DNA of 64,000 bases from the NCBI GenBank assembly GCA_963514005.1, contig OY740783.1:55304001-55368000 (forward strand), written 5' to 3'. The notes beneath the pieces are model-generated. The model was not told where the DNA came from. It saw only the letters and a list, made by a program, of their open reading frames with translations, and did not search any database. Position 1 is the stretch's first letter, and every line of letters starts with the position of its first letter. This document shows, one piece after another, positions 1 through 64,000 of this stretch. This stretch comes from Raja brachyura. Taxonomy: Eukaryota. Position numbers and translations under genes: made by a program.

Positions 1-519
1 TTCAGTGCTCAACGGACAAGTCTCATTGACCTCATTTGACATTGGATGATAATGGATTAAACTCACATATGATTAATAAAATAAGGCATTCAAATAGAAT
101 TGAAGGAAATATTGAAGGACTATTACCTGAGACTAGTTTTTTATGATAGGCCACAATAGAGAAAATAGACATGGGTTCTTAAAAGTACATTTTGTTGTGG
201 TATACGACGTTCTCTCTATATCTTGGTAGATGTGCCATTAATAACCCAATACCAATATTTCACCCCGATCCACTTTAAATGATAATCCTTGAACAGTAAA
301 TAATTATCAAACTCCTTTTTATTGCATTCTTATTATCAATGCATTATGTTTTGAAAAGATCTCATGGATCATTTCCAATTCAATTAAATGGGTCTTTGTT
401 GGCTTGGCTCCGCCATCATGGCAGATAGTATGTTTGCTTACTAGATGTTCAAAGTCTTTATGGAATGCTACTCAATGCAGAACATTTCTACCAATTCCCT
501 TTGTGCTCATATAATCATG

Positions 520-3110
520 CAATCATACAGCACAGAAATAGGTTGTTAAGCCCATGTCATTCATACCACTGTGAAGTCAATCTATGTTAATCTCATTCAC
601 CCTCATTAAACCCATATATCTGCTCAATTCCTCTCATACTGCCTGTCCAATTTCTTTTTAAATGCTGAAATAGTATCTGAATCCGCTACCTCCTCTTGCA
701 ACTCATTACAAACATTCATCACCCTGTCTGTGCACAACTTACCTCTCAGATCTTCTTTAAATTTCTGCCCTCTCACCTTACACCTGTGCGTTCTATTTCT
801 AGGCCACCACTCCCCACCTCAGTCTTGGGAAGAAACTCTGACTATCTACCCTATCTATGCCCCTCATAATTTTGTTATCAACTATAAGGTTCCCGCTCAG
901 CCTTCTACTTTCCACTGAGAATAAACCCGGCCTATTGAATCTATGCTTATAATCACAGTCCTCCATGCCAGGTAATATCCTAGTGAATCTTTTCTGCATT
1001 CTCACTGTTTCTACTATATTCTTCCTGTACTGTGGGAGTAAAGGGCCTGTCCCACCAGCATCCTATGCAACTCTATGCGATGAGCGCGACCTAACGTGGT
1101 CGCTTGAGCCGTCCGGCGTCGCGGGGCCGGTCCCACTTCGTTTGCCGGAGCCGTGCGGAATTGTGCGGAGTTCGTCCCGACATCGCGCGGGGCCCCGAAA
1201 AACTGACCATGTTCAAAAATTCCGCGCGGCAACAGCTTGTCGGCTCGCAGTCGTCTCGACACATTACACACCGCCTTGACGTCGTGCCTCCGTGACCTTC
1301 TCTGTAGGTGCCTCCGTGACCCTCTCTGTGTGTGGCTCCGTGGCCCTCTCTGTGCCCCTCTCTGTGTGCCCTGTCTGTCCTGACGAACTTACCTTTAAGA
1401 CTTCGCTCCAAGTTCGCCTCACTTTGCGCCGCGTTGCGCCACTCACCCGACCTCCGCACGGCCCTCGCTGCCGGTTTGGTAGCGCTCTTCGCATGCAGGC
1501 GCATGCTGTTGGGAACGGCCCTGTACAGGGATCACCCGACCTCCGCACGGCCCCGGCTTCTAGTTTGATCACGCTCATCGCATGGAGTTGGATGCTGGTA
1601 GGACAGGCCCTTTAGACTGTGTGCAATACTCTTAAAGTGGTCCAAACAATATTTTACATAGCAGCAACATAACATTACAACTCCTATTCACAATACCTTG
1701 GCCTATGAAAGCAAGCATACTAAATACCTTTTCCACTTCACTGTCTACCTGCATTGCCACTTTCAAAGAGCAATGGACTTGCATCTCAAGGTTGCTCTGT
1801 ACATCAAAAATCCTCAGGTCTCTGTTATTGACTCTATATACCCTTACAGTATTTGACTTCCTAAACCTTGAACCTGCCACCACTTTCTAACTGATGTACA
1901 TCCCACTGTATCTTTATATAACCTTCTTTATTATCTACAACTCTTTTCAATTTTTGTCAACTGCAGACTTATTAAGCAAGCCCACTATATTCTTATACTA
2001 GTCATTTATATATATCCTACTAACATTAGAAGACCCAGCACCAATTCCTATGGTACTCCACTTCTCACTGATTTCCAGTCAGGAAAACATCCACTCATCA
2101 AATTTTGTACCCATTTCACCAACACACCTCATATCACTCTGCCTCAACCTACTGGACTAACCTATCATGCGGGACCTTGTTGGCTTAATAAAGTCCATAT
2201 ACACATCTACTGTCTGATTTCATTAATGTTCCTGGTTACTCCACTAAAAATTCAATCCGATTTGTAAGAAATGATCCCCCCTCAACCAAACCAGTCCCTG
2301 CCTTTTCAAGTCAACGTAAATCCTATCTCTCAGAATTGATTAGTAAGGGGGTCACGGGTTATGGGGAGAGGGAAGGAGAATGGGGTTAGGATGTAGAAAT
2401 AGATCGGCCATAATTGAATGGCGGAGTAGATTTGATGGGCCGAATGGCCTAATTCTGCTCTTATCACTTATGACCATATGATAATCTTCTCCAACAACTT
2501 CCCTACTGTGGCTCATTGGTCTGTAGTGTCCAGGCTTACAAGGGAACAGTATGAGCTATCCTCTAATTGTCCAGTATCTCACCCATAGTTAATAAAGATG
2601 CAAAGTTCTTGGTCTGAGCCCTTGCTATCACCTCCATTGCATCTTTAGTATTCTGCTCTACCTCCCATTTGGCCCTAGGGATTTATCCACCCTAATGTGC
2701 TGCAATATTTCTAGTATTTACCCCTAGCAGATGCCCTGCAAAATGTTAGTGTATCCCTCAACTCTCCAGCCGCCTCCCATGTCCTTTCCGGTGATGAACA
2801 ATGAGAAGTATTAATTTAATATATCTCTCATATGGTTCCACACATGGATTACCCTTCTGACCCCTGAGAAGACCTATTATTTCCTTAGCTGTCTTCTTGC
2901 ATGTAATATAATTAAAGTTGTAGGATTCACCTTAATCCTACTTGTTAAGGCTATTTTATGGCCCCTTTTACCCTCTTAATTTCTTTCCTAAGTTTAGTCC
3001 TATATTCTCGATAAAAATCAAGTGACTTGTTTAATAACAATTTCCTATACCTGGCATATGCCTACTCCTTTTCCCTGATCAAACTTTCAACATCCTTCAT
3101 TAACTTGGTT
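520..3110 (-). mobile_element. Degraded CR1 LINE (RT and 3' region), interrupted by the Harbinger MITE and a short sense CR1 tail near 2345-2475
   Basis: Minus-strand peptides MQKRFTRILPGM...LFSVESRRLSGNLIV and RDLRIFDVQSNLEMQVHCSLKVAMQVD..FSMLAFIGQGI match the CR1 ORF2 C-terminus; many stops and frameshifts. Confidence 0.7.
1042..1611. mobile_element. PIF/Harbinger-type MITE inserted in a CR1 fragment
   Basis: Terminal inverted repeats AGGGCCTGTCCCACCAGCATCC / GGATGCTGGTAGGACAGGCCCT; flanked by TAA and TTA (TWA target); GC-rich, non-coding, internal 24-bp tandem repeats. Confidence 0.75.
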
Positions 3111-6100
3111 TCCTTAAACATATGTAGACACAAGGAACTGCAGCTCAAGGTGCAAGAATAACTCAGCAAGTCGGGCAGCATCACTGGAGGACATGGACAG
3201 GTGACATTTTAGGTCGGGACACTCCTTCAGACCTTGTAGCAGGAGATCAAACTATTGAAGAAATACTTCTAAAGAAGGATCTCGACCCGAAACATCACCT
3301 GTGCATGTTCTCCTCAAATACTGCCTAACCCGCTGAGATACTCCAGCACTTTGTCTTTTTTCTCTAAACGTACCATCTTTGCCCCTGAGTCTTATAGGGA
3401 CATGTCGACATGCTGACTCTGAACCTCTACCACGATACCAGAATACTCCGTGTTTCTCTTCCAAAATATATCCTCTCGGCATTCTTGGATGATAAGTTTG
3501 CATTTCCATTCAACACAATCTCATTTGACTGACAAATATCATATGAAGAGGGGTCATCATAACATCTGAAGAAGGATCATGATCATCGTCTGTCCATTCC
3601 CTCCACAGATGTCTTCTGACCTGTGAATTCCTCCTGCTCTTAGTGTTTTTCTCAAGATTCTAGCATCTACAATTTCATGTGTCTTCAAATATCATAAATT
3701 ATTGTACCTTTGGAGCATTTTCCTGGTTCATCCCATGATTTCATAGTTTTCTCATACATTCAATCTACATAAATATGTTTCTGTATCATTGCCGGAACTG
3801 GAAAATAATTTTCTAATATTTTTAATATGAACACTGTGTTATCAACCCCCATATTCTAAATTCTCATGCAGTATTAATTGCAATGCAACAACAATAACAT
3901 TTTGTTTAGAACTTTTACATTTTATTGTGTAATCTTATTGGGATAAACAAGTAAGAATGTTTGCATTCTTGATGTGCCAATTGTCATTATTATGAATTTA
4001 AGATCAAGAATTATTTGCTAAGATATGAATTGTGACCCAAGTAAATTGGGTCACCCTGATGAAACATCTTCAGACAGTAGTCAACACCTAATGCCCCTTT
4101 CTCATTTTCAACATAATTTTCTCACTTTTCATTGTATACAACTTTCAATTTTATTTTCTTGATTATCATCCATTATATGTCAGAATTCAAAGCACTACAT
4201 GCAAGTTTCAACATGCATGTTGTATCATAGTGACTTCACAGGGTGATAATATCCAACACCAGAGGGCATAGCTGTAAGGTGACAAATTCAACTGAACCCT
4301 TTCCCCTAACAAGTTTTGTTTCACACAGAGGGTGGTGGGGGCCTGAAATGAACGGCCAGAAGTCATGGTGGTGGAGGCAGATATGATATGATATGATAGT
4401 GACGTTCAAATGATTTTTGGATAGGCACATGGGAATAGAGGGATATGGTCCATGTACAAGAAATTATGAACTGTTTAACATTTTAATGGCATCGATCGGC
4501 ACAAATATTGTGGGCCAAACAGTCCATTCCTGTGTTGCACGTTCTATGTTCTATGGTTACATTGACTCGTTCCATAGACTCTATATACATGTCATATTCT
4601 GTTTGATGTTTTACTTAGTGCCTTTCTTTCAAGTTCCAGCAAAATACTCTGCCATGCTGAAGAGTATTTCATGATCAGCAATTGTTTAAGCTTCTTTACC
4701 TTTACAATTGCATCCATGGTCTCCTTAACTTGTTATAATTTAATGGCATCTACTTTTAGCCCAAAATAAATTATGTACAAATGCACCCTTACTTCATTTG
4801 AGCTTTATGTTGTGTACGTGCCACCATCTGAACCCTCTATTCTTCAAATATCTACTTATTTAGTTCTTCCAGTTATTAGTACATCATCTACTGCACATTC
4901 AATTGTTTATATATCTTAGTATCTTGTCCAGAACGTCAAAGATATTCAGTGATAATTTCACACCAGAAGATAGATAAGTGAAAGTGACGGACACTTCTTA
5001 TCTACTTTCAGATGAGCATTTGGCTCAACAGATCTAATTTAATGAAAACTCTATAAATAAATGTTGTGAAATTGGCAAGGGGTACTGCCTATCATCAACT
5101 ACCTAGATCATTGTAACATTTTAACCAGCACATGATCGAATTATTGTCCAATTTAGACGTAATTACATTTGTTGTCAAACAAGTATTCTAGTTTACCTTC
5201 ATTGAAACTTCATTTTATTTGAATTTATTTAATTTCCTCTACGTGGTTTTTCAAAAAATGAATAATAAATTGGGGCTCATAGTCAATAAGGATATTTTTC
5301 CAATATGTATATGTAGACTCTCATTTATGTAGACTTTGTCTTTTCACAGTGAAAAATTACTCCATGGCAAAAGTCAGAATGAAGGCATCTGGATTAACTT
5401 TAGCTTTAGAACCGCATGCTGAGAATTTATGTCTATTTTGGCAGTTGGATCATTTCGCTATTTTAAATCAATTTATATACAGTGAAAGGTTTCCATTGTA
5501 TCTACAGCAGCAATCTGTCTTAACCATGTGCTTGTGATTCTACTTTCGAGCTCTAGCCTTCATCATTGCTCAGATTGTTAATTGCTGTTGTATTTGTAAA
5601 TTGTAAACCCTCAAAAGGCTCCATGCTTTGTCCACAGACATAGCAATTATGCCTACAAGGTGAAATGTGGATTCATTTATTCGCATAAATTTACTCATCA
5701 ATTAAAACACAAACTTTTCACGCTGCAGATTGTCAAAGGTGACAATAAGTGCCAAATACTTAGACACAAGGAACAGCAGAAACTAGTTTAGTTACTGACT
5801 GACAACTCTGGCAATTTCACCTGACTTCTAATTCTTAGTCCTTATTTGGAACTCTTCACAATTTCTGATAGTTTAGCCCTTATGTGATCTCATAGCTTTT
5901 ATACTATTTCATTAAACAAAACATCATTGCCTTATCTTGGATTTAGATAATATGTAAGCTATTGTACATTTTGGAACTCTCTTGATAGAAAAATAATCAA
6001 GTTCAAGAATTTTGTGCAAACATATTCACATCATCATAATCAATGTCTGCAATGTTATTTACTGTAGAAAAAAAAATTTGCAAGCCTTCCATGTGTGGAC

Positions 6101-6579
6101 TGAATGACTCGCATTGTTGGCACCAAGGCTTCCAATGCAACCAATTTGAGCCTGGATAGATGTCTTGTTCCTAATCATACAACGATGCAGTAACTGCTTG
6201 AGAAGTATTACACATCAAATTGCTTTTTCTCCCATGATTTTAATCCACAAACCACTACTCCTTACATTGCAATGGTTGCTGCTGGCTTAACTTCAGCTCA
6301 TTGTTAAATGAGCGGCCTTGACTTGCAGATGCACAGATCGATAAATCTGTTCATTCGCTGTTATCAACCCATTCAAATATTTTTTTTTGTTTGCAATACT
6401 TTTCAAAGTAAATTTGCCATTAAAGTAAGATTGTTCAGCCAGCATTGCTATTTTAGTGAGTTAGATGCTCCCCATATATATTACGCAGTTAACTAATATT
6501 GACTTATGTGTAGATATAAAATAAGTAATTTAAATTCATTAAATATTTTAGGACAAGTATACAAGGGCAGATAATGTTT

Positions 6580-7440
6580 AGTTATTGTAATATGTGGGAG
6601 TTGATGGAGATCCACAGTAGTCGGATCTACAGAAACTGTCTACAATTTGAAGAACCTTGGCTGAGAATGGATGAAGTAGAGTCGAAGATATAAAAAAAGA
6701 TCGTAATGCATCTGGGAGAGGTTGCCTGAATACTTTGTTCGAGGAGACAGTCACATACCTTAGGTTAAGATCTGTAAATTGGTCCATCAGAATTTCAGAA
6801 AGGTATGGCTAGAAGCAAAACGGGTAAGAAGATCCAGGAAGTTACATTCCAGGACTCTAAACCTTTGTCCTTTCCAACAGATTTGAGGTTCTTGCGACTG
6901 CAGGGCAGATGAGCAAACTGACTACATCACTGTGGTACAGGGGACCATTCAAGTTGGAGGAGTGAACAAAATTTAATGGTAGTGAGTAATAGATTGTTTA
7001 AGAGGAAGGATGTTGATATCTACAACCATAAACACGATCCTGAAGGATATGATACATGCCCAGCACCATGGTTAATGATATCACCTCAGGTCAGGAATGT
7101 AACAAGGATGGAGGGGAAAGATCCAGCTGTGATAACAAAGAAGGAACATGAGCAGTTCAGTTCCAAATTTAAAAACAGAACCACAAAGGTGGTAATATCC
7201 TACATATCCTACCTAATATCCTACATCATTGCAATTTGGCATAGAAATAAGATAGGGGAACTTAATATGTAGCTCAAAGCATAGTGTGAAAGAAAACAAT
7301 TTAAATTCTGGGGATACTGGGTACTGGGGGATGAGGGAACAATTCCACTTGGAAAGGGTTCAGTTGAATTTGGCTGGGACAAGTGTATTCAAATTACTGA
7401 AGCAGTAGATAAGGCCTCCAAGTAGCTAATGGTGGCGAGG
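6580..7440 (+). mobile_element. Highly degraded CR1 ORF1 (SGNH-esterase-like) remnant
   Basis: Fragments such as EGKDPAVI, KNRTTKVVIS and WHRNKIGELN resemble the chondrichthyan CR1 ORF1 esterase domain; frame broken. Confidence 0.5.
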
Positions 7441-8814
7441 TTCTGGCAAGGGAAACTTAGAAAATTAAATTGAAAAGACAAACAGCACAAAGGTGGTGGA
7501 TGTATGGAACAAGCTGCCAGAGGAGATAGTTGAGGCAGGGACTATCCCAACGTTTAAGAAGCAGTTGGACAGGTACATGGATAGGACAGATCTGGAGGGA
7601 TAAGGACCAAACGCAGGCAGGTGGGACTAGTGTAGCTAGTTGGCTGGTGTGGGCAAGTTGGGCCGAACAGCCTGTTTCCACATGTATCACTCTATGACCC
7701 TGTGAGAAAAGGAAATATAAACTACAAAACAAACAGTGAGAAGCATAAAAACATGCTGCAGAAGCTTCGTTAGGTGTTTAAAAAGAATGTTAGCAAAATA
7801 TAATGCTGATCCCCCACTAACAAGCGAGCAAAAACTATTGGGAAATGAGGAAAAGACATAAATCATTTGTGTCACAAAAACAGAAAAGCCTGGGAGCATT
7901 TAGCACCTCAAGCAGCATCCACAGTGAGAGAAGAAGAAACAACATTTTAGATCAGGGACTCACAATCAGAACTGGGAATGGGAATAAACAAGCATGTTTT
8001 AACTCCCAGGCAGATCTGCAGGGTGGTGAGAACAGAGGGAATGTCAGTAATGGGGTGAAGACCAAACCTGTGAAAGTAAGTGGCAGAAAGAGACAGAGGA
8101 GAAGAAAGCTACAGTACATTAAAAATGAAAGGTACAGCGACATCTATTGAGAAAACATAGTGGTGGCTTCCTGAAATTGTTGAATTTAATATTCAGGAAA
8201 TTGGATTTGCCAGGTTATTAAAAGCACCATACGATTCAAAGTTGTTGCTGCTATTAGTGTGCCAGTAATTAATAGCTGAAACCAACAACCTGCAATGACA
8301 GGTGGAATTGGCTTTGTTCTAAACTAAAGAATGCTTTAATTTTAGGCAATTGTGTTTTGTGGATACCTAGTTGCGCTTTTTTTAAACTGCCCACAACAGC
8401 CAGTGGAACAGATGCGCAGTTTTGTTCAGTCTGATTCTCCGCTGGAGTTTTGCTTCCTTTCCAGACAACTAAAAAGATGCCATGGTCAAATGCCATACAA
8501 TGCCAGTCTCCGAATTCCCCTCACCTATACTGAACAGGGGGCGAGTCTCTCTGTAGCCCTACTAAACCCTCGGAGTCATGGAGCTGCACACGGTGCCAGG
8601 TGCCAGTTGCATCTTATGCTGACATTTTGAATGGCAACATTGCCTATTTTTCCGTGAAACTAAACGACTGGTGTAAGGGCAAACATTTCCAGGGATATCA
8701 GGATCAATCCAAGAATATGGTAGCCAATGGCTTGATTCATGTATGTTGGCTGCTTTTATGTCTGTTGGCAGATCAAGTCCCCTCCTGGAATAAATAAAGT
8801 TCTGGCATATCGTT

Positions 8815-8985
8815 TCTCTCTCGCGCGTGCGCGCACACTCACGAACACACACATGCACCAAATCATAAGCTACCACGTGTATATATGTACGTGAGTGTGT
8901 GTTTTATATATATACATATATGCTTTATACAGACAAATAAACAAACAAAAATATATATGTAATAGTACACACATATATACATACA
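8815..8985. repeat. Mixed (CA)n/(TA)n microsatellite region
   Basis: Direct inspection. Confidence 0.7.
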
Positions 8986-9364
8986 ATGTTTGGTTGTTTA
9001 GACAAATAAATAATGTAGACAAATATGCAAAGAAAAATCAAAACCAATGCTCATAAATCTATATAGTTCAGAGCCTGTTTGTAGGCTGCAGTGTTTAATA
9101 ACCTGGTGGTTGTAGCGAAGACACTATTCCTGAACCTGGATATTACAGTTTCAAACTCCAATACCTGGCAGGAGTGAAACGAGAGTGTGGTCAGGGTGTT
9201 CTGGGTCTCTGTTGATGCTGGCTGTCATTTTGAGTCTTCAACTTCGATCATTGGGGAGGTTAATAAAATCAAGCCTAACTCAAGTACAATAGGTAGAGCA
9301 AAAGGAAATAAGTCCAGAGATAAATCTAATATCCATAATGAGGTGGAATTAATGAATGAATTAA

Positions 9365-11680
9365 ATGCTACCTTCATTGTCATTCAGACCTTTCGGTCTG
9401 AACAGAATTTCGTGCCTGCAGTCATACATATAATAAAAATAATAAAAACACACAATAAACACAAATTTAACATCTACCACAGTGAGCTCACCAGGCACCT
9501 CCTCACTGTGATGGAAGGCAAAAGTCTTAAAGTCTTTGTCTCTTCAATATTCAACCTCTCCCTGGACAAGTCCGTAGTCGCTGCCTGCTTCAAAAGACCC
9601 ACCATTGTACCTGTACCAAAGAATGCCTCCCCAGCCTGGCTGAATGACTACTGTCCGGTGGCTCTCACCTCGGTAGTCATGAAATGCTTTGAGAGACTGG
9701 TGAAGAAACACATCTGCGCCTTCCTCCCTCGGAACATGGACCCAGTACAATTTGCATACCGTCCGAACAGATCCACGGATGATGCTGTCTCCCAGGTTTT
9801 GCATACCGCTCTCTCCCATCTTGACAGCCAGAAGGGGGGCTACGTGAGGATGCTGTTCATAGACTTCAGTTCAGCCTTCAACACGATAGTCCCCACCAGA
9901 CTGGCCGAGAAACTGCTGGAATTAGGGCTCCACACCCCCCTGTGTGCCTGGGTCCTGGACTTTCTCACCGCTAGGCCCCAGGTAGTCAAGATGGGAGGGA
10001 ACACATCGAAGTCCCTCACCCTGAGCACAGGATCCCCCCAGGGTTGCGTCCTCAGCCCCCTATTGTACTCCCTGTACACACATGACTGTGTGGCTAGGTT
10101 CAGCTCCAACTCGATAATCAAGTTTGCTGATGACACCGTGGTGGTCGGCCTGATCTCAGACAGCGATGAGAAGGCCTACCGAGAGGAGGTAGCTGATCTG
10201 GCACTCTGGTGTCAGGACAACAGCCTCCTCTTGAACATCAAAAAAACGAAGGAGCTGATTGTGGACTTTAGGAGGGCACATCATCCGAGAATGTACACAC
10301 CATTGAGGATAAATGGGGATTCTGTGGATAGGGTGAGCTGTTTTAAATACCTGGGAGTCCACATCTCTGAGGATCTGACATGGACATCGCACGCTGCAGC
10401 ACTCGTGAGTAAGGCAAGGCAGCGCCTTTACCACCTCAGGCAATTGAGGAAATTCAGAATGTCTCCGAGGATCCTCCAGTGCTTCTACTCTGCGGCTGTG
10501 GAAAGCATCTTGTCCGGAAACATCACGATTTGGTTTGGGAATTGCTCTGCCCAGGACAAGAAGGCTCTGCAGAGAGTAGTGCGTTCAGCCGAACGCACTA
10601 TGGGGACTTCTCTTGCCCCTCTGCAGGAACTATACATCAGAAGGTGCAACTCCAGAGCCAACAAGATAATGGGAGACCCCTTCCACCCCTGCAACAGACT
10701 GTTCCAGCTCTTACGGTCAGGCAAACGCCTCCGTTGCCATGCTGTGAGAACGGAGAGCATGAGAAGGAGTTTCTTCCCAGAGGCCATTCGGACTGTAAAC
10801 TATTATCTCACCAGGGACTAACTCTACAACAGTTACTGTACCACAATACCACCCACAATATTTTATTATGGAAAAGAACATGTGATTGTTTGAAGTATGT
10901 TGGTTGTTTGTTTGTTTGTTTGTTTGTTTTTCTGCACAAAGTCCGCAGGCACTGCCATTTTTCATTTCACTGCACATCCCGTATGTGTATGTGACGAATA
11001 AACTTGACTTGACTTCCCTCCTTGTTCTCCCTCTGCGCTGAGGCGATCCAGCCCTCCAATGTTGTGACCCCCGCCGGGTGGGTAAGTAAGTCAGTCCCAC
11101 GGCTGAATCCAGCTCCGTGAATGGGCCGATTCAAACTCCGCGGCCCGGAGCGGTCAAAGCTGCCGAAGCTGCCGCCCTCCAGTCCAGCGGACAAAGCTGT
11201 TGATGCGGGAGCTCCGGAAAAACGGGTTACCAACCTGGGACCCGCGAGCTCCCGATGATGTCATCCACTGGGCCCGCCGCCGGAACGCCAGAACGCCACC
11301 ACAGCCCCGAAGTCACGCCGCCGCCGCCAGAACGCCGCCACAGCTCCAAGTCGGGCCGCTGCCGCCACCGGAACGCCGCCACTGCTCCAAATCGGGCCGC
11401 CGGAACGCCGCCACAGTTCCAAAGTCGGGCCGCTGCCGGAACGCCGCCACAGCCCCGAGGCCGCCAGCTCCGCCATTAGGCCTCAGCGCAACGGAGACAG
11501 AGACGGGGGTCATGACAAGAAAAGTCGCATCCCCCTGAAGGAAGAGACTAAAACCATGTTTCTCCCACCCCCTCCCCCACACTTACACAACCTAATAAAC
11601 TAAACTAAACCAAAACAGACAAAAGAAAACAACAGCAAAAAGAAAAAACAGACGGACTGCAGGCGAGCTTCCGGTCCGGT
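9365..11680 (-). mobile_element. Non-coding (SINE-like) retroelement interrupted by the Rex1 insertion; pieces about 9365-9544 and 11015-11680
   Basis: Sequence reads continuously across the insert (gtctcttc / cctccttg); GC-rich body with a degenerate tandem array at 11270-11465; minus-strand 3' end carries a GAAA-tetraloop hairpin followed by TGACAATGAA. Confidence 0.55.
9545..11014 (+). mobile_element. 5'-truncated Rex1/Babar-clade LINE with uninterrupted RT frame
   Basis: IFNLSL..TIVPVPK..LNDYCPVALTSVVMKCFERLV, QFAYRPNRSTDDA, RMLFIDFSSAFNTI, PQGCVLSP, KFADD; stop at 10821; 3' tail AATAAA(CTTGA)n typical of Rex-type elements. Confidence 0.85.
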
Positions 11681-13108
11681 AGCAGTAAATCGGATTGTAC
11701 CCTTGCTCATGAAACATAGAGATGTAGAGAGTATGGTGACAGATTTTCATATCGTTCAAGGAATCTTTCCTCTAGTCACTATGATTGAAGACAGGGGTTT
11801 AGGAGATAATCGCTACGCATTCACGAGCTCGCCGCGAGACATTCAATGCCGTTGAAAGATATATCTTCCAAACACAGTCTTTTAATTAATAGTTTCTTTA
11901 TTGTAGTAGTAAAAACAGTAAGATATTCATCCAAACTCCTTCTTCGTTTAAGTACATTTTGATCTTACTCGTAGTCAAACTTGCGCATGGTGGAAAGCTG
12001 TGACCTCTCCTCCATGCTTCTTCAAACTAAACTAAAACCACCAGGTCATCTACCCACATAATTACAGGCAGATACAATTTAAAGGTAACTGGTTATAGTT
12101 ATAACATACTGAATTAAGCTAAATGGCTATTACAGAGAGCAGCCTCCATGAATCACAAGAAAACCCTTCAACAAAGGATGTCTGGTTATGTATAGACTTT
12201 GGTAGCTAATCAAGCAGCTGTGACATTGGAAGGCAATGATACATCCGGCGTGCTGTGGTGAAGGGATTTTTGCAAGAGCTGTTCAGTCTTTCAGCCCACG
12301 TTACATAACAGATAATCCTATGGCTGGCTCAGATTCATCTCTTGCTAAATCTCATCCATTAAATGGAATCTTATAGTTGCCTAAGATTAGGATGACAGGT
12401 CTTTATAGTTCATCACATTGAATCATTTTGGAGTGCTGAGCAAGATGTTATTTGTTGATTATGCACAGGTTAACCATACTTCCTTGTAGCTGGAAGTATA
12501 GTTAAGCAGCTGCTGACTCATGCTGAAACTGCTGTGATTACATCAAAAATATTTAGGGTGGGAGTCAACATTGCTCAGTAACAGGGAAACCACTGCCAAC
12601 CATTCATATTTTGCATGTGAGTCGCCAATAGCAAGTTGAATCCACTTCCAAGAAAGCCTGAATCTCTATACACTAAGAATAACAGGTGCCCTGGAGGGAT
12701 TTAGTGGATGTTATGTTATCTCCAGTCAAACAATGATTAAAAGATAATCAGATCCCTGTCAGGTTTCTGATATCATGTGATGATTGTATTTTTATCATGC
12801 TGGTACATCCATTGTTCTCTCCATTCAAGTGCTGTGGTATTTTGATTCACAAAAAAATAGGCTAATCTGTTCTCTGCTTCCTGTGCAATATAATGTGTCT
12901 TCACTGGTCTTCATGATCTTCATGGTCTTCACTGAGGTGCAAGGATCAAAATAACAAAATGTCCCAAGGGAGATGGATCAGCAGGAGTGGGGCAGTGAAA
13001 GTTTCTAAATTGGCAAATCTGACACCACCGTGGCCGGCTTTGGGTTAAACCAAGACAGTGGTGGCGTGTGGTATTGATGTGCTCTTGGTAAGTGAGGTAG
13101 TCAACTTA

Positions 13109-13883
13109 TTGGCCTGTCCCACTTAGGCGACTTTTTAGGCGACTGCCGGAGACTATGCAGTCGCCACATGTTCGCGGGTGGTAGTCGGGGAGTCGCCTTC
13201 ATGGTCGTGAGGAGTTCCCGCATTCTGGGAACTAGTCCGGCCTCATTATGGGCACCGTGAATTTTTCAACATGGTGAAAAATTAGTGGCGACTAGAATGA
13301 AGCCGCCATGGAGAGTAGCGAGAATTCTCGTGCCGTAGGTGGGTTGCCAGGAGGTCTTAATGGGTTGCCAGGAGGTCAAAGGTTCTCAGAGGTTCTCGTA
13401 GGTTGTAGCCGGTGTTGACCGGTGAATTTCATTGACTCATTGGGGAAAAAAAAAGGTAAGCAGTAGTTTTCAGAACCGAGGATAACTGACCAGTAATGTT
13501 AAATGTTCGCCGAGCTTCACAGCCGTGTAGCTCTGGCTTCTTAAAAGTTGTCTTCATTCCTTCGCCCTCCTCCCCTCGCCCCCCTCTTTTAAAGGACTTA
13601 CCGCACACTGTGCTTTAGCCGTTTTTACAGCGCCAACCTTCCTGTTCATCGCGGTGTGTATCTGTTTCACATTGGCTTTGCACCGTGTGTATTATTTAGA
13701 CAGCGCTCCCCCCGCTTGCCCTTTTCCCCGCCTGCATAATGGGCTGGTGAAGGAAGTGATGTGCTTGTGTGTGTGTTTCACTCTTGACAGTCACTGTTCC
13801 AGTTGTCGGATTTTCAGGCGACTGCCGGCAACTTGACAGTTGCCGGTAGTCCGCTGAAAAATCGCCTAAGTGGGACAGGCCCA
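13109..13883. mobile_element. PIF/Harbinger-type MITE
   Basis: TIRs GGCCTGTCCCACTTAGGCGA / TCGCCTAAGTGGGACAGGCC; TTA duplicated at 13106-13108 and 13884-13886; same TIR tip as the element at 1042-1611. Confidence 0.8.
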
Positions 13884-14549
13884 TTAAGAAGGAGGTTATG
13901 CAACTCCGTTTTTATTTCATTAAAGTTTGGCATCTATAATTCACAGGTTTCAAGAATACTATGTAGTCCATGGCCTATCCCTATGGAGAAAAGAACTTTA
14001 CACGCATCTTCTTGTGTAAGGTAGATCCTATTCAGTATGGCATCTCATGGTTGAAAGTTGCCCCTGTAGCTCTTGCACAAAACCAAAGTGAACCTCCACA
14101 TTTGATAGCTTGTCACAGATTTTAGAGCTGAAGATTTAGGTGCCTCTTTCTGGGAGATCAGATTCAGCTATGATATCACCCAAAGTCAGAGTGGCTGCAG
14201 AAAGTGAGGAATACGAATCGCTCTTATATTTCTGTTTATGTACCTTGGCTATATTTCCTTGTATTCAATCTTGCACATTCCTTGCTTCACTGCTGTGTTT
14301 CAAAAAGCTCTCTGTCATCTAACCTACTCAATCAATCTAAACTTTGATCACTAAAAATGAACAGACACAGGGAATGCACACTAATGAAGTATGAAAGTTG
14401 TGAAATGTTCTAGTTGTCATCATCCATCTGCACACTTGTGCCTATTTACATGCTGAAGGCTCTGGATAGTGAATTAATTTAACTCACATGCAGCTGCAGC
14501 AATGCAATGCAATGCAATGCGAGGTGAAGGTGCACAGAGATGTGTCCAG

Positions 14550-14735
14550 NNNNNNNNNNNNNNNNNNNNNNNNNNNNNNNNNNNNNNNNNNNNNNNNNNN
14601 NNNNNNNNNNNNNNNNNNNNNNNNNNNNNNNNNNNNNNNNNNNNNNNNNNNNNNNNNNNNNNNNNNNNNNNNNNNNNNNNNNNNNNNNNNNNNNNNNNNN
14701 NNNNNNNNNNNNNNNNNNNNNNNNNNNNNNNNNNN
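14550..14735. other. Assembly gap
   Basis: Run of N. Confidence 1.
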
Positions 14736-15246
14736 TCAGCTCTGCAGTTGTGAAGGATTGAAGCTGCCTTTCAAGGACTTTGCTGTCGATGAGGGCACAG
14801 ACACAGAGGGGCTTCATAGTTTAACTTATCGTTGGGCTGTTGAAGCTTTTCTCTGGTCTGGGGAGCCTCCATCTGTGTGAAGATTCCTGAGTTTCTCCAC
14901 ATTGTCGAGGGTGCGGTTGGCGTTGGCGGATTGCCAAGAGTGCCTGTGATCTCAGTGGGCTGAAGTTGTGCGGTGTCTTTGTCGTTTTTGGCTCCGCTTC
15001 TCTGCCCTAAAGTCATTTTGTCAGTGCGGCTGCCTGGCTTAATGTGAAGAAGGTACTTTTGCGTCCAGCGCGACTGGGATCGAGTTTCCCGTAAGCTGCT
15101 CTTGGCTGTGGACGAACCTGGGGACTTTCCTGCTTCAGCTGGAGGTTTCTGTTTTCTGCTGCCTGTCTTTGACTGTGACTGTCTCTGGGACTTAACTTGG
15201 AGCTGTGCTGCTGAGGGGCTTGGAGCTGGTTTGTGCCTCTGTGAGG

Positions 15247-17601
15247 ATGGCGATGGAAGGGGCGCGGCCGAAGGTCCGGACCTACGCAGCGACGGCATCA
15301 GTGGCGGGTGCGAGGCCATCTGAGCTTGAGCCTCATGTTGACTTGGATGGGGACAGTTTTGGTATTTCTGTTCAAACTGGGCCTATGATGTCTAGGGGGG
15401 TAATTACGAAGGCCATGAATGAACTTCTTGGGAGGGGGGCTATTGTCTCTTCTGAGCTCGAAAGGGGAAAGGTGGAGATGATACTTAAGACCCGGGAGTG
15501 TGTGGCCCGAGCGTTGGAGGAGGGGATCTCAGTGGGGGGGGTCCACGTACAGGTGGATCCGTGGGTATCCAGGGTGAGACCGGTTCTCCTGCGGAGCTGC
15601 CCCACTTATTTTTCGGATGCAGTGCTTATTCCACACCTGTCCAAGTTCGGGGAGGTGCGGTCTAAGTGCTTTAGGCTCTTGCATCCTGGGGGGGACCCGG
15701 AGGAAAAAGGGGTCTTCAGTTTCAAGAGGAGGGTGTTCATGAAGGTGGGTGAGGGGGATGGTGCCGAGGGGAGTTTTGAGGTGGTGCATAAGGGGGTACC
15801 CAGAACCGTGCGTTGGAGTTGGGGAAAGGCACGGTGTCATGCGTGCGGCGAATTTGGACATCTCCGTAGGGAGTGTCTTTTTCGCGGGGGCACTGCTAGA
15901 GGTTCTAGTGCAGTGGCCCAGGAAAGCGCTGCTGGCCCATCTGGGGTGGCTGGTCAAACCTCAGCGGCGCGGGGTGGTACTGCTGACCCGGCTGAGGTTG
16001 CCAGTTCTGCCTTGGTGACCCGGGGCGGCAGTGCTAAGCCTTCTGGGTCCAGAGGTTCTGCTTTGGGGACCCTGGGCAGTGAGAGCCCAAGCCCCCCACG
16101 TCCCCTACGTCTTGCGCCTGTGGCGGTGGATGGAGGTGGGGCGCAGGAGGAGGGGAGTGTTGAGGGGGGGTTTTGGGAGAAGCAGGGGAAGCATAATAAG
16201 AAGAAGGAGAGGGATAGGGCTGCCCAAGCGAAGAAAGTGCAATCGGGTGAGTTTGGCTCCAGTGTGGTGCAGACTGCACCTGCTGGGGCCCAGGGGGGAG
16301 TTGTGGTGGCTCGGAAGGGGGGAAAGAAGTCTAAACGTGTGGGTGGCAAAGTGGTTGGGGGTAATGTGGAGGCGGATGACCCTTCCCTTATGGAGGTTAC
16401 CGCACCTCCGCATGCGAGTGGGACTAAAAGGAGGCATTTGCCTGGTGAAGAGGAGGAAGGGCGTGGGTCCAGAGCGAAGGGGATGTCTTTCTCCGAGCTT
16501 TCCACCACTGAGGTGGCTGAAAGTGGTCTTGACCCGGTGTCTTCTGGGTCGGTGGTTGGGCCTTCTCTTCATGGATCTACAGCGGGTGTCACCGGACTGG
16601 GTGCTGAAGTTGATTCCGGTGGAGTTGTGTCCACTGGGCGGGAGTCTGTCCCTTCATCTCAGGGGCCCTCTGAGGGAGTTATCTCGGCGGATGCTGTGGT
16701 TAGCTCCCTTGGGTGTGTACCCTCTGGGTCGGATGAGGTCCCCTCGTTTCAGAGGCCTACTGAGGGTGCTAGCACGGTAGATGACGTGGTTGGCTCCTCT
16801 GGTAGTGTGCCCTCTGTGACGGGGGATGGGCAGAGTCAGGCTGAGGGGGGAGTTTCGGGGGTGTTGTCGTTCAAGTCTGTGCTCCATATCAGTGCCAGTG
16901 GAGGTGCTGGGGGGCGGGATGCCTCACCGGATGAGTTGTCTGGGGTGAGGTTAATGGCAGGTGGTGATTCTCTGGGTGATGCCTGTGGAGAGGGCACTCT
17001 GGATGATGTGGAGGTCAGGGCTGTTATGGGACGTGATCCTCTTTCAGACTCCGAGGGTGCCAGTGTTCCACAGGCCCTGGGGATGCCTCTTGTTGTTGCT
17101 TCCCCAGGCCCAGAGGAGGAGGGTGATGGTAGCGGGCAGGAGCCCAGCCATTCAGAGGGCTGCGAGTCTCAGGTAGGGGTGCTGGGACCCACCCCCAGCA
17201 TTGATCCGGGTGGTCGTGTCATGGCTGTGGAGGAGGATAGCGATGCGGCCAGTGGGGGGGGCTCAGAGTGTGATGTGTCAGACAGTTCTGGTCTTTCTGA
17301 GGTTGTTGATTCAGGTGCGAGCGGGTTGGCTGAGAGCCCAGACTCCAAGGCCGTGTCTGAGGCGAAGCTTATTGTTGAGGTGCGAGAGTTCTTAAAAATA
17401 AGTCGTGCTCCCAAAACATTATGGTGGGCCATTACAAGGAGATGGGAGGATTGGCCAGATGTGCGGGAGAGTCTCGAGGCTATCCTTAGTAACAAGGATA
17501 GTGGTCTTTCTGACTCGGATTTGGGGCAGTTTTGGGGTTTGTTGAAGGTCCTCAGAAAAGGACCTCCTGTGACTACAGGGAGTGTGAGGGTCACAATCTA
17601 A
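15247..17601 (+). CDS. Tx1 ORF1 (gag-like nucleic-acid-binding protein, 784 aa from the first ATG)
   Basis: CCHC zinc knuckle CHACGEFGHLRREC preceded by an RRM-like region, then a long G/S/E-rich low-complexity tail; first in-frame ATG at 15247 in aggATGg context (the ORF track starts at GTG 15205). Confidence 0.85.
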   Translation: MAMEGARPKVRTYAATASVAGARPSELEPHVDLDGDSFGISVQTGPMMSRGVITKAMNELLGRGAIVSSELERGKVEMILKTRECVARALEEGISVGGVHVQVDPWVSRVRPVLLRSCPTYFSDAVLIPHLSKFGEVRSKCFRLLHPGGDPEEKGVFSFKRRVFMKVGEGDGAEGSFEVVHKGVPRTVRWSWGKARCHACGEFGHLRRECLFRGGTARGSSAVAQESAAGPSGVAGQTSAARGGTADPAEVASSALVTRGGSAKPSGSRGSALGTLGSESPSPPRPLRLAPVAVDGGGAQEEGSVEGGFWEKQGKHNKKKERDRAAQAKKVQSGEFGSSVVQTAPAGAQGGVVVARKGGKKSKRVGGKVVGGNVEADDPSLMEVTAPPHASGTKRRHLPGEEEEGRGSRAKGMSFSELSTTEVAESGLDPVSSGSVVGPSLHGSTAGVTGLGAEVDSGGVVSTGRESVPSSQGPSEGVISADAVVSSLGCVPSGSDEVPSFQRPTEGASTVDDVVGSSGSVPSVTGDGQSQAEGGVSGVLSFKSVLHISASGGAGGRDASPDELSGVRLMAGGDSLGDACGEGTLDDVEVRAVMGRDPLSDSEGASVPQALGMPLVVASPGPEEEGDGSGQEPSHSEGCESQVGVLGPTPSIDPGGRVMAVEEDSDAASGGGSECDVSDSSGLSEVVDSGASGLAESPDSKAVSEAKLIVEVREFLKISRAPKTLWWAITRRWEDWPDVRESLEAILSNKDSGLSDSDLGQFWGLLKVLRKGPPVTTGSVRVTI

Positions 17602-20600
17602 TGTGTCTACACATTCACAGTAGCTACATTAAATTTAAATGGGAGTAGAGCGAGTTTTCGAAGATTTCAGCTCTTATCAGCCCTAAGGGAGGGGAGATTT
17701 GCAGTTTGTTATCTGCAAGAGACACATACCGTTGCTAGTGATGAACCTACCTGGCAACTGGAGTGGGAAGGGAGGGTTTATATGAGCCATCTCAGCTCAA
17801 ATTCGAGTGGGGTGGCTTTTTTGTTGGCCCCAAATTTTCTGCCAAGCATTTTAAAAGTGCAGGAAGTGGTGCCAGGACGTTTGCTCCATCTGGCCGTGAG
17901 CCTGGATGGCATGCCGTTGCATTTCATTAACGTGTATGCCCCTAGCTCCGGCACGATGCAGGCCGGCCTGCTTCGGGAGGTGAATGCTCTGTTGGGCACT
18001 ATTGATAGGGGAGAGTGTGTCTTCCTTGGTGGGGACTTTAATTGCACACTTGAGGTGCGGGACCGTTCTGGTACTCAGTGTGCGCCTGCTGTAGCGAAGA
18101 AGCTGAGAGGCTTGATTGACTCCTTTGAGTTGGTTGATGTTTGGAGGGACCTTCACCCTGATTCCACTGCTTTTTCGCGGAGGTCTGAGGGCGGTGGTTC
18201 CCGCATTGATCGGTTTTATATTTCCCGAGCGTTTGTTTCCCGTGTCTCAGCGGCCTCAATGCGGCTGGTGCCGTGCTCGGACCATTGTCTGGTGCGTGTG
18301 GATTTCAATCCAGCGTGCGCTCGGGCTGGGTCCGCGTACTGGCACTTTAACAACAGGCTGCTGGAGGATCGGTGTTTCCGGGAGTCATTCACTCGGTTTT
18401 GGGTGAAGTGGAGAGAGAGGCAGAGGTGCTTCTCTTCCCTTAGGCAGTGGTGGGATGTGGGTAAAGCTCACATCCGTCTCTTTTGTAAGGAATATACATG
18501 GGGGTCGACTGGGAGGCGGGACTCAGCGGTCGCGAAGCTGGAGAGGGAGATACAGGACGCTGAGTCTCGCCTGGGTCAGTTTGGTGAAGACTCCAGCGAA
18601 TGGGGAGAGTTTCAGAGGAAGAAGGAGGTTTTGAGGAGTCTGCTGCTTGAGCGATCTCGAGGCGCTTATGTGAGGTCTCGGGTCCAGATGCTGCACGAGC
18701 TGGACCGAGCGTCGCCTTTCTTTTTCTCTTTGGAGAAGGGGCGGGGAGCTCGAAAACAGCTCGTGGAGTTGCTTGCAGATGACGGCTCCTCTGTCACTGA
18801 TCCAGAGAGGATTAATGCCTTGGTTAGGTCCTTTTATGGGACCCTGTTCTCTGCGGAAGGATTCAGTGTGGAGGCTCAGCAAGATCTGTGGGAGGGTCTA
18901 CCGGCCGTAGATAGGGGGGAGGCTGATCTTCTTGATGGCCCCTTATCTTTGGAGGAGTTGACTTGCGCCTTGCATCAGCTCAGGAGGGGTAAGTCCCCCG
19001 GGCTGGATGGGTTGACGGTGGAGTTTGTTAGAGCATTCTGGGACGTCCTAGGGGGTGACTATATGTTGGTTTTGGGGGAGAGCCTGGCGACTGGAGTGAT
19101 GCCTCTCTCGTGGCGTAGGACGGTTGTTGTCTTGCTGCCTAAGAAGGGCGAACTCCGTTTGTTGAAGAACTGGCGTCCAGTCTCTCTCCTTTGCACAGAA
19201 TATAAAATTTTTGCACGGGCAATGGCAAATCGCCTGGGCTCCGTGCTGCATCAAGTGATTCATCCTGATCAATCTTATACAGTCCCTGGCCGGTCCATCC
19301 AGGATAACATCCACCTGGTTAGGGACCTGATTCATTTAGTCCAGGGTACTGGTGAGTCAGCTGCTTTTCTGTCTCTTGATCAGGAGAAGGCTTTTGATAG
19401 GGTAGAGCATGAATACCTATTTGGGACGTTGCAAGCGTTTGGGTTTGGACCACACTTCGTGGCCCGGGTCCGGCTTTTGTACGCTGCGGCGGAGTGTCTT
19501 GTAAAGGTTAATGGCGCGGTGCTATCTCCTTTTCATTTTGGGAGGGGGGTCCGCCAGGGGTGCCCTATGTCGGGCCAGTTGTATTCGGTCTGTGTGGAGC
19601 CGTTCCTGTGTCTTCTTCGGAGGAGGTTGACAGGCCTGGCCCTACCTGGCCCGCGGGTTGAGGTGATTCTATCGGCGTATGCCGATGACGTACTTCTTAT
19701 GTTCACTGATCCTGGTGACCTGCGGAGGATGCGTGACTGCCAGGAGATATTCTCGGCTGCATCTTCTGCTAGGATTAACTGGAGTAAGTGCTCTGGACTT
19801 TTGGTGGGTCAGTGGCGGGTAGACTCCCTGCCGGAGGAGATGGCATTGTATGCGTGGAGTACCACGCACCTCCTCTATCTGGGGGTGTACCTGAGTCCCA
19901 CTGAGGATGTTTGGCCGGCAAACTGGCAAGAGTTGGAGACGAAGGTGGTTGCTCGGCTGGGGCGCTGGTCAGGCCTGCTTGGAGTTCTCTCCTTTCGGGG
20001 GAGGGTGCTGGTCATAAACCAGCTGGTGGCCTCTATGTTATGGTACCGGCTGGCTACTCTTGTCCCGCCCTCTATATTTGTAACTGCTATACAGAAGAAG
20101 CTGGTGGATTTCTTTTGGGGAAATAGGAAGCATTGGATTTCCGCGGCGGTCCTGAGTCTTCCGTTAGAGGAGGGCGGCCAGTCCTTGGTGTGCGTGCGCA
20201 CCCAGGTGGCGGCTCTCCGTCTCAGGACTCTGCGGAGATACATGTATGTAGAGAACCCTCCCAGATGGCACGCTCTGGCCACGTATTTTTTTCGTCAGGG
20301 TCGTTGCCTAAGGGGGGTCTCGCGGCTCCCGGTGGCGGGTGTCAGTCGACCCGCCCTAAGGGGCTTGCCTGTTTTCTATAGGGATGTGTTAAGAGTGAGG
20401 AATTTGGTGGTGTTCAGCCAGAGTGTTGTTCCACGAGGAGAGGGGGATGTTGTGGTTGCGGGTGTGGCTGGTCCTCATCCTGTCATGGTGGTTGTCGAGG
20501 AAAGGCGCGAGCCTAGAGTGGTTCAGATAGAGCTTACCCCTGCTCCGTCAGATCTGCTCATCGGGCCTAGGCTTCGGGATATTTCTCGGCCTCCGGCTCC

Positions 20601-21309
20601 GCATAATCTGAGCTGCCTTTCTGAGATGACCAGCATGCCATTTTGTGATGCAAGGAGACGCGCACTGTACAGGATGCTCCTGCACATTCTGAACCACCGT
20701 GCCTTCGTCTCCCGTTCTGACTCACCATGGAGGACGGTGTTACCATCCGAAGGCGGCGGGGGGCCCCAGTGGGGGTCCTTCTATAAGGGAGTTGTACCCC
20801 TTTATATTGGGGACCTGGGGTGGAGAGTGCTGCATGGAGCGGTGGTTTGTAATAAACTTTTGAGTCGGTTCACGGGCTCGTCTGCCGCATGTATTTTCTG
20901 CGGAGAGGAGGAGACCGTATTCCATGTGTATGTGGAGTGTGTGAGGTTACTGCCCCTGTACCAATATCTGAAGGGGTTGTTCCTCAAGTTCTGGCTGCAT
21001 TTTAGCCCCACAATCCTGGTGTTTGGACACAAGGCGGGGAGTGGGGAGAGCCGAGTGTGGGGGGGGGACTTACCTGTCGGTTTGCTCCTTGGCCTGGCCA
21101 AGATGGCCATTCGTGGGTCCAGGCAGCGGGCGGTCGACGGTCTGGCGAGAGTCGGCTGCCTGCCCCTCTTTCGGGCCTACGTCCGTGCACGTGTGTCCCT
21201 GGAGAGGGAACACGCGGTGTTCACGGGGACTCTGGAGGCCTTCCGTCAGCGCTGGTCGCCGCGTGGGGTTGAGGCGATTATAAATGAATGTACTGCTTTA
21301 CTACAATGA
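17602..21309 (+). CDS. Tx1 ORF2 (APE endonuclease, reverse transcriptase, C-terminal CCHC zinc finger)
   Basis: The frame is open from 17602: TVATLNLNG and CYLQETH (APE N-terminal motifs), GGDFN, SRIDRF, SDH; RT motifs KSPGLDG, NWRPVSLL, DQEKAFD, RQGCP, YADD; CIFCGEEETVFHVYVEC. First ATG only at 17782. Confidence 0.9.
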   Translation, partial: CVYTFTVATLNLNGSRASFRRFQLLSALREGRFAVCYLQETHTVASDEPTWQLEWEGRVYMSHLSSNSSGVAFLLAPNFLPSILKVQEVVPGRLLHLAVSLDGMPLHFINVYAPSSGTMQAGLLREVNALLGTIDRGECVFLGGDFNCTLEVRDRSGTQCAPAVAKKLRGLIDSFELVDVWRDLHPDSTAFSRRSEGGGSRIDRFYISRAFVSRVSAASMRLVPCSDHCLVRVDFNPACARAGSAYWHFNNRLLEDRCFRESFTRFWVKWRERQRCFSSLRQWWDVGKAHIRLFCKEYTWGSTGRRDSAVAKLEREIQDAESRLGQFGEDSSEWGEFQRKKEVLRSLLLERSRGAYVRSRVQMLHELDRASPFFFSLEKGRGARKQLVELLADDGSSVTDPERINALVRSFYGTLFSAEGFSVEAQQDLWEGLPAVDRGEADLLDGPLSLEELTCALHQLRRGKSPGLDGLTVEFVRAFWDVLGGDYMLVLGESLATGVMPLSWRRTVVVLLPKKGELRLLKNWRPVSLLCTEYKIFARAMANRLGSVLHQVIHPDQSYTVPGRSIQDNIHLVRDLIHLVQGTGESAAFLSLDQEKAFDRVEHEYLFGTLQAFGFGPHFVARVRLLYAAAECLVKVNGAVLSPFHFGRGVRQGCPMSGQLYSVCVEPFLCLLRRRLTGLALPGPRVEVILSAYADDVLLMFTDPGDLRRMRDCQEIFSAASSARINWSKCSGLLVGQWRVDSLPEEMALYAWSTTHLLYLGVYLSPTEDVWPANWQELETKVVARLGRWSGLLGVLSFRGRVLVINQLVASMLWYRLATLVPPSIFVTAIQKKLVDFFWGNRKHWISAAVLSLPLEEGGQSLVCVRTQVAALRLRTLRRYMYVENPPRWHALATYFFRQGRCLRGVSRLPVAGVSRPALRGLPVFYRDVLRVRNLVVFSQSVVPRGEGDVVVAGVAGPHPVMVVVEERREPRVVQIELTPAPSDLLIGPRLRDISRPPAPHNLSCLSEMTSMPFCDARRRALYRMLLHILNHRAFVSRSDSPWRTVLPSEGGGGPQWGSFYKGVVPLYIGDLGWRVLHGAVVCNKLLSRFTGSSAACIFCGEEETVFHVYVECVRLLPLYQYLKGLFLKFWLHFSPTILVFGHKAGSGESRVWGGDLPVGLLLGLAKMAIRGSRQRAVDGLARVGCLPLFRAYVRARVSLEREHAVFTGTLEAFRQRWSPRGVEAIINECTALLQ

Positions 21310-21390
21310 TCTGTTCATTATAGTGTGATTTTTGATTGTGTTTTGATGTGTTGTATTTTATGATTTGTGTTGAATAAAGTTTTTGAAATG

Positions 21391-21431
<41 letters not shown>

Positions 21432-22469
21432 AGAGAGAGAGAGTAGAGCAAGAAGATTGTGAAGTTAACAATGTGTAAGCAGAGAGAGCATGAAGAAATG
21501 AATAGTTAGAAAGTGCTGGAGTAACTCAGTGCATGAGTCAGCATCTCTGGAGAACATGGATAGGTGACATTTTGGGTCAAGACCCTTCTTCAGAGTAAAG
21601 TCAGGAAATGAATAGGTGAGAAAGAAAGAACAAAATTGCAGCTTGAGATCAACTGGAACACAGAAACAATTAATATGTCTAAACATCTGCATTGATCTTA
21701 AATTTGTACACCGGTAGTTCTACAAGAACAAAATGTTTAATAACAGTTCAATCTATGAATGGTAATGTTGATAGAGGATGCTGGGATGTCGAGATTAGAT
21801 GACACCTTATCTGCTTCTTGAATGTTATATGGACATTTAAGCATGTTAAATGGACATTTAAGCATTTTAAATGATAGGCCAGAGACCTTTATTCATATAA
21901 TGGTATTAGCCAAGAAAAGAGGATTCAAAATCCTTGTCCAAAACAGGTGCAGGTCACTTTTAGTGATCGAATACGAAGTATAATATCCCACTTTGCTTGT
22001 CCCCGAGCAAGATTGGATTGTTCAGTGAACAAATGGGATTGTGGTGGCCACTGTCATGAAAAAGAGACCTCAATGTGACCTGTCTTGTGACCTGTCTGGT
22101 GATCCTTAAATCCTCACACACAATGTATGGGGAAACCCATGTTTTCAGGTTTCTCAACTGAAAACCCCTTACTCCAGCTTATAGTTCCCTGCCCTGTCGA
22201 TCACAGGACAACATGGGCTTTGGACCAGTGGACTGTTCCTGTTACAGGATGTCTGATACCTTTTTATTCATTCAGAGGATGTAAACGTCATTTGAATCTC
22301 TTGAGTGACATATAGTTAAATTGTCTAGATCCTAGCAAAAAGGACAAGAATCAACAATCAGTTGAGATTGGGGTGATGGCTGGAAACCTGCACTTTGCAT
22401 GAACTGTTTTTTAAAGAAAGGTTCTTCTGGGGAAGTGAGCAGAATAGCATTTCCTTTCAATTGATTATC

Positions 22470-24675
22470 AAAGGAAGACATCATAGCCTATTATGCCCAT
22501 ACAGATAAATCCTTAAGCAATATTCATCTACCTAAAGATGCAATAACATGTAGTAATGTTAATTGTAAAGATATGAAGCATAGGAGAGATATCTGCTCCA
22601 TGTATAATGATATAGTCAGCGCCTTATATGTAGGCAGTAAGCCCTACTGCAAGCATAAAAATAAGACACATAACATCAGACCTGGCTGGAATCAGTATGT
22701 AGCTGAGTATCATACTGAAGCCCGTGAAGCCACCAAAGCATGGGCTATGGCAGGTAGACCAAGACAGGGGCCTGTGTTTGAGCACAAGAAGCTCACTAAT
22801 GCAAGGTATAAGTATGCTGTTCGCTTCATCTGTAAAAATGAGCAAGCTATGAGGGCTGATTCCATGGCTAAGAAGCTGCTAAGTAACAATGCTACAGATT
22901 TTTGGAAGGAAGTGAGAGCTCTTAGCAGTTGCAAAACATCTCAACCATGTACGGTAGATGGAATCTCCGGAACAGCTAATATCGCGGAGTTATGGCGACA
23001 GCATTATAGCACTTTATTCAACTGTGTCCAAGGTGACTTGTATAGGGTGGACAATGTTGAGAGTAATGACTCGATGGCGATTATGTCACATGAGGTGCAT
23101 CATGCCATGAACAAGCTGTCCAACAACAAAGCAAGTGGCTTGGATCATATCTCTGCTGAACAACTTAAGTATGCGAGTATGAGGATAGCTCCTCTCCTAG
23201 CTATTTGTTTTACTGACTTTATGATTCATGGCTTGTTACCAGACTCAATGTTGTCTGTCCTGTTAGTGCCGGTTATTAAGGACAAAGCTGGTAAAGTAGG
23301 CAGTCTAAATAATTACAGGCCCATAGCTTTAGCCAGCATATTGTCAAAAGTCTTATAAAGAGTTCTGCTGGATAGAATAAATGAGTTTGTTAACTCCACA
23401 GATAACCAGGTTGGCTTTAAAGCTAAACATGGCACTGACTTATGCATATATGCCCTAAAGGAGATTGTAAACAAATATAGAGGCAAAAACCCTTCAATCC
23501 TTATGTGCTTTATTGATGCTTCCAAAGCCTTTGACCGTGTCAATCACAGAAAGCTGTTTGGTAAAATGAGTCAAAGAGGGGTGCCTAAATACATTGTTAG
23601 AATTCTGGCCTACTGGTATGCCCACCAGACTATGCAAATAAAATGGGGCAATAGGGTCTCAGCCCCATTTGGGGTTAGCAATGATGTTAGACAAGGGGGA
23701 ATTTTGTCCCCAGTCCTTTTTAATCTATATATTGATGATCTGTCTGAACAATTGAAAGCCTGCAACATTGGGTGCGTGATTGGTAATATTTTAGTGAACC
23801 ATATTATGTATGCAGATGATCTTGTGGTCTTTAGTCCATCTAGCGCTGGTCTCCAGCAGCTCCTTACTACATGTTCCGTGTATGGTGTGGAACATGACAT
23901 TAAATATAATGCTAGTAAGAGTGCTGTTATGGTCTGTAGAACCAAAGAGGATAAAAGCCTAAAATATCCTGATTTTAAATTGTCTGACAACAATCTTAGT
24001 GTCTGTAATAAGATAAAATATCTAGGGCATATTATTACAGAACAAATGACAGATGATGAGGATATTTATAGGCAACGACGCATGCTGTATATACAGGCGA
24101 ATATCCTCTTGCGTAAATTTGGTGCGTGTGCAGATGTGGTGAAGATGGCGCTATTTAGAGCATACTGCACACCCCTCTACACTGCGCACCTGTGGTCGAA
24201 CTATTTAAAGACAAGTATGCAGAGACTAAAGGTGGTATATAACGATGCCATGAGAACACTGCTAAGGCAACCAAGATGGTGTAGTGCCAGTAATACGTTT
24301 GTGGCGGCAGGAGTCAGTACTTTAGAAGCTATCCTAAGACACCACATGTATAAATTCATTTGCAGGATAAATGACTATAAAAATGTGCTTATTGTGGCCT
24401 TGACAAACATAAGGGTTAGCACTACCCGCTACGAATCCCAGCTGTGGAGACACTGGTATCGTTGTCTCGTTGTACGACATTGATCATCTTTTACTCTGGA
24501 TTTTTAACTTAAGTATTGTGGGGTTTTTTTAATATATAAATTATGATTTTTTTTAAATGTGATTTACCTTGATTTTATATATATTTATGATATTTGATAT
24601 GCAATGCATTTTTAATGTAATGTTGTCCCTTGTCTGGACCTTGAGTCCGTAATAAAGTTATTATTGTATTATTAA
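22470..24675 (+). mobile_element. 5'-truncated LINE, probably RTE-X clade, RT frame broken by one nonsense codon
   Basis: ORFs 22573-23358 and 23503-24483 are the same frame joined through one TAA (KVL*RVLLDRI); motifs NYRPIAL, GFKAKHGTDLC, DASKAFDRV, VRQGGILSP, YADD; ends AATAAA then (TTA)-like repeats. Clade assignment is from memory of motifs. Confidence 0.75.
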
Positions 24676-24914
24676 TGTAGATGTGGCTCGCTGCAGATTG
24701 TTAGCGTAATGTGAACAATGCTCAAATTATACCATTTCATCTTGGTAACTTGGCTGTAACATTTAACTTTCCGGAAAAATGGAAAACAGGTTATCTTCAG
24801 GGTACGAGTGACGAGTTCATGGATGAATCAGTACTTGTGAGATAGGTAGGGTGGAGTTGTCAGATGCTGCAGGGCTGTAATGTCTAAGGTAAAGTCTAAA
24901 GACATCTTTTAGTT

Positions 24915-25225
24915 TTAGTATTTTAATGTTTGAGATAAAGCAAGGAAACAGGCCCGTCGGCTCACCAAGTTTACGCCGACCAGCAATCCCCATATACTAG
25001 CATTATCCTGCACACTAAGGACAGTTTATAGTTTTAACCAAAGTCAAATTCAACTACAAACCTGTACATCTTTGCAGTGTGGGATGAAACTGGAGCACCC
25101 GGGGAAAACCCACGAGGTCAAGGGGAGAACGTGCAACTTCACCCATACAGACAGCATCTGTAGTCAGGATTGAACCCGGGTCTCTGGCGCTGTAAGGCAG
25201 CAACACTACCGCTGTGCCACCATGC
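24915..25225 (-). mobile_element. tRNA-derived SINE (V-SINE/HE1-like)
   Basis: Minus strand: GGCATGGTGGCACAGCGGTAG (A box), GGTTCAATCC (B box), V-domain-like TTGCACGTTCTCCCC, CR1-like tail. Confidence 0.8.
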
Positions 25226-26542
25226 CACCCCATAGCACATCGTTTGTCATGTGGAAGCTCGGTTTGCAGCAATAGCATTGCATCTTGTAGAGCTAAATGC
25301 CTATGTATTTATATAAATATGATGCTGGATGGCTACATTTCTGATGTATACCTGTTCAGATTACAAACAATTCTCAGGAACGGAAATAACCCTGTCTAAC
25401 CCCGGGAGGACTGCACCATCAGCAGTCAGAGACCGAACATTGGACTCCGAGACTCCCCACCACCTCACCCAATCAAAATTTCTGGTGCGTTTAGAGAAGC
25501 GTGTATAGCGCATCAACTCAGGAACGAGTAGCAATGTATCATCAACCTCTGCCTATACAGTACCTGAGCAAGATCAAGTACACAGTACATCCCTGGGAGC
25601 TTAATGTACATGTAGCTCAGAGCACAGGAAGGATGAACATAAAATGTAACAATCTCCGTATTGTTTTATTTTGTAAGCAGTTCCTATTCATATGTTCATA
25701 CATTTTCTTTGTTAAGTGAAGTGAAAAATACAAAAATAAAGTTAAGTATAATACTTGCACTGACCTGATGATATAACTCTTAAGTTATTGATTGCACCCA
25801 CAGCATAGTTACCGTGTAGCCTCATTTATGTAACTGCACAGAAATTAATGGTGTACTTCCTATTGCTTTTCCTCACTGCCACAACATAACCAGGGAAGAC
25901 TTTTTGCCGTTACTTTCACGACATACAAGCACGAACAATTTTATTTTAAAATACTTACGTTGGATTTTATTCAGTATAAAAGTTGGTAAGCATGCACAAA
26001 TCAAAGCAGATATGCATCTTTAAAACCCTGAAATTTCACAAGGAATAGATGACATATGTTTCCCACACCAACAGAGGGACAGAACTGCTGCAGATTGATC
26101 CCACTGAGAGTAGTGATGGATATATCACAATGGTGTGCTCTCTGTTTTTCCACGCTACATTGATCAGGCATTGCAAGCTGACATTTTCCAAACATAATTC
26201 CTTGCTAGTACCATTTCACATTTGGTGTTTCACATCTGTCCCCATGCTGCCTTCTACTTCTGAAGTATAAAGATCTTACAAAAGATGGCTTTGTCAAAGA
26301 GGCTTGTGGACTTAAATGAAGCAACACTGCAGAATCTGGCCGCTTCTGCATAGCTATTTCATGGTTATAATTCTTAATATTTAATTATTTTTTAAAATAT
26401 TTTTAATATATTTAAAATCTTATAAAGCAAACACTGTCAATTGCCAACTCAGGATTTTAGTATGTCTTCATGGTGATGAGATTTATATGAATGTGTCTAG
26501 CAATTAATTTATTTCTTGATTTTATATACTGTGATCCCTCAG

Positions 26543-26664
26543 ATCGCATCGCACAGAATATTATAAAGTCCTACTTGGAAACATGTCAGTATACGGTGGA
26601 GGAACTTCAGCAGCTGGCATGGCAGACGCATACATATGAAGAAATTAAAGTTTACCAAAACAAG
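26543..26664 (+). CDS. RORB: RORB coding exon (start of ligand-binding domain; [41 protein letters not shown])
   Basis: Peptide recognisably matches vertebrate ROR-beta; acceptor ctcag before 26543 and donor gtaacc after 26664; 122 nt, phase 1 to phase 0. Confidence 0.93.
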
Positions 26665-26781
26665 GTAACCACAATGTCTTCAGAGAACATCAACTTTTGG
26701 TTTCGAATAAAAGACAAAGGGAGGATGAGATGGTTACAACAGCTATCATAGCACGAGTGAGGCAAAGTATCTTGAAAGTGG

Positions 26782-27227
26782 GAAACACAAGGAACTGCAG
26801 ATGCTGAAATCTTGAGTAAAACACAAGGTACTGCAATATCTCAGCAGGTCAGGCAGCATCTTATGAGGAAATGGAGAGACGGTATTTCGGGTCAGGACCT
26901 ATCTTCGGACTAACTTCAATCAGCCATCTATTCATGTCCTCCAGAAATGCTGCCAGACATGCTGAGTTACTCCAGCACTTCATTTTTTATGAAAGTGGTA
27001 ATAATGTGTTGAAAGAAGAAGGAGAAACAAGGAACTGCCGATGCTAGTTCACAGAAAAAAAAGGCGCAAAGTGCTGGAGTAACTCCGCGGGTCAGGCATC
27101 TCTGGAGAACATAGATAAGTGATGTTTTGGGTCTAAGAAGGGTCCCGGCCTGAAACTTCACCTCTTCACCTTCTCCAGAGATGCTACCTGATCCATGGAG
27201 TTAATCCAACACTTTTGTGTCTTTTGG
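26782..27227. repeat. Two adjacent palindromic (inverted-arm) elements of the hammerhead-core family, each with its own TSD
   Basis: Arms GCTGGAGTAACTC.. / ..GAGTTACTCCAGC; TSD tgaaagtgg (26773-26781, 26990-26998) and tgaaagaagaa (27010-27020, 27228-27238). Confidence 0.65.
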
Positions 27228-27949
27228 TGAAAGAAGAATATGGAGCTAGAAGTCTAATTTCTCTGTATGCTGAGAAAGGGAGGGTTTTCTTGCAACTTGC
27301 AGTAAATCTGGAAATGCAATGCGTCTATCAATGATGGTGTAATGCACCCACTGCATTAGGATGTCATTATCGAGTTTCTTGATCAAAGGATATGATTAGA
27401 AATGATGATTCAATTTCAACTTCAAAATGTAAATGGATACTCCAAAATAGCAAGTTGTAAAGGAGACGGAGTAAGTACTGGTGGCATTGTGCTGAGAGCA
27501 GCAGATGCAGCTGCCATTTTCTTTATTTGAAGTGTTGAGAGCTATCAGGCCAGGTAGGGAACTGCTCGTGTTTACTGATAGGAAGAAGCAGCCTGCTGGC
27601 GGAACAAAGAAGCGAAGGCCACAGAGAGTCACGTAGCTCTAGAGCTGGAAGTAGGGAATATGCTAATGTATTCAGAGCTGACAGAGATTTAGTGACCTAA
27701 TAAGAGCAAGATTGGTGATACAGTCTGCTATACATTGATGTCTCCACCACCCAATCTCCTTAACCTACCTTCACATTCCACACACCAACTTACCTCTACT
27801 AATGCTGCAAATGCACTGACCCTTCTTCATATTCCCATCAGTCAACCCACCACTTACGCCCACCCCCTTCTTTATTCATGCCATGTCTCATTCCTGTCAA
27901 TCTCAGCAAATGCTATCCATATACCATTTCTCTGATTCAATGGTTCTAG

Positions 27950-28210
27950 AGATTCAGCATGAAAACCAGCCCTTCGGCCCACTGAGTCCATTCCAACCTC
28001 CAACCATCCATTCACACTTGTTCTATGTTATCCCACTTTCTCATCCACTCCCTATACATTAAGGGCAATTTCACACATGCCAATCAATCTGCAAGCCCGC
28101 ACGTCTTTGAGATGTAGGAGAAAACCAGAGCACCCGAGGTCATGATCAAACCAAGGTCTCTGGCGCTATGAGGCAATAGCTTTACCAGCTGTGCTCCTGT
28201 GCCACCCTGA
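27950..28210 (-). mobile_element. tRNA-derived SINE (internally deleted)
   Basis: Same family head and tail on the minus strand with the central part missing. Confidence 0.65.
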
Positions 28211-29123
28211 TCTCTCTTCCCTCATTACAGAAAAATGAAACACAGAGCAGGAGGATGAAGATGAAATGTATTCAAGAGAGAGTTAGATAGAGCTCTTAGG
28301 GCTAACTGAATCAAGGGACATGGGGAGAAAGCAGGGACGGAATTCTAATTGGGGATGGTCAGCCATGATCACATTGAATGGTGGCGCTGGCTCGAAGGGC
28401 AAAATGGCTTACTCCTGCACCTATTGTCTATTGTCTAACTACATGCAGAGGCTGAGATAGTAGAGAAAAATGTTGTCTTTGACTATCATAAATCAGGAGA
28501 TAAGGTAATCATAAGTATCTTGTCAAGAATTTTATATCAGTACTCCACATGGCAAACACATTTGCGAGCCGCGTGGTAGAAAGATCCCAGCGAGCTGCGC
28601 CAATATGCCAATGTTGGACCTGGCTGGCCCTCCGCGGAACCGGGAGCCCGCCCAGAGAGGGAAGCCGCTGAGCCTGGTCCTTGCTCATCCTGCGGACTGG
28701 AGAGGAGTGAGTCATAGTGGTAACAGAGGGTCGGTAAGCAGACTGGTTCTGGGAGGCAGTGCAGTCCACCTCCACGGTGGAGTGGGCCACTGGAGGCCCA
28801 GCAGAAGCCTGAAGCCCGACTGGGACAAGCGCCGCTCCATGAGACCAAGACCGGATGCGACCTGCAGCTGCACGGACCAGTGGAGCAGTGAAGGACTCCA
28901 ACAGACCGACCCTGCAACACCACTAGGACAACAGGCCTTCATGGTTAGATCAGGATTTCTGCACTTACACCAACTGGGACGTGAAAATCTCACCAGATCT
29001 GGCGACTGCTGTATACTGTCTCAGCATGATATTTTCCTCACTTGTTTTGTATCTAAGATGTGGTTATGTATAGCGATACCCGGACCGGGCGTCGAAGGAC
29101 AAGAAGCCGAAGCGAAGAGATGG

Positions 29124-29300
29124 AAGCCAAGATACCGAACGGACATGACGCCAAAAAGCCAAATAACCGAACGGAAATGATGCCGAAAAACCAAATAACC
29201 CAATGGGCACGACACAGATAAGCCAAATAACCAAACGGACGCAATGCCAAAAAGCCATTAACTGAACGGAAACAATGCCGAAAAGCCAAATAATGGACAT
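29124..29300. repeat. Tandem array of about 5.5 copies of a 32-bp unit (two 16-bp CCGAA-ending subunits)
   Basis: AAGCCAAATAACCGAACGGAAATGATGCCGAA and variants at 32-bp spacing. Confidence 0.8.
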
Positions 29301-29567
29301 TACGTCTCCAGGGACTGGATTTGGCTGAGACCTTGTCAGTGATTGGTCCAGACCCCGTGTCCATCACATCACTGGTCGGGGGAGACGGGAGGGTGGGGGT
29401 CATTTTAATTTTCCTTCGCCGCTTTTGGACTGTCACAGATCATAGAGCGGATTATTTTTGTAAACGTTGATCTACCACGGTGCTTGGGGTTAAGAGGCTG
29501 CAATCTCTATCTCTCTCCTTCTTTCTGGCTCTCTCTCTCCCCTCTCTCTCTCCCCTCCCTTTCTCCC

Positions 29568-29743
29568 TTTTTTTTCCAAGGACTTTATTCAGCATAATAC
29601 AGCATATCAAAAACACATTCAAAGGTTACAATACATCAAACATTCATTACAGTACAATGATACAGTCATTAATTACAATGATCTCGACCCCACGCTGCGA
29701 CCAGCGTTCACGGATGGCCTCTAGAGTCCCCGTGGACAAAGCG
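29568..29743 (-). mobile_element. 3' end of a second Tx1 element related to the 14736-21428 family
   Basis: Minus strand encodes ALSTGTLEAIRERWSQRGVE versus AVFTGTLEAFRQRWSPRGVE in the full-length copy; AATAAA and short poly(A); the remainder is lost in the gap. Confidence 0.85.
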
Positions 29744-29918
29744 NNNNNNNNNNNNNNNNNNNNNNNNNNNNNNNNNNNNNNNNNNNNNNNNNNNNNNNNN
29801 NNNNNNNNNNNNNNNNNNNNNNNNNNNNNNNNNNNNNNNNNNNNNNNNNNNNNNNNNNNNNNNNNNNNNNNNNNNNNNNNNNNNNNNNNNNNNNNNNNNN
29901 NNNNNNNNNNNNNNNNNN
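29744..29918. other. Assembly gap
   Basis: Run of N. Confidence 1.
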
Positions 29919-30139
29919 CTGGCGTTTTGCAAAGACAACTGCATCTGCAGTTCCATCCTATTGAAGAAGAACCCTGGCCCGAAACAACTCCTAATCCATT
30001 TCCTCCACAGATGCTGCCTAGCCCACTGAGTTCCTCCAGCACTCTGTTTTTTTATTTAACTATAATTGAAGATAGAAACAAGAAGCTGGAGTAACTCAGC
30101 GGGACAGGCAGCATCCCTGGATAGAAGGAATGGGTGACG

Positions 30140-30632
30140 AAATAGCCTTCGACAGAAAGAAACTGCGATCTACAGAGCTTGCAGTGGAGGCAGAACAGCG
30201 GGGCTGGGGAGCTATGATTTGCCTGGTAGAAGTTGGATGTTGAGGATTCATGGCAACATCAACCATAAGACTGATGAAGGGCCTGGGGATCAGCAGACAA
30301 GCCCTAGGCCAGGCCATCAAAGAAACATCACGGGTGGCAGAGCGGAGTAGCCAGTAGCTCTGGCTGAAGAGGAAAGACCCCATTTGGTCTCCCAAATAAC
30401 CGACTAGACAGATGCAGAGGGGGGTGGTTCTGGGATGCCAGAATGCACCGCTGAGCCTACTGGAGACGTCGTGGGTCCAATCAGTGAAACATCGATGAAA
30501 GTAGGTGCCCACTTGATAACCCCAATGACGTGTCTGCCTAGCCTTTCTCAACATCGGAGGAGCATAGGTGAGTGCATAAGGCTCCCGTCACCATCAGGAG
30601 CAAGTTGACATTTGGCACTTTGGATTTTTAAC
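30140..30632 (+). mobile_element. 3' fragment of a HERO (R2-group, restriction-like endonuclease) non-LTR retrotransposon
   Basis: Hand translation from 30145: AFDRKKLRSTELAVEAEQRGWGAMICLVEVGC*GFMATSTIRLMKGLG...AERSSQ*LWLKRKDPIWSPK-stop (30399); the ERK..Y..L / VEVGCRGF / WLWLKR pattern is typical of the HERO C-terminus; two nonsense codons. Confidence 0.8.
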
Positions 30633-30991
30633 ATTTTGTCCTGTGTATTTGGAAACATTAAAGCAGGACATTTTATTTTGTTTTTGATCTTTAGAAACGA
30701 TTATGTTGTACCTATTTTTGTTTATTTGTGCACTATGGGCGGCTGGAATGTAATCATGTATTGTCTTTTCTTTGACATGGAAAGCACGCAAACAAAAACT
30801 TTCCACTGCTAGTCGGTGCACGTGACAATAATAAACTAAACTAAGCTAAATAACTAAACTATTTCATCCACTACAATAATCACTGTAGATTAATATGTTC
30901 CGATCCATATTGGAGTTAGGAATTATGATTTATCTTCCTTGTTGTCCGCAAACCTTTAATGTGAATGCCCAGCCCATTTGATGGCATCATT

Positions 30992-31280
30992 AGGGCAGCA
31001 CAATGATGCAGCAGTAGAGTTGCTGCCTTACAGCGCCAGAGACCTGGGTTCGATCCTGACTACGGGTGTTGTCTGTACAGAGTTTGCACGTTCTCTCTGT
31101 GACTACGTTGGTTTCCTCCGGGTCCTCCGGTTTCCTCCCACATTCCAAAGACGTGTGGGCTTGTAAGTTAATTGGATTGTATAAATTATCCCTAGTGTGC
31201 AGGATAGAACTACTGTACAAGGTCGGCGTGGACTCGGTGGGCCAAAGGGCCTGTTTCCATGCTTTATCTCTAAACTAAAC
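30992..31280 (+). mobile_element. tRNA-derived SINE (V-SINE/HE1-like)
   Basis: B box GGTTCGATCC, GAGTTTGCACGTTCTC core, tail AAGGGCCTGTTTCC...CTAAACTAAAC. Confidence 0.85.
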
Positions 31281-31613
31281 AGATGAGAAGCAGGAGTCCC
31301 GTTGAACGTATAGTACTCAGCAGCAAGATCAGAATGGGGAGGTCCTTGCTGCAGAGATCACATGATCTTTGTGAGCAGCTTATCATTGTTGCTTCATCAC
31401 TGACGCAAGTGTAAGGCTTTTCTGCTTAAGGGTGGAAAATAATGATCTCTGGTCACCTGTGGAACATAGGTCAGTGCAGCAGAGGAACAGGCTCTTCGGC
31501 CTACCATGTCTGTACTGTGCATGATACCAATTTATACTAAACTCCCCATCTTCCTGCACATGGCCTGTATCCTACTACCCAGGCCTGTAAACTGCAGTTT
31601 ACTGAGATATGAT

Positions 31614-32096
31614 AACCTTCCAGCAGCACTTGATGTCAGTCTCTGAATGTTATCAACTCGGTGAAAGACGCTCTCTGGTCTGCCCGAGCTTTGTTCACCA
31701 CCCAGCAGAGCGAGATGTCCGTCGGGGAATGTTGCCGACTGGCCCACTGCAGACTGCAGGAGTACGTACTAAGGGACGCACTGAAGCTCGGTGCAGCCAA
31801 CGCCAAGGCTCGGTGGGGGAGGGCCACAGTCTAAGGTCCTTCCGCTGCTGGACATGGGGGCACTGTATGGTGGAGACGCCCCTCAAAATAAGGGAAGGTA
31901 TCCCATGCCGGGGGGCCACATGAGTGGCACGGGTGGGGGATTAATTAGTAAAATTTGAAAAATGTATATAGACTGCATGGAAGAATTTGTATAGCCTCCG
32001 AAAATGTCGGATGGATTTTTCGCACGGTTGATGTATTGTAAATATTTATTACTTGAATAAAGTCTATTTTGAAATTTAAAAAAAAAAAAAAAAAAA
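31614..32096 (+). mobile_element. 5'-truncated Tx1-clade LINE (different family) with 5' inversion, poly(A) tail and 18-bp TSD
   Basis: Encodes VINSVKDALWSARALFTTQQSEMSVGECCRLAHCRLQEYVLRDALKLGAANAKARWGRATV-stop (31834); AATAAA plus poly(A); TSD agtttactgagatatgat at 31596-31613 and 32097-32114. Confidence 0.85.
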
Positions 32097-32444
32097 AGTT
32101 TACTGAGATATGATTGTTGCCAATGGTTTCCCACCAGATCATGAAATCACTTCTGCTGCCCATAACTTTGATAGGATAAAGGTGATTTTGTGTAATGTGC
32201 CAAGTTTGTGTGCCAAATATCTCCAGAAACTACTGTTTTCCAGTATCTGCCGTTTTTGTTTTGCATTTTTAAAAATAAGGAACAAGTATGATTTGAAATG
32301 TAAAAATAGCATATTCCTGACTTTCCTGTCACCAAGAAGTAATTGCAGGGTTTAACAATCTAGAAAAATTAAATAGCAAAGATAAATAATTCAGTTAGGA
32401 AATGGAAAGGTTTTCTTCCAGAAAAAAGCAAGGAAATTTGCAGC

Positions 32445-32735
32445 ACATTGGCACAGCTGGTTGAGTTGCTGCCTCACCAGCATCACCATGCATTCATACC
32501 TGAGCTCAGGTGCTGTCCTTGCAGAATTTGCATGTTCTCCCTGTGGCTGCATGGGTTTCTTCCGGATGTTCTGGATTTCTCACACATCCCAAAGATGTGT
32601 GGGTTTGTTGGTTAATTTGCCACTGTAAATTTTCCCTAGGGTGTAGGAAATAGTGAGAAAGTGGGATAAGATAGAACTATTGTAAATGAGTGGTCGATGG
32701 TCAGTGTGGACTCCGTGGGCCATGCTGTATCTTTC
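32445..32735 (+). mobile_element. tRNA-derived SINE (V-SINE/HE1-like), diverged
   Basis: GAATTTGCATGTTCTCCCTGTG core and CACATCCCAAAGA motif. Confidence 0.75.
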
Positions 32736-33033
32736 AATCAACATAGGAGTTGCAAAAACGGAATGGATGGATAAACAAGATAAATAGCTACGGTGAAGTT
32801 GCAATTAATAGTATTCAAGCCACAAGTCCACTATCCATTCCCTCTAATGCATCTCAATTGGTTGCTTGGCCAAGCTAAAGCAGCTTTCAGAAACAATACC
32901 ACATCTCTCTTATATTTTGCCGAAAATACCTCTGCTCTTTTTGGCATACTGTATGTTTCTGACACATGAGAAATGTTTCTGTGCAATTTTGTTTCTCTTC
33001 TTTCATTACTGTATCTCTTTTCTCTTTCAAAAG

Positions 33034-33166
33034 GTGAGGGAAGTCATATGGCAGCAGTGTGCAATTCAGGTCACGCATGCAATTCAGTACGTAGTCGAAT
33101 TTGCCAAACGCATTACAGGGTTTATGGACTTGTGTCAGAATGATCAAATTCTCCTTCTCAAATCAG
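33034..33166 (+). CDS. RORB: RORB coding exon ([44 protein letters not shown])
   Basis: Nuclear receptor LBD signature ([17 protein letters not shown]); pyrimidine tract plus aag acceptor, gtatgg donor; 133 nt, frame compatible with neighbouring exons. Confidence 0.95.
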
Positions 33167-34597
33167 GTATGGGTTACAACTATACTTAAATGATGCATAA
33201 CATTCTCTTTTTTATGGCTAAATATCAATGCTGGTGGTACTTAAAGGACAGCAAGGTAAAAATTGCTACAACTATTCTGTGTATGTGCAGGCAGACCCAA
33301 GCATAACAATGTGGACATTGAGCTGACGGAACAGGTTGAAAGTAATCGTTTTTTGAAGTTTCAAAATTTTATCTTATATAGGTTTAAGGTGAGGTGCAGA
33401 AAGATTTAAGAGGAACCTGAACGGTAACTTTTTCACACAAAGAACGGTGTGGGTATGGAATGAGCTGCCGGTGAAGGTAGTTGAGGCAGGTACTATTGCA
33501 GCATTTAAGAAACAGGTACATGGTTTAGATGGTTATGGGCCAAATACAGGCAAGTGGGACTAGTGCAGATGGGACATGTTGGCCGAAGGGCCTGTTTCCA
33601 CATTATAAGACTATGACTTGATTTTAATAAAAGTTAAGATGAAAGTTTTGAACTGGATGGTATCTAGTTATTCTGATGTAAATGTATTGATTACTTTGAC
33701 ATGACAAAAAATAGTTATTTCGCCAAATTCTTTGAGTGGAAACTGTGTCAGAAGACTCAGTAATCTCCCTGTTTTTTTTAGTGAATCTATTACAGTGATC
33801 TTAAGTTTTGAAAAGGTTCAAAGTTTAATTTATCTGACTATGCTGATTAGGCTAGTTGCCAAAGTGTCAGTGGTAAAAGCATTCAGATAGATTCTGAAAT
33901 GCAGTATCTAGAAGGGTGATGGAAGTTGATTTAACAGTAACTTTCAAAAGTATATAAGATATGTGCATAAAGAAAACAAATTACAGGATATTAGGGAAAG
34001 TGCAGGGAAATTCAACTATAGGAGACTGCAAGGGCAGGGGATTGTGCTGTGTGATTCAATTAACTAATCTAGAGAGGGACACAAAATGCTGAATTAACTC
34101 AGCGTGTCAATGGACATCTCTGAAGATGATCTAGAGAGGGCATTTGCTTATCTAAATTTCTTTTTACTTTACCTACGGTGGGCATGGTCCATTTCATCTG
34201 TGATACTCTCCTTATTCGACAAGCATCATCAGCATTAATAATTGGATGTGGTACCTTCAGGCAAGGGTCTATATCCCTGCAGGTGATACTTACCTTGAAT
34301 GAGATCATGTAATGATATGACAGTGTGCACTATACAAATCAAATGGTAATAAAACCTAAAGAAAACTAGATCTTAAAAGTTTCTGCTGGGCCAGAATAGA
34401 GAGGAGAGCCCAGGCATACACAATCCAGTGTCCAGTGACATTCATGGTTCACTGAGACAGATGCATGCTTCATGGTGTTGTAAGAAGTGTTAAAGCGGCC
34501 TTATTAGAGGGACTTGTTTAGATCAGTCCCAGCCCGAACATGCAATGCTGATAATCAATCACAAATAGGTTTTCTTAAGTAATATGGCAATGGCACA

Positions 34598-35102
34598 ATG
34601 GTACAGAGAAGATTCACCAGACTGATTCCTGGGATGTCAGGACTTTCATATGAGGAAAGATTGGATAGACTCGGTTTGTACTCGATGGAATTTAGAAGAT
34701 TGAGGGGGGATCTTATAGAAACCTACAAAATTCTTAAGGGGTTGGACAAGCTAGATGCTGGAAGATTGTTCCCGATGTTGGGGGAGTCCAGAACAAGGGG
34801 TCACAGTCTAAGGATAAGGGGGAATTCCTTTAGGACCGAAATGAGGAAAACATTCTTTACACAGAGAGTGGTGAGTCTCTGGAATTCTCTGCCACAGAAG
34901 GTAGTTGAGGCCAGTTCATTGGCTATATTTAAGAGGGCGTTAGATGTGGCACTTGTGGCTAAAGGGATCAGGGGGTATGGAGAGAAGGCAGGTACGGGAT
35001 ACTGAGTTGGATGATCAGCCATGATCACATTGAATGGCGGTGCAGGCTCGAAGGGCCGAATGGCCTACTCCTGCACCTATTTTCTATGTTTCTATGTTTC
35101 TA
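34598..35102 (+). mobile_element. CR1 LINE 3' fragment
   Basis: VQRRFTRLIPGMSGLSYEERLDRLGLYSMEFRRLRGDLIETYKILKG...FFTQRVVSLWNSLP; 3' UTR ending in (TTTCTATG)n. Confidence 0.9.
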
Positions 35103-35311
35103 ATATACTTGCCTAGCTATCCTTAGGTTCAGGAGCAGGTTCTTCCCTTCCACCTACACACCAACCTCCAAATAGGCTCCGAACTATATAGACTTGGGAC
35201 GGGACATATGACAATAAAACATTCTTGACTCTTGACCTCCCAGTCTGGCTCACCTGACTGCACCTTCCAACTAACAATCTCATTTTAGCTCCCAACCTCA
35301 TCTAATCACAG

Positions 35312-35404
35312 GGTTACACAAAAAGCTGGAGAAACTCAGCGGGTGCAGCAGCATCTAAGGAGCGAAGGAGATAGGCGACGTTTCGGGTCGAGACCCTTCT
35401 TCAG
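35312..35404 (-). mobile_element. 93-bp Penelope-pLTR-like element with hammerhead ribozyme core and 12-bp TSD
   Basis: Minus strand CTGAAGA-A-GGGTC-TC-GACCC-GAAAC-GTC (35404-35377); TSD atctaatcacag at 35300-35311 and 35405-35416. Confidence 0.7.
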
Positions 35405-35780
35405 ATCTAATCACAGATCTATCATCTCCACCCTGTCCACAGGTCCATCAACTGCTCTTGTATTCATCTACAATTGACGCCTCTCCATCCCACTAACTTC
35501 CAGCAGTTAATCCTTACCCCAGCCCCCTTTACAATCTATCATTTGACTCCCTCAAACATTCCATCTCAACCTTTGCATCCCAGCATATATCCACTTTTCA
35601 CCCTTTCAGCTCCTGATCCAACAATCCCACCGTCACCCATTCCCAAAAGCCTCTGATTCACCTGATTTTCTTTGTATACACCACAATGGCAAAGCAGGTG
35701 GACAAATTGCTTGCTCACCCTATCCTGCCTGTTTAGTACCACAGGAAGTTTGGAGTTTCATGCACCACTGAACTTCCCAT

Positions 35781-35872
35781 CTGAAGAAGGATCTCGACCC
35801 GAAACATCACCCATTCTTTATCTCCAGAGATGCTGCCTATCCCGCTGAGTTATTCCAGCTTTTTGTGTCTAT
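35781..35872 (+). mobile_element. About 90-bp element of the same family with degenerate hammerhead core and 10-bp TSD
   Basis: CTGAAGAAGGATCTCGACCCGAAACATC at 35781-35808; TSD cttcccatct at 35773-35782 and 35873-35882. Confidence 0.68.
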
Positions 35873-36763
35873 CTTCCCATCTTCAGACCTTTCACCAAAG
35901 TGTTTGTTGATCTGCTGGACATCAGCTGTTTAACTCTCCTGAACATGGGCAATTGAATTGCTTGCCAATTGCCTACAAAATGTGTGAAAAGGGGGAAGTG
36001 AAAAGTGGAAGAAAATTAATAGTCCAACTCACCACCGATCTGAAGCATTCTGAAGCAATTGGAATATTAAGCCAATTCAGTTTAAAAAAAAACATATTCA
36101 GAAATAAATGAACAGAAACTTTGACCATTGTGCTCAAGATTAATGGGAAATGTAATAAACGTTCATAGTATGTTGCTCTATTTTCCATGGGAACAAACTT
36201 ATACTTGTGGCCCATCCTCACTAAATGAGCAGCACACAAACCATCTCTACACGTAAATTACGCATTCAAAACGCCAAAGAGGAGAGACTCAAACCAGACA
36301 ACAGAACAGAAATACTCCCTATCATGAGAAAGGAGCATTTCAGACTAATAATCATTCATTTGTAATAGTTTTAACTCCCATCAGAGAGCATAGGAATTTG
36401 ACAAGCTTTGGAATGGTTTATACATTACCACTTATGAACCTAATTTGAAACTTGTTCATATGAGAGGAAATCGTCACTCATTGCTTCATCTCTCTTCCAG
36501 GGTTTGAAGAGTAGACTTATTTTTTGATAAATACTTTATCAGTTAATAATTCACAAAGCAACCATTCTAATTGAAAATACTGTATATCCTTTACTTAAGC
36601 CACTGAGTTTTCATTTTAGAAAACTGATCAAAAGTAAGCTGTGTATTGGAAAGATGGCATGACTATGGCGTCACCTATAATTTAGGTTGGTTGTGTTCAA
36701 AATATTTACTGTATTATCGTCTCATTGGTGAGAGTAATGAACTGGGTGATCTCTGTATTTTAG

Positions 36764-36871
36764 GGTGTTTGGAGGTGGTGTTGGTCAGAATGTGCCGTGC
36801 CTTTAACCCACTCAACAACACAGTGCTCTTTGAGGGAAAATACGGAGGCATGCAAATATTCAAAGCTCTCG
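36764..36871 (+). CDS. RORB: RORB coding exon ([36 protein letters not shown])
   Basis: Near-identical to the ROR-beta peptide as I recall it; tttag acceptor, gtaaga donor; 108 nt, phase 1-1. Confidence 0.95.
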
Positions 36872-37004
36872 GTAAGATAAGGCTCTACAACTCTTTGTGA
36901 TTTCAAATCTTTTCAATGTACAGATTAAATTACCTCACCACTCATCATGCAGGATAGAGCCGAAGGTGCCTACATCAGGGAGAAAGGCGCAGTTTAGGAG
37001 GTCT

Positions 37005-37305
37005 AGTTTAGTTTAAGAGATACAAGAGTGGAAACAGGCCCCTCTCACCAAGTCCAAACCAACCAGCAATCACTCCTTACTCTATAGTACTATCCTACAC
37101 ACTAGGACAATTTACAGTAGTCAATCTATCTACAAACCTGTACGTCTTTGGAGTATGGGATGGAACCGGAGCAATCAGAAAAAACCCAGGCAGTCACGAT
37201 AGAAATGCACAAACTCCGTACAGACAACAGACCATTAGTCAGAATAGAACCCTGGTCTCTGGCGCTGTATCGCAGCAACTATACTGCTGTGCCACCGTGC
37301 AACCC
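37005..37305 (-). mobile_element. tRNA-derived SINE (V-SINE/HE1-like)
   Basis: Reverse complement of the family: GCACGGTGGCACAGCAG head, CGGAGTTTGTGCATTTCT core. Confidence 0.8.
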
Positions 37306-37612
37306 TAAAGGTCTTTGAAGTGCTTCTTCCTGAAGGTTTTGACTGCCCCTCTGTCTTTGATAACTTTACCCCCATCCTAGGCTCTCAGTCCGACAGTTCC
37401 TTGGGGGTTTGGGCACCACTGAGGAACCTGCATATGTAATGGCTCATAGTGTATAAGTGAGGTTCCTTTGCACTTTCTACCACTCAGTTCTGTGCTAATC
37501 ACGCAAAGAAGCTGCCAGGAGGCCAAAGTAAAAGATTCATGGGTATGCTTAAGGTCTCCATGAAATAAATACTGCACCCCTACTGACTCTTGGGACTGCA
37601 AATCATAAAAGT

Positions 37613-38012
37613 GCCACAGTGCACAGCAGGAAGAGCTACTGGCTCACAACGCCCAAGTCCCGGGTTCAATCCTGACCTCAGGTGTCGTCTGTCTAGAGTT
37701 TGCACCTACTCCCCATGGGTGCATGGATCTACTCTAGATGCTCCGGTTTCCTCCCACATCCCAAAGACAGTGATCACCCTGTACACTAACACTATCCTGC
37801 ACACTTGGGACAATTTACATTTTTTACCGAAGGCAATTAACCTACAAGCTGTATGTCTTTGGAGTGTGGGAGGAAACCGGAACACCTGGTGAAAACACAG
37901 GTGGTCACGGGGAGAACATACAAACTCCGTGCAGACAGCAACCGTAGTCAGGATCGAACAGGGGTTTCTGGTGCTATAAGGCAGCAGCTCTACCGCTACG
38001 CTACTGTGCCAT
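37613..38012. mobile_element. Two SINEs in inverted arrangement (+ 37613-37768, - 37770-38012)
   Basis: A plus copy with B box GGTTCAATCC is truncated after CACATCCCAAAGAC and immediately followed by a minus-strand copy. Confidence 0.75.
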
Positions 38013-38215
38013 CCTTGATGTGATATATAAAGCTGCCCGTTATTTTCTATGGTTTCAACTTGCCACGTTGCTCTTCCAATTATTCGACAGAGAAATAAGA
38101 CTAATGTCTTGATATGAATATCAATGGAAAGAAAATGTCAACACATTTTGAACAATTTTCATGTTACTATTCTTTGAGCTGTTCATCTTATGATTGCCAT
38201 TTGTTTCCCTCACAG

Positions 38216-38326
38216 GATGTGATGATCTAGTGAGTGCTGTCTTTGACTTTGCTAAAAGTTTATGCTCCCTCCAGCTGACAGAGGAAGAAATAGCTCTGTT
38301 CTCTGCTGCTGTTCTGATATCGCCAG
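38216..38326 (+). CDS. RORB: RORB coding exon ([37 protein letters not shown])
   Basis: Translated by hand (not in the ORF track); cacag acceptor, gtgtgt donor; 111 nt, phase 1-1; typical ROR LBD helices. Confidence 0.94.
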
Positions 38327-38432
38327 GTGTGTGTTCATCTACCATACACAAGCAAGTTTGAGACTATATTTCAGACCTAGATATCTGATGCAATAGTCTA
38401 GTTCATTCATTCTTTACATGGATCTCACATTA

Positions 38433-39200
38433 TAGAAACATAGAAACATAGAATAATAGGTGACCCTTCGAGCCAGCACCGCCATTCATTATGATTATGG
38501 CTGATCATCTAAAATCAGTATCCCGTTCCTGCTTTTTCCCCATATTCGTTGATCCCTTTAGCCCGAAGAGCTAAATCTAACTCTCTCTTGAAAACATCCA
38601 GTGAATTGGCTTCCACTGCCTTCTGTGGCAGATAATTCCACATTCACAACTCTCCGGGTGGAGAAGTTGTTCCTCATCTCAGTCCTAAATGGCTTACCCT
38701 TTATTCTTAAACTGTGACCTCTGGTTCTGGACTCCCCCAACATCGGGATCATTTTTCCTGCATCTAGCCTGTCCAATCATTTAAGAATTTTATATGATTC
38801 TATAAGATCCCCTCTCATCCTTCTAAATTCCAGTGAATACAAGCCCAGTCGACCTATTCTTTCATCATATGTCAATCCTACCATCCCGGGAATTACCCTG
38901 GTGAAACTACGCTGCACTCCCTCAATAGCAATAATGTCCTTTCTCAAATTAGGAGACTAAAATTGCACACAATACTCCAGGTGTGGTCTCACCAGAGCCC
39001 TCGCAATGAAGGGCAACATGCCATTAGCTTTCTTCATTGCCTGCTGTACCTGCATGCTTACTTTCAGTGATTGATGTACAGGCACACTCAGGTCTCGTTG
39101 CACCTCCCCTTTTCCTAATCTGATACCATTCAGATAATAATCTGCCTTCCTGTTCTTGCCACCAAAGTGGATAGCCTCACATTTATCCGCATTTTACTGC
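38433..39200 (-). mobile_element. CR1 LINE 3' fragment
   Basis: Reverse-complement counterpart of the 34598-35102 sequence extended further 5'; (CATAGAAA)n tail on + strand; peptide DRLDAGKMIPMLGESRTRGHSLRIKG. Confidence 0.88.
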
Positions 39201-39517
39201 AGTTATAGTTTGAGAGTTATACAGCGTGGAAACAGGTCCTTCGGCCAAACTTGCCCATACCAACCAATATGCCCTTCTATACTAGTCCCACCTGCCTGTG
39301 TTGGGCCCATACCCTTCCAAACCTGACTTATCCAAGTACCTGTCCAAATGTTTCTTAAACGTTTGTACATGCCTCCACTCCAGCAGCTCGTTCCATATAC
39401 CCACCATCCGTTGTATAAAAATGTTACCCCTCAGGTTCCTATTAAATCTATCCCCCGAACCATGAACCTGTGCCCTCTTTAGTGACCATTCTTCTGTATT
39501 CTCCTCACATCCTTCAG

Positions 39518-39630
39518 ATCGACCATGGTTAATGGAACCGAGGAAGGTTCAAAAGCTACAGGAAAAGGTTTATTTTGCACTACAGCACGTGATTCAGAAA
39601 AATCACCTGGACGATGACACATTAGCAAAG
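39518..39630 (+). CDS. RORB: RORB coding exon ([38 protein letters not shown])
   Basis: Translated by hand; ttcag acceptor, gtaatt donor; 113 nt, phase 1 to phase 0. Confidence 0.94.
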
Positions 39631-39934
39631 GTAATTGTTGAGCTGATTCATTGATCAAATGGGAGGGTTGGAGATGGGAAGGCACCCTGATATGATCAGT
39701 TGGGAGTACAAATGGAATAGACCTGGCTTAACTGAAATTTTCTCAGTAATACCAAAACTGTCTGCAGGACACACAGACTTTTCTGTGACAACTAGACAGG
39801 TTTTTTTTTCTATGGATTTTAAAGGAATTAATCTACTATTGTGTTACCTTCGGATATGAATGATCAAGGGTATAACATTTATCCTGTCAATAATGCAAAC
39901 AATGAATTTAGCATAAGAACATGACAGGACATTT

Positions 39935-40240
39935 AATTTAGTTTTAACGTTAGTAATACAGCATGGAAAAATGCCCTTCTACCCACTGAATCAACACTGG
40001 TTCTGTTATCCCGCTTTCTCATCCACTCCCTACACACTGTGGGCAATTTACAGAGATCGATTAACCTACAAACCTGCACGTCTTTAGGATGTGGGAGGAA
40101 ACAGGAGCACCCGGAGGAAACCCACGCAGTCAGAGGGAGAACGTGCAAACTCCACACAGATCTTTACCCGAGGTCAGGATTGAACCGGGTCTTTGGTGGT
40201 GTGGGGCAAGAGTTCTGCCAGCTGCTCCACTGTGCTGCCT
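39935..40240 (-). mobile_element. tRNA-derived SINE (V-SINE/HE1-like)
   Basis: Minus strand GGTTCAATCCTGACCTCGGG and GTGTGGAGTTTGCACGTTCTCCC. Confidence 0.82.
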
Positions 40241-41061
40241 TCTGTATTGTTGACATAAAACAAATAACAAGATTATTTCAGTCCCTTGGATGGTTTAATC
40301 ATTGGATGTCACTTATAACTGTGAAGTATCCTGTTACTTTAATTTATTAACAAATTCAATATCGAACTGCCACTAGATATTAGGATTTTGAACTACATTT
40401 AACATTTGTCTTCCCATAATGTTTTATTGTGGGAAATTGGTTCACACATATCAAGCAAGATCTAGTGGAGATGATAGGAACACTCAAACAAGGAAGAAGA
40501 AAACACAAAGTGCTGGAATAACTCGGCAGGTCAGGCAGCGTATTTGGAGGACATGGATAGACAAAGTTTCAGGTCAGGATCCCTATCCATGTTCTCTAGA
40601 GATGTTCCCAGATTCGCTGCATTACTCTCCAGCACATTGTGTTCTATGCAAGATTGCAACATCTGTTGTTTCTTGTGTCACCAAAGAAGGAGAGAAAATC
40701 AATGAATTATCAATCCACTGAATAGTTTAAACACACATCCATTCAGGTTGAAGTTGAACCTGTGCAAATTATCAGTGGAATACTATTTGCAACCATTAAC
40801 TTCACAACTTCTGCTGAGATAAAAATGTCAAATACAGATTAAATCCATCTGATTTGGACAAGAATGCCTAGCTTAGTTAAGCTTGATGGCAGCAAGGAAA
40901 ACAAAATTCAGCTTGAACCTATCCAATGCTAATTTTTGTTTTTCTCGTTTATCTCCATTTGGTGGCAATTAGCATTATAAATCTATTTTTTCTTCTGGGA
41001 ACCTCACGTTTGAAAGTGTCTGAAGATAGGCACAAAAAGCTGACATAACTCAGTGGGTCAG

Positions 41062-41960
41062 CAATGCCGGATTTACCTACAGACTTTGTAGGCTGAAGCC
41101 TAGGGCCTCAAAATCTAGGGGGCCTCCGGCCAAGGTGTATAATATTTTTGAAACTGTCATAGGCCTTTCTTATATATGCTGTCACAACGCACTGTAGTCT
41201 CTAAACAACCCTTCAGTAATTTTCCTTGCCCTCCATTTCAGAATAATACTGCTTTAAGCTGATAACTCGACACTAGCACTGGCAATAAATACATTTTAAA
41301 GAAGCGCAGCTTTCCAGCCCCTTATCTCATTGGCCACACTCAGCTGCATATCGGTGTCAATCTGGTGGCACCGGGTCCAGCAAACTTTCACACCTGCTCC
41401 AGTAAGCAGCAATGACAGGTGCAGGGAACATCTTTAGATACTTGCAGGCTTCAAAAGCCAAAAATCAGGGGTAAGTAGGAAAGTGCAAAGATATTTGAAC
41501 TAGGATGTTGGCAAGGAGCAGTGATAGGGGTAGAGCTGAGAATCATTGCTGGAAACCTACTGTGTAGTGCCATGGCTGCCACTGTCAGGTTAGTAATAAA
41601 ACTAAGCTTATTTGTAGCATCTTTGTTAACAACAGGAAAAAGCATACTCGTTTTGTAGACGGTTTTTGGAAGCAGATTTGATTCGGATTTGATTCAGATT
41701 TTGCAATATAATTGTCAATAAGGAACAATTCTTTAGGAAATATTTCCCAAATATTATACAGAAAAATAATAATAACATTTTATGTCCTTTAGAGAAGGAA
41801 TTGCAAATTGTGGAATTTAAAACACCCATCATCATCCTTGGCTTTACTCAAATTATTTAAAACACTCTTCCATCTTACCTTAGTCGTGGGGGTGGGGGTG
41901 GGGGTGTGGGCCTCACAAGTGGAATAGCCTAGGGCCTCTCTTCATCTAAATCCGGCACTG
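41062..41960. mobile_element. hAT-type non-autonomous DNA transposon
   Basis: 14-bp TIRs CAATGCCGGATTTA / TAAATCCGGCACTG (1 mismatch); 8-bp TSD tgggtcag (41054-41061) / cgggtcag (41961-41968); subterminal GCCTAGGGCCTC at both ends; splits an older short repeat. Confidence 0.82.
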
Positions 41961-42148
41961 CGGGTCAGGCAACATCTCTGGAGGAAAGCAATAGGTGACA
42001 CTTCGGGGTGAGACCCTTCTTCAAACTGAGTGACCATGTTAGTTCGGATTTGCTGCTAAATTGTTAATGACACTGTCAAAATGGCAAAATGGTTGAGGGG
42101 AACATAGCAGAGTTTACAGTTGTATTCTATTTTTTACTCTTCTTTCAG

Positions 42149-42304
42149 CTGATCTCCAGATTACCAACTTTAACTGCACTTTGCAACCTGCACACCGACA
42201 AGCTCCAAGCATTCAAGCTGTTGCACCCAGAGACTGCAAACAGCCTGTTCCCTCCCCTGTATAAGGAGCTATTTAACCCAGACTCTTCAGCCATCCCCAA
42301 GTGA
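42149..42304 (+). CDS. RORB: RORB terminal coding exon ([51 protein letters not shown]-stop)
   Basis: AF-2 motif PPLYKELF characteristic of RORs; strong pyrimidine tract plus cag acceptor; TGA at 42302-42304. Confidence 0.95.
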
Positions 42305-43000
42305 CGGTGATGGCTGAAACATGCTACTGCGCTTGGAACAAAGCTCTCTTCAGACAAAGGCACATAATGTGTTCATTCAAGACTTCTAAATGGAAAAAAA
42401 AAATCACTACTGCAACACTAGGAATGTCCTGCACTTAAATAGATTCTTTTTCACCACTACCGATTAAAGAATGTAAATACTGCACCTGACCTGGAGCTTT
42501 GTGGAACCGGTCAGAAAATGTACAAAAGTTAAGTCATTCTTCTTTTATCTGTTTTGGGGGTAAGTTTTAACAATCAGATGCTGGTTAATGCTGTTTTATA
42601 ACTAGAACCGTGATTTCACAGTATTATTCTTTCTATTTGTGGCTTGGACATAATTTAAGAAATTCGGCCTTCTAGGCTTAACTGTTTCCATGTGTATTTT
42701 CTTTTTGTCATTTTTTTTGTTGAGTCTTGTAATTTAATTTTTGATGTCTTTGAGAATTTGACATTTCCAATATATGTCCGAAAAAATATGTTGGGAAAAA
42801 GTGTAGGAGAGAAAAGGATATAAACAAAAGCCTTGTCTGGTTTGTTGAGAAATTCAGTGTGGATTCTGGTATATTATATGTAAAGAGGGTTTTAGGGATT
42901 TGTTGCCTGTAAATGTAAATTCTAGATTAAAAAAAAACACTAGTTTTCCACATTAAACTATATTTTTATGTAGAAAGTTGCACAGAATGACAAAAAACAC
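42305..43000 (+). promoter_or_regulatory. RORB: RORB proximal 3' UTR (end not determined)
   Basis: AU-rich sequence directly after the stop codon; contains a Pumilio element TGTAAATA (42472-42479) and several ATTAAA hexamers; the true cleavage site cannot be read from sequence. Confidence 0.6.
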
Positions 43001-43559
43001 AAAACAAAAAAGATAGAAAATGGTCTTTTAGCCACAGTGACGCCCACCAAATCATTATGATGGAAGCTTTAATGGACTTTTTAAATGATAGTTGGTGTCC
43101 CGGTGTATTTCAAATAAGAAATGGTAATAAGTAATGATGTTCTACAGGATTTTTAGGATGTATTTTTATCATCCCATGGCAAATTGACAGTCAGTGAAAA
43201 ACTGTCAATGTTACAAGATCATTCAATAATATTGGTAATATGGTTCCCTCAGTCATTGTTTTGCGTACAAAGTCTGATTTTTGTCATCGATGATGCTCCA
43301 TTTTAAAAGACTGGGCGTTATATAAGACCACTCCTGCAAATGGTCAACAGGATGGCAATGCATGAACAGTGGAACAGTGCCAACACCGCACTGTCTGCTA
43401 ATCAACATAATTGTAACATCCAGTCTGCAAAGTTATGTGGAGGGGAGGTAGGTGGTCTAATTTAGTGAGTTACTATCCTCAGCTAAAGAGGAGGCATGCA
43501 GTATTCTGTCTGGGAATCTTTGAAGAAAGACACAGCAATGGAGATTTTCAAGTCTTCAC

Positions 43560-43927
43560 ATGCGGGGAGACTTGATTGAAGTAGATAAAATCTTGAGAGG
43601 CATAGATATTGTTGACAGTCAGAACCACTTTCCCAGGATGGAAAAATCAAATACTGGAAGGCATGGCTTTAAGGTGAAGTTTAAAGGAGATGCATGGGGC
43701 AATGTATTTACACAGAGGATGGTGAATGTCTTCAACACACTGCCGGGGTTGGTGGTTGAGGCAGATACGAATGCGGCATTTAAGAGACCTTTGGATAGAC
43801 ATGTGGATATGCAGGGAATGAATGGATATGAATTATGTGCAGGTGGATAAGTGATGGTCTTGGCATCATGTTTGGTAAAGACGTTGTGGGCCAAAGGGCC
43901 TGATCCTGTGCTGTACTGTTCTATGTC
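43560..43927 (+). mobile_element. CR1 LINE 3' fragment
   Basis: MRGDLIEVDKILRGIDIVDSQNHFP...FTQRMVNVFNTLP; tail ending TGTTCTATG. Confidence 0.8.
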
Positions 43928-45074
43928 TTGGTAGAAACTGTGGTAAGAAGGAAAGGTGAAGAAAATTTGCAGTACACTGGAGACCAGCCAGACAAGGTTA
44001 AGACAATGACCCATGGAAGTTACTTAAATCTCTGCATCCAGGTTTTCAGGCTTGGCCAAAGGATGGAAACCTGGATACAGAGCTGTGTGTCTGATGACCT
44101 CACTTGGTGGCCAAGGTCTGTACTCTGTCATGTGAAGCACTCTCCTCCAACAAATTCTTATGAATCTCCCACCAACAATCTCCATCATATTAATCAAGAG
44201 TCACACACTCTTTCAAACATTTAGCACAGCTGCAAGGTCAAAGCCAGATGTCACAGATTGCACACAGGGCCAGCTGTTCATCCATGAAAGCCTCTCACTC
44301 TAACATAAGTATAGCAATAATTGACGCACTTCCCTTCTCCCAGGTCAAGGTGCCATGCGAGTAAGTATGCAGGAACTAAAGTAGGAGGGCAAGTGTACAT
44401 GTCAAAACCCCTGCAGCAGCCAGTAGTGAGCTTCATTGGGATGTCCGTTGTTGGAGTGGTGACAACGGCAGGACAAAATAATGGATGATAATGGCTTCCT
44501 CATTTCTTACGCTTCTTCTCACAACCCACCTCCCCTTAATTTGAGTTACAATTTATCAATCATTGGAACCAACCTTCCCCTCACCCCTAACACTAACCTA
44601 CATTAACTTGCAGCACAACCTCACCATAACTTCAATTGGCTTCCCATCTCCTTCCAGTTATTCAAGTATGCTGCCCAGCGATGCAATGGATGAGCATGGA
44701 GAAGGGGCACACTGGTGAAAATCAATTGACGTTTGATTTCATACTTGAAGTCAAAAAAATATATCCTGGCTTGGTGTTCATGGTAGAGGAAATGACATAG
44801 GCATAAGGTGAGGCGGTGGACACAAGAGGTTTGCAGTCAGGTTAAGAAGCAAGGATAGTGCAATTGTTGACCTACAGAAGTGACTTGGAAGAGGCCTTCA
44901 GGAAAAAGCTGTGCAAAATGAAATGTTTGTTGCATCACGATGTTCGTTGGACAGGCTGTGTTTACTGTCAAATAGATTGGAGGATTCAGGCACCAACTTG
45001 GCACAGGCCCACACGTAGCTTAGAACTCATCCCTCCCAGTGTGAACAGTGCCCAATTCCTTTCTCATCTTGCTC

Positions 45075-45345
45075 AAAAACAAAGTGCTGGAGAAACTCAG
45101 CAGGTTAGGCAGCATCCGTGGAAGGAAACGGTTGGCTGGTGTTTCAGGTCGGGACTCTTCTTCAGACTGATAATGTTTCAGGTTGGGATCCTCCCTTAGA
45201 TTGATGATGTTTCAGATCAGGACCTTTCTTCACACTGATGAAGAAGGGTCCCGACCTGAAACGTCCTTCCACAGATGTTGCATGACCTGCTGAGTTCTTC
45301 CAGCAGTTATATTTAGCTCAAGATTCCAGCATCAGCTGCTTCTTG
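45075..45345. repeat. Palindromic element with three tandem 34-bp antisense hammerhead-core units and one sense core
   Basis: GTTTCAG recurs at 45141, 45175 and 45209; sense TGAAGAAGGGTCCCGACCTGAAACGTC near 45239-45265. Confidence 0.65.
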
Positions 45346-46497
45346 TGCCTCCCTGCTCACATTTGAGGACCCAGACACAGTACAGCGGTGGCCAGTATGT
45401 CAGCTTCCCTTGTGGAACAGCCACCCAGCGTCCAATTGCTGCAATGAAAGTATGGACTGTTGTCTTGCACTGGCAGACACTGCAGCTGTTGACTATGGGT
45501 GGGGGGGGGCATTATTTGGAAGCACAGAATGGTAAGGACTCCCTAGAAATATGAACCATTTGAACACTTCGTATTCAGTTACCCAGCTTTGTGGCGGTGG
45601 TGGCTAACATTAACACAATACCACTTGTTTGAATAGGTTTGACAAACCCTGTCAAAAAGGTAAGTGACAAAACCATTTTACTTATATGGAATAGGCACTA
45701 TTTAATTTATAAACTTGGTCTGGAATATTTCTTCGAAGTGACACTGTGACCAAGTAAGCACTACAATGTTCTGTGACTGCGGGGGAGGTGGTGGGAAGGG
45801 ACTGGTTGAGAGGGCGAGGGTGAATGGAGAATTGTGCTTCCGACAACTAAGATTATCAATCAGCCACTCTTACTAGCCTGTCACAGACATGGCCATTTCG
45901 TCCATTTGCTTCTTGCTTCTCTCTCCGGCCACCTCCTCCTCTTTTACTACCACTAACCCTCCTGCTCTGCTGGCTGTGGTGACCAGGGGTTCTGAATGTG
46001 AAGTTATGCCGCATACACAACGCTACCTTAAGCCTTGGAATCTGTTCTGCTGTGAAGCACAGAGCTCCTCCAGAGCTGCTCCATTTCAACACTCAATGAG
46101 GCAGCATGGCGGCTGGGCACCTCATCAGCCAATTGATCTTTTCTTACAAATGTGGTGTGTTAAAAATAGCCATCGTAGCACAGTGACATTGTGACTGCTG
46201 CTAACTTATCAGTTGGATTCAATGCACAAGCCAGGTGAAAGATGGAATCAGTTACTTGTGTGGTACAGAGCAGAGCTGCTGAGTAAGATCTGAGAGTGTT
46301 GTACTTGCAGTCAATAACATCTGTGGAAAATCCTGAAATACTAACAGTCAAGTGCTCACTCTGCCCCCTAGCCTCTGGCAAGAGAGAGTGAAACATAACC
46401 TGTTCTCTTTGAACAGTGTTTCAGCATTCCCCCAAATATTAAATTGCAGGATGGTGCAACTATATCCAGCTAGAACCTGGAAGGAACTCAACTCATA

Positions 46498-46819
46498 AAA
46501 GATAGACACAAATTGCTGAAGTAACTCAGCGGGTCATGCAGCATCTCGCTGAGTTACTCCAGCACGTTATGTTTTATGAAAGTGGCAATGATGTGGTGAA
46601 AGAAGGAGTAACAAGGAACTGCAAATGCCGGTTTACAAAAAGAAAACACACACAAAGTGCTGGAGTAACACAGCGAGTCATGCAGCATCTCTGACAAACG
46701 TGGATAGGTAACATTTCGGGTTGAAACGTCACCTATCCATTTTCTCCAGACATGCTGCCTGACCAGTAGAGTTACTCCAGGACTTTGTATCTATCACCAT
46801 CGGCAGTTCCTTTTAATCA
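46498..46819. repeat. Composite palindromic element with 9-bp TSD
   Basis: TSD caactcata at 46489-46497 and 46820-46828; two inverted-arm units joined by a spacer that matches 26986-27035. Confidence 0.65.
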
Positions 46820-47974
46820 CAACTCATAGAAGTTTGTGTTCATGGTTATCCTGATGGAAAATAGCCATGGGATCTTCGGCCTGCTCCAAGGATGCATTTG
46901 TAGTTGGAATTGCAGATTTAACAGATGTTAACTTTATGGAAACATAGGTAACCAAAACTTTTTTTTTGACTTATTGATGTTCAGGTAGGAGATTTGTTCT
47001 GTGTACACAATTGGCAGAAGTGACGTTTTGTTGAGACCTTCTCCCTTTCTTCCTCCTCCTCCTTCATCCTGGTCCAGGTCCTGTGGTGCGAGCTATCTGC
47101 TTATTCTGTCATTCAAGCTGTAACCCAAGGAGAAAGAAAAATGACAAATGTATCAATGCCTGAAAGCAACAGATCTATCAAGAAGCCCTGGAGTTAGCAA
47201 ATAATTCCTCAGCATCTGCCATTCTGTTCTCCATAGAATTCTGTCACCTGATATAACTAGTAAGAACCAAATACCTGTACATGAAATACCGCAGCAGGAG
47301 CCAGATCAAATCAACCAGCAGCCAGTAATCTACTGCACATGGTTAGCAAAGACCTCTAGCTGTATTGTTAATCTTCAATGTGGCAGTGCAGCATTTCCTG
47401 ATGGCTGTTGCGATCTAAACACATTTCATACCATCTGCATCTGTACACTGTCTGTGCATTAACACCCCTATCACAAGCTATTTTTGACAGGAGTCATATC
47501 ACCATGCATACTGGATGGGTTTTTTTAACTAACTGTCACACACTATAAACATACCAAACTAAAGTTTGCACGGGTAATATTAATTCATGACAATTTCAGC
47601 TACTCTCATTTTAATACATCCCTATCATATTATTTGAGCTTATTTCAGGTTGGTTACTTAGAATCACCAATGACTTACCACTAATTCCAACTTTCATTTC
47701 TAATTATTTTAGAAAATTAAATTGCCCAGTCTCACAGCAGAGTTTAATTGAAGAGTAGTTTTGGATGTTGCCATTCCTGCATTAATGCTATGCTTATTTC
47801 TCCACAAGCAATAGGCTTGCTTTGTTTTAAATGTAAAATAGTCTTCAAAAACAATATACCTATCCCTCTGCCCTGTTGAAAACAAGTCACACCTGCATAA
47901 CAAGATAAAATCTTTTATCATTAATTTTCAACCTTAACCGGAAAGGAAACAAAAAGAGTAGTTGCGTTTTCATA

Positions 47975-50480
47975 AAAACATAGAAAATAGGTGCAGGAGG
48001 AGGGCATGTGGCCCTTCGAGCCAGCACCGCCATTCATTGTGATCATGGCTGATCATCCACAATCAGTAGCCCGTGCCTGCCTTCTCCCCATATCCCTTGA
48101 TTCTGCTAGCCACAAGAGCTCTCTCCAACTCTCTTTTAAATTAATGCAGTGCATTGGCCTCCACTGCCTTCTGTAGCAGATAATTCCACAAATTCGCAAC
48201 TCTCTGGATGAAAACGTTTTTTCTCATCTCAGTTTTATTCTTAGACTGTAGCCCTTGGTTCTGGACTCCCCTGACATTAGGAACATTTTTCCTGCATCTA
48301 GCTTGTCCAGTTTTATATGTTTCTATAAGATCCCTCATCCTTCTAAATTCCAGTGAATACAAGCCCAGTCTTTCCAATCTTTCCTCATATGACAGGCCCA
48401 CCATCCCGGGGATTAACCTCGTGAACCTACGCTGCATTGCCTCAATAGAAAGGATGTCCTTCCTCAAATTAGGAGACCAAAACTGCATGTGAGTCTCCAG
48501 ATGTTGTCTCACCAGGGCCCTGTATAACTGTAGAAGGACCTCTTTACTCCTATACTCAAATCCTCTTGTTATGAAGGCCAACATGCCATTAGCTTTCTTC
48601 ACTGCCTGTTGTACCTGCATGTTTATTTTCAGTGACTGGTGTACAAGGACACCCAGGTCTCGTTGCACTTCCCTTTATCCTAATCTGACACCATTGAGAT
48701 AATAATCTGCCTCCTTGTTCTTGCTGCCAAAGTGGATAACCTCACATTATACTGCATCTGCCATGCATCTGCCCACTCACTCAACCTGTCCAAGTCGCCC
48801 TGCAAATTCTTAGCATCCTCTTCGCAGTTCACACTGCCACCTACCTTTGTGTCATCTGCAAATTTGCTAGTGTTACTTTTAATTTAATCATCTAAATCAT
48901 TAATATATATTGTAAATAGTTGCGGCCACAGCACCGAGCTTGCGGCACTCCACTCACCACTGCCTGGCATTCTGACAGGGACCCGTTTATTCCTACTCTT
49001 TTTTTCCTGTCTGCCAACCAATTCTCTATCCATGTCAATATCCTGCCCTCAATACCATGTGTTCTAATTTTTCCCACTAATCTGTGTGGGACCTTATCAA
49101 AGGCTTTCTGAATGTCCAGATACACAACATCCACTGGCTCTCCTTCATTCATATTACTTGTCACATCCTCAAAATTCCAGAAAATTCATCAAGCAGGATT
49201 TCCCCTTCATAAATCCATGCTGACTTGGACCAATCTTTTTACTGCTATCCAAAAGCGCCATTATTTCTTCTTTAAAAATTGACTCCAGCATCTTCACCAT
49301 CACCGTTGTCAGGCTAACTGGTCTATAATTCCTCGTTTTCTCTCTCGCTCCTTTCTTGAAAAGCGGGATAACATTAGGGTTCCTCCAATCCACAGGAACT
49401 GATCCTGAATATATAGGACATTGGAAAATGATCACCAATGCGTCCACGATTTCTAGAGCCACCTCGTTGAGTACCCCAGGATGCAGACCATCAGGCCCTG
49501 GGGAATTATCAGCCTTCAGTCCCATCAGTCTACCCAATACTATTTCTTGCCTAATGGAAATTTCTTTCAGTTCCTCTATCTCCCTAGACCTCTAGTACAT
49601 CTGGGAGATTGTTTGTGTCTTCCTTAGTGAAGACAGAACCAAAGTAACTGCTCAACTATTCTGCCATTTCCTTGTTCCCCATAATAATTTCACCAGTTTC
49701 TGCCTTCAAGGGACCCACATTTGTCTTTACTAATATTTTTATCTTAACATACCTAAAGAAACTTTTACTACCATGTTAATATTCTTAGCCAGCTTACCCT
49801 CATACTTAATCTTTTCTCCCCGTATTGCTTTTTTTGTTACCCTCTGTGGTCCTTTGAAAGTTTCCCAATCCTCTGGCTTCCCACTACTCTTTGCTATGTT
49901 ATATAACCATATAACCACAGTGGCATTACCTTTTGTTACATGCCAATTTTAACCCCTGCTGCAACTTGCACCCCATATCCAGGCTACTGTTTGGGGGCCT
50001 GTAGATAACTCCCATTACTGTCTTCTTACCTTTACAATTCCTCAATACTATCCACCGTGACTCTACATCATCACTCCCTATGTCACTCCTCACAAGGGAC
50101 TGAATGTCATCCCTCAGTAACAGAGCTATCCCACCTCCGCTGCCCACCTGCTTGTCCTTTCTACAGGACGTATAACCCTGAATATTCAGTTCCCAGTCCC
50201 GATCCTCCAGCAGCCATGTTTCTATCTAATCCCCACAATGTCATATCTACCAATCTCTAACTGAGCCTCAAGCTCATCCACTTTACTTCTTATACTTTGC
50301 GCATTCATATATAATACTTTTAATCCATTACTCACCTCACCTTTCACATTGATTCCTATTTCACTTGGCCTCATACTATCACGAAGGGATAGGATACTCT
50401 CCTATCCCTTTGTGAGCTTTCAGTCCCGTTAATTCTGGTGTCTTTCTTAACTTTTCTTATACTCTCTTTCCATTTATCCT
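47975..50480 (-). mobile_element. CR1 LINE, about 2.5 kb, frameshifted ORF2 (endonuclease and RT pieces)
   Basis: Minus ORFs: GGGIALLLRD..VMGVIYRPPN (APE), SPGPDGLHP..NYRPVSLT..QHGFMKGKSC, VYLDIQKAFDKVPH, QRDLGVLVHQSLK..QRRFTRLIPG. Confidence 0.9.
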
Positions 50481-53400
50481 TGTATTCCAATTTGTCTCTC
50501 CCCCCCAGTATTCAGTTCTGATATTCGGTCAACTAAGGGTGAATATTCACTTATTATATAGCATAAAATATTAATATCAACATGTGAAATAGGTCCAAAA
50601 ACTTTGCATGTATCTTGTGTTTTTACATTTGATAATGATTGTCTTTCAGTGTTAATATAGCAAAAAAAAATGCAGTTCAACTGATAAACGTTACTTTTCC
50701 TATTTGATCTTTATTCTCTTCTGGAATAAAATGAAGCTTGTAATTTGCACTGTTATTTTTCAATGTTTAGATGCATTAAATCTCTGGCTGGCTAAATGAT
50801 AGTTGCTTTCACATCAGGTTGGAAGTATTCCCTGAGTATCTGCACTTTTCCAAGTCACTTCGTTGACTCAAATCTTCTGCTTAAAAAATAGCAGTTTTTT
50901 TTCCTAATCGCTAGCTTTTACCTACATAATGATGTGGAGGTTCAGGCAAACATTGAAGTCTTGAATTGACTGCTAATCCTGGGTGAAAAACATTCTGCAA
51001 TTGGACTCTATGTGGACTTATTGCATGGGCTAGAAAATACTGTCCACAGAACCTGTGCCGGGCACAGGTCCATCAGGTTTATTGATTTAATTGGGAAGAA
51101 TGTGTTGTAATCTTAAGTACAAGATCATTTCATTTTATTAATTGGCTTGATTTTAATAGATTTATTTATTTCCTGGTGTATTTCATTTTTCATTATTTTA
51201 CTTTTTATATTATTTTTTATGATGAATAGTTTCCAGCTCATTGGAATATTTGTGAATGTCCGAGGCTTTCACAGATATTCAATGGCCTTGACAGCTATGA
51301 CATCCAATGAGCCTAGCATTGGGTTGCAGCCTGCTAGAATTGTGATCTAAATGTTTCAATTGATAAGAACCAGCTCCCTGAAGGAAGATTACACCCATCG
51401 GCCTGCATTATATAAAAGTGTCTTCGTGTGCAGGTAAACTGCAAGATCAGTCTCTTCTAGATTTCATTCCCCCCACCTCTGCAATCATTCTGAAGAAGGG
51501 TCCCAACCCAAAACATCCCCTGTCCATATTTGCTAGTGATGCTGCCTGACCCACTGAGTTGCTCCAGTATTTTGCATCTTTCCTAAACTGCAAGTAAAAT
51601 CAGGCCACCGTCTTTATATTTCTACAGAATATCTTGTTTTACCTGTGTGTGCAATGATCACTTTACAACTGGCTCTTATATGTTCTTTGCAATCTTCCAA
51701 AATAATTGTACTGCTCATAGATTTGTACCACTCAGAAATAGGCCCTTTGGCTCACCACACCCATGCCGACCTATTTGCCCATCAACACTAATCCTATTTG
51801 TCTACTTTAGTATCTTCTCCTCTGTGCCTCTGCTACAGAGTGAGAGCTTCCTCTGCTAATCAGTGTCCAGGCTGACCATTTACTGTTCATTATTTTCAGA
51901 GAAAATCTTTCCAGTTTCACAATTAGAATTGTGAGTGCTGTTTTAGAAACCTTCATAAGTTTATACGTAATAGAAACAGAATTAGGCCATCAAGTCTACC
52001 CCGCCATTCAATCATGGCTGATCTATCTTTCCTTCTCAATGCCATTCTCCTCCTTTCTCTGCAGAACCCCGGACAACTGCACTAATTACCTTGCTAGGTG
52101 TTCCAGACATCCCACATCTATCAATGAAACACTAGAAACCAGAGAACAGATAAGAAAGTGGAGATGAATTTCAGTGAGAATTCTCCAACTTACATAAGAA
52201 GAGGAGCGATTTAAATTCTGGAAAAACAGCATAACACCTTTGCAGATATTCACTTCATCACATCCCTTACTGTTATAACCTTCCATCATGTCCTATTGTA
52301 ATTAATCATAAATGGAGTTGGAGGGGGAAATTAGTGAGTTAACTCCAATATGACTTTGGCAACCATTGGGGAACGACTGATGAACTGGCTCTCCTGTGTT
52401 TTTACTGCAGAACATTGGTGAGCATGGTTCAAACAGGCATGCTAGTAATGGTGTGAAATTGAAGAGAATGGGAGGACATGTGTGAGTAGACAGAACGTAC
52501 ATGCGCAAGAGAAGTCAAGAGAGACTTCTCAAGAGACAAGAATCACACGTGTTTAATTATCATATGTATCAACAACCAAACAATGACATTCTCATTTGCA
52601 GCAGGATAACAGGCCTGTAAACACAATATAGATAATATATCATAAACAAAAATTCCATAAATAATCCAACTAAGTGCAGTGACCAAAAGCAGGACCGTCA
52701 AATTATCTTCCACCTGAAACGTGAATTCTGCTTCTCTTCCACTGATGCTGCATGACCTGCTGAGTGTTTCCAGCATTTTCCTTTTTTTTTTCGCTTATTT
52801 TCAGCATCTGCAGTGCTTTTAAATTTTAAGAAGCATTTTAAACCATTTCCTTTCGTCTTCCATTCAACAAACTGATTTTATTTCACTGATACTACCTAAT
52901 TTGATCTCCTAACATTTCAAGCAAGGTCAGTTCCCTCTCTATTTTCATTTATCATTTTTTAATAATTGCTTAGTTTGGAAAACAATGAGGTGCAGCAAGA
53001 TTTTATCTGGTGCTCATGTAATAAATCAGTTCTGTCACTACGCACAGTAACCAGAACAATTCTTCTCATGGGAGAACTATAATGTAATGTGGCTAAATTG
53101 TAAGAGCGACTAAATGCACTTTGCTGTGCAGCTTAAGGTAGCAACTTCATGCTTCAGAGGCTAAAACATCCACCTAAATAGAAAAAATATTAGTATATTT
53201 AAATATCTTGCACAACAAGTACTATTTAAAATTAGAAACAGAAAATGCAATCAACATTGCACTAACATCACTAAAAATTTAATTTGTTTAATTAGCCCCA
53301 TTTCTTTAAATACTGATTTTTGGGTTGTCACCAATTTGCTTTATTGTAAGGAATTCTGTGCATAAATGCCATGTTGATTGTAACATGCAAGAGAAATCCT

Positions 53401-56400
53401 GAACCATGCATTCCAATAGCAAACCAAATTGCATTATTATACACTTAGCATTATTAACGTCCGTCTATAGACAACGGGTGCTTTCCATAGGACAGGAATG
53501 CAACTTAGCATTTAAAAATGCTTGAGCGTGAAAGGAATACAAGAAATACATTTGTGTTGGAAGAATTATTATGAAACTACTTCATGTCCCAAGCAGGATC
53601 CTTGCAGAAAGATACAGTCAGAAAAACACCTTTTCTAAATATGTGTTACCTAAAAATCACCTAAATATGTGTTATTAAAGATAAAAACATCTACATGCGA
53701 GCTCAATACTTAGTACTAACTTAGTGATGCATACTAAATAATCTGCAGCAGAGGCAACGGGATTGGTTCAGATTTTGCAAGTATAAAATGGATAGTAATA
53801 AATCAGGGTGCAATATTACAAAATACCTACTCTTTAATTCTATCAACTTCAATGGAAATTAAGATCAAAAAATGGGCTGCCGATTGCTAATAATTCACAA
53901 AGTCTGAATTTATCCCAATGATAGTTTGAATGAGCAGAAGTCCTTATTGTATAATAATCAGAAATTCTTGTCCAAATCCCTCCATTTGGCTTGCATTTTA
54001 TTCAAACTTTCCAAATTTGCCTGTGATGATGAAGTTAGAAAAAATGAATCAGTTGCAAATGCTTATGTTTGAACAATTTATCTTCAGGACCAAAATACGC
54101 CAATAAAGGAATTGATGAAAAGTCATGACATTTATCTTTCACAACCTGTACAGATTTTGTATTTAAAATAATAATTGAAATGCATCATGATACACTTTGA
54201 TATATTTGTCACAGTTGTACTTAGCATCTTCTGGGAGGAAAATATTTTTGTAAAGATTGTTAAACCTTTTTCTTACTGAAACCGTAGGAAATTTGTAAAT
54301 TGCTGAACTGTGGTAAAGGGAAAATATATTTTGCTTTCAAATCATTCAACACAAAAGTGGGATATTTATCCCCTTGCAAAAAGTCTAGCACTTAATTGTA
54401 CAGCTCTGATTTTGTGTGATAAATTTGTAAATATATTTATGGGGTGGGAGAATGCATGCAGTGTGATCTTCTCTTGCCCCTAGTAGTTTGTATATATATG
54501 CTCAATCGTGATTACATTTTATAGTTTGTTTAGTACATTTTGAAACATCTCCATATATTGCATTTTTTTAGAAACACAGCTATTTTGTATGAATGCAGGT
54601 CCAATTATTTTTTGCACATAATGAATTTCAAAGGTCATAATTGTTTAGTGCAATTAGCAAACCTTCCTTTCACACTAATGGGCTGAAAGTCTCCACGCAT
54701 TGGCTGTGAAAGTTGTAAATCAAACTAGAAATAGTCGTCACTAACCAGTCCTTCACCCAGAAATGTTAATACAGGAGAAGGGTGAGGAATCTTTATCAGC
54801 ACTTGCCCTGGAATATTAACCATTATTTCTGAAATAGTTAATGTCTGCAGTTACAGTTTCATGGAAGGGTTACGATACAATGAGCTACCCAGCCTAATCC
54901 TCCCAAGGCTGTGGGAGTGCAGAAGGTGAGGGAAGCAGATGAGTTGAAAGGACTCATCCTGCCAGCCAACTGTTTTGCATAAGGGCTAAAGACGGTTCAA
55001 ATTCAGCGCTAGACTGGAGACCAAGCCTGACATGCCATTTAGCTATTTAAATTAGTGCATATTTGTCATACTCTGGTAATTAAAATATGTGAATAATATG
55101 CCCTGTCTTGGAGAGCATTTCCTTTGAAATCCTTGTTTAGAAAAATCATAGAACCACTTATAAAGTACTAATTTATAATTACCATTTCATTACACCATTT
55201 GCAGAGGAAACCTTCCCCAATTATAATTGTCTAAGTTTACCAATGGATGGACCAAAGGTGTGTGGATAATTTTGACTTTGAGCATAACATTTAAATCAGC
55301 TATTTCTTCTAGGTACTATGTACTGGTTAACTGGTGATTTTGACTTTTTTTTAAGTAATGGGAATTGAAAATTGGAAGAGATATATTATCTAGCTGAATC
55401 TATATTGTCTGTTTTATATTATTGTCCGAAATTATCCCTTATCATACAACATCATCACAGAGATGAGTTGTCAGACTTAAAGAGATTTTGAATACAGGGT
55501 TCAATCCGTCTACCTTTGGGTGATGTGAACTAATGATCAGGCCATGGATAAATAGATAAAAGTTATTTTTTATTCCTTGGCATTGCCATTAATAAACCGA
55601 GCCTCAAGCATGAAGAACATTTTAATAGATTCCAGGAAGTGTATTGCTTACTATACTTACATTTACAATGTACATTTTCTGCAGATTAAGGTTCTGCAAA
55701 GAAAAAGTGTACTATCGTCTATTGGGAGAATACGCAGGACAAGAAAATTAATATTTCTTATTTATTAAATAATAATATAAACAAACTGGAAAAGCAGAAA
55801 ACTGAATGGACGCTGTCTTTTATGTTCAATTTTGCCATCCTGAGTGGTCAATAGTCAAACAAGGAAATATTTAAATGATTTTTTTTAGAAGAACCCCTGT
55901 GTTTAACACACTTCTGCACTTGAAAAATAGATGCACTTTGTAATCACCCAGCCCTCAATCTTGTATTTCATGGTTTGGTGATATGAACTATCTGAGAGTT
56001 AGTCTTTGTCTGGCAGATCTACATATAAGACTGCTGTTTGTTCCATGTGGAATATGGCAATCAAGAAAATAGCGAGTGTATCATTGGATTCCTCAAGTAC
56101 GCAAAGTGGGTCAAGCTGGAACTTGAGTCACTTATATCTACTGTGAGGGGGTTCATTTGACAGCATTTTAGCTTCTGGACCAAGCAATAGCAATGTTAAA
56201 TTTAATCTGTCCTACCTCCTTACGATTCAAACCTGTCATAATGTGATTGAGGTTATTAGGAGTTTGGAAGGAGTTTATGTGAAGGACCATTGGGACAACA
56301 TTGAACACTTTGTCGTCCCCCTATACATAGTGACTCTTCGCATACTTTGTGAAAGATATGCAAATCAAAGAATCTCACTGTGACGTGTCACATGTGATAA

Positions 56401-57844
56401 TAAAATATTATTCATTCATGATCATAAAGAAGACGCTGCAATGATGTCTTAAAGAAGTATGTGCTAGTGATTAAGTCCCAATTTTGCATCATACAAGGAA
56501 TTCTTCCCTGGCACTGAAGTATGAACAGCAATCCTACATGTAATTTAGTTTTGTGAGTAACTCCTCTAATTTAGATCTTCACCCTCCATTAAATACTGGA
56601 TGAATTCTGTTGTGGGGAATTAGTTTGCATGGAATGCAATTTTATGATATTCTGCACTGGCACCAGGAAGACTACAATACAGCAATCACTTCATTAATAT
56701 ATTGCTATTTGCTTGAGGCAATTTACACTGTTGCTAATTGGCATCCCCATTTAGCTCATCTGAAAAAACACCGAGGTACGTCAACATTTGATAGGTAGAT
56801 GTGACAGATTGTGGCACCGTTTGCAATATTGGAACAGCTTCAGATGTACAGTAATGTAAAGATGAAGATAGAACCTAGGAGACTTGACTTGGAATTATGT
56901 TAAGGCAGGAGGCAATATGAAAGCACAGTGAGGATAGAGGCTGACCATGGTCTAGGCTTTGCAGTGCCTGCACTATAATTGCACTGCAATATCAAGCCAG
57001 GTTTCAGAAAGTTTGAGGTGATTCATCTAGCAATTATTTATAAGGTAATTTCAAACCTTTTTTCACTTTAATGCTAAGCTCTCTCCTGCTGTTGGTTCTA
57101 TCCCAAGGTTTGAGGTTTAACTGGTATTTGCAAAAGATGATGATCAGAGATGATTACTTGTGATTAAGCATGGCCACAGAATTTCCAAATGTCCTTGGTT
57201 GAGAACAAGATGCTTAGTTCTGGTCAGCAATGCTATATCAAGGTTTTTGACTCCTTAAGACTGTGAACAAGGTTTCGTGCTCAGATGCATCTAAGTAAGT
57301 ATTGGTAAATAGCTTACAAAGCAGAATCAGAGAGCTCATGTTATAATCATACTAAAATCTTTTAAAATATATTATGCTTAAATTGTTTGGCGGCTTGGTT
57401 CTAAGCGTATAAGATTATTATAAAGCGACTTTTTTGGACTGAAATTAATCATCCTGTTAACGACAATCACTGCTGGATGCAATTATTGCACTCTCTGCCA
57501 CTCAGGGATCTCGGTCAGTAGAACGTCAGAGGAAGGGTTTGGAATGCACAACTCTGAGCTGAAAAATTTCCCCAGACAAGGCTTTCAGTTCTGTGAGACA
57601 TTTGGAATATCAGCTAAATTTTCAGATACTCTGTATCGTTTTGCACACTGGAAATCTGAAACAGCTAAATGTACCAGACTTTTTGAAACATATAAAAGCA
57701 TGATTTTAAAAAAAGTGTAATATAAAAAGAGAAAGAACACAGATGGTCTTGTAGGTTTACATTTCAGCTGGGCCTTTTCATCTGAAATGTAATCGATCTT
57801 CCTATTTCAGATCCTTCAAATGTCAGGAGTTTTTTAATTGTCAT

Positions 57845-58210
57845 ATGAAAATAAAATCATGAGAGGAATAGGTAAAATAGATTGGATAGCTGCACAGTCT
57901 CTTGCCCAGAGTAGGGGAATCGAGGACCAGAGGACATAGGTTTAAGGTGAAGGGGAAAAGATTTAAAAGGAATCTGGAGGATAACTTTTTCACACATAGG
58001 GTGGTGGGTGTATGGACCAAGCTGCCAGAGGAGGTAATTGAGGCGAGGACTATCACATGTTTAAGAAACAGTTATACAGGTACATGGACAGGACAGGTTT
58101 GAAGGGATATGGGCCAAACGTAGTCAGGTGGGACTAGTGTAGTTGGGACATGTTGGCCGATGTGGGCAAGTTAGTCTGAATGGTTCGTTTCCACGCTTTA
58201 TCAATCTATG
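57845..58210 (+). mobile_element. CR1 LINE 3' fragment
   Basis: PRVGESRTRGHRFKVKGKRFKRNLEDNFFTHRVVGVWTKLPEEV plus CR1 3' UTR. Confidence 0.8.
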
Positions 58211-61200
58211 AAAGGACAACAGAACAATTGAATTCTTACTTTCTGCAGCTTGACAGGCCTGTAAACACAGTACACATAGATAATTTATAAAAAACAAAAA
58301 AAAATCAATGCCTTGCTTTGATTTTACAGAATGCTCCAAATTTTTGTTTGGAAACTTTAAGTGATGGAATATTACAAGGATTGATTTATCTTACCTTTGC
58401 TCTCAAAGATTGCCCATTGTATGGTTCTAATGCTAGCAACTTCAGAAACCATCTAAGCTGTTCTTTGCCAAATACTGATCTTCAGTGCTAGGCAGTAAAT
58501 AGCCCTTTATGCCATATTTATCAGCAATGAATTGTCTATTGGTAGTTTCACCTGGCTGAGACCAGGATTCATGATCACAAAGTTTGGATCATACGTTTAT
58601 CAGTTTGTCTTGGAGACAGATTTAGAATGATTTTGGTAAAACTCCTGTGGTCCAAAATTGGAGCCATTGTTCGTGCACAAAAAAGCCGCAAACATCCTTT
58701 AAATATCCAACAGATCAAGTAGCATATATTAAAGAAATGGTCAAAATATTTGTTCAGTAATTTTTCATCAAAATTCTCATTGTGTTATTTTAAAAATCTG
58801 TATGGGTCTGATCTAGGAACTTCCAAAATGCAAATGATTCCAAATGAGAAATTCAGAAACAACATTCTGTTCCAGCCAACCCAAATCCTAAATCCTTATA
58901 TCCTTTATCCATAAAGTGTTCAACAAAGATGTTAATTGGCAACATTTTAGACTGTTCTTAAACATGTTTTTATTCTGCAGATACAATTGTTTACTGCCAC
59001 ACATATTAACCTGTAGCACATTCTACTAAACTCCCAGCATACAGCGCATAGTTAAGGGCAAACTGGTAAAATCTAAATTTGATTAGTTATTGAGGTATAA
59101 ATGAGAAATTCAGCTACCACACGACATCATTAATCATGCAATGCAAATGAAACGTGTGGGATAACTTTATAAATTTGCTAGGTTTAATTCATGCTTTTAT
59201 CACAATCTGAATTAAATTAATTCACTGGTAAAATATTTAGTAATTAATGTTACTGCTAAAATAATCTCATTTTAATGGTTGCTGTGAATGCAAAGAAAGT
59301 TTTCTCATGTGCAAAACTGGAATTTAGCTGCATTGTTCCTTTATTGTGTGTCCCATTGTCTTGTGTGTCATGGATAAAAAGGCTTCTATTGAGGCTTAGA
59401 GTTCCAAACATACACTAGATACAGTAGCAATAATCCAAGGCATTTGTTTTGTAGAAATAACTGCTATGTAATTGCAGAAAACAAGAGGTTTGCTTTGCAT
59501 GCTGTCGCGTTTACGATATACTTAAACTCTGGCCTTTGTTTTCTGTACAATTTGTTTGACTTGTAATAGATAAATCTGTGACCACCTTTTCAGAGTAAAG
59601 GCATCAAGTTACTGCTGCTGTTCTCTATCCTTCTGTTAATAGATGCTGTAAATATTACAGGCCATTAGTTGAGATTGGCAATCTAATTTGTAATTTTCTT
59701 ATAAACAAAGACATCTTTCCTCGATAATTAAGAGACAGAGCAAAATATATTGATGCAATTGCCTCATCTGAGTGTGATCAACATTCTTTTGTATCAGAGA
59801 ACTGATTGTAATTATAATCTTGTGGATTTTTCTACTATTAGGATTTATTTCAGTAAATGATAAACAAATCCACTGACAGGACTGTCCATCTTAACTTAGA
59901 GCTCCCAAAGAGTTTGTTTAATGAATGTTATTATTAATAAATATGCAAAGGATTGGGGAAACTACTAAACTATGAGTAAACTGGCAGTTATTTCTCGGTC
60001 CTTTGAAGTTCTGTCTGTATATATTTACAACTCTACACAACATTCACCCCAGTGCTAACCATCCAGTCATTTTGACAATGAACCATTAAGATTCTGAAGA
60101 TAGCCGTGTATTCCCTACATCCTTGAGGGTTTTCTTCTATACAGAGCACTATGATTCATGCTAATAGAGGCATGTGAAAGATACAGGATCAGCTATGTGG
60201 AAACGTTAGCAAAAGGGATAGTCAATCTCAGGGTGCCGTAGCATTTGTAAAGTGATGTTCCCATTTCTTTATACTTTTTACTGCTCATAAAGAAACAGGG
60301 GGAGAAAGTTATCTTTGGTCACACCTGGTAAATGGGAACAGGGGTATTGACTATTGGTTATACTCGACTCCTATTGTTTATTTCTGTTGAAGTCAATGGA
60401 AACAAATGTCAGGAGGTGAGCAAAACCAATATTCTCATGTGCAATTAATATTAGCGACGAGTGTGAATTTCCCTTAAGTGAAATACGGCAACCCTTTTCT
60501 TCTGTCCAGTTGAATTATTGTGCTTGAAAAAGCACATTTTTTTAAATTAATGGTCATTGTTAAATGTGCATAGTCAGTACAATAACATTTTGACCAAACA
60601 AAACCATATCATTCCAGAAAGCTTAATACTCCATGTTAATAAAATGTTTCCCAATTTCTTTCAGAATCTCCTCTAATTTATATAAATATTTGATCTCATC
60701 CAAAATACTTATTAATCCTTAAAGGACTTTGGGGGCACAAGTAAAACCATTCTGCATTTAAAATCAAAATGAAAGATTTTATATTTTCCAGAGGATTAGC
60801 AAGAAATTGTAGCATTGAATTTGCTTTTTGCATTGTAATCCTGTTAACAGAATGATAACTGTATACATCTGAAAATGTCTTTCTTGATTAAAAAAATATC
60901 TTGTTTACACTAACTGGACACTGGCATTAGTAAAATGCTGTATAAACTGTTGCAAACTATTAAAGTTTATCTGAATTTATACTTCATTTTGAAAATAGCA
61001 AAGTTGTAAATCTTCTAAAATCTTTGACAATGATACAGTCAATTGGTGCTCTGGATTTCTGATGATAGTTGAGGTGAGTGAACCTTAAAAATTGGATCCC
61101 ATTATGGGATCTGTTAAAGAAAAAATGAGACAATCTGCAATATTTTCTAGTTTAACAAAAGTAATCTTATATTTTCCTACTCTTTCCAACCATGCCAGTT

Positions 61201-62449
61201 ACCTCGCACTTTGGGCTTTTGCACTTCACCTAGTTTTCTCAGCAAAGGATAGATAAACCTCAATAAAATGACTGTCACTGAATCAAGACAGCTCATTTTA
61301 CGTATACTTGCTGCAGCCCTTATTAAAGGTTAATGAGAATGAGTTGTAAGGAGTCTGAAAAGTTTGTATTAAAGCCTTTGCTTCAGAAAATGTCTAATGC
61401 ACTGGGGGAAGGTACTGTAAGAGTTCAATCTTCTGTTTTCCTGTATATAACAAACTTATGTTTGTTCTGTTATGTAACCTGCAAATACTCCAAGGTTTTA
61501 AGTTACCCTGTATTGAAAAGATTGACATTTTGAATTCTTTAAGCAGAATAGTTTAACAATAGTAGAGGTCTTTTTAATGCACATTATTTCTGAATGTTTA
61601 CTGTAAATGACAATCTATGTTTATGTTCCTTTAATGAAGAATGAAGAGTCAAAACAATAAAATGTATAATAAATAATTTAAAAATCACCAGTTTTGTGTG
61701 TGTGTGTGTGGATTTTTTAAAAGCGGGATTTAACAATATGTGAGGATATTGAAACATGGTTTGACACAAAAAGTTAATTTTGTACATCAATTTATTTCAA
61801 AGCTTCTTAGCTATTGTCAGCAAGCTAGGAGGCTTTCCATTCAGAACAATTATTTTCTTCATCTTGCAAAGACATAATAGGTCAGATGTCCTCCTCTTTG
61901 CTGCAAGTGATTATGAAGAAGGTAGCTTGACGAGCAGATGTGCTACAGTAAGTGATGCCTTCTCCCGGACGTTAATTAATCAAACTCTGTTATCATCTAG
62001 CATAAGAATTTACTTTATGCGATTCATGTTGGCTGCCATCTAAGAACATAGGAGCAGGCTGTTCAATGCCAAAGTCTGCTCTATCGCTCACTAAGATCAA
62101 GGATGATATTTATCCCAACTCAGCACACCATGACTGGCTCCGTCTTTTAACCTCCTTAGTTGGCAAAAGCACATCAATATCAGATTTCAAAATATCAGAT
62201 TTAAAACTATTAACATTAGTTACCACAAACAATTTATAAATTTGGAATTTGTTGCATTTCAATCAGCAAGCAATTTACTAGTAAAATATTTAACTGATCC
62301 AAAATATTTAACTTCAGCAACATATTCAGCAGGACACACAGTAGTTGATGAGTCAACCATAACAGGATCATTGGACATCTCTAGGATGCACTGCAAATTC
62401 ACGCCAGGATCAAAGGCAATGACCCGCACCACTTTATAAAGAGAATTAG

Positions 62450-63600
62450 AGTTGTAGAGCTGTACAGCACGGAAACAGGCCCTTTAGCTCACCTTGTCCA
62501 TGCATGTTGAGCTAGTCCCATTTGGCCCTTAGCCCTCTAAACCCTTCCAACCCATATAGGTGTCCAAATGTCTTTTATTGTAAATGTCATAATTGTATCT
62601 GTTTCAATACCTACTCTGGCAGCTCATTACAGATAGAGGACTACCCTCCAAAATGTTGCCCCCAAGGTCCCTCTTAAATCTTTCCCTTCTCACCTTAAAT
62701 CAATGCTATCTACTTTTAAAGTCCTCTACCCTGGGGAAAGAATGTGAGCCTTCACATTATCCATGCCCCTCATGATATTGTACATCTCAATAATGTCACC
62801 CCCTCAGCCTCCTATGCTCATGCCTATCCAACCTTTACCTATAACTCAAACCCGGAAGCCAAGGTAACATACTGATAAATCTCTTATGCATCTTTTCCAA
62901 CTTAATTACAGTACATCTAACATATTGTGTGCGACCAGTATTCCAAGACTTGTACAGCTGCATCGTTTGTATTAAGTTCCCTTTCCAATGAAGGTTGTAG
63001 AAACAAGGAACAGCATATGCTGGCTTACAACAAATGACAAAGTACTGGAGTAACTCAGCAGGGTACAGAAAAATACACTAGGCAGTGGAGTAGCTCAGCA
63101 GCGTACAAAAAAAGATAAAATGCTGGAGTAACTGAGCCTCAGCAGACCTTGAGTCCTGACCCAAAACGTCACTATCCATGTTCTCGATTGATGCTGCCTG
63201 AGCTATAGAGTTACTCCAGCACTTTTTGTCAAATGCCTTCTTCACCACGCTGTCCATCTGCCTTGCCACTTTGAGGAAACCATGCATTTTTGTTCCCAGA
63301 TCTCTCTATTTTGCAATACTCTCCAGGGCTCTACCATTTACAGTATGTCCTACACTGGTTCAACACACCGAAGTGCAACACTTCACACTTTGATCGGAGT
63401 TAAATTCCATTTGCCATTCTTTGCCCAACTGACCTAAACCTTGTTGTAAACATTGATATCCTTCCTCACTGTCCAAATTTGGTGGTGTCTGCAAATTTAC
63501 TAGCAATCTTAACCACGTTGACATCCAAATCATTAATGTACACAACAGCAGTGGACCTAACGCCAACCCCTATGGCATCCACTTGCCACAGGCCTCCACA
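62450..63600 (-). mobile_element. Degraded CR1 LINE interrupted by a palindromic short repeat (about 62998-63230)
   Basis: Minus-strand peptide remnants LKVARQMDSVVKKAF and WQMEFNSDQ; CR1-type tail at the left end. Confidence 0.65.
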
Positions 63601-63794
63601 ACGACCTGGGAATTCAATGGTGTTGGGATTGCTCTGTCAGTCAGGGTGGTCACATGGCCTCCCTCTATGTCACATGGAATGCGCATAGATAAGGAAAAAA
63701 AGGCTCCAAAAACGACAACTTTTAGTATGCGATGGAAAGTGGCAGGTTTTATGCAGCATTTCATAGATCATTTTAGAGGGTTTTATGTTTTGTA

Positions 63795-64000
63795 ATAGTC
63801 AGGGTAGAATCAAGAGAGTTTAAGGGGCAGAAAATGCTAGTGGGAGCCGTGTACAGGCCACCTAACAGTAGTATTGGAGTTGGGGATGGCATCAAACAGG
63901 AAATTAGAAATGCGTGCAACAAGGGTAACACGGTTATAATGGGTGACTTCAATCTGCATGTAGATTGGGTGAATCAAATTGGCAGGGGTGCTGAGGAAGA
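63795..64000 (+). mobile_element. CR1 ORF2 endonuclease fragment running off the window
   Basis: Translates LVGAVYRPPNSSIGVGDGIKQEIRNACNKGNTVIMGDFNLHVDW. Confidence 0.8.

Follow-up and report, generated by a model that had tools for sequence, protein, structure and literature searches.

Loss of the ORF2 start codon in a lineage of Tx1-type LINEs from Raja brachyura, and its possible translation by restart after the ORF1 stop

Several accounts still call the mechanism by which a two-ORF LINE RNA yields its second protein unknown or unconventional (PMC5009743, PMC11485995, PMC4091050). For mammalian L1, AUG-independent termination-reinitiation of ORF2 is attributed to Alisch et al. 2006, as cited elsewhere (PMC4091050, PMC5972666, PMC13705589, PMC5009743), and, according to these and related accounts, human and mouse L1 with a mutated ORF2 AUG still make ORF2p and retrotranspose if the upstream ORF is translated (PMC4091050, PMC13705589, PMC11485995, PMC5009743). 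In SART1, ORF2 follows a UAAUG stop-start coupling, attributed to Kojima et al. 2005 (as cited in PMC10275272 and PMC5972666). In the Group 3 non-LTR elements of Paramecium, ORF1 and ORF2 lie in one frame and readthrough was proposed from the sequence (PMC5405496). The microsatellite-targeting elements Kibi and Koshi are assigned to the Tx1 clade, and Kibi is described as inserting in (TC)n tracts (PMC4494074, PMC3812793).

The element studied here lies in a window of 64,000 nucleotides from Raja brachyura (GCA_963514005.1 OY740783.1:55304001-55368000, in an assembly of 2.7 Gb; positions are counted from the first letter of this stretch). Like the elements of the Tx1 clade (Xenopus Tx1, Kibi/Koshi), it has an ORF1 with a (here putative) CCHC knuckle, an ORF2 with APE endonuclease and reverse transcriptase, and a poly(A) tail, but whereas Xenopus ORF2 and, among readable homologs, 39 of 40 begin with a Met just ahead of strand beta-1, the lineage to which the window copy belongs, here lineage A, does not. 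Copies occupy (GA)n/(TC)n tracts, which resembles the (TC)n insertion of Kibi in target type only. With mammalian L1 it shares a two-ORF RNA, an ORF2 downstream of a translated ORF1 and, to judge from its sequence, an ORF2 AUG that is probably dispensable; natural L1, however, has retained the AUG, with a spacer of 63 nt in human L1, whereas in lineage A the AUG is naturally gone, there is no spacer and the element has multiplied in this state. The UAAUG pentamer at the ORF1 stop of SART1 is also present in the young subfamily described below, though here its AUG is out of frame with ORF2 and older subfamilies lack it, and a search for conserved structure downstream found none. The Paramecium Group 3 elements share the single-frame ORFs but belong to another clade and a ciliate host, and the cited account gives neither an experiment nor an AUG-bearing sister series (PMC5405496).

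The domains of the element are those of an ordinary Tx1-type LINE associated with (GA)n. All of its parts are on the + strand: the visible part of the 5' UTR (14736..15246), ORF1 (15247..17601, ATG at 15247, 784 aa), ORF2 (17602..21309, 1,235 aa) and a short 3' UTR with AATAAA, a poly(A) tail and a flanking (GA)n tract (21310..21445). ORF2 has the N-terminal APE endonuclease (residues 8-228) and the reverse transcriptase (513-762) required of a Tx1 clade LINE, followed by a C-terminal Cys motif, and gave domain matches to Exo_endo_phos (7.8e-15) and RVT_1 (1.5e-36), with zf-RVT (4.5e-4) under the cut-off. Its best curated match is the Xenopus Tx1 ORF2 (YTX2, P0002; 50 % identity over 76 % of the query), and the nearest proteins with a name come from stingray (70 %, covering 35 % of the query) and horn shark (64 %, covering 28 %). 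The N-terminal folded part of ORF1 carries the putative CCHC knuckle (C-x2-C-x4-H-x4-C at residues 197-210; Atlas CCHC clusters 0.91-0.94, Pfam zf-CCHC E 0.007 and under the cut-off), the middle is a G/S/A/E/P/D-rich low-complexity linker of roughly 500 residues (about 215-710), and the C-terminal region is common to sister families. In the Atlas, ORF1 (window 15247-16000, +) is positioned near CCHC and ZCCHC3-like RNA-binding clusters. A word-based protein search found no relatives of ORF1, including none of normal length among 2,929 proteins, and hence the lack of any fused ORF1-ORF2 protein among 1,498 longer candidates is uninformative. Full-length copies elsewhere begin approximately 2,880 nt upstream of the ORF1 stop, after a (GA)n tract that precedes the 5' end in 12/12 cases seen, and their 3' ends consist of poly(A) followed by GA-rich sequence, again in 12/12, which can be as short as GAG (L167). 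A second, unrelated LINE reverse transcriptase fragment (22465-24483, +; RVT_1 2.7e-30), in which a single in-frame stop divides two long open stretches, lies 1 kb downstream of the Tx1 element.

The junction of the two ORFs is as the preliminary description had it. ORF1 ends ATC TAA, its single in-frame stop being at 17599..17601 (+), and from 17602 onwards the frame has no further stop for 1,235 codons, until that at 21307-21309; the first in-frame ATG is at 17782, codon 61, past the endonuclease motifs. Only one stop separates the ORFs in the window copy and in the older and young copies alike, and a putative fusion of the two would be 784+1+1235 = 2,020 aa long. The AUG-less first 60 codons of ORF2 (17602..17781, +) contain the motifs TLNLNG (N11) and QETH (E40). 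Codons 5-60 align with the human L1 endonuclease, starting at L1 residue 8, and thus Asn11 and Glu40, which we take to be catalytic residues (the counterparts of L1 N14 and E43), both lie upstream of the first ATG. It was also correctly noted that the ATG of the TAATG at 17601 is out of frame with ORF2 and opens an ORF of only 15 codons (17601..17648, +), an incidental one that is missing from subfamilies with TAG. The stop is part of a conserved motif, TC-TAA-TGT (17597..17604, +), which reads TC-TAG-TGT in older subfamilies and in sister families B, C and D. The nearest upstream copy of a TURBS-like UGGGA is approximately 155 nt before the ORF1 stop. A splice-donor-like word, GTGAGG (17584-17589), precedes the stop by 9 nt in lineage A and, in a different frame, by 5 nt in family B, while family C reads GTAAAG; no acceptor fitting this word was found.

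The in-frame junction without an AUG could have been peculiar to the window copy, and one branch of the preliminary description was that a single extra base, from mutation or assembly error, had been gained in an otherwise intact element. A genome-wide pattern search in which 9 junction bases were left free found the same spacing at 1,298 places (627+671), with no matches to a reversed-pattern control, and TAA was kept in 1,295 of them, the other three having a sense codon. With the same anchors, no place in the genome had a gap 1-3 nt shorter, and a copy-specific lesion or assembly error is ruled out by these counts. This search provides an unbiased count, whereas the 40 best-scored of 874 candidates, which do not differ at any of 401 nt around the junction, were picked by score and are a biased sample; 30 of these 40 are 99.4-99.97 % identical over 3.4 kb, 29 of them with both frames open. 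Both ORFs are intact in 8/11 full-length copies fetched singly. Contigs from two related organisms, J and K, span the junction without gaps in all three of the long records listed (X17 records 9 and 10; X19 record 11), with base 17601 too close to the ends of the fitted parts for its identity to be read. The in-frame AUG-less junction is confirmed as the state of the family, and is neither a lesion nor due to chance. Members of this young family also occur in head-to-tail arrays of up to six full-length units with a period of 6.7 kb (G000:C1:84452704-84486232, L162, and many other sites), joined by poly(A) and a short (GA)n, as expected if every insertion leaves a new target. A subvariant with TAA-TGG, in which the Cys after the stop is replaced by Trp, is represented by 18 copies at approximately 15 sites, and ORF1 and ORF2 are both intact in the example at G000:C1:118384467 (L173).

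Older AUG-less copies, which are 80-97 % identical to the window copy in ORF2, were recovered using a degenerate VCFLQETH pattern (288 matches) and, for those still older, by DNA search. After removal of two truncated and two overly decayed copies from 61 distinct loci, 57 had readable junctions, and the spacing was that of the window in 53, 1 nt shorter in two, 1 nt longer in one and altered by an 8-nt deletion in one. The stop codon is TAG in 52/57 and is replaced by a sense codon, each time a different one, in the remaining five; the two bases before it are TC in 52 of the 53 with the same spacing, and none of the 57 has an in-frame ATG at the junction. As the older subfamilies read TAG-TG without an ATG, the TAATG overlap appears to be a by-product of a recent TAG-to-TAA change in the youngest subfamily. 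Hence, the suggestion that the family uses TAATG coupling to give a product beginning MCLTF fails on two counts: there is no shorter-spaced young copy and the older subfamilies have no ATG at that place. One single copy (L101/L114, G000:C5:31166124), with a spacing 1 nt longer, combines a family D-like 5' side with a lineage A-like 3' side. It was considered as an intermediate in the loss of the AUG, but it nests within the AUG-less clade and may be a chimera, and it was left out of the argument.

Selection on the codons that precede the first ATG was assessed by comparing the window copy with the majority bases of 23 hand-picked older AUG-less copies. For codons 5-60, dN/dS was 0.16 (P = 2e-6), compared with 0.15 and 0.14 further downstream, and the two alternative frames gave 1.14 and 0.88; Asn11 was retained in 23/23 and Glu40 in 21/23 of the older copies. 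Since both sides of the comparison lack the AUG, this selection acted after its loss. On this evidence it is very likely that ORF2 codons 5-60 are translated in the AUG-less lineage, and the part of the preliminary description in which ORF2 is made without an AUG, by readthrough or by a non-AUG restart, stands. It also speaks against Met61 as the start codon and against a family mobilised passively in trans.

The same genome contains three further Tx1 families, B, C and D, in which an ATG lies 12 nt after TC-TAG-TGT. Family B shares approximately 67 % nucleotide identity in ORF2 and has ORF1 in frame, TAG, 12 nt and ATG; in the 16 of 25 loci that could be scored, the others being decayed, truncated or with indels, the 12-nt spacing was seen in 16/16, the ATG in 14 and the stop in 14. 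Family D (81-82 %) has the same arrangement, read directly at the junction of its only two, decayed, copies, and neither B nor D has a second stop. In family C (72-74 %; L157, L159-L161, L174-L177) the motif and the ATG spacing are the same in 5/5, but ORF1 is in another frame and ends approximately 8 codons into ORF2, so that the TAG is not its stop. Family C is multi-copy, with tandem members at a 6.8-kb period, and the five fetched copies that were checked for frames were all broken. In teleost-type contigs (L116, L117, L119 and L123) ORF1 is out of frame and is followed by a spacer of 37-70 nt and an ATG. The ORF2 proteins of Xenopus, sturgeon and teleost type have the Met, and among 40 homologs with a readable TLN-x-NG motif, 39 have a Met that precedes the Asn by 6-10 residues. 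Two proteins, from horn shark (P0056) and tortoise (P0020), start at an internal Met and lack beta-1, which may mean that they are misannotated or that they represent additional lineages without the AUG.

A midpoint-rooted tree was built from ORF2 codons 12-400 in 41 rows, leaving out the junction and fitting decayed copies to the frame of the window copy, with X wherever that frame was broken. Composed of Tx1-type sequences without a non-Tx1 outgroup, it had the topology (B + horn shark protein, (C, (D, A))). The 21 AUG-less rows form a single clade (98/91) nested among the AUG-bearing families, and in this tree without a non-Tx1 outgroup lineage A groups with the Xenopus Tx1 ORF2 at 100/100, together with the sturgeon and tortoise proteins and apart from the teleost-type ones. 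This nesting, with the Met of the Xenopus, sturgeon and teleost-type proteins, points to the AUG as the ancestral state. Across the position of the old ATG, lineage A is 6 nt shorter than family D with the ORF1 frame kept, and from the tree we infer that the ancestors had a stop, 12 nt and an AUG, and that lineage A probably lost the AUG with a net 6-nt in-frame shortening. The whole series is found in one genome: an AUG with an in-frame stop (B, D), an AUG with overlapping ORFs (C), no AUG with TAG and no AUG with TAA.

For the production of the ORF2 protein, the reading we favour, at a probability of about one half, is an AUG-independent, in-frame restart after termination of ORF1. Some ribosomes would terminate at the ORF1 stop and then, without needing an AUG, begin again in the same frame no more than a few codons further on, giving a free ORF2p of approximately 1,230 aa. 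The start would have to be at or before codon 5-6 if strand beta-1 is to be kept, and codon 5 occupies the position of the AUG in the sister families, 12 nt past the stop. Restart is favoured because ORF2p is normally a separate protein in this clade (Met in 39/40 homologs, an ATG in B, C and D and in the teleost-type contigs), because the AUG-less clade is nested in AUG-bearing families, and because the AUG-mutated L1 elements of human and mouse described above still make ORF2p. Simple readthrough cannot serve family C, where ORF1 is in another frame and overlaps ORF2, though motif and spacing are still kept. In addition, the subfamily of approximately 1,300 copies uses UAA-U, a tight stop; in the accounts cited, human cells read through UAA less than through either other stop (PMC10954755), and the readthrough sites of animal viruses are UAG or UGA, not UAA (PMC13517186). 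The UAA-UGU and UAG-UGU junctions match none of the leaky-context types I-III (Beier-Grimm) as given there (PMC13517186). Finally, there is no sign of an extended 3' stimulator, as dS rises rather than falls after the stop (0.83 for codons 5-60 versus 0.39-0.43 downstream) and the predicted folds are unremarkable (z-scores -0.3 to -1.0).

There is also evidence against restart, and much of it supports readthrough. No near-cognate start (CTG, GTG, TTG, ACG, ATH, AAG or AGG) is in frame between the stop and Asn11, and restart would thus need a fully non-cognate codon. The ORF1 frame was kept through the loss of the AUG and in 53/57 older junctions, which readthrough needs and free scanning does not, and with only a single stop basal readthrough was never blocked. 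The L1 precedent for AUG independence comes, in the accounts cited, from engineered constructs in cultured cells (PMC4091050, PMC13705589). Low-level readthrough of the one stop, giving a Gag-Pol-like ORF1-ORF2 fusion of 2,020 aa, is a second, less likely, possibility. Such a fusion protein would assemble together with ORF1p on the RNA that encodes it, tethered by the ORF1 linker of roughly 500 low-complexity residues, and the route may have coexisted with the AUG in ancestors which, like B and D, were in frame without a second stop, making the AUG dispensable. Little ORF2p is needed, about one per RNA according to one account (PMC4091050), low Alu mobilisation that remained with L1 ORF2 constructs containing premature stops has been attributed to readthrough (PMC4176336), and the Paramecium Group 3 proposal is of the same kind (PMC5405496). 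PDB entry 9hdo lists a 1,797-residue chain with L1 ORF2p from near residue 523. Of the features of programmed readthrough, however, the single in-frame stop is present and a known leaky context, a downstream stimulatory structure and synonymous-site conservation were all not found; the largest burst postdates the change to UAA; TC-TAG-TGT is kept in family C, whose ORF1 stop is not this TAG; and no sense-codon subfamily has spread, the sense codons in 3/1,298 young and 5/57 older copies, the latter each different, being isolated cases. The conserved TC before and TGT after the stop are left unexplained by restart and readthrough alike. Other frame-keeping forms of recoding are also conceivable, in which the ribosome would hop or slide from the last ORF1 codon over the stop to a UUC 12 nt downstream, or a stem-loop or motif would position the restart. 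The last ORF1 codon is NUC in nearly all copies, and the TC (52/53 same-spacing older copies) is found also in B and C. A possible 6-bp hairpin at 17600-17615 has the most variable post-stop positions (17606, 17607 and 17609) all in its loop, and the TAG-to-TAA change converts a G-U to an A-U pair. This hairpin was, however, spotted after the fact, is weak (about -4 kcal/mol, z -0.65), shows no change affecting both arms, has no predicted counterpart in families B, C and D and is broken in the TAA-TGG variant (18 copies, approximately 15 sites), while in the young family the take-off and landing codons of a hop match at 2/3 bases only. We consider these routes improbable.

The remaining routes are unlikely, each for its own reasons. 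Splicing of an upstream AUG-containing exon to an acceptor at the junction is suggested by acceptor-like and branch-like words in the young subfamily (CACAG, 17616-17620; CTAAT, 17598-17602), but CTAAT is confined to the TAA subfamily, there is no polypyrimidine tract before the TAG, and the acceptor needs a phase-1 donor, whereas those scoring best downstream of the ORF1 AUG have phase 0 or 2 (best phase-1 score 1.6 versus 5.7, using a crude matrix). None of the 15 listed of 26 joints in contigs (4 runs, whole element) was a junction-spanning splice. No spliced retrocopies were seen either: no match differed at acceptor position -6, and the two that differed at -4 were both unspliced older copies with one substitution, though these patterns would miss a donor exon matching the element at both positions. 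Splicing is accordingly given very little weight. Coupling of the SART1 type at UAAUG, with an extra base in this copy or a +1 frameshift after the AUG, has in its favour the TAATG of nearly all young copies, and we give it hardly any credence. None of the young-pattern copies has a spacing 1-3 nt shorter, the A/T-rich, slippery-looking run that a frameshift might use differs in older copies and is located beyond the conserved strand beta-1, and the TAGTG of the older subfamilies, with the spacing, refutes such coupling as the mechanism of the family. It is just as hard to credit that ORF2 is untranslated from its own RNA, or translated from Met61 only, with the family moved in trans by a sister family. 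The AUG-bearing family C, multi-copy and in tandem in the same genome, is available as a source, but the five C copies checked are broken where 8/11 full-length young copies have both ORFs intact, and the constraint on codons 5-60 equals that downstream (0.16 versus 0.14-0.15, with 0.9-1.1 in the other frames).

Thus, a lineage without an ORF2 AUG has probably thrived for a long time, over approximately 20 % nucleotide divergence and ending in a burst of 1,300 copies, using either a codon-independent restart set by an 8-nt TC-TAR-TGT signal older than the loss of the AUG, or a Gag-Pol-like fusion through UAA. What sets this element apart is that a whole lineage has naturally lost the ORF2 AUG, yet has stayed under selection and recently undergone a large burst, while its sister families retain the AUG. 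No description of an AUG-less Tx1 ORF2 was found in the titles and abstract openings covered by our literature search, a scope outside which lie Repbase, Dfam and most subscription journals, where prior annotation is possible. There are practical consequences for annotation, as gene callers would place the start of such an ORF2 at an internal Met, so that the endonuclease active site is missed, and the horn shark protein P0056 begins at the Met equivalent to the first in-frame Met of lineage A. The evidence for AUG independence has so far come from engineered mutants, and lineage A is a natural and recently very active case, for which the sister families are matched controls only a few bases apart. 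It offers a natural test case for the translation of two-gene LINE RNAs. If the reading given here is true, it would represent either natural initiation without a start codon or functional UAA readthrough into a LINE polyprotein, and either would extend LINE biology.

Follow-up and report, generated by a model that had tools for sequence, protein, structure and literature searches.

Penelope-like elements (PLEs) of the Neptune/Nematis type are endonuclease-bearing (EN+) elements that, as far as PMC8557442 describes them, have a single frame for an RT with a C-terminal GIY-YIG domain, a CX2-5CxxC linker before GIY-YIG that defines the clade, and a hammerhead in the pLTR, and that form partial tandems and inverted 5' copies with a 30-40-bp tail at one end and heavy 5' truncation. 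The element described here shares all of these traits, its linker being of the form CX4CxxC. The one-ended tail of inverted PLE copies is likewise known from PMC3846280, self-priming or nuclease resolution is proposed for such copies in the available parts of both accounts (PMC3846280; PMC8557442), and the origin of the inverted repeats, tails and tandems is still described there and in PMC11167929 as open. In vitro, the enzyme of the Anolis carolinensis Poseidon element uses two internal RT starts ~35 nt apart in an AC-rich stretch and extends both strands, ribozyme cleavage is unneeded and no RNA ends at the cleavage site (PMC11167929, in the portion available); these features, too, are shared. 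The same holds for the hammerheads of metazoan PLEs, which according to the accessible text of PMC4209133 have a bulge after A9, a G10.1-C11.1 pair, no loop 3 and a palindromic ACGU, and occur mostly as single dispersed motifs, some of them on opposite strands 100-700 bp apart. Non-LTR retrozymes, in turn, are small non-coding repeats with type I hammerheads related to PLE pLTRs, as are the units considered below; they are described, in what is available of PMC7229834 and bioRxiv 10.64898/2026.07.22.740005, as tandem 150-450-bp monomers that the ribozyme processes into circles, whereas the units here are dispersed 90-130-bp monomers or inverted pairs.

The window, by which we mean the whole 64-kb stretch of DNA analysed, contains two short insertions on opposite strands that the first-pass annotation had described as mobile units with 12-bp and 10-bp TSDs, beginning exactly at the CTGAAGA of a hammerhead core. 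Both units and both TSD pairs were found (Table 1). Positions are numbered from 0 at the C of CTGAAGA (C3 of the hammerhead; 35404 on the minus strand in unit 1 and 35781 on the plus strand in unit 2), which puts the 5' end left by cleavage after GUC at +28. The units do start near the core, but "exactly" holds only to within 1-3 nt, since the TSD overlaps the start by microhomology; through this overlap the start of unit 2 is ambiguous between -1 and +2. Sequence comparison found unit 1 to be letter-identical to the pLTR of a young autonomous PLE (tandem copy L119), and clustering assigned it to subfamily cluster 1 (mean divergence 1.7%) and unit 2 to cluster 3 (mean divergence 6.6%). Given that the two units are only 82% identical in pairwise comparison, belong to different subfamilies and have a TSD each, they are independent insertions rather than an inverted pair. 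By its repeats the host resembles a cartilaginous fish. A LINE-type repeat, which we take to be of a HER1/CR1-like family, has its 3' end at 34800-35102, just before unit 1, and terminates in (TTTCTATG)n; elsewhere in the window, 16001-20000 is G+C-rich (55-57%) and strongly skewed, unlike the rest.

Related cores had also been listed at nine other places in the window, and all nine are among the 27 copies returned by a profile search; Table 1 includes a number of older ones. The same search gave 168 copies in 400 kb, sampled as 40 ten-kb stretches at round coordinates, and no match in shuffled sequence. Extrapolation to 2.7 Gb yields ~1.1 million copies, in keeping with the great abundance claimed at the outset, and at that density neighbours 375 bp apart are unremarkable. 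Exact genome matches to a 37-mer of unit 1 number 42,690, those to the ORF start of the parent element 691. A TSD score of at least 8 (median 13 bp) was obtained for 32 of the 62 copies that have no inverted arm next to them, compared to 9 of 300 mismatched flank pairs; the 30 copies that have no clear TSD include some that are arms of long inverted insertions.

Table 1. Units, target site features and older copies of the family in the 64-kb window.
Feature	Position	Strand	Remarks
Unit 1	35312..35404	-	93 bp; pLTR positions 0..+92, subfamily A, ends at +93 site
TSD copy at 3' end of unit 1	35300..35311	-	12 bp; first two letters also element +93/+94
TSD copy at 5' end of unit 1	35405..35416	-	12 bp
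Hammerhead core of unit 1	35377..35404	-	CUGAAGA, bulged A, 4-bp stem II, GAAAC-GUC; stem I 1 bp
Unit 2	35783..35872	+	90 bp; pLTR piece, older subfamily B, two core-region changes
TSD copy on 5' side of unit 2	35773..35782	+	10 bp; last three letters overlap element -1..+1
TSD copy at 3' end of unit 2	35873..35882	+	10 bp
Old head-to-head pair	3134..3372	.	Arms 3231->3134 and 3268->3372; profile search
Old single unit starting at core	21495..21594	-	Profile search
Two old head-to-head pairs	26786..27248	.	26908/26923 and 27134/27135; profile search
Two old units, opposite strands	29962..30139	.	Profile search
Old head-to-head pair, short and long (tailed) arm	40497..40681	.	Profile ends 95 and 131
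Old head-to-head pair	45060..45345	.	Profile search
Old head-to-head pair, long and short arm	46606..46799	.	Profile ends 131 and 98
Old single unit starting at core	51489..51607	+	Profile search
Old head-to-head pair, long and short arm	63000..63236	.	Profile ends 129 and 96

The parent of the units was found through GIY-YIG frames in the genome and is a young element with open frames of up to 1226 aa. Full copies of ~4 kb encode a 1203-aa RT and C-terminal GIY-YIG frame, with the unit ~235 bp past the stop codon; they form tandem arrays with a period of 3965-3971, and TSDs of 11-15 bp could be read by eye in four of them. Pfam matched RVT_1 and GIY-YIG in the 1203-aa frame, both below the cut-off, and again in a 509-aa relative, where GIY-YIG passed it. 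The CX4CxxC linker suggests that the parent is of the Neptune/Nematis type, going by the definition of that clade in the available part of PMC8557442. The layout of the pLTR, with partial-tandem and inverted copies and an optional tail, is represented by the tandem arrays, by 51 inverted pairs and by two 3' ends 35 nt apart. Altogether 76 units sit 50-330 bp behind the end of a GIY-YIG ORF, the subfamily of unit 2 is found in this position as well (L011, L015, L020), and unit variants at +41 and +43 are also present in ORF-linked copies. Comparison with the pLTR from the same genome thus bore out the Penelope origin that had been proposed for the units, with unit 1 identical to the end of an intact autonomous element, but not the proposal of a separate non-autonomous family, since the variants are common to units and ORF-linked copies. 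Judged by their sequence, the units are end pieces, or by-products, of an autonomous Penelope-like retrotransposon that is intact in the same genome.

The pLTR of one parent copy (L122:2200-2420) carries further signals. Splice-like motifs flank the unit, among them a pyrimidine tract with a CAG ending at -2; a second acceptor-like tract ends at ~+48, ahead of an ATG with an open frame of 42 codons, and the main ATG is overlapped by a donor-like AAG/GTATG. No junction of the kind expected from back-splicing between a donor-like site at ~+160 and the CAG at -1 was seen in 103 copies or in a set of 30 loci. Assembled RNA contigs, all of them from other organisms that hold at most 39% of the sampled words, revealed no transcription start, 3' end or spliced joint. 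Positions +46..+111 of the same unit are predicted to form a helix of AGAUGCUG with CAGCAUCU and an inner hairpin, just upstream of both of the start sites discussed below. The 5' arm of the predicted helix is kept in 8 of 9 clusters, and the helix is a candidate binding site for the enzyme.

We next consider the hammerhead itself. Unit 1 and the parent have the minimal type I layout that had been claimed, with CUGAnGA, a bulge after A9, stem II, GAAA, a palindromic ACGU (15.2-16.2) and UH. The minus-strand core had been called intact, which it is, although its stem II, given as 5 bp, which would leave a 2-nt loop, is better read as 4 bp (GGGU/ACCC) with a tetraloop and one bulged A before it. 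Unit 2 departs from the layout by two breaking changes, G+10 to A in a stem II pair and G+25 to A in the ACGU palindrome. Core and stem II are identical in the majority lines of 8 of 9 clusters (2-17% divergence), while the sequence behind +28 varies; among the nine clusters stem II shows no compensatory change, and only its loop and the first pair of stem I (U-G/U-A) vary. The caveat that stem I is weak was well founded: the parent has 2 bp there, as do 148 of 150 subfamily A copies keeping CAGT, both window copies have 1 bp, and the predicted pair probability is 0. Stem I is thus shorter than the 4-5 bp expected of minimal PLE hammerheads, and both it and the 4-bp stem II are shorter than in the motifs of schistosomes, for which the available text of PMC4209133 gives 4-5 and 7-8 bp. 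The Rfam check that had been suggested was negative: none of the 20 matches that it gave for the window at E up to 10 is to a hammerhead family, and the parent pLTR gave none either. Folding with ViennaRNA likewise did not recover the hammerhead, whether in a monomer or in a dimer (stem II probability no higher than 0.30), and in a short RNA it paired the 5' end with positions +116..+128; the core would be two bases short in an RNA starting at +2. Conservation of the hammerhead may stem from cleavage at some other stage, in a dimer or with the help of protein, or from a role in the promoter.

The ends of the units were tabulated for 103 subfamily A copies with the exact 37-mer, drawn from the window, the 40 stretches and mostly the first 3.9 Mb of one contig (contig 1), and including a few duplicated loci. 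Of the 5' ends, 54 lie at -5..0 and 61 at -7..+7; 9 are further in, and 33 lie beyond -7, out to -2164. None falls at +26..+30 around the cleavage site, and no 3' end coincides with that site. The 3' ends are instead bimodal, with 67 at +89..+104, 35 at +120..+131 and one at +229. The 5' ends are thus non-random, as had been claimed, but the further claim that ribozyme processing sets them finds no support in these counts, nor in the jump junctions described below, of which 1 of 57 (+29) lies near the site. Genome-wide, 9,321 exact matches reach -10, compared to 35,267 that have the core (26%), and the pyrimidine-rich upstream flank is kept in about a third or fewer of the copies, older clusters included. 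These breakpoints define a 5' boundary that is real and distinct from the cleavage site, and the hammerhead does not set the ends of the units. Unlike the Neptune/Nematis copies, as far as PMC8557442 describes them, roughly three quarters of the core-bearing copies here terminate at the core start, within ten bases. The pair of 3' ends corresponds to the internal RT start sites between which the tail of the Anolis element lies (PMC11167929, in the part available), although that element belongs to another clade and in the parent here the ORF starts behind the tail. The longer truncated copies show some clustering of their own, at -443..-504 (7 of 33) and -977..-1009 (6 of 33); the interval from -154 to -443 is empty.

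Additional evidence on the nature of the 5' boundary comes from junctions at which the cDNA, having run to a point x, resumes at a point y that lies downstream of the start sites. For the first of the 691 places with the ORF start, 70 loci were read, most of them not full-length; after two internal-deletion rows and repeats within one locus had been dropped, 57 independent junctions were counted. Point y lies mostly at +184..+265 (56 of 64 rows), with its lower limit set by the search pattern (+139..+173). An extra G precedes x in 20 of 28 junctions at -7..+2, compared to 3 of 26 further upstream (Fisher p = 8.5e-6), and is found in 9 of 9 junctions at -4, 4 of 4 at -3 and 4 of 5 at +2, a short A/T run often preceding it; the three remaining junctions lie inside the unit, at +29, +33 and +43. 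Likewise, the extra G was present at 8 of 20 TSD-defined target junctions near the boundary and 0 of 12 far from it. In the first 100 of 4,464 genome matches, counted by hand, G stands before A(-3) 54 times (p = 3e-8 against 27%). No such excess was seen before C(-4) in a hand count of the first 100 of 4,611 matches (T 66, G 18, A 16), a test confounded by inflation of T, to which palindromic junctions and the native T of some subfamilies contribute. The CCAGT/TCAGT at -5..-1 resembles an initiator motif. An extra 5' G in L1 and SVA insertions has been attributed to copying of the cap (PMC3287187, in the portion available), and a TATA-less promoter within the pLTR is described for Drosophila Penelope in what is accessible of PMC2377424. 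Since the extra G is a known mark of a copied cap, the boundary at the core start is likely a transcription start, and the junctions suggest that the units start at the ribozyme because the capped RNA of the element probably begins there, not through cutting by the ribozyme. The G could alternatively stem from untemplated addition at an uncapped end. Moreover, G on the 5' side of the jump junctions together with A/U runs on their 3' side indicates a sense template.

Two other accounts of the 5' boundary have to be weighed against a capped start. That it is a stall point on a long RNA, caused by structure, a bound protein or perhaps the splice-acceptor-like CAG that follows the pyrimidine tract, with the G untemplated, we consider unlikely. 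Such a stall would fit the other loose clusters of 5' ends near -450..-500 and -1000, the resemblance of the sequence upstream of -1 to a 3' splice site in all subfamilies, and the intron of Drosophila Penelope, which ends at helix I according to the accessible text of PMC4209133. Against it, the extra G is rare at other stops, as the upstream jump junctions and distant target junctions attest, starts at +2 carry the G as well, no upstream exon is common to the junctions, and folding predicts no stable hairpin immediately upstream of -4. That the unit is a retrozyme-like RNA excised by the hammerhead and then inserted would account for a core and stem II kept in nearly every cluster ahead of variable sequence, and yet it seems extremely improbable: RNA ends set by cleavage, as in retrozymes, would leave 5' ends or joints near +28, where none of the 103 ends and a single junction were located, stem I has 2 bp in almost all subfamily A copies that keep CAGT, and no tandem array of 90-bp monomers occurs in the loci read.

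We return, then, to units that begin at a capped start, and to the head-to-head pairs in which many of them are found. The exact palindromic junction occurs 908 times in the genome, and in 50 of 51 head-to-head pairs, 24 of them picked by that junction, one arm ends near +93 and the other near +128. The one-ended tail of the Neptune/Nematis type, as reported in the available part of PMC8557442, is hereby quantified as a rule of one site per arm. The short arm reaches further at the 5' side in 16 pairs, by up to ~1,150 bp (L170), the long arm in 2, and in 32 the arms agree within 5 nt. TSDs enclose the entire pair in most of the 30 palindromic-junction loci. A variant common to both arms was observed in 11 of 24 pairs, compared to 2.05 expected (0 of 20,000 shuffles), and outside CpG sites in 5, compared to 0.54 expected; 36 variants in the 24 pairs are private to one arm. 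Based on these junctions, the inverted pairs are likely the product of twin priming on one RNA, although two RNAs made at a single source locus would explain the shared variants equally well. Among 32 single insertions with a TSD, one convincing remnant of an aborted second arm was found (L042), too few to build on.

In L1 twin priming, both target strands prime cDNA, and the resulting segments do not overlap. Here, in contrast, the arms are two copies of one stretch, each begun at its own fixed site. The Poseidon enzyme differs in another respect, in that no difference in start site between strands was noted in vitro, and cap-defined short inserts are not among the products reported in the portion of PMC11167929 available. 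In the literature covered, no publication on cap-defined PLE stubs, on PLE twin priming or on one site per arm was found.

Taken together, we regard as probable the explanation that the units are stubs of the autonomous PLE, made when RT initiates at +93 or +128 within a short capped RNA. From either site RT would copy some 95-130 bases and reach the 5' end of the RNA at the core. Transcription would start at -4, -3 or +2, with the extra G as the copied cap, and many transcripts would end near +200..+265 with short A/U tails. Retroviral minus-strand strong-stop DNA is a short cDNA that begins at an internal site and extends as far as the RNA 5' end; it is tRNA-primed and not integrated. Because the transcripts would be short, the RT start sites would lie close to the cap, and the product would be analogous to such DNA. 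The enzyme would make a staggered cut in both strands, one of which would be primed at +93 and the other at +128, both on the same RNA. The enzyme at +93 would lead, and the cDNA ends would pair through the CAG-T-CTG palindrome or some other microhomology; loss of one arm would leave a single unit, and a jump from the 5' end of the RNA to a 3' end would produce rare mini-tandems of 190-330 bp. The template would be uncleaved RNA, with the ribozyme as a passenger. There is precedent in vitro for two internal RT starts that bound the tail, for cutting and extension of both strands, and for a reaction in which the ribozyme is not needed and downstream RNA is required (PMC11167929, in the part available). 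As they are without the sequence downstream of the RT start sites, solo units are likely immobile. We give a slight preference to the fuller scheme, in which asymmetric twin priming (by a dimer, with cuts ~13 bp apart and one site per cDNA) is combined with some million strong-stop-like stubs from short promoter-proximal transcripts and with hammerhead mini-tandems made by jumps from cap to 3' end, which would lead to retrozyme-like repeats independently of the ribozyme.

The pairs and the sheer number of units have each invited a different explanation. Fold-back, or self-priming, of one cDNA or antisense RNA, followed by nuclease trimming that creates the tail, is proposed in the available parts of PMC3846280 and PMC8557442 and would agree with the exact palindromic junctions and with the variants common to both arms. 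Nevertheless, we hold it to be quite unlikely, since a fold-back of the long arm cannot out-reach that arm at the 5' side, a copy of the short arm cannot gain a tail, and the jump junctions, with their G and A/U runs, point to a sense template; for the long arm in particular, fold-back is ruled out by the arm lengths, given the 16 pairs in which the short arm extends further. It is more doubtful still that the units are a self-propagating SINE-like family, whose solo copies are transcribed from an internal promoter and recopied by the Penelope enzyme. Such a family would be in line with the excess of units over copies of the ORF start and with the recurrence of two mini-tandem junctions, but no unit-specific lineage was seen, the +41 and +43 variants being present in ORF-linked copies as well, the recurring mini-tandems are 311 and 328 bp long with 4 and 6 copies, and the related enzyme depends on RNA that lies downstream of its start sites (PMC11167929, in the portion available).

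The mini-tandems, 191, 311 and 328 bp in length, repeat the same joint 2-4 times (L267, L276, L283, L285, L307, L326), and a further hammerhead mini-tandem lies at G000 C22:20179074-20180085. They likely result from repeated template jumps on one short RNA. They resemble non-LTR retrozymes, but their joints lie at the likely jumps between cap and 3' end rather than at the cleavage site; it is possible that such mini-tandems are an origin of retrozyme-like repeats. We considered whether they form a large re-mobilised family and rejected this, as there are 4 and 6 copies only. Two of the joints recur, at 2 and 3 loci, indicating that re-use is rare.

The main result of the first search for GIY-YIG frames was a second, distant PLE, with 32% identity over the RT-EN frame. 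It lies at L087:2177-7900 (also L082, L084-L086 and L088-L090), at contig ends of G000, and forms head-to-tail arrays among TTAGGG repeats at many chromosome ends, with the 5' end tipward, the 3' end running into CCCTAA repeats and copies ~99% identical. Its frames comprise 602 aa with a weak GDSL-hydrolase match and 760 aa with RT and GIY-YIG, and it carries a complete monomeric hammerhead with an 8-bp stem I and a 5-bp stem III. Attachment to telomeres is tied to endonuclease-less PLEs in published work, as far as the available sources go, and we found no published case of a telomere-attached endonuclease-bearing PLE in vertebrates in the literature covered. This element is possibly more novel than the 90-bp units.

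These findings suggest that the element behind the units belongs to a known kind, and that its value lies in the mechanism that can be read from junction counts. More than 40,000 near-identical recent insertions and intact parent frames are available in one genome, and they yield three sharp, testable junction rules, namely a cap-marked 5' boundary at the core, one start per arm, and tandem joints away from the cleavage site. They also caution that large counts of solo hammerheads in vertebrate genomes can reflect by-products of insertion, which are not necessarily working ribozymes or retrozymes.
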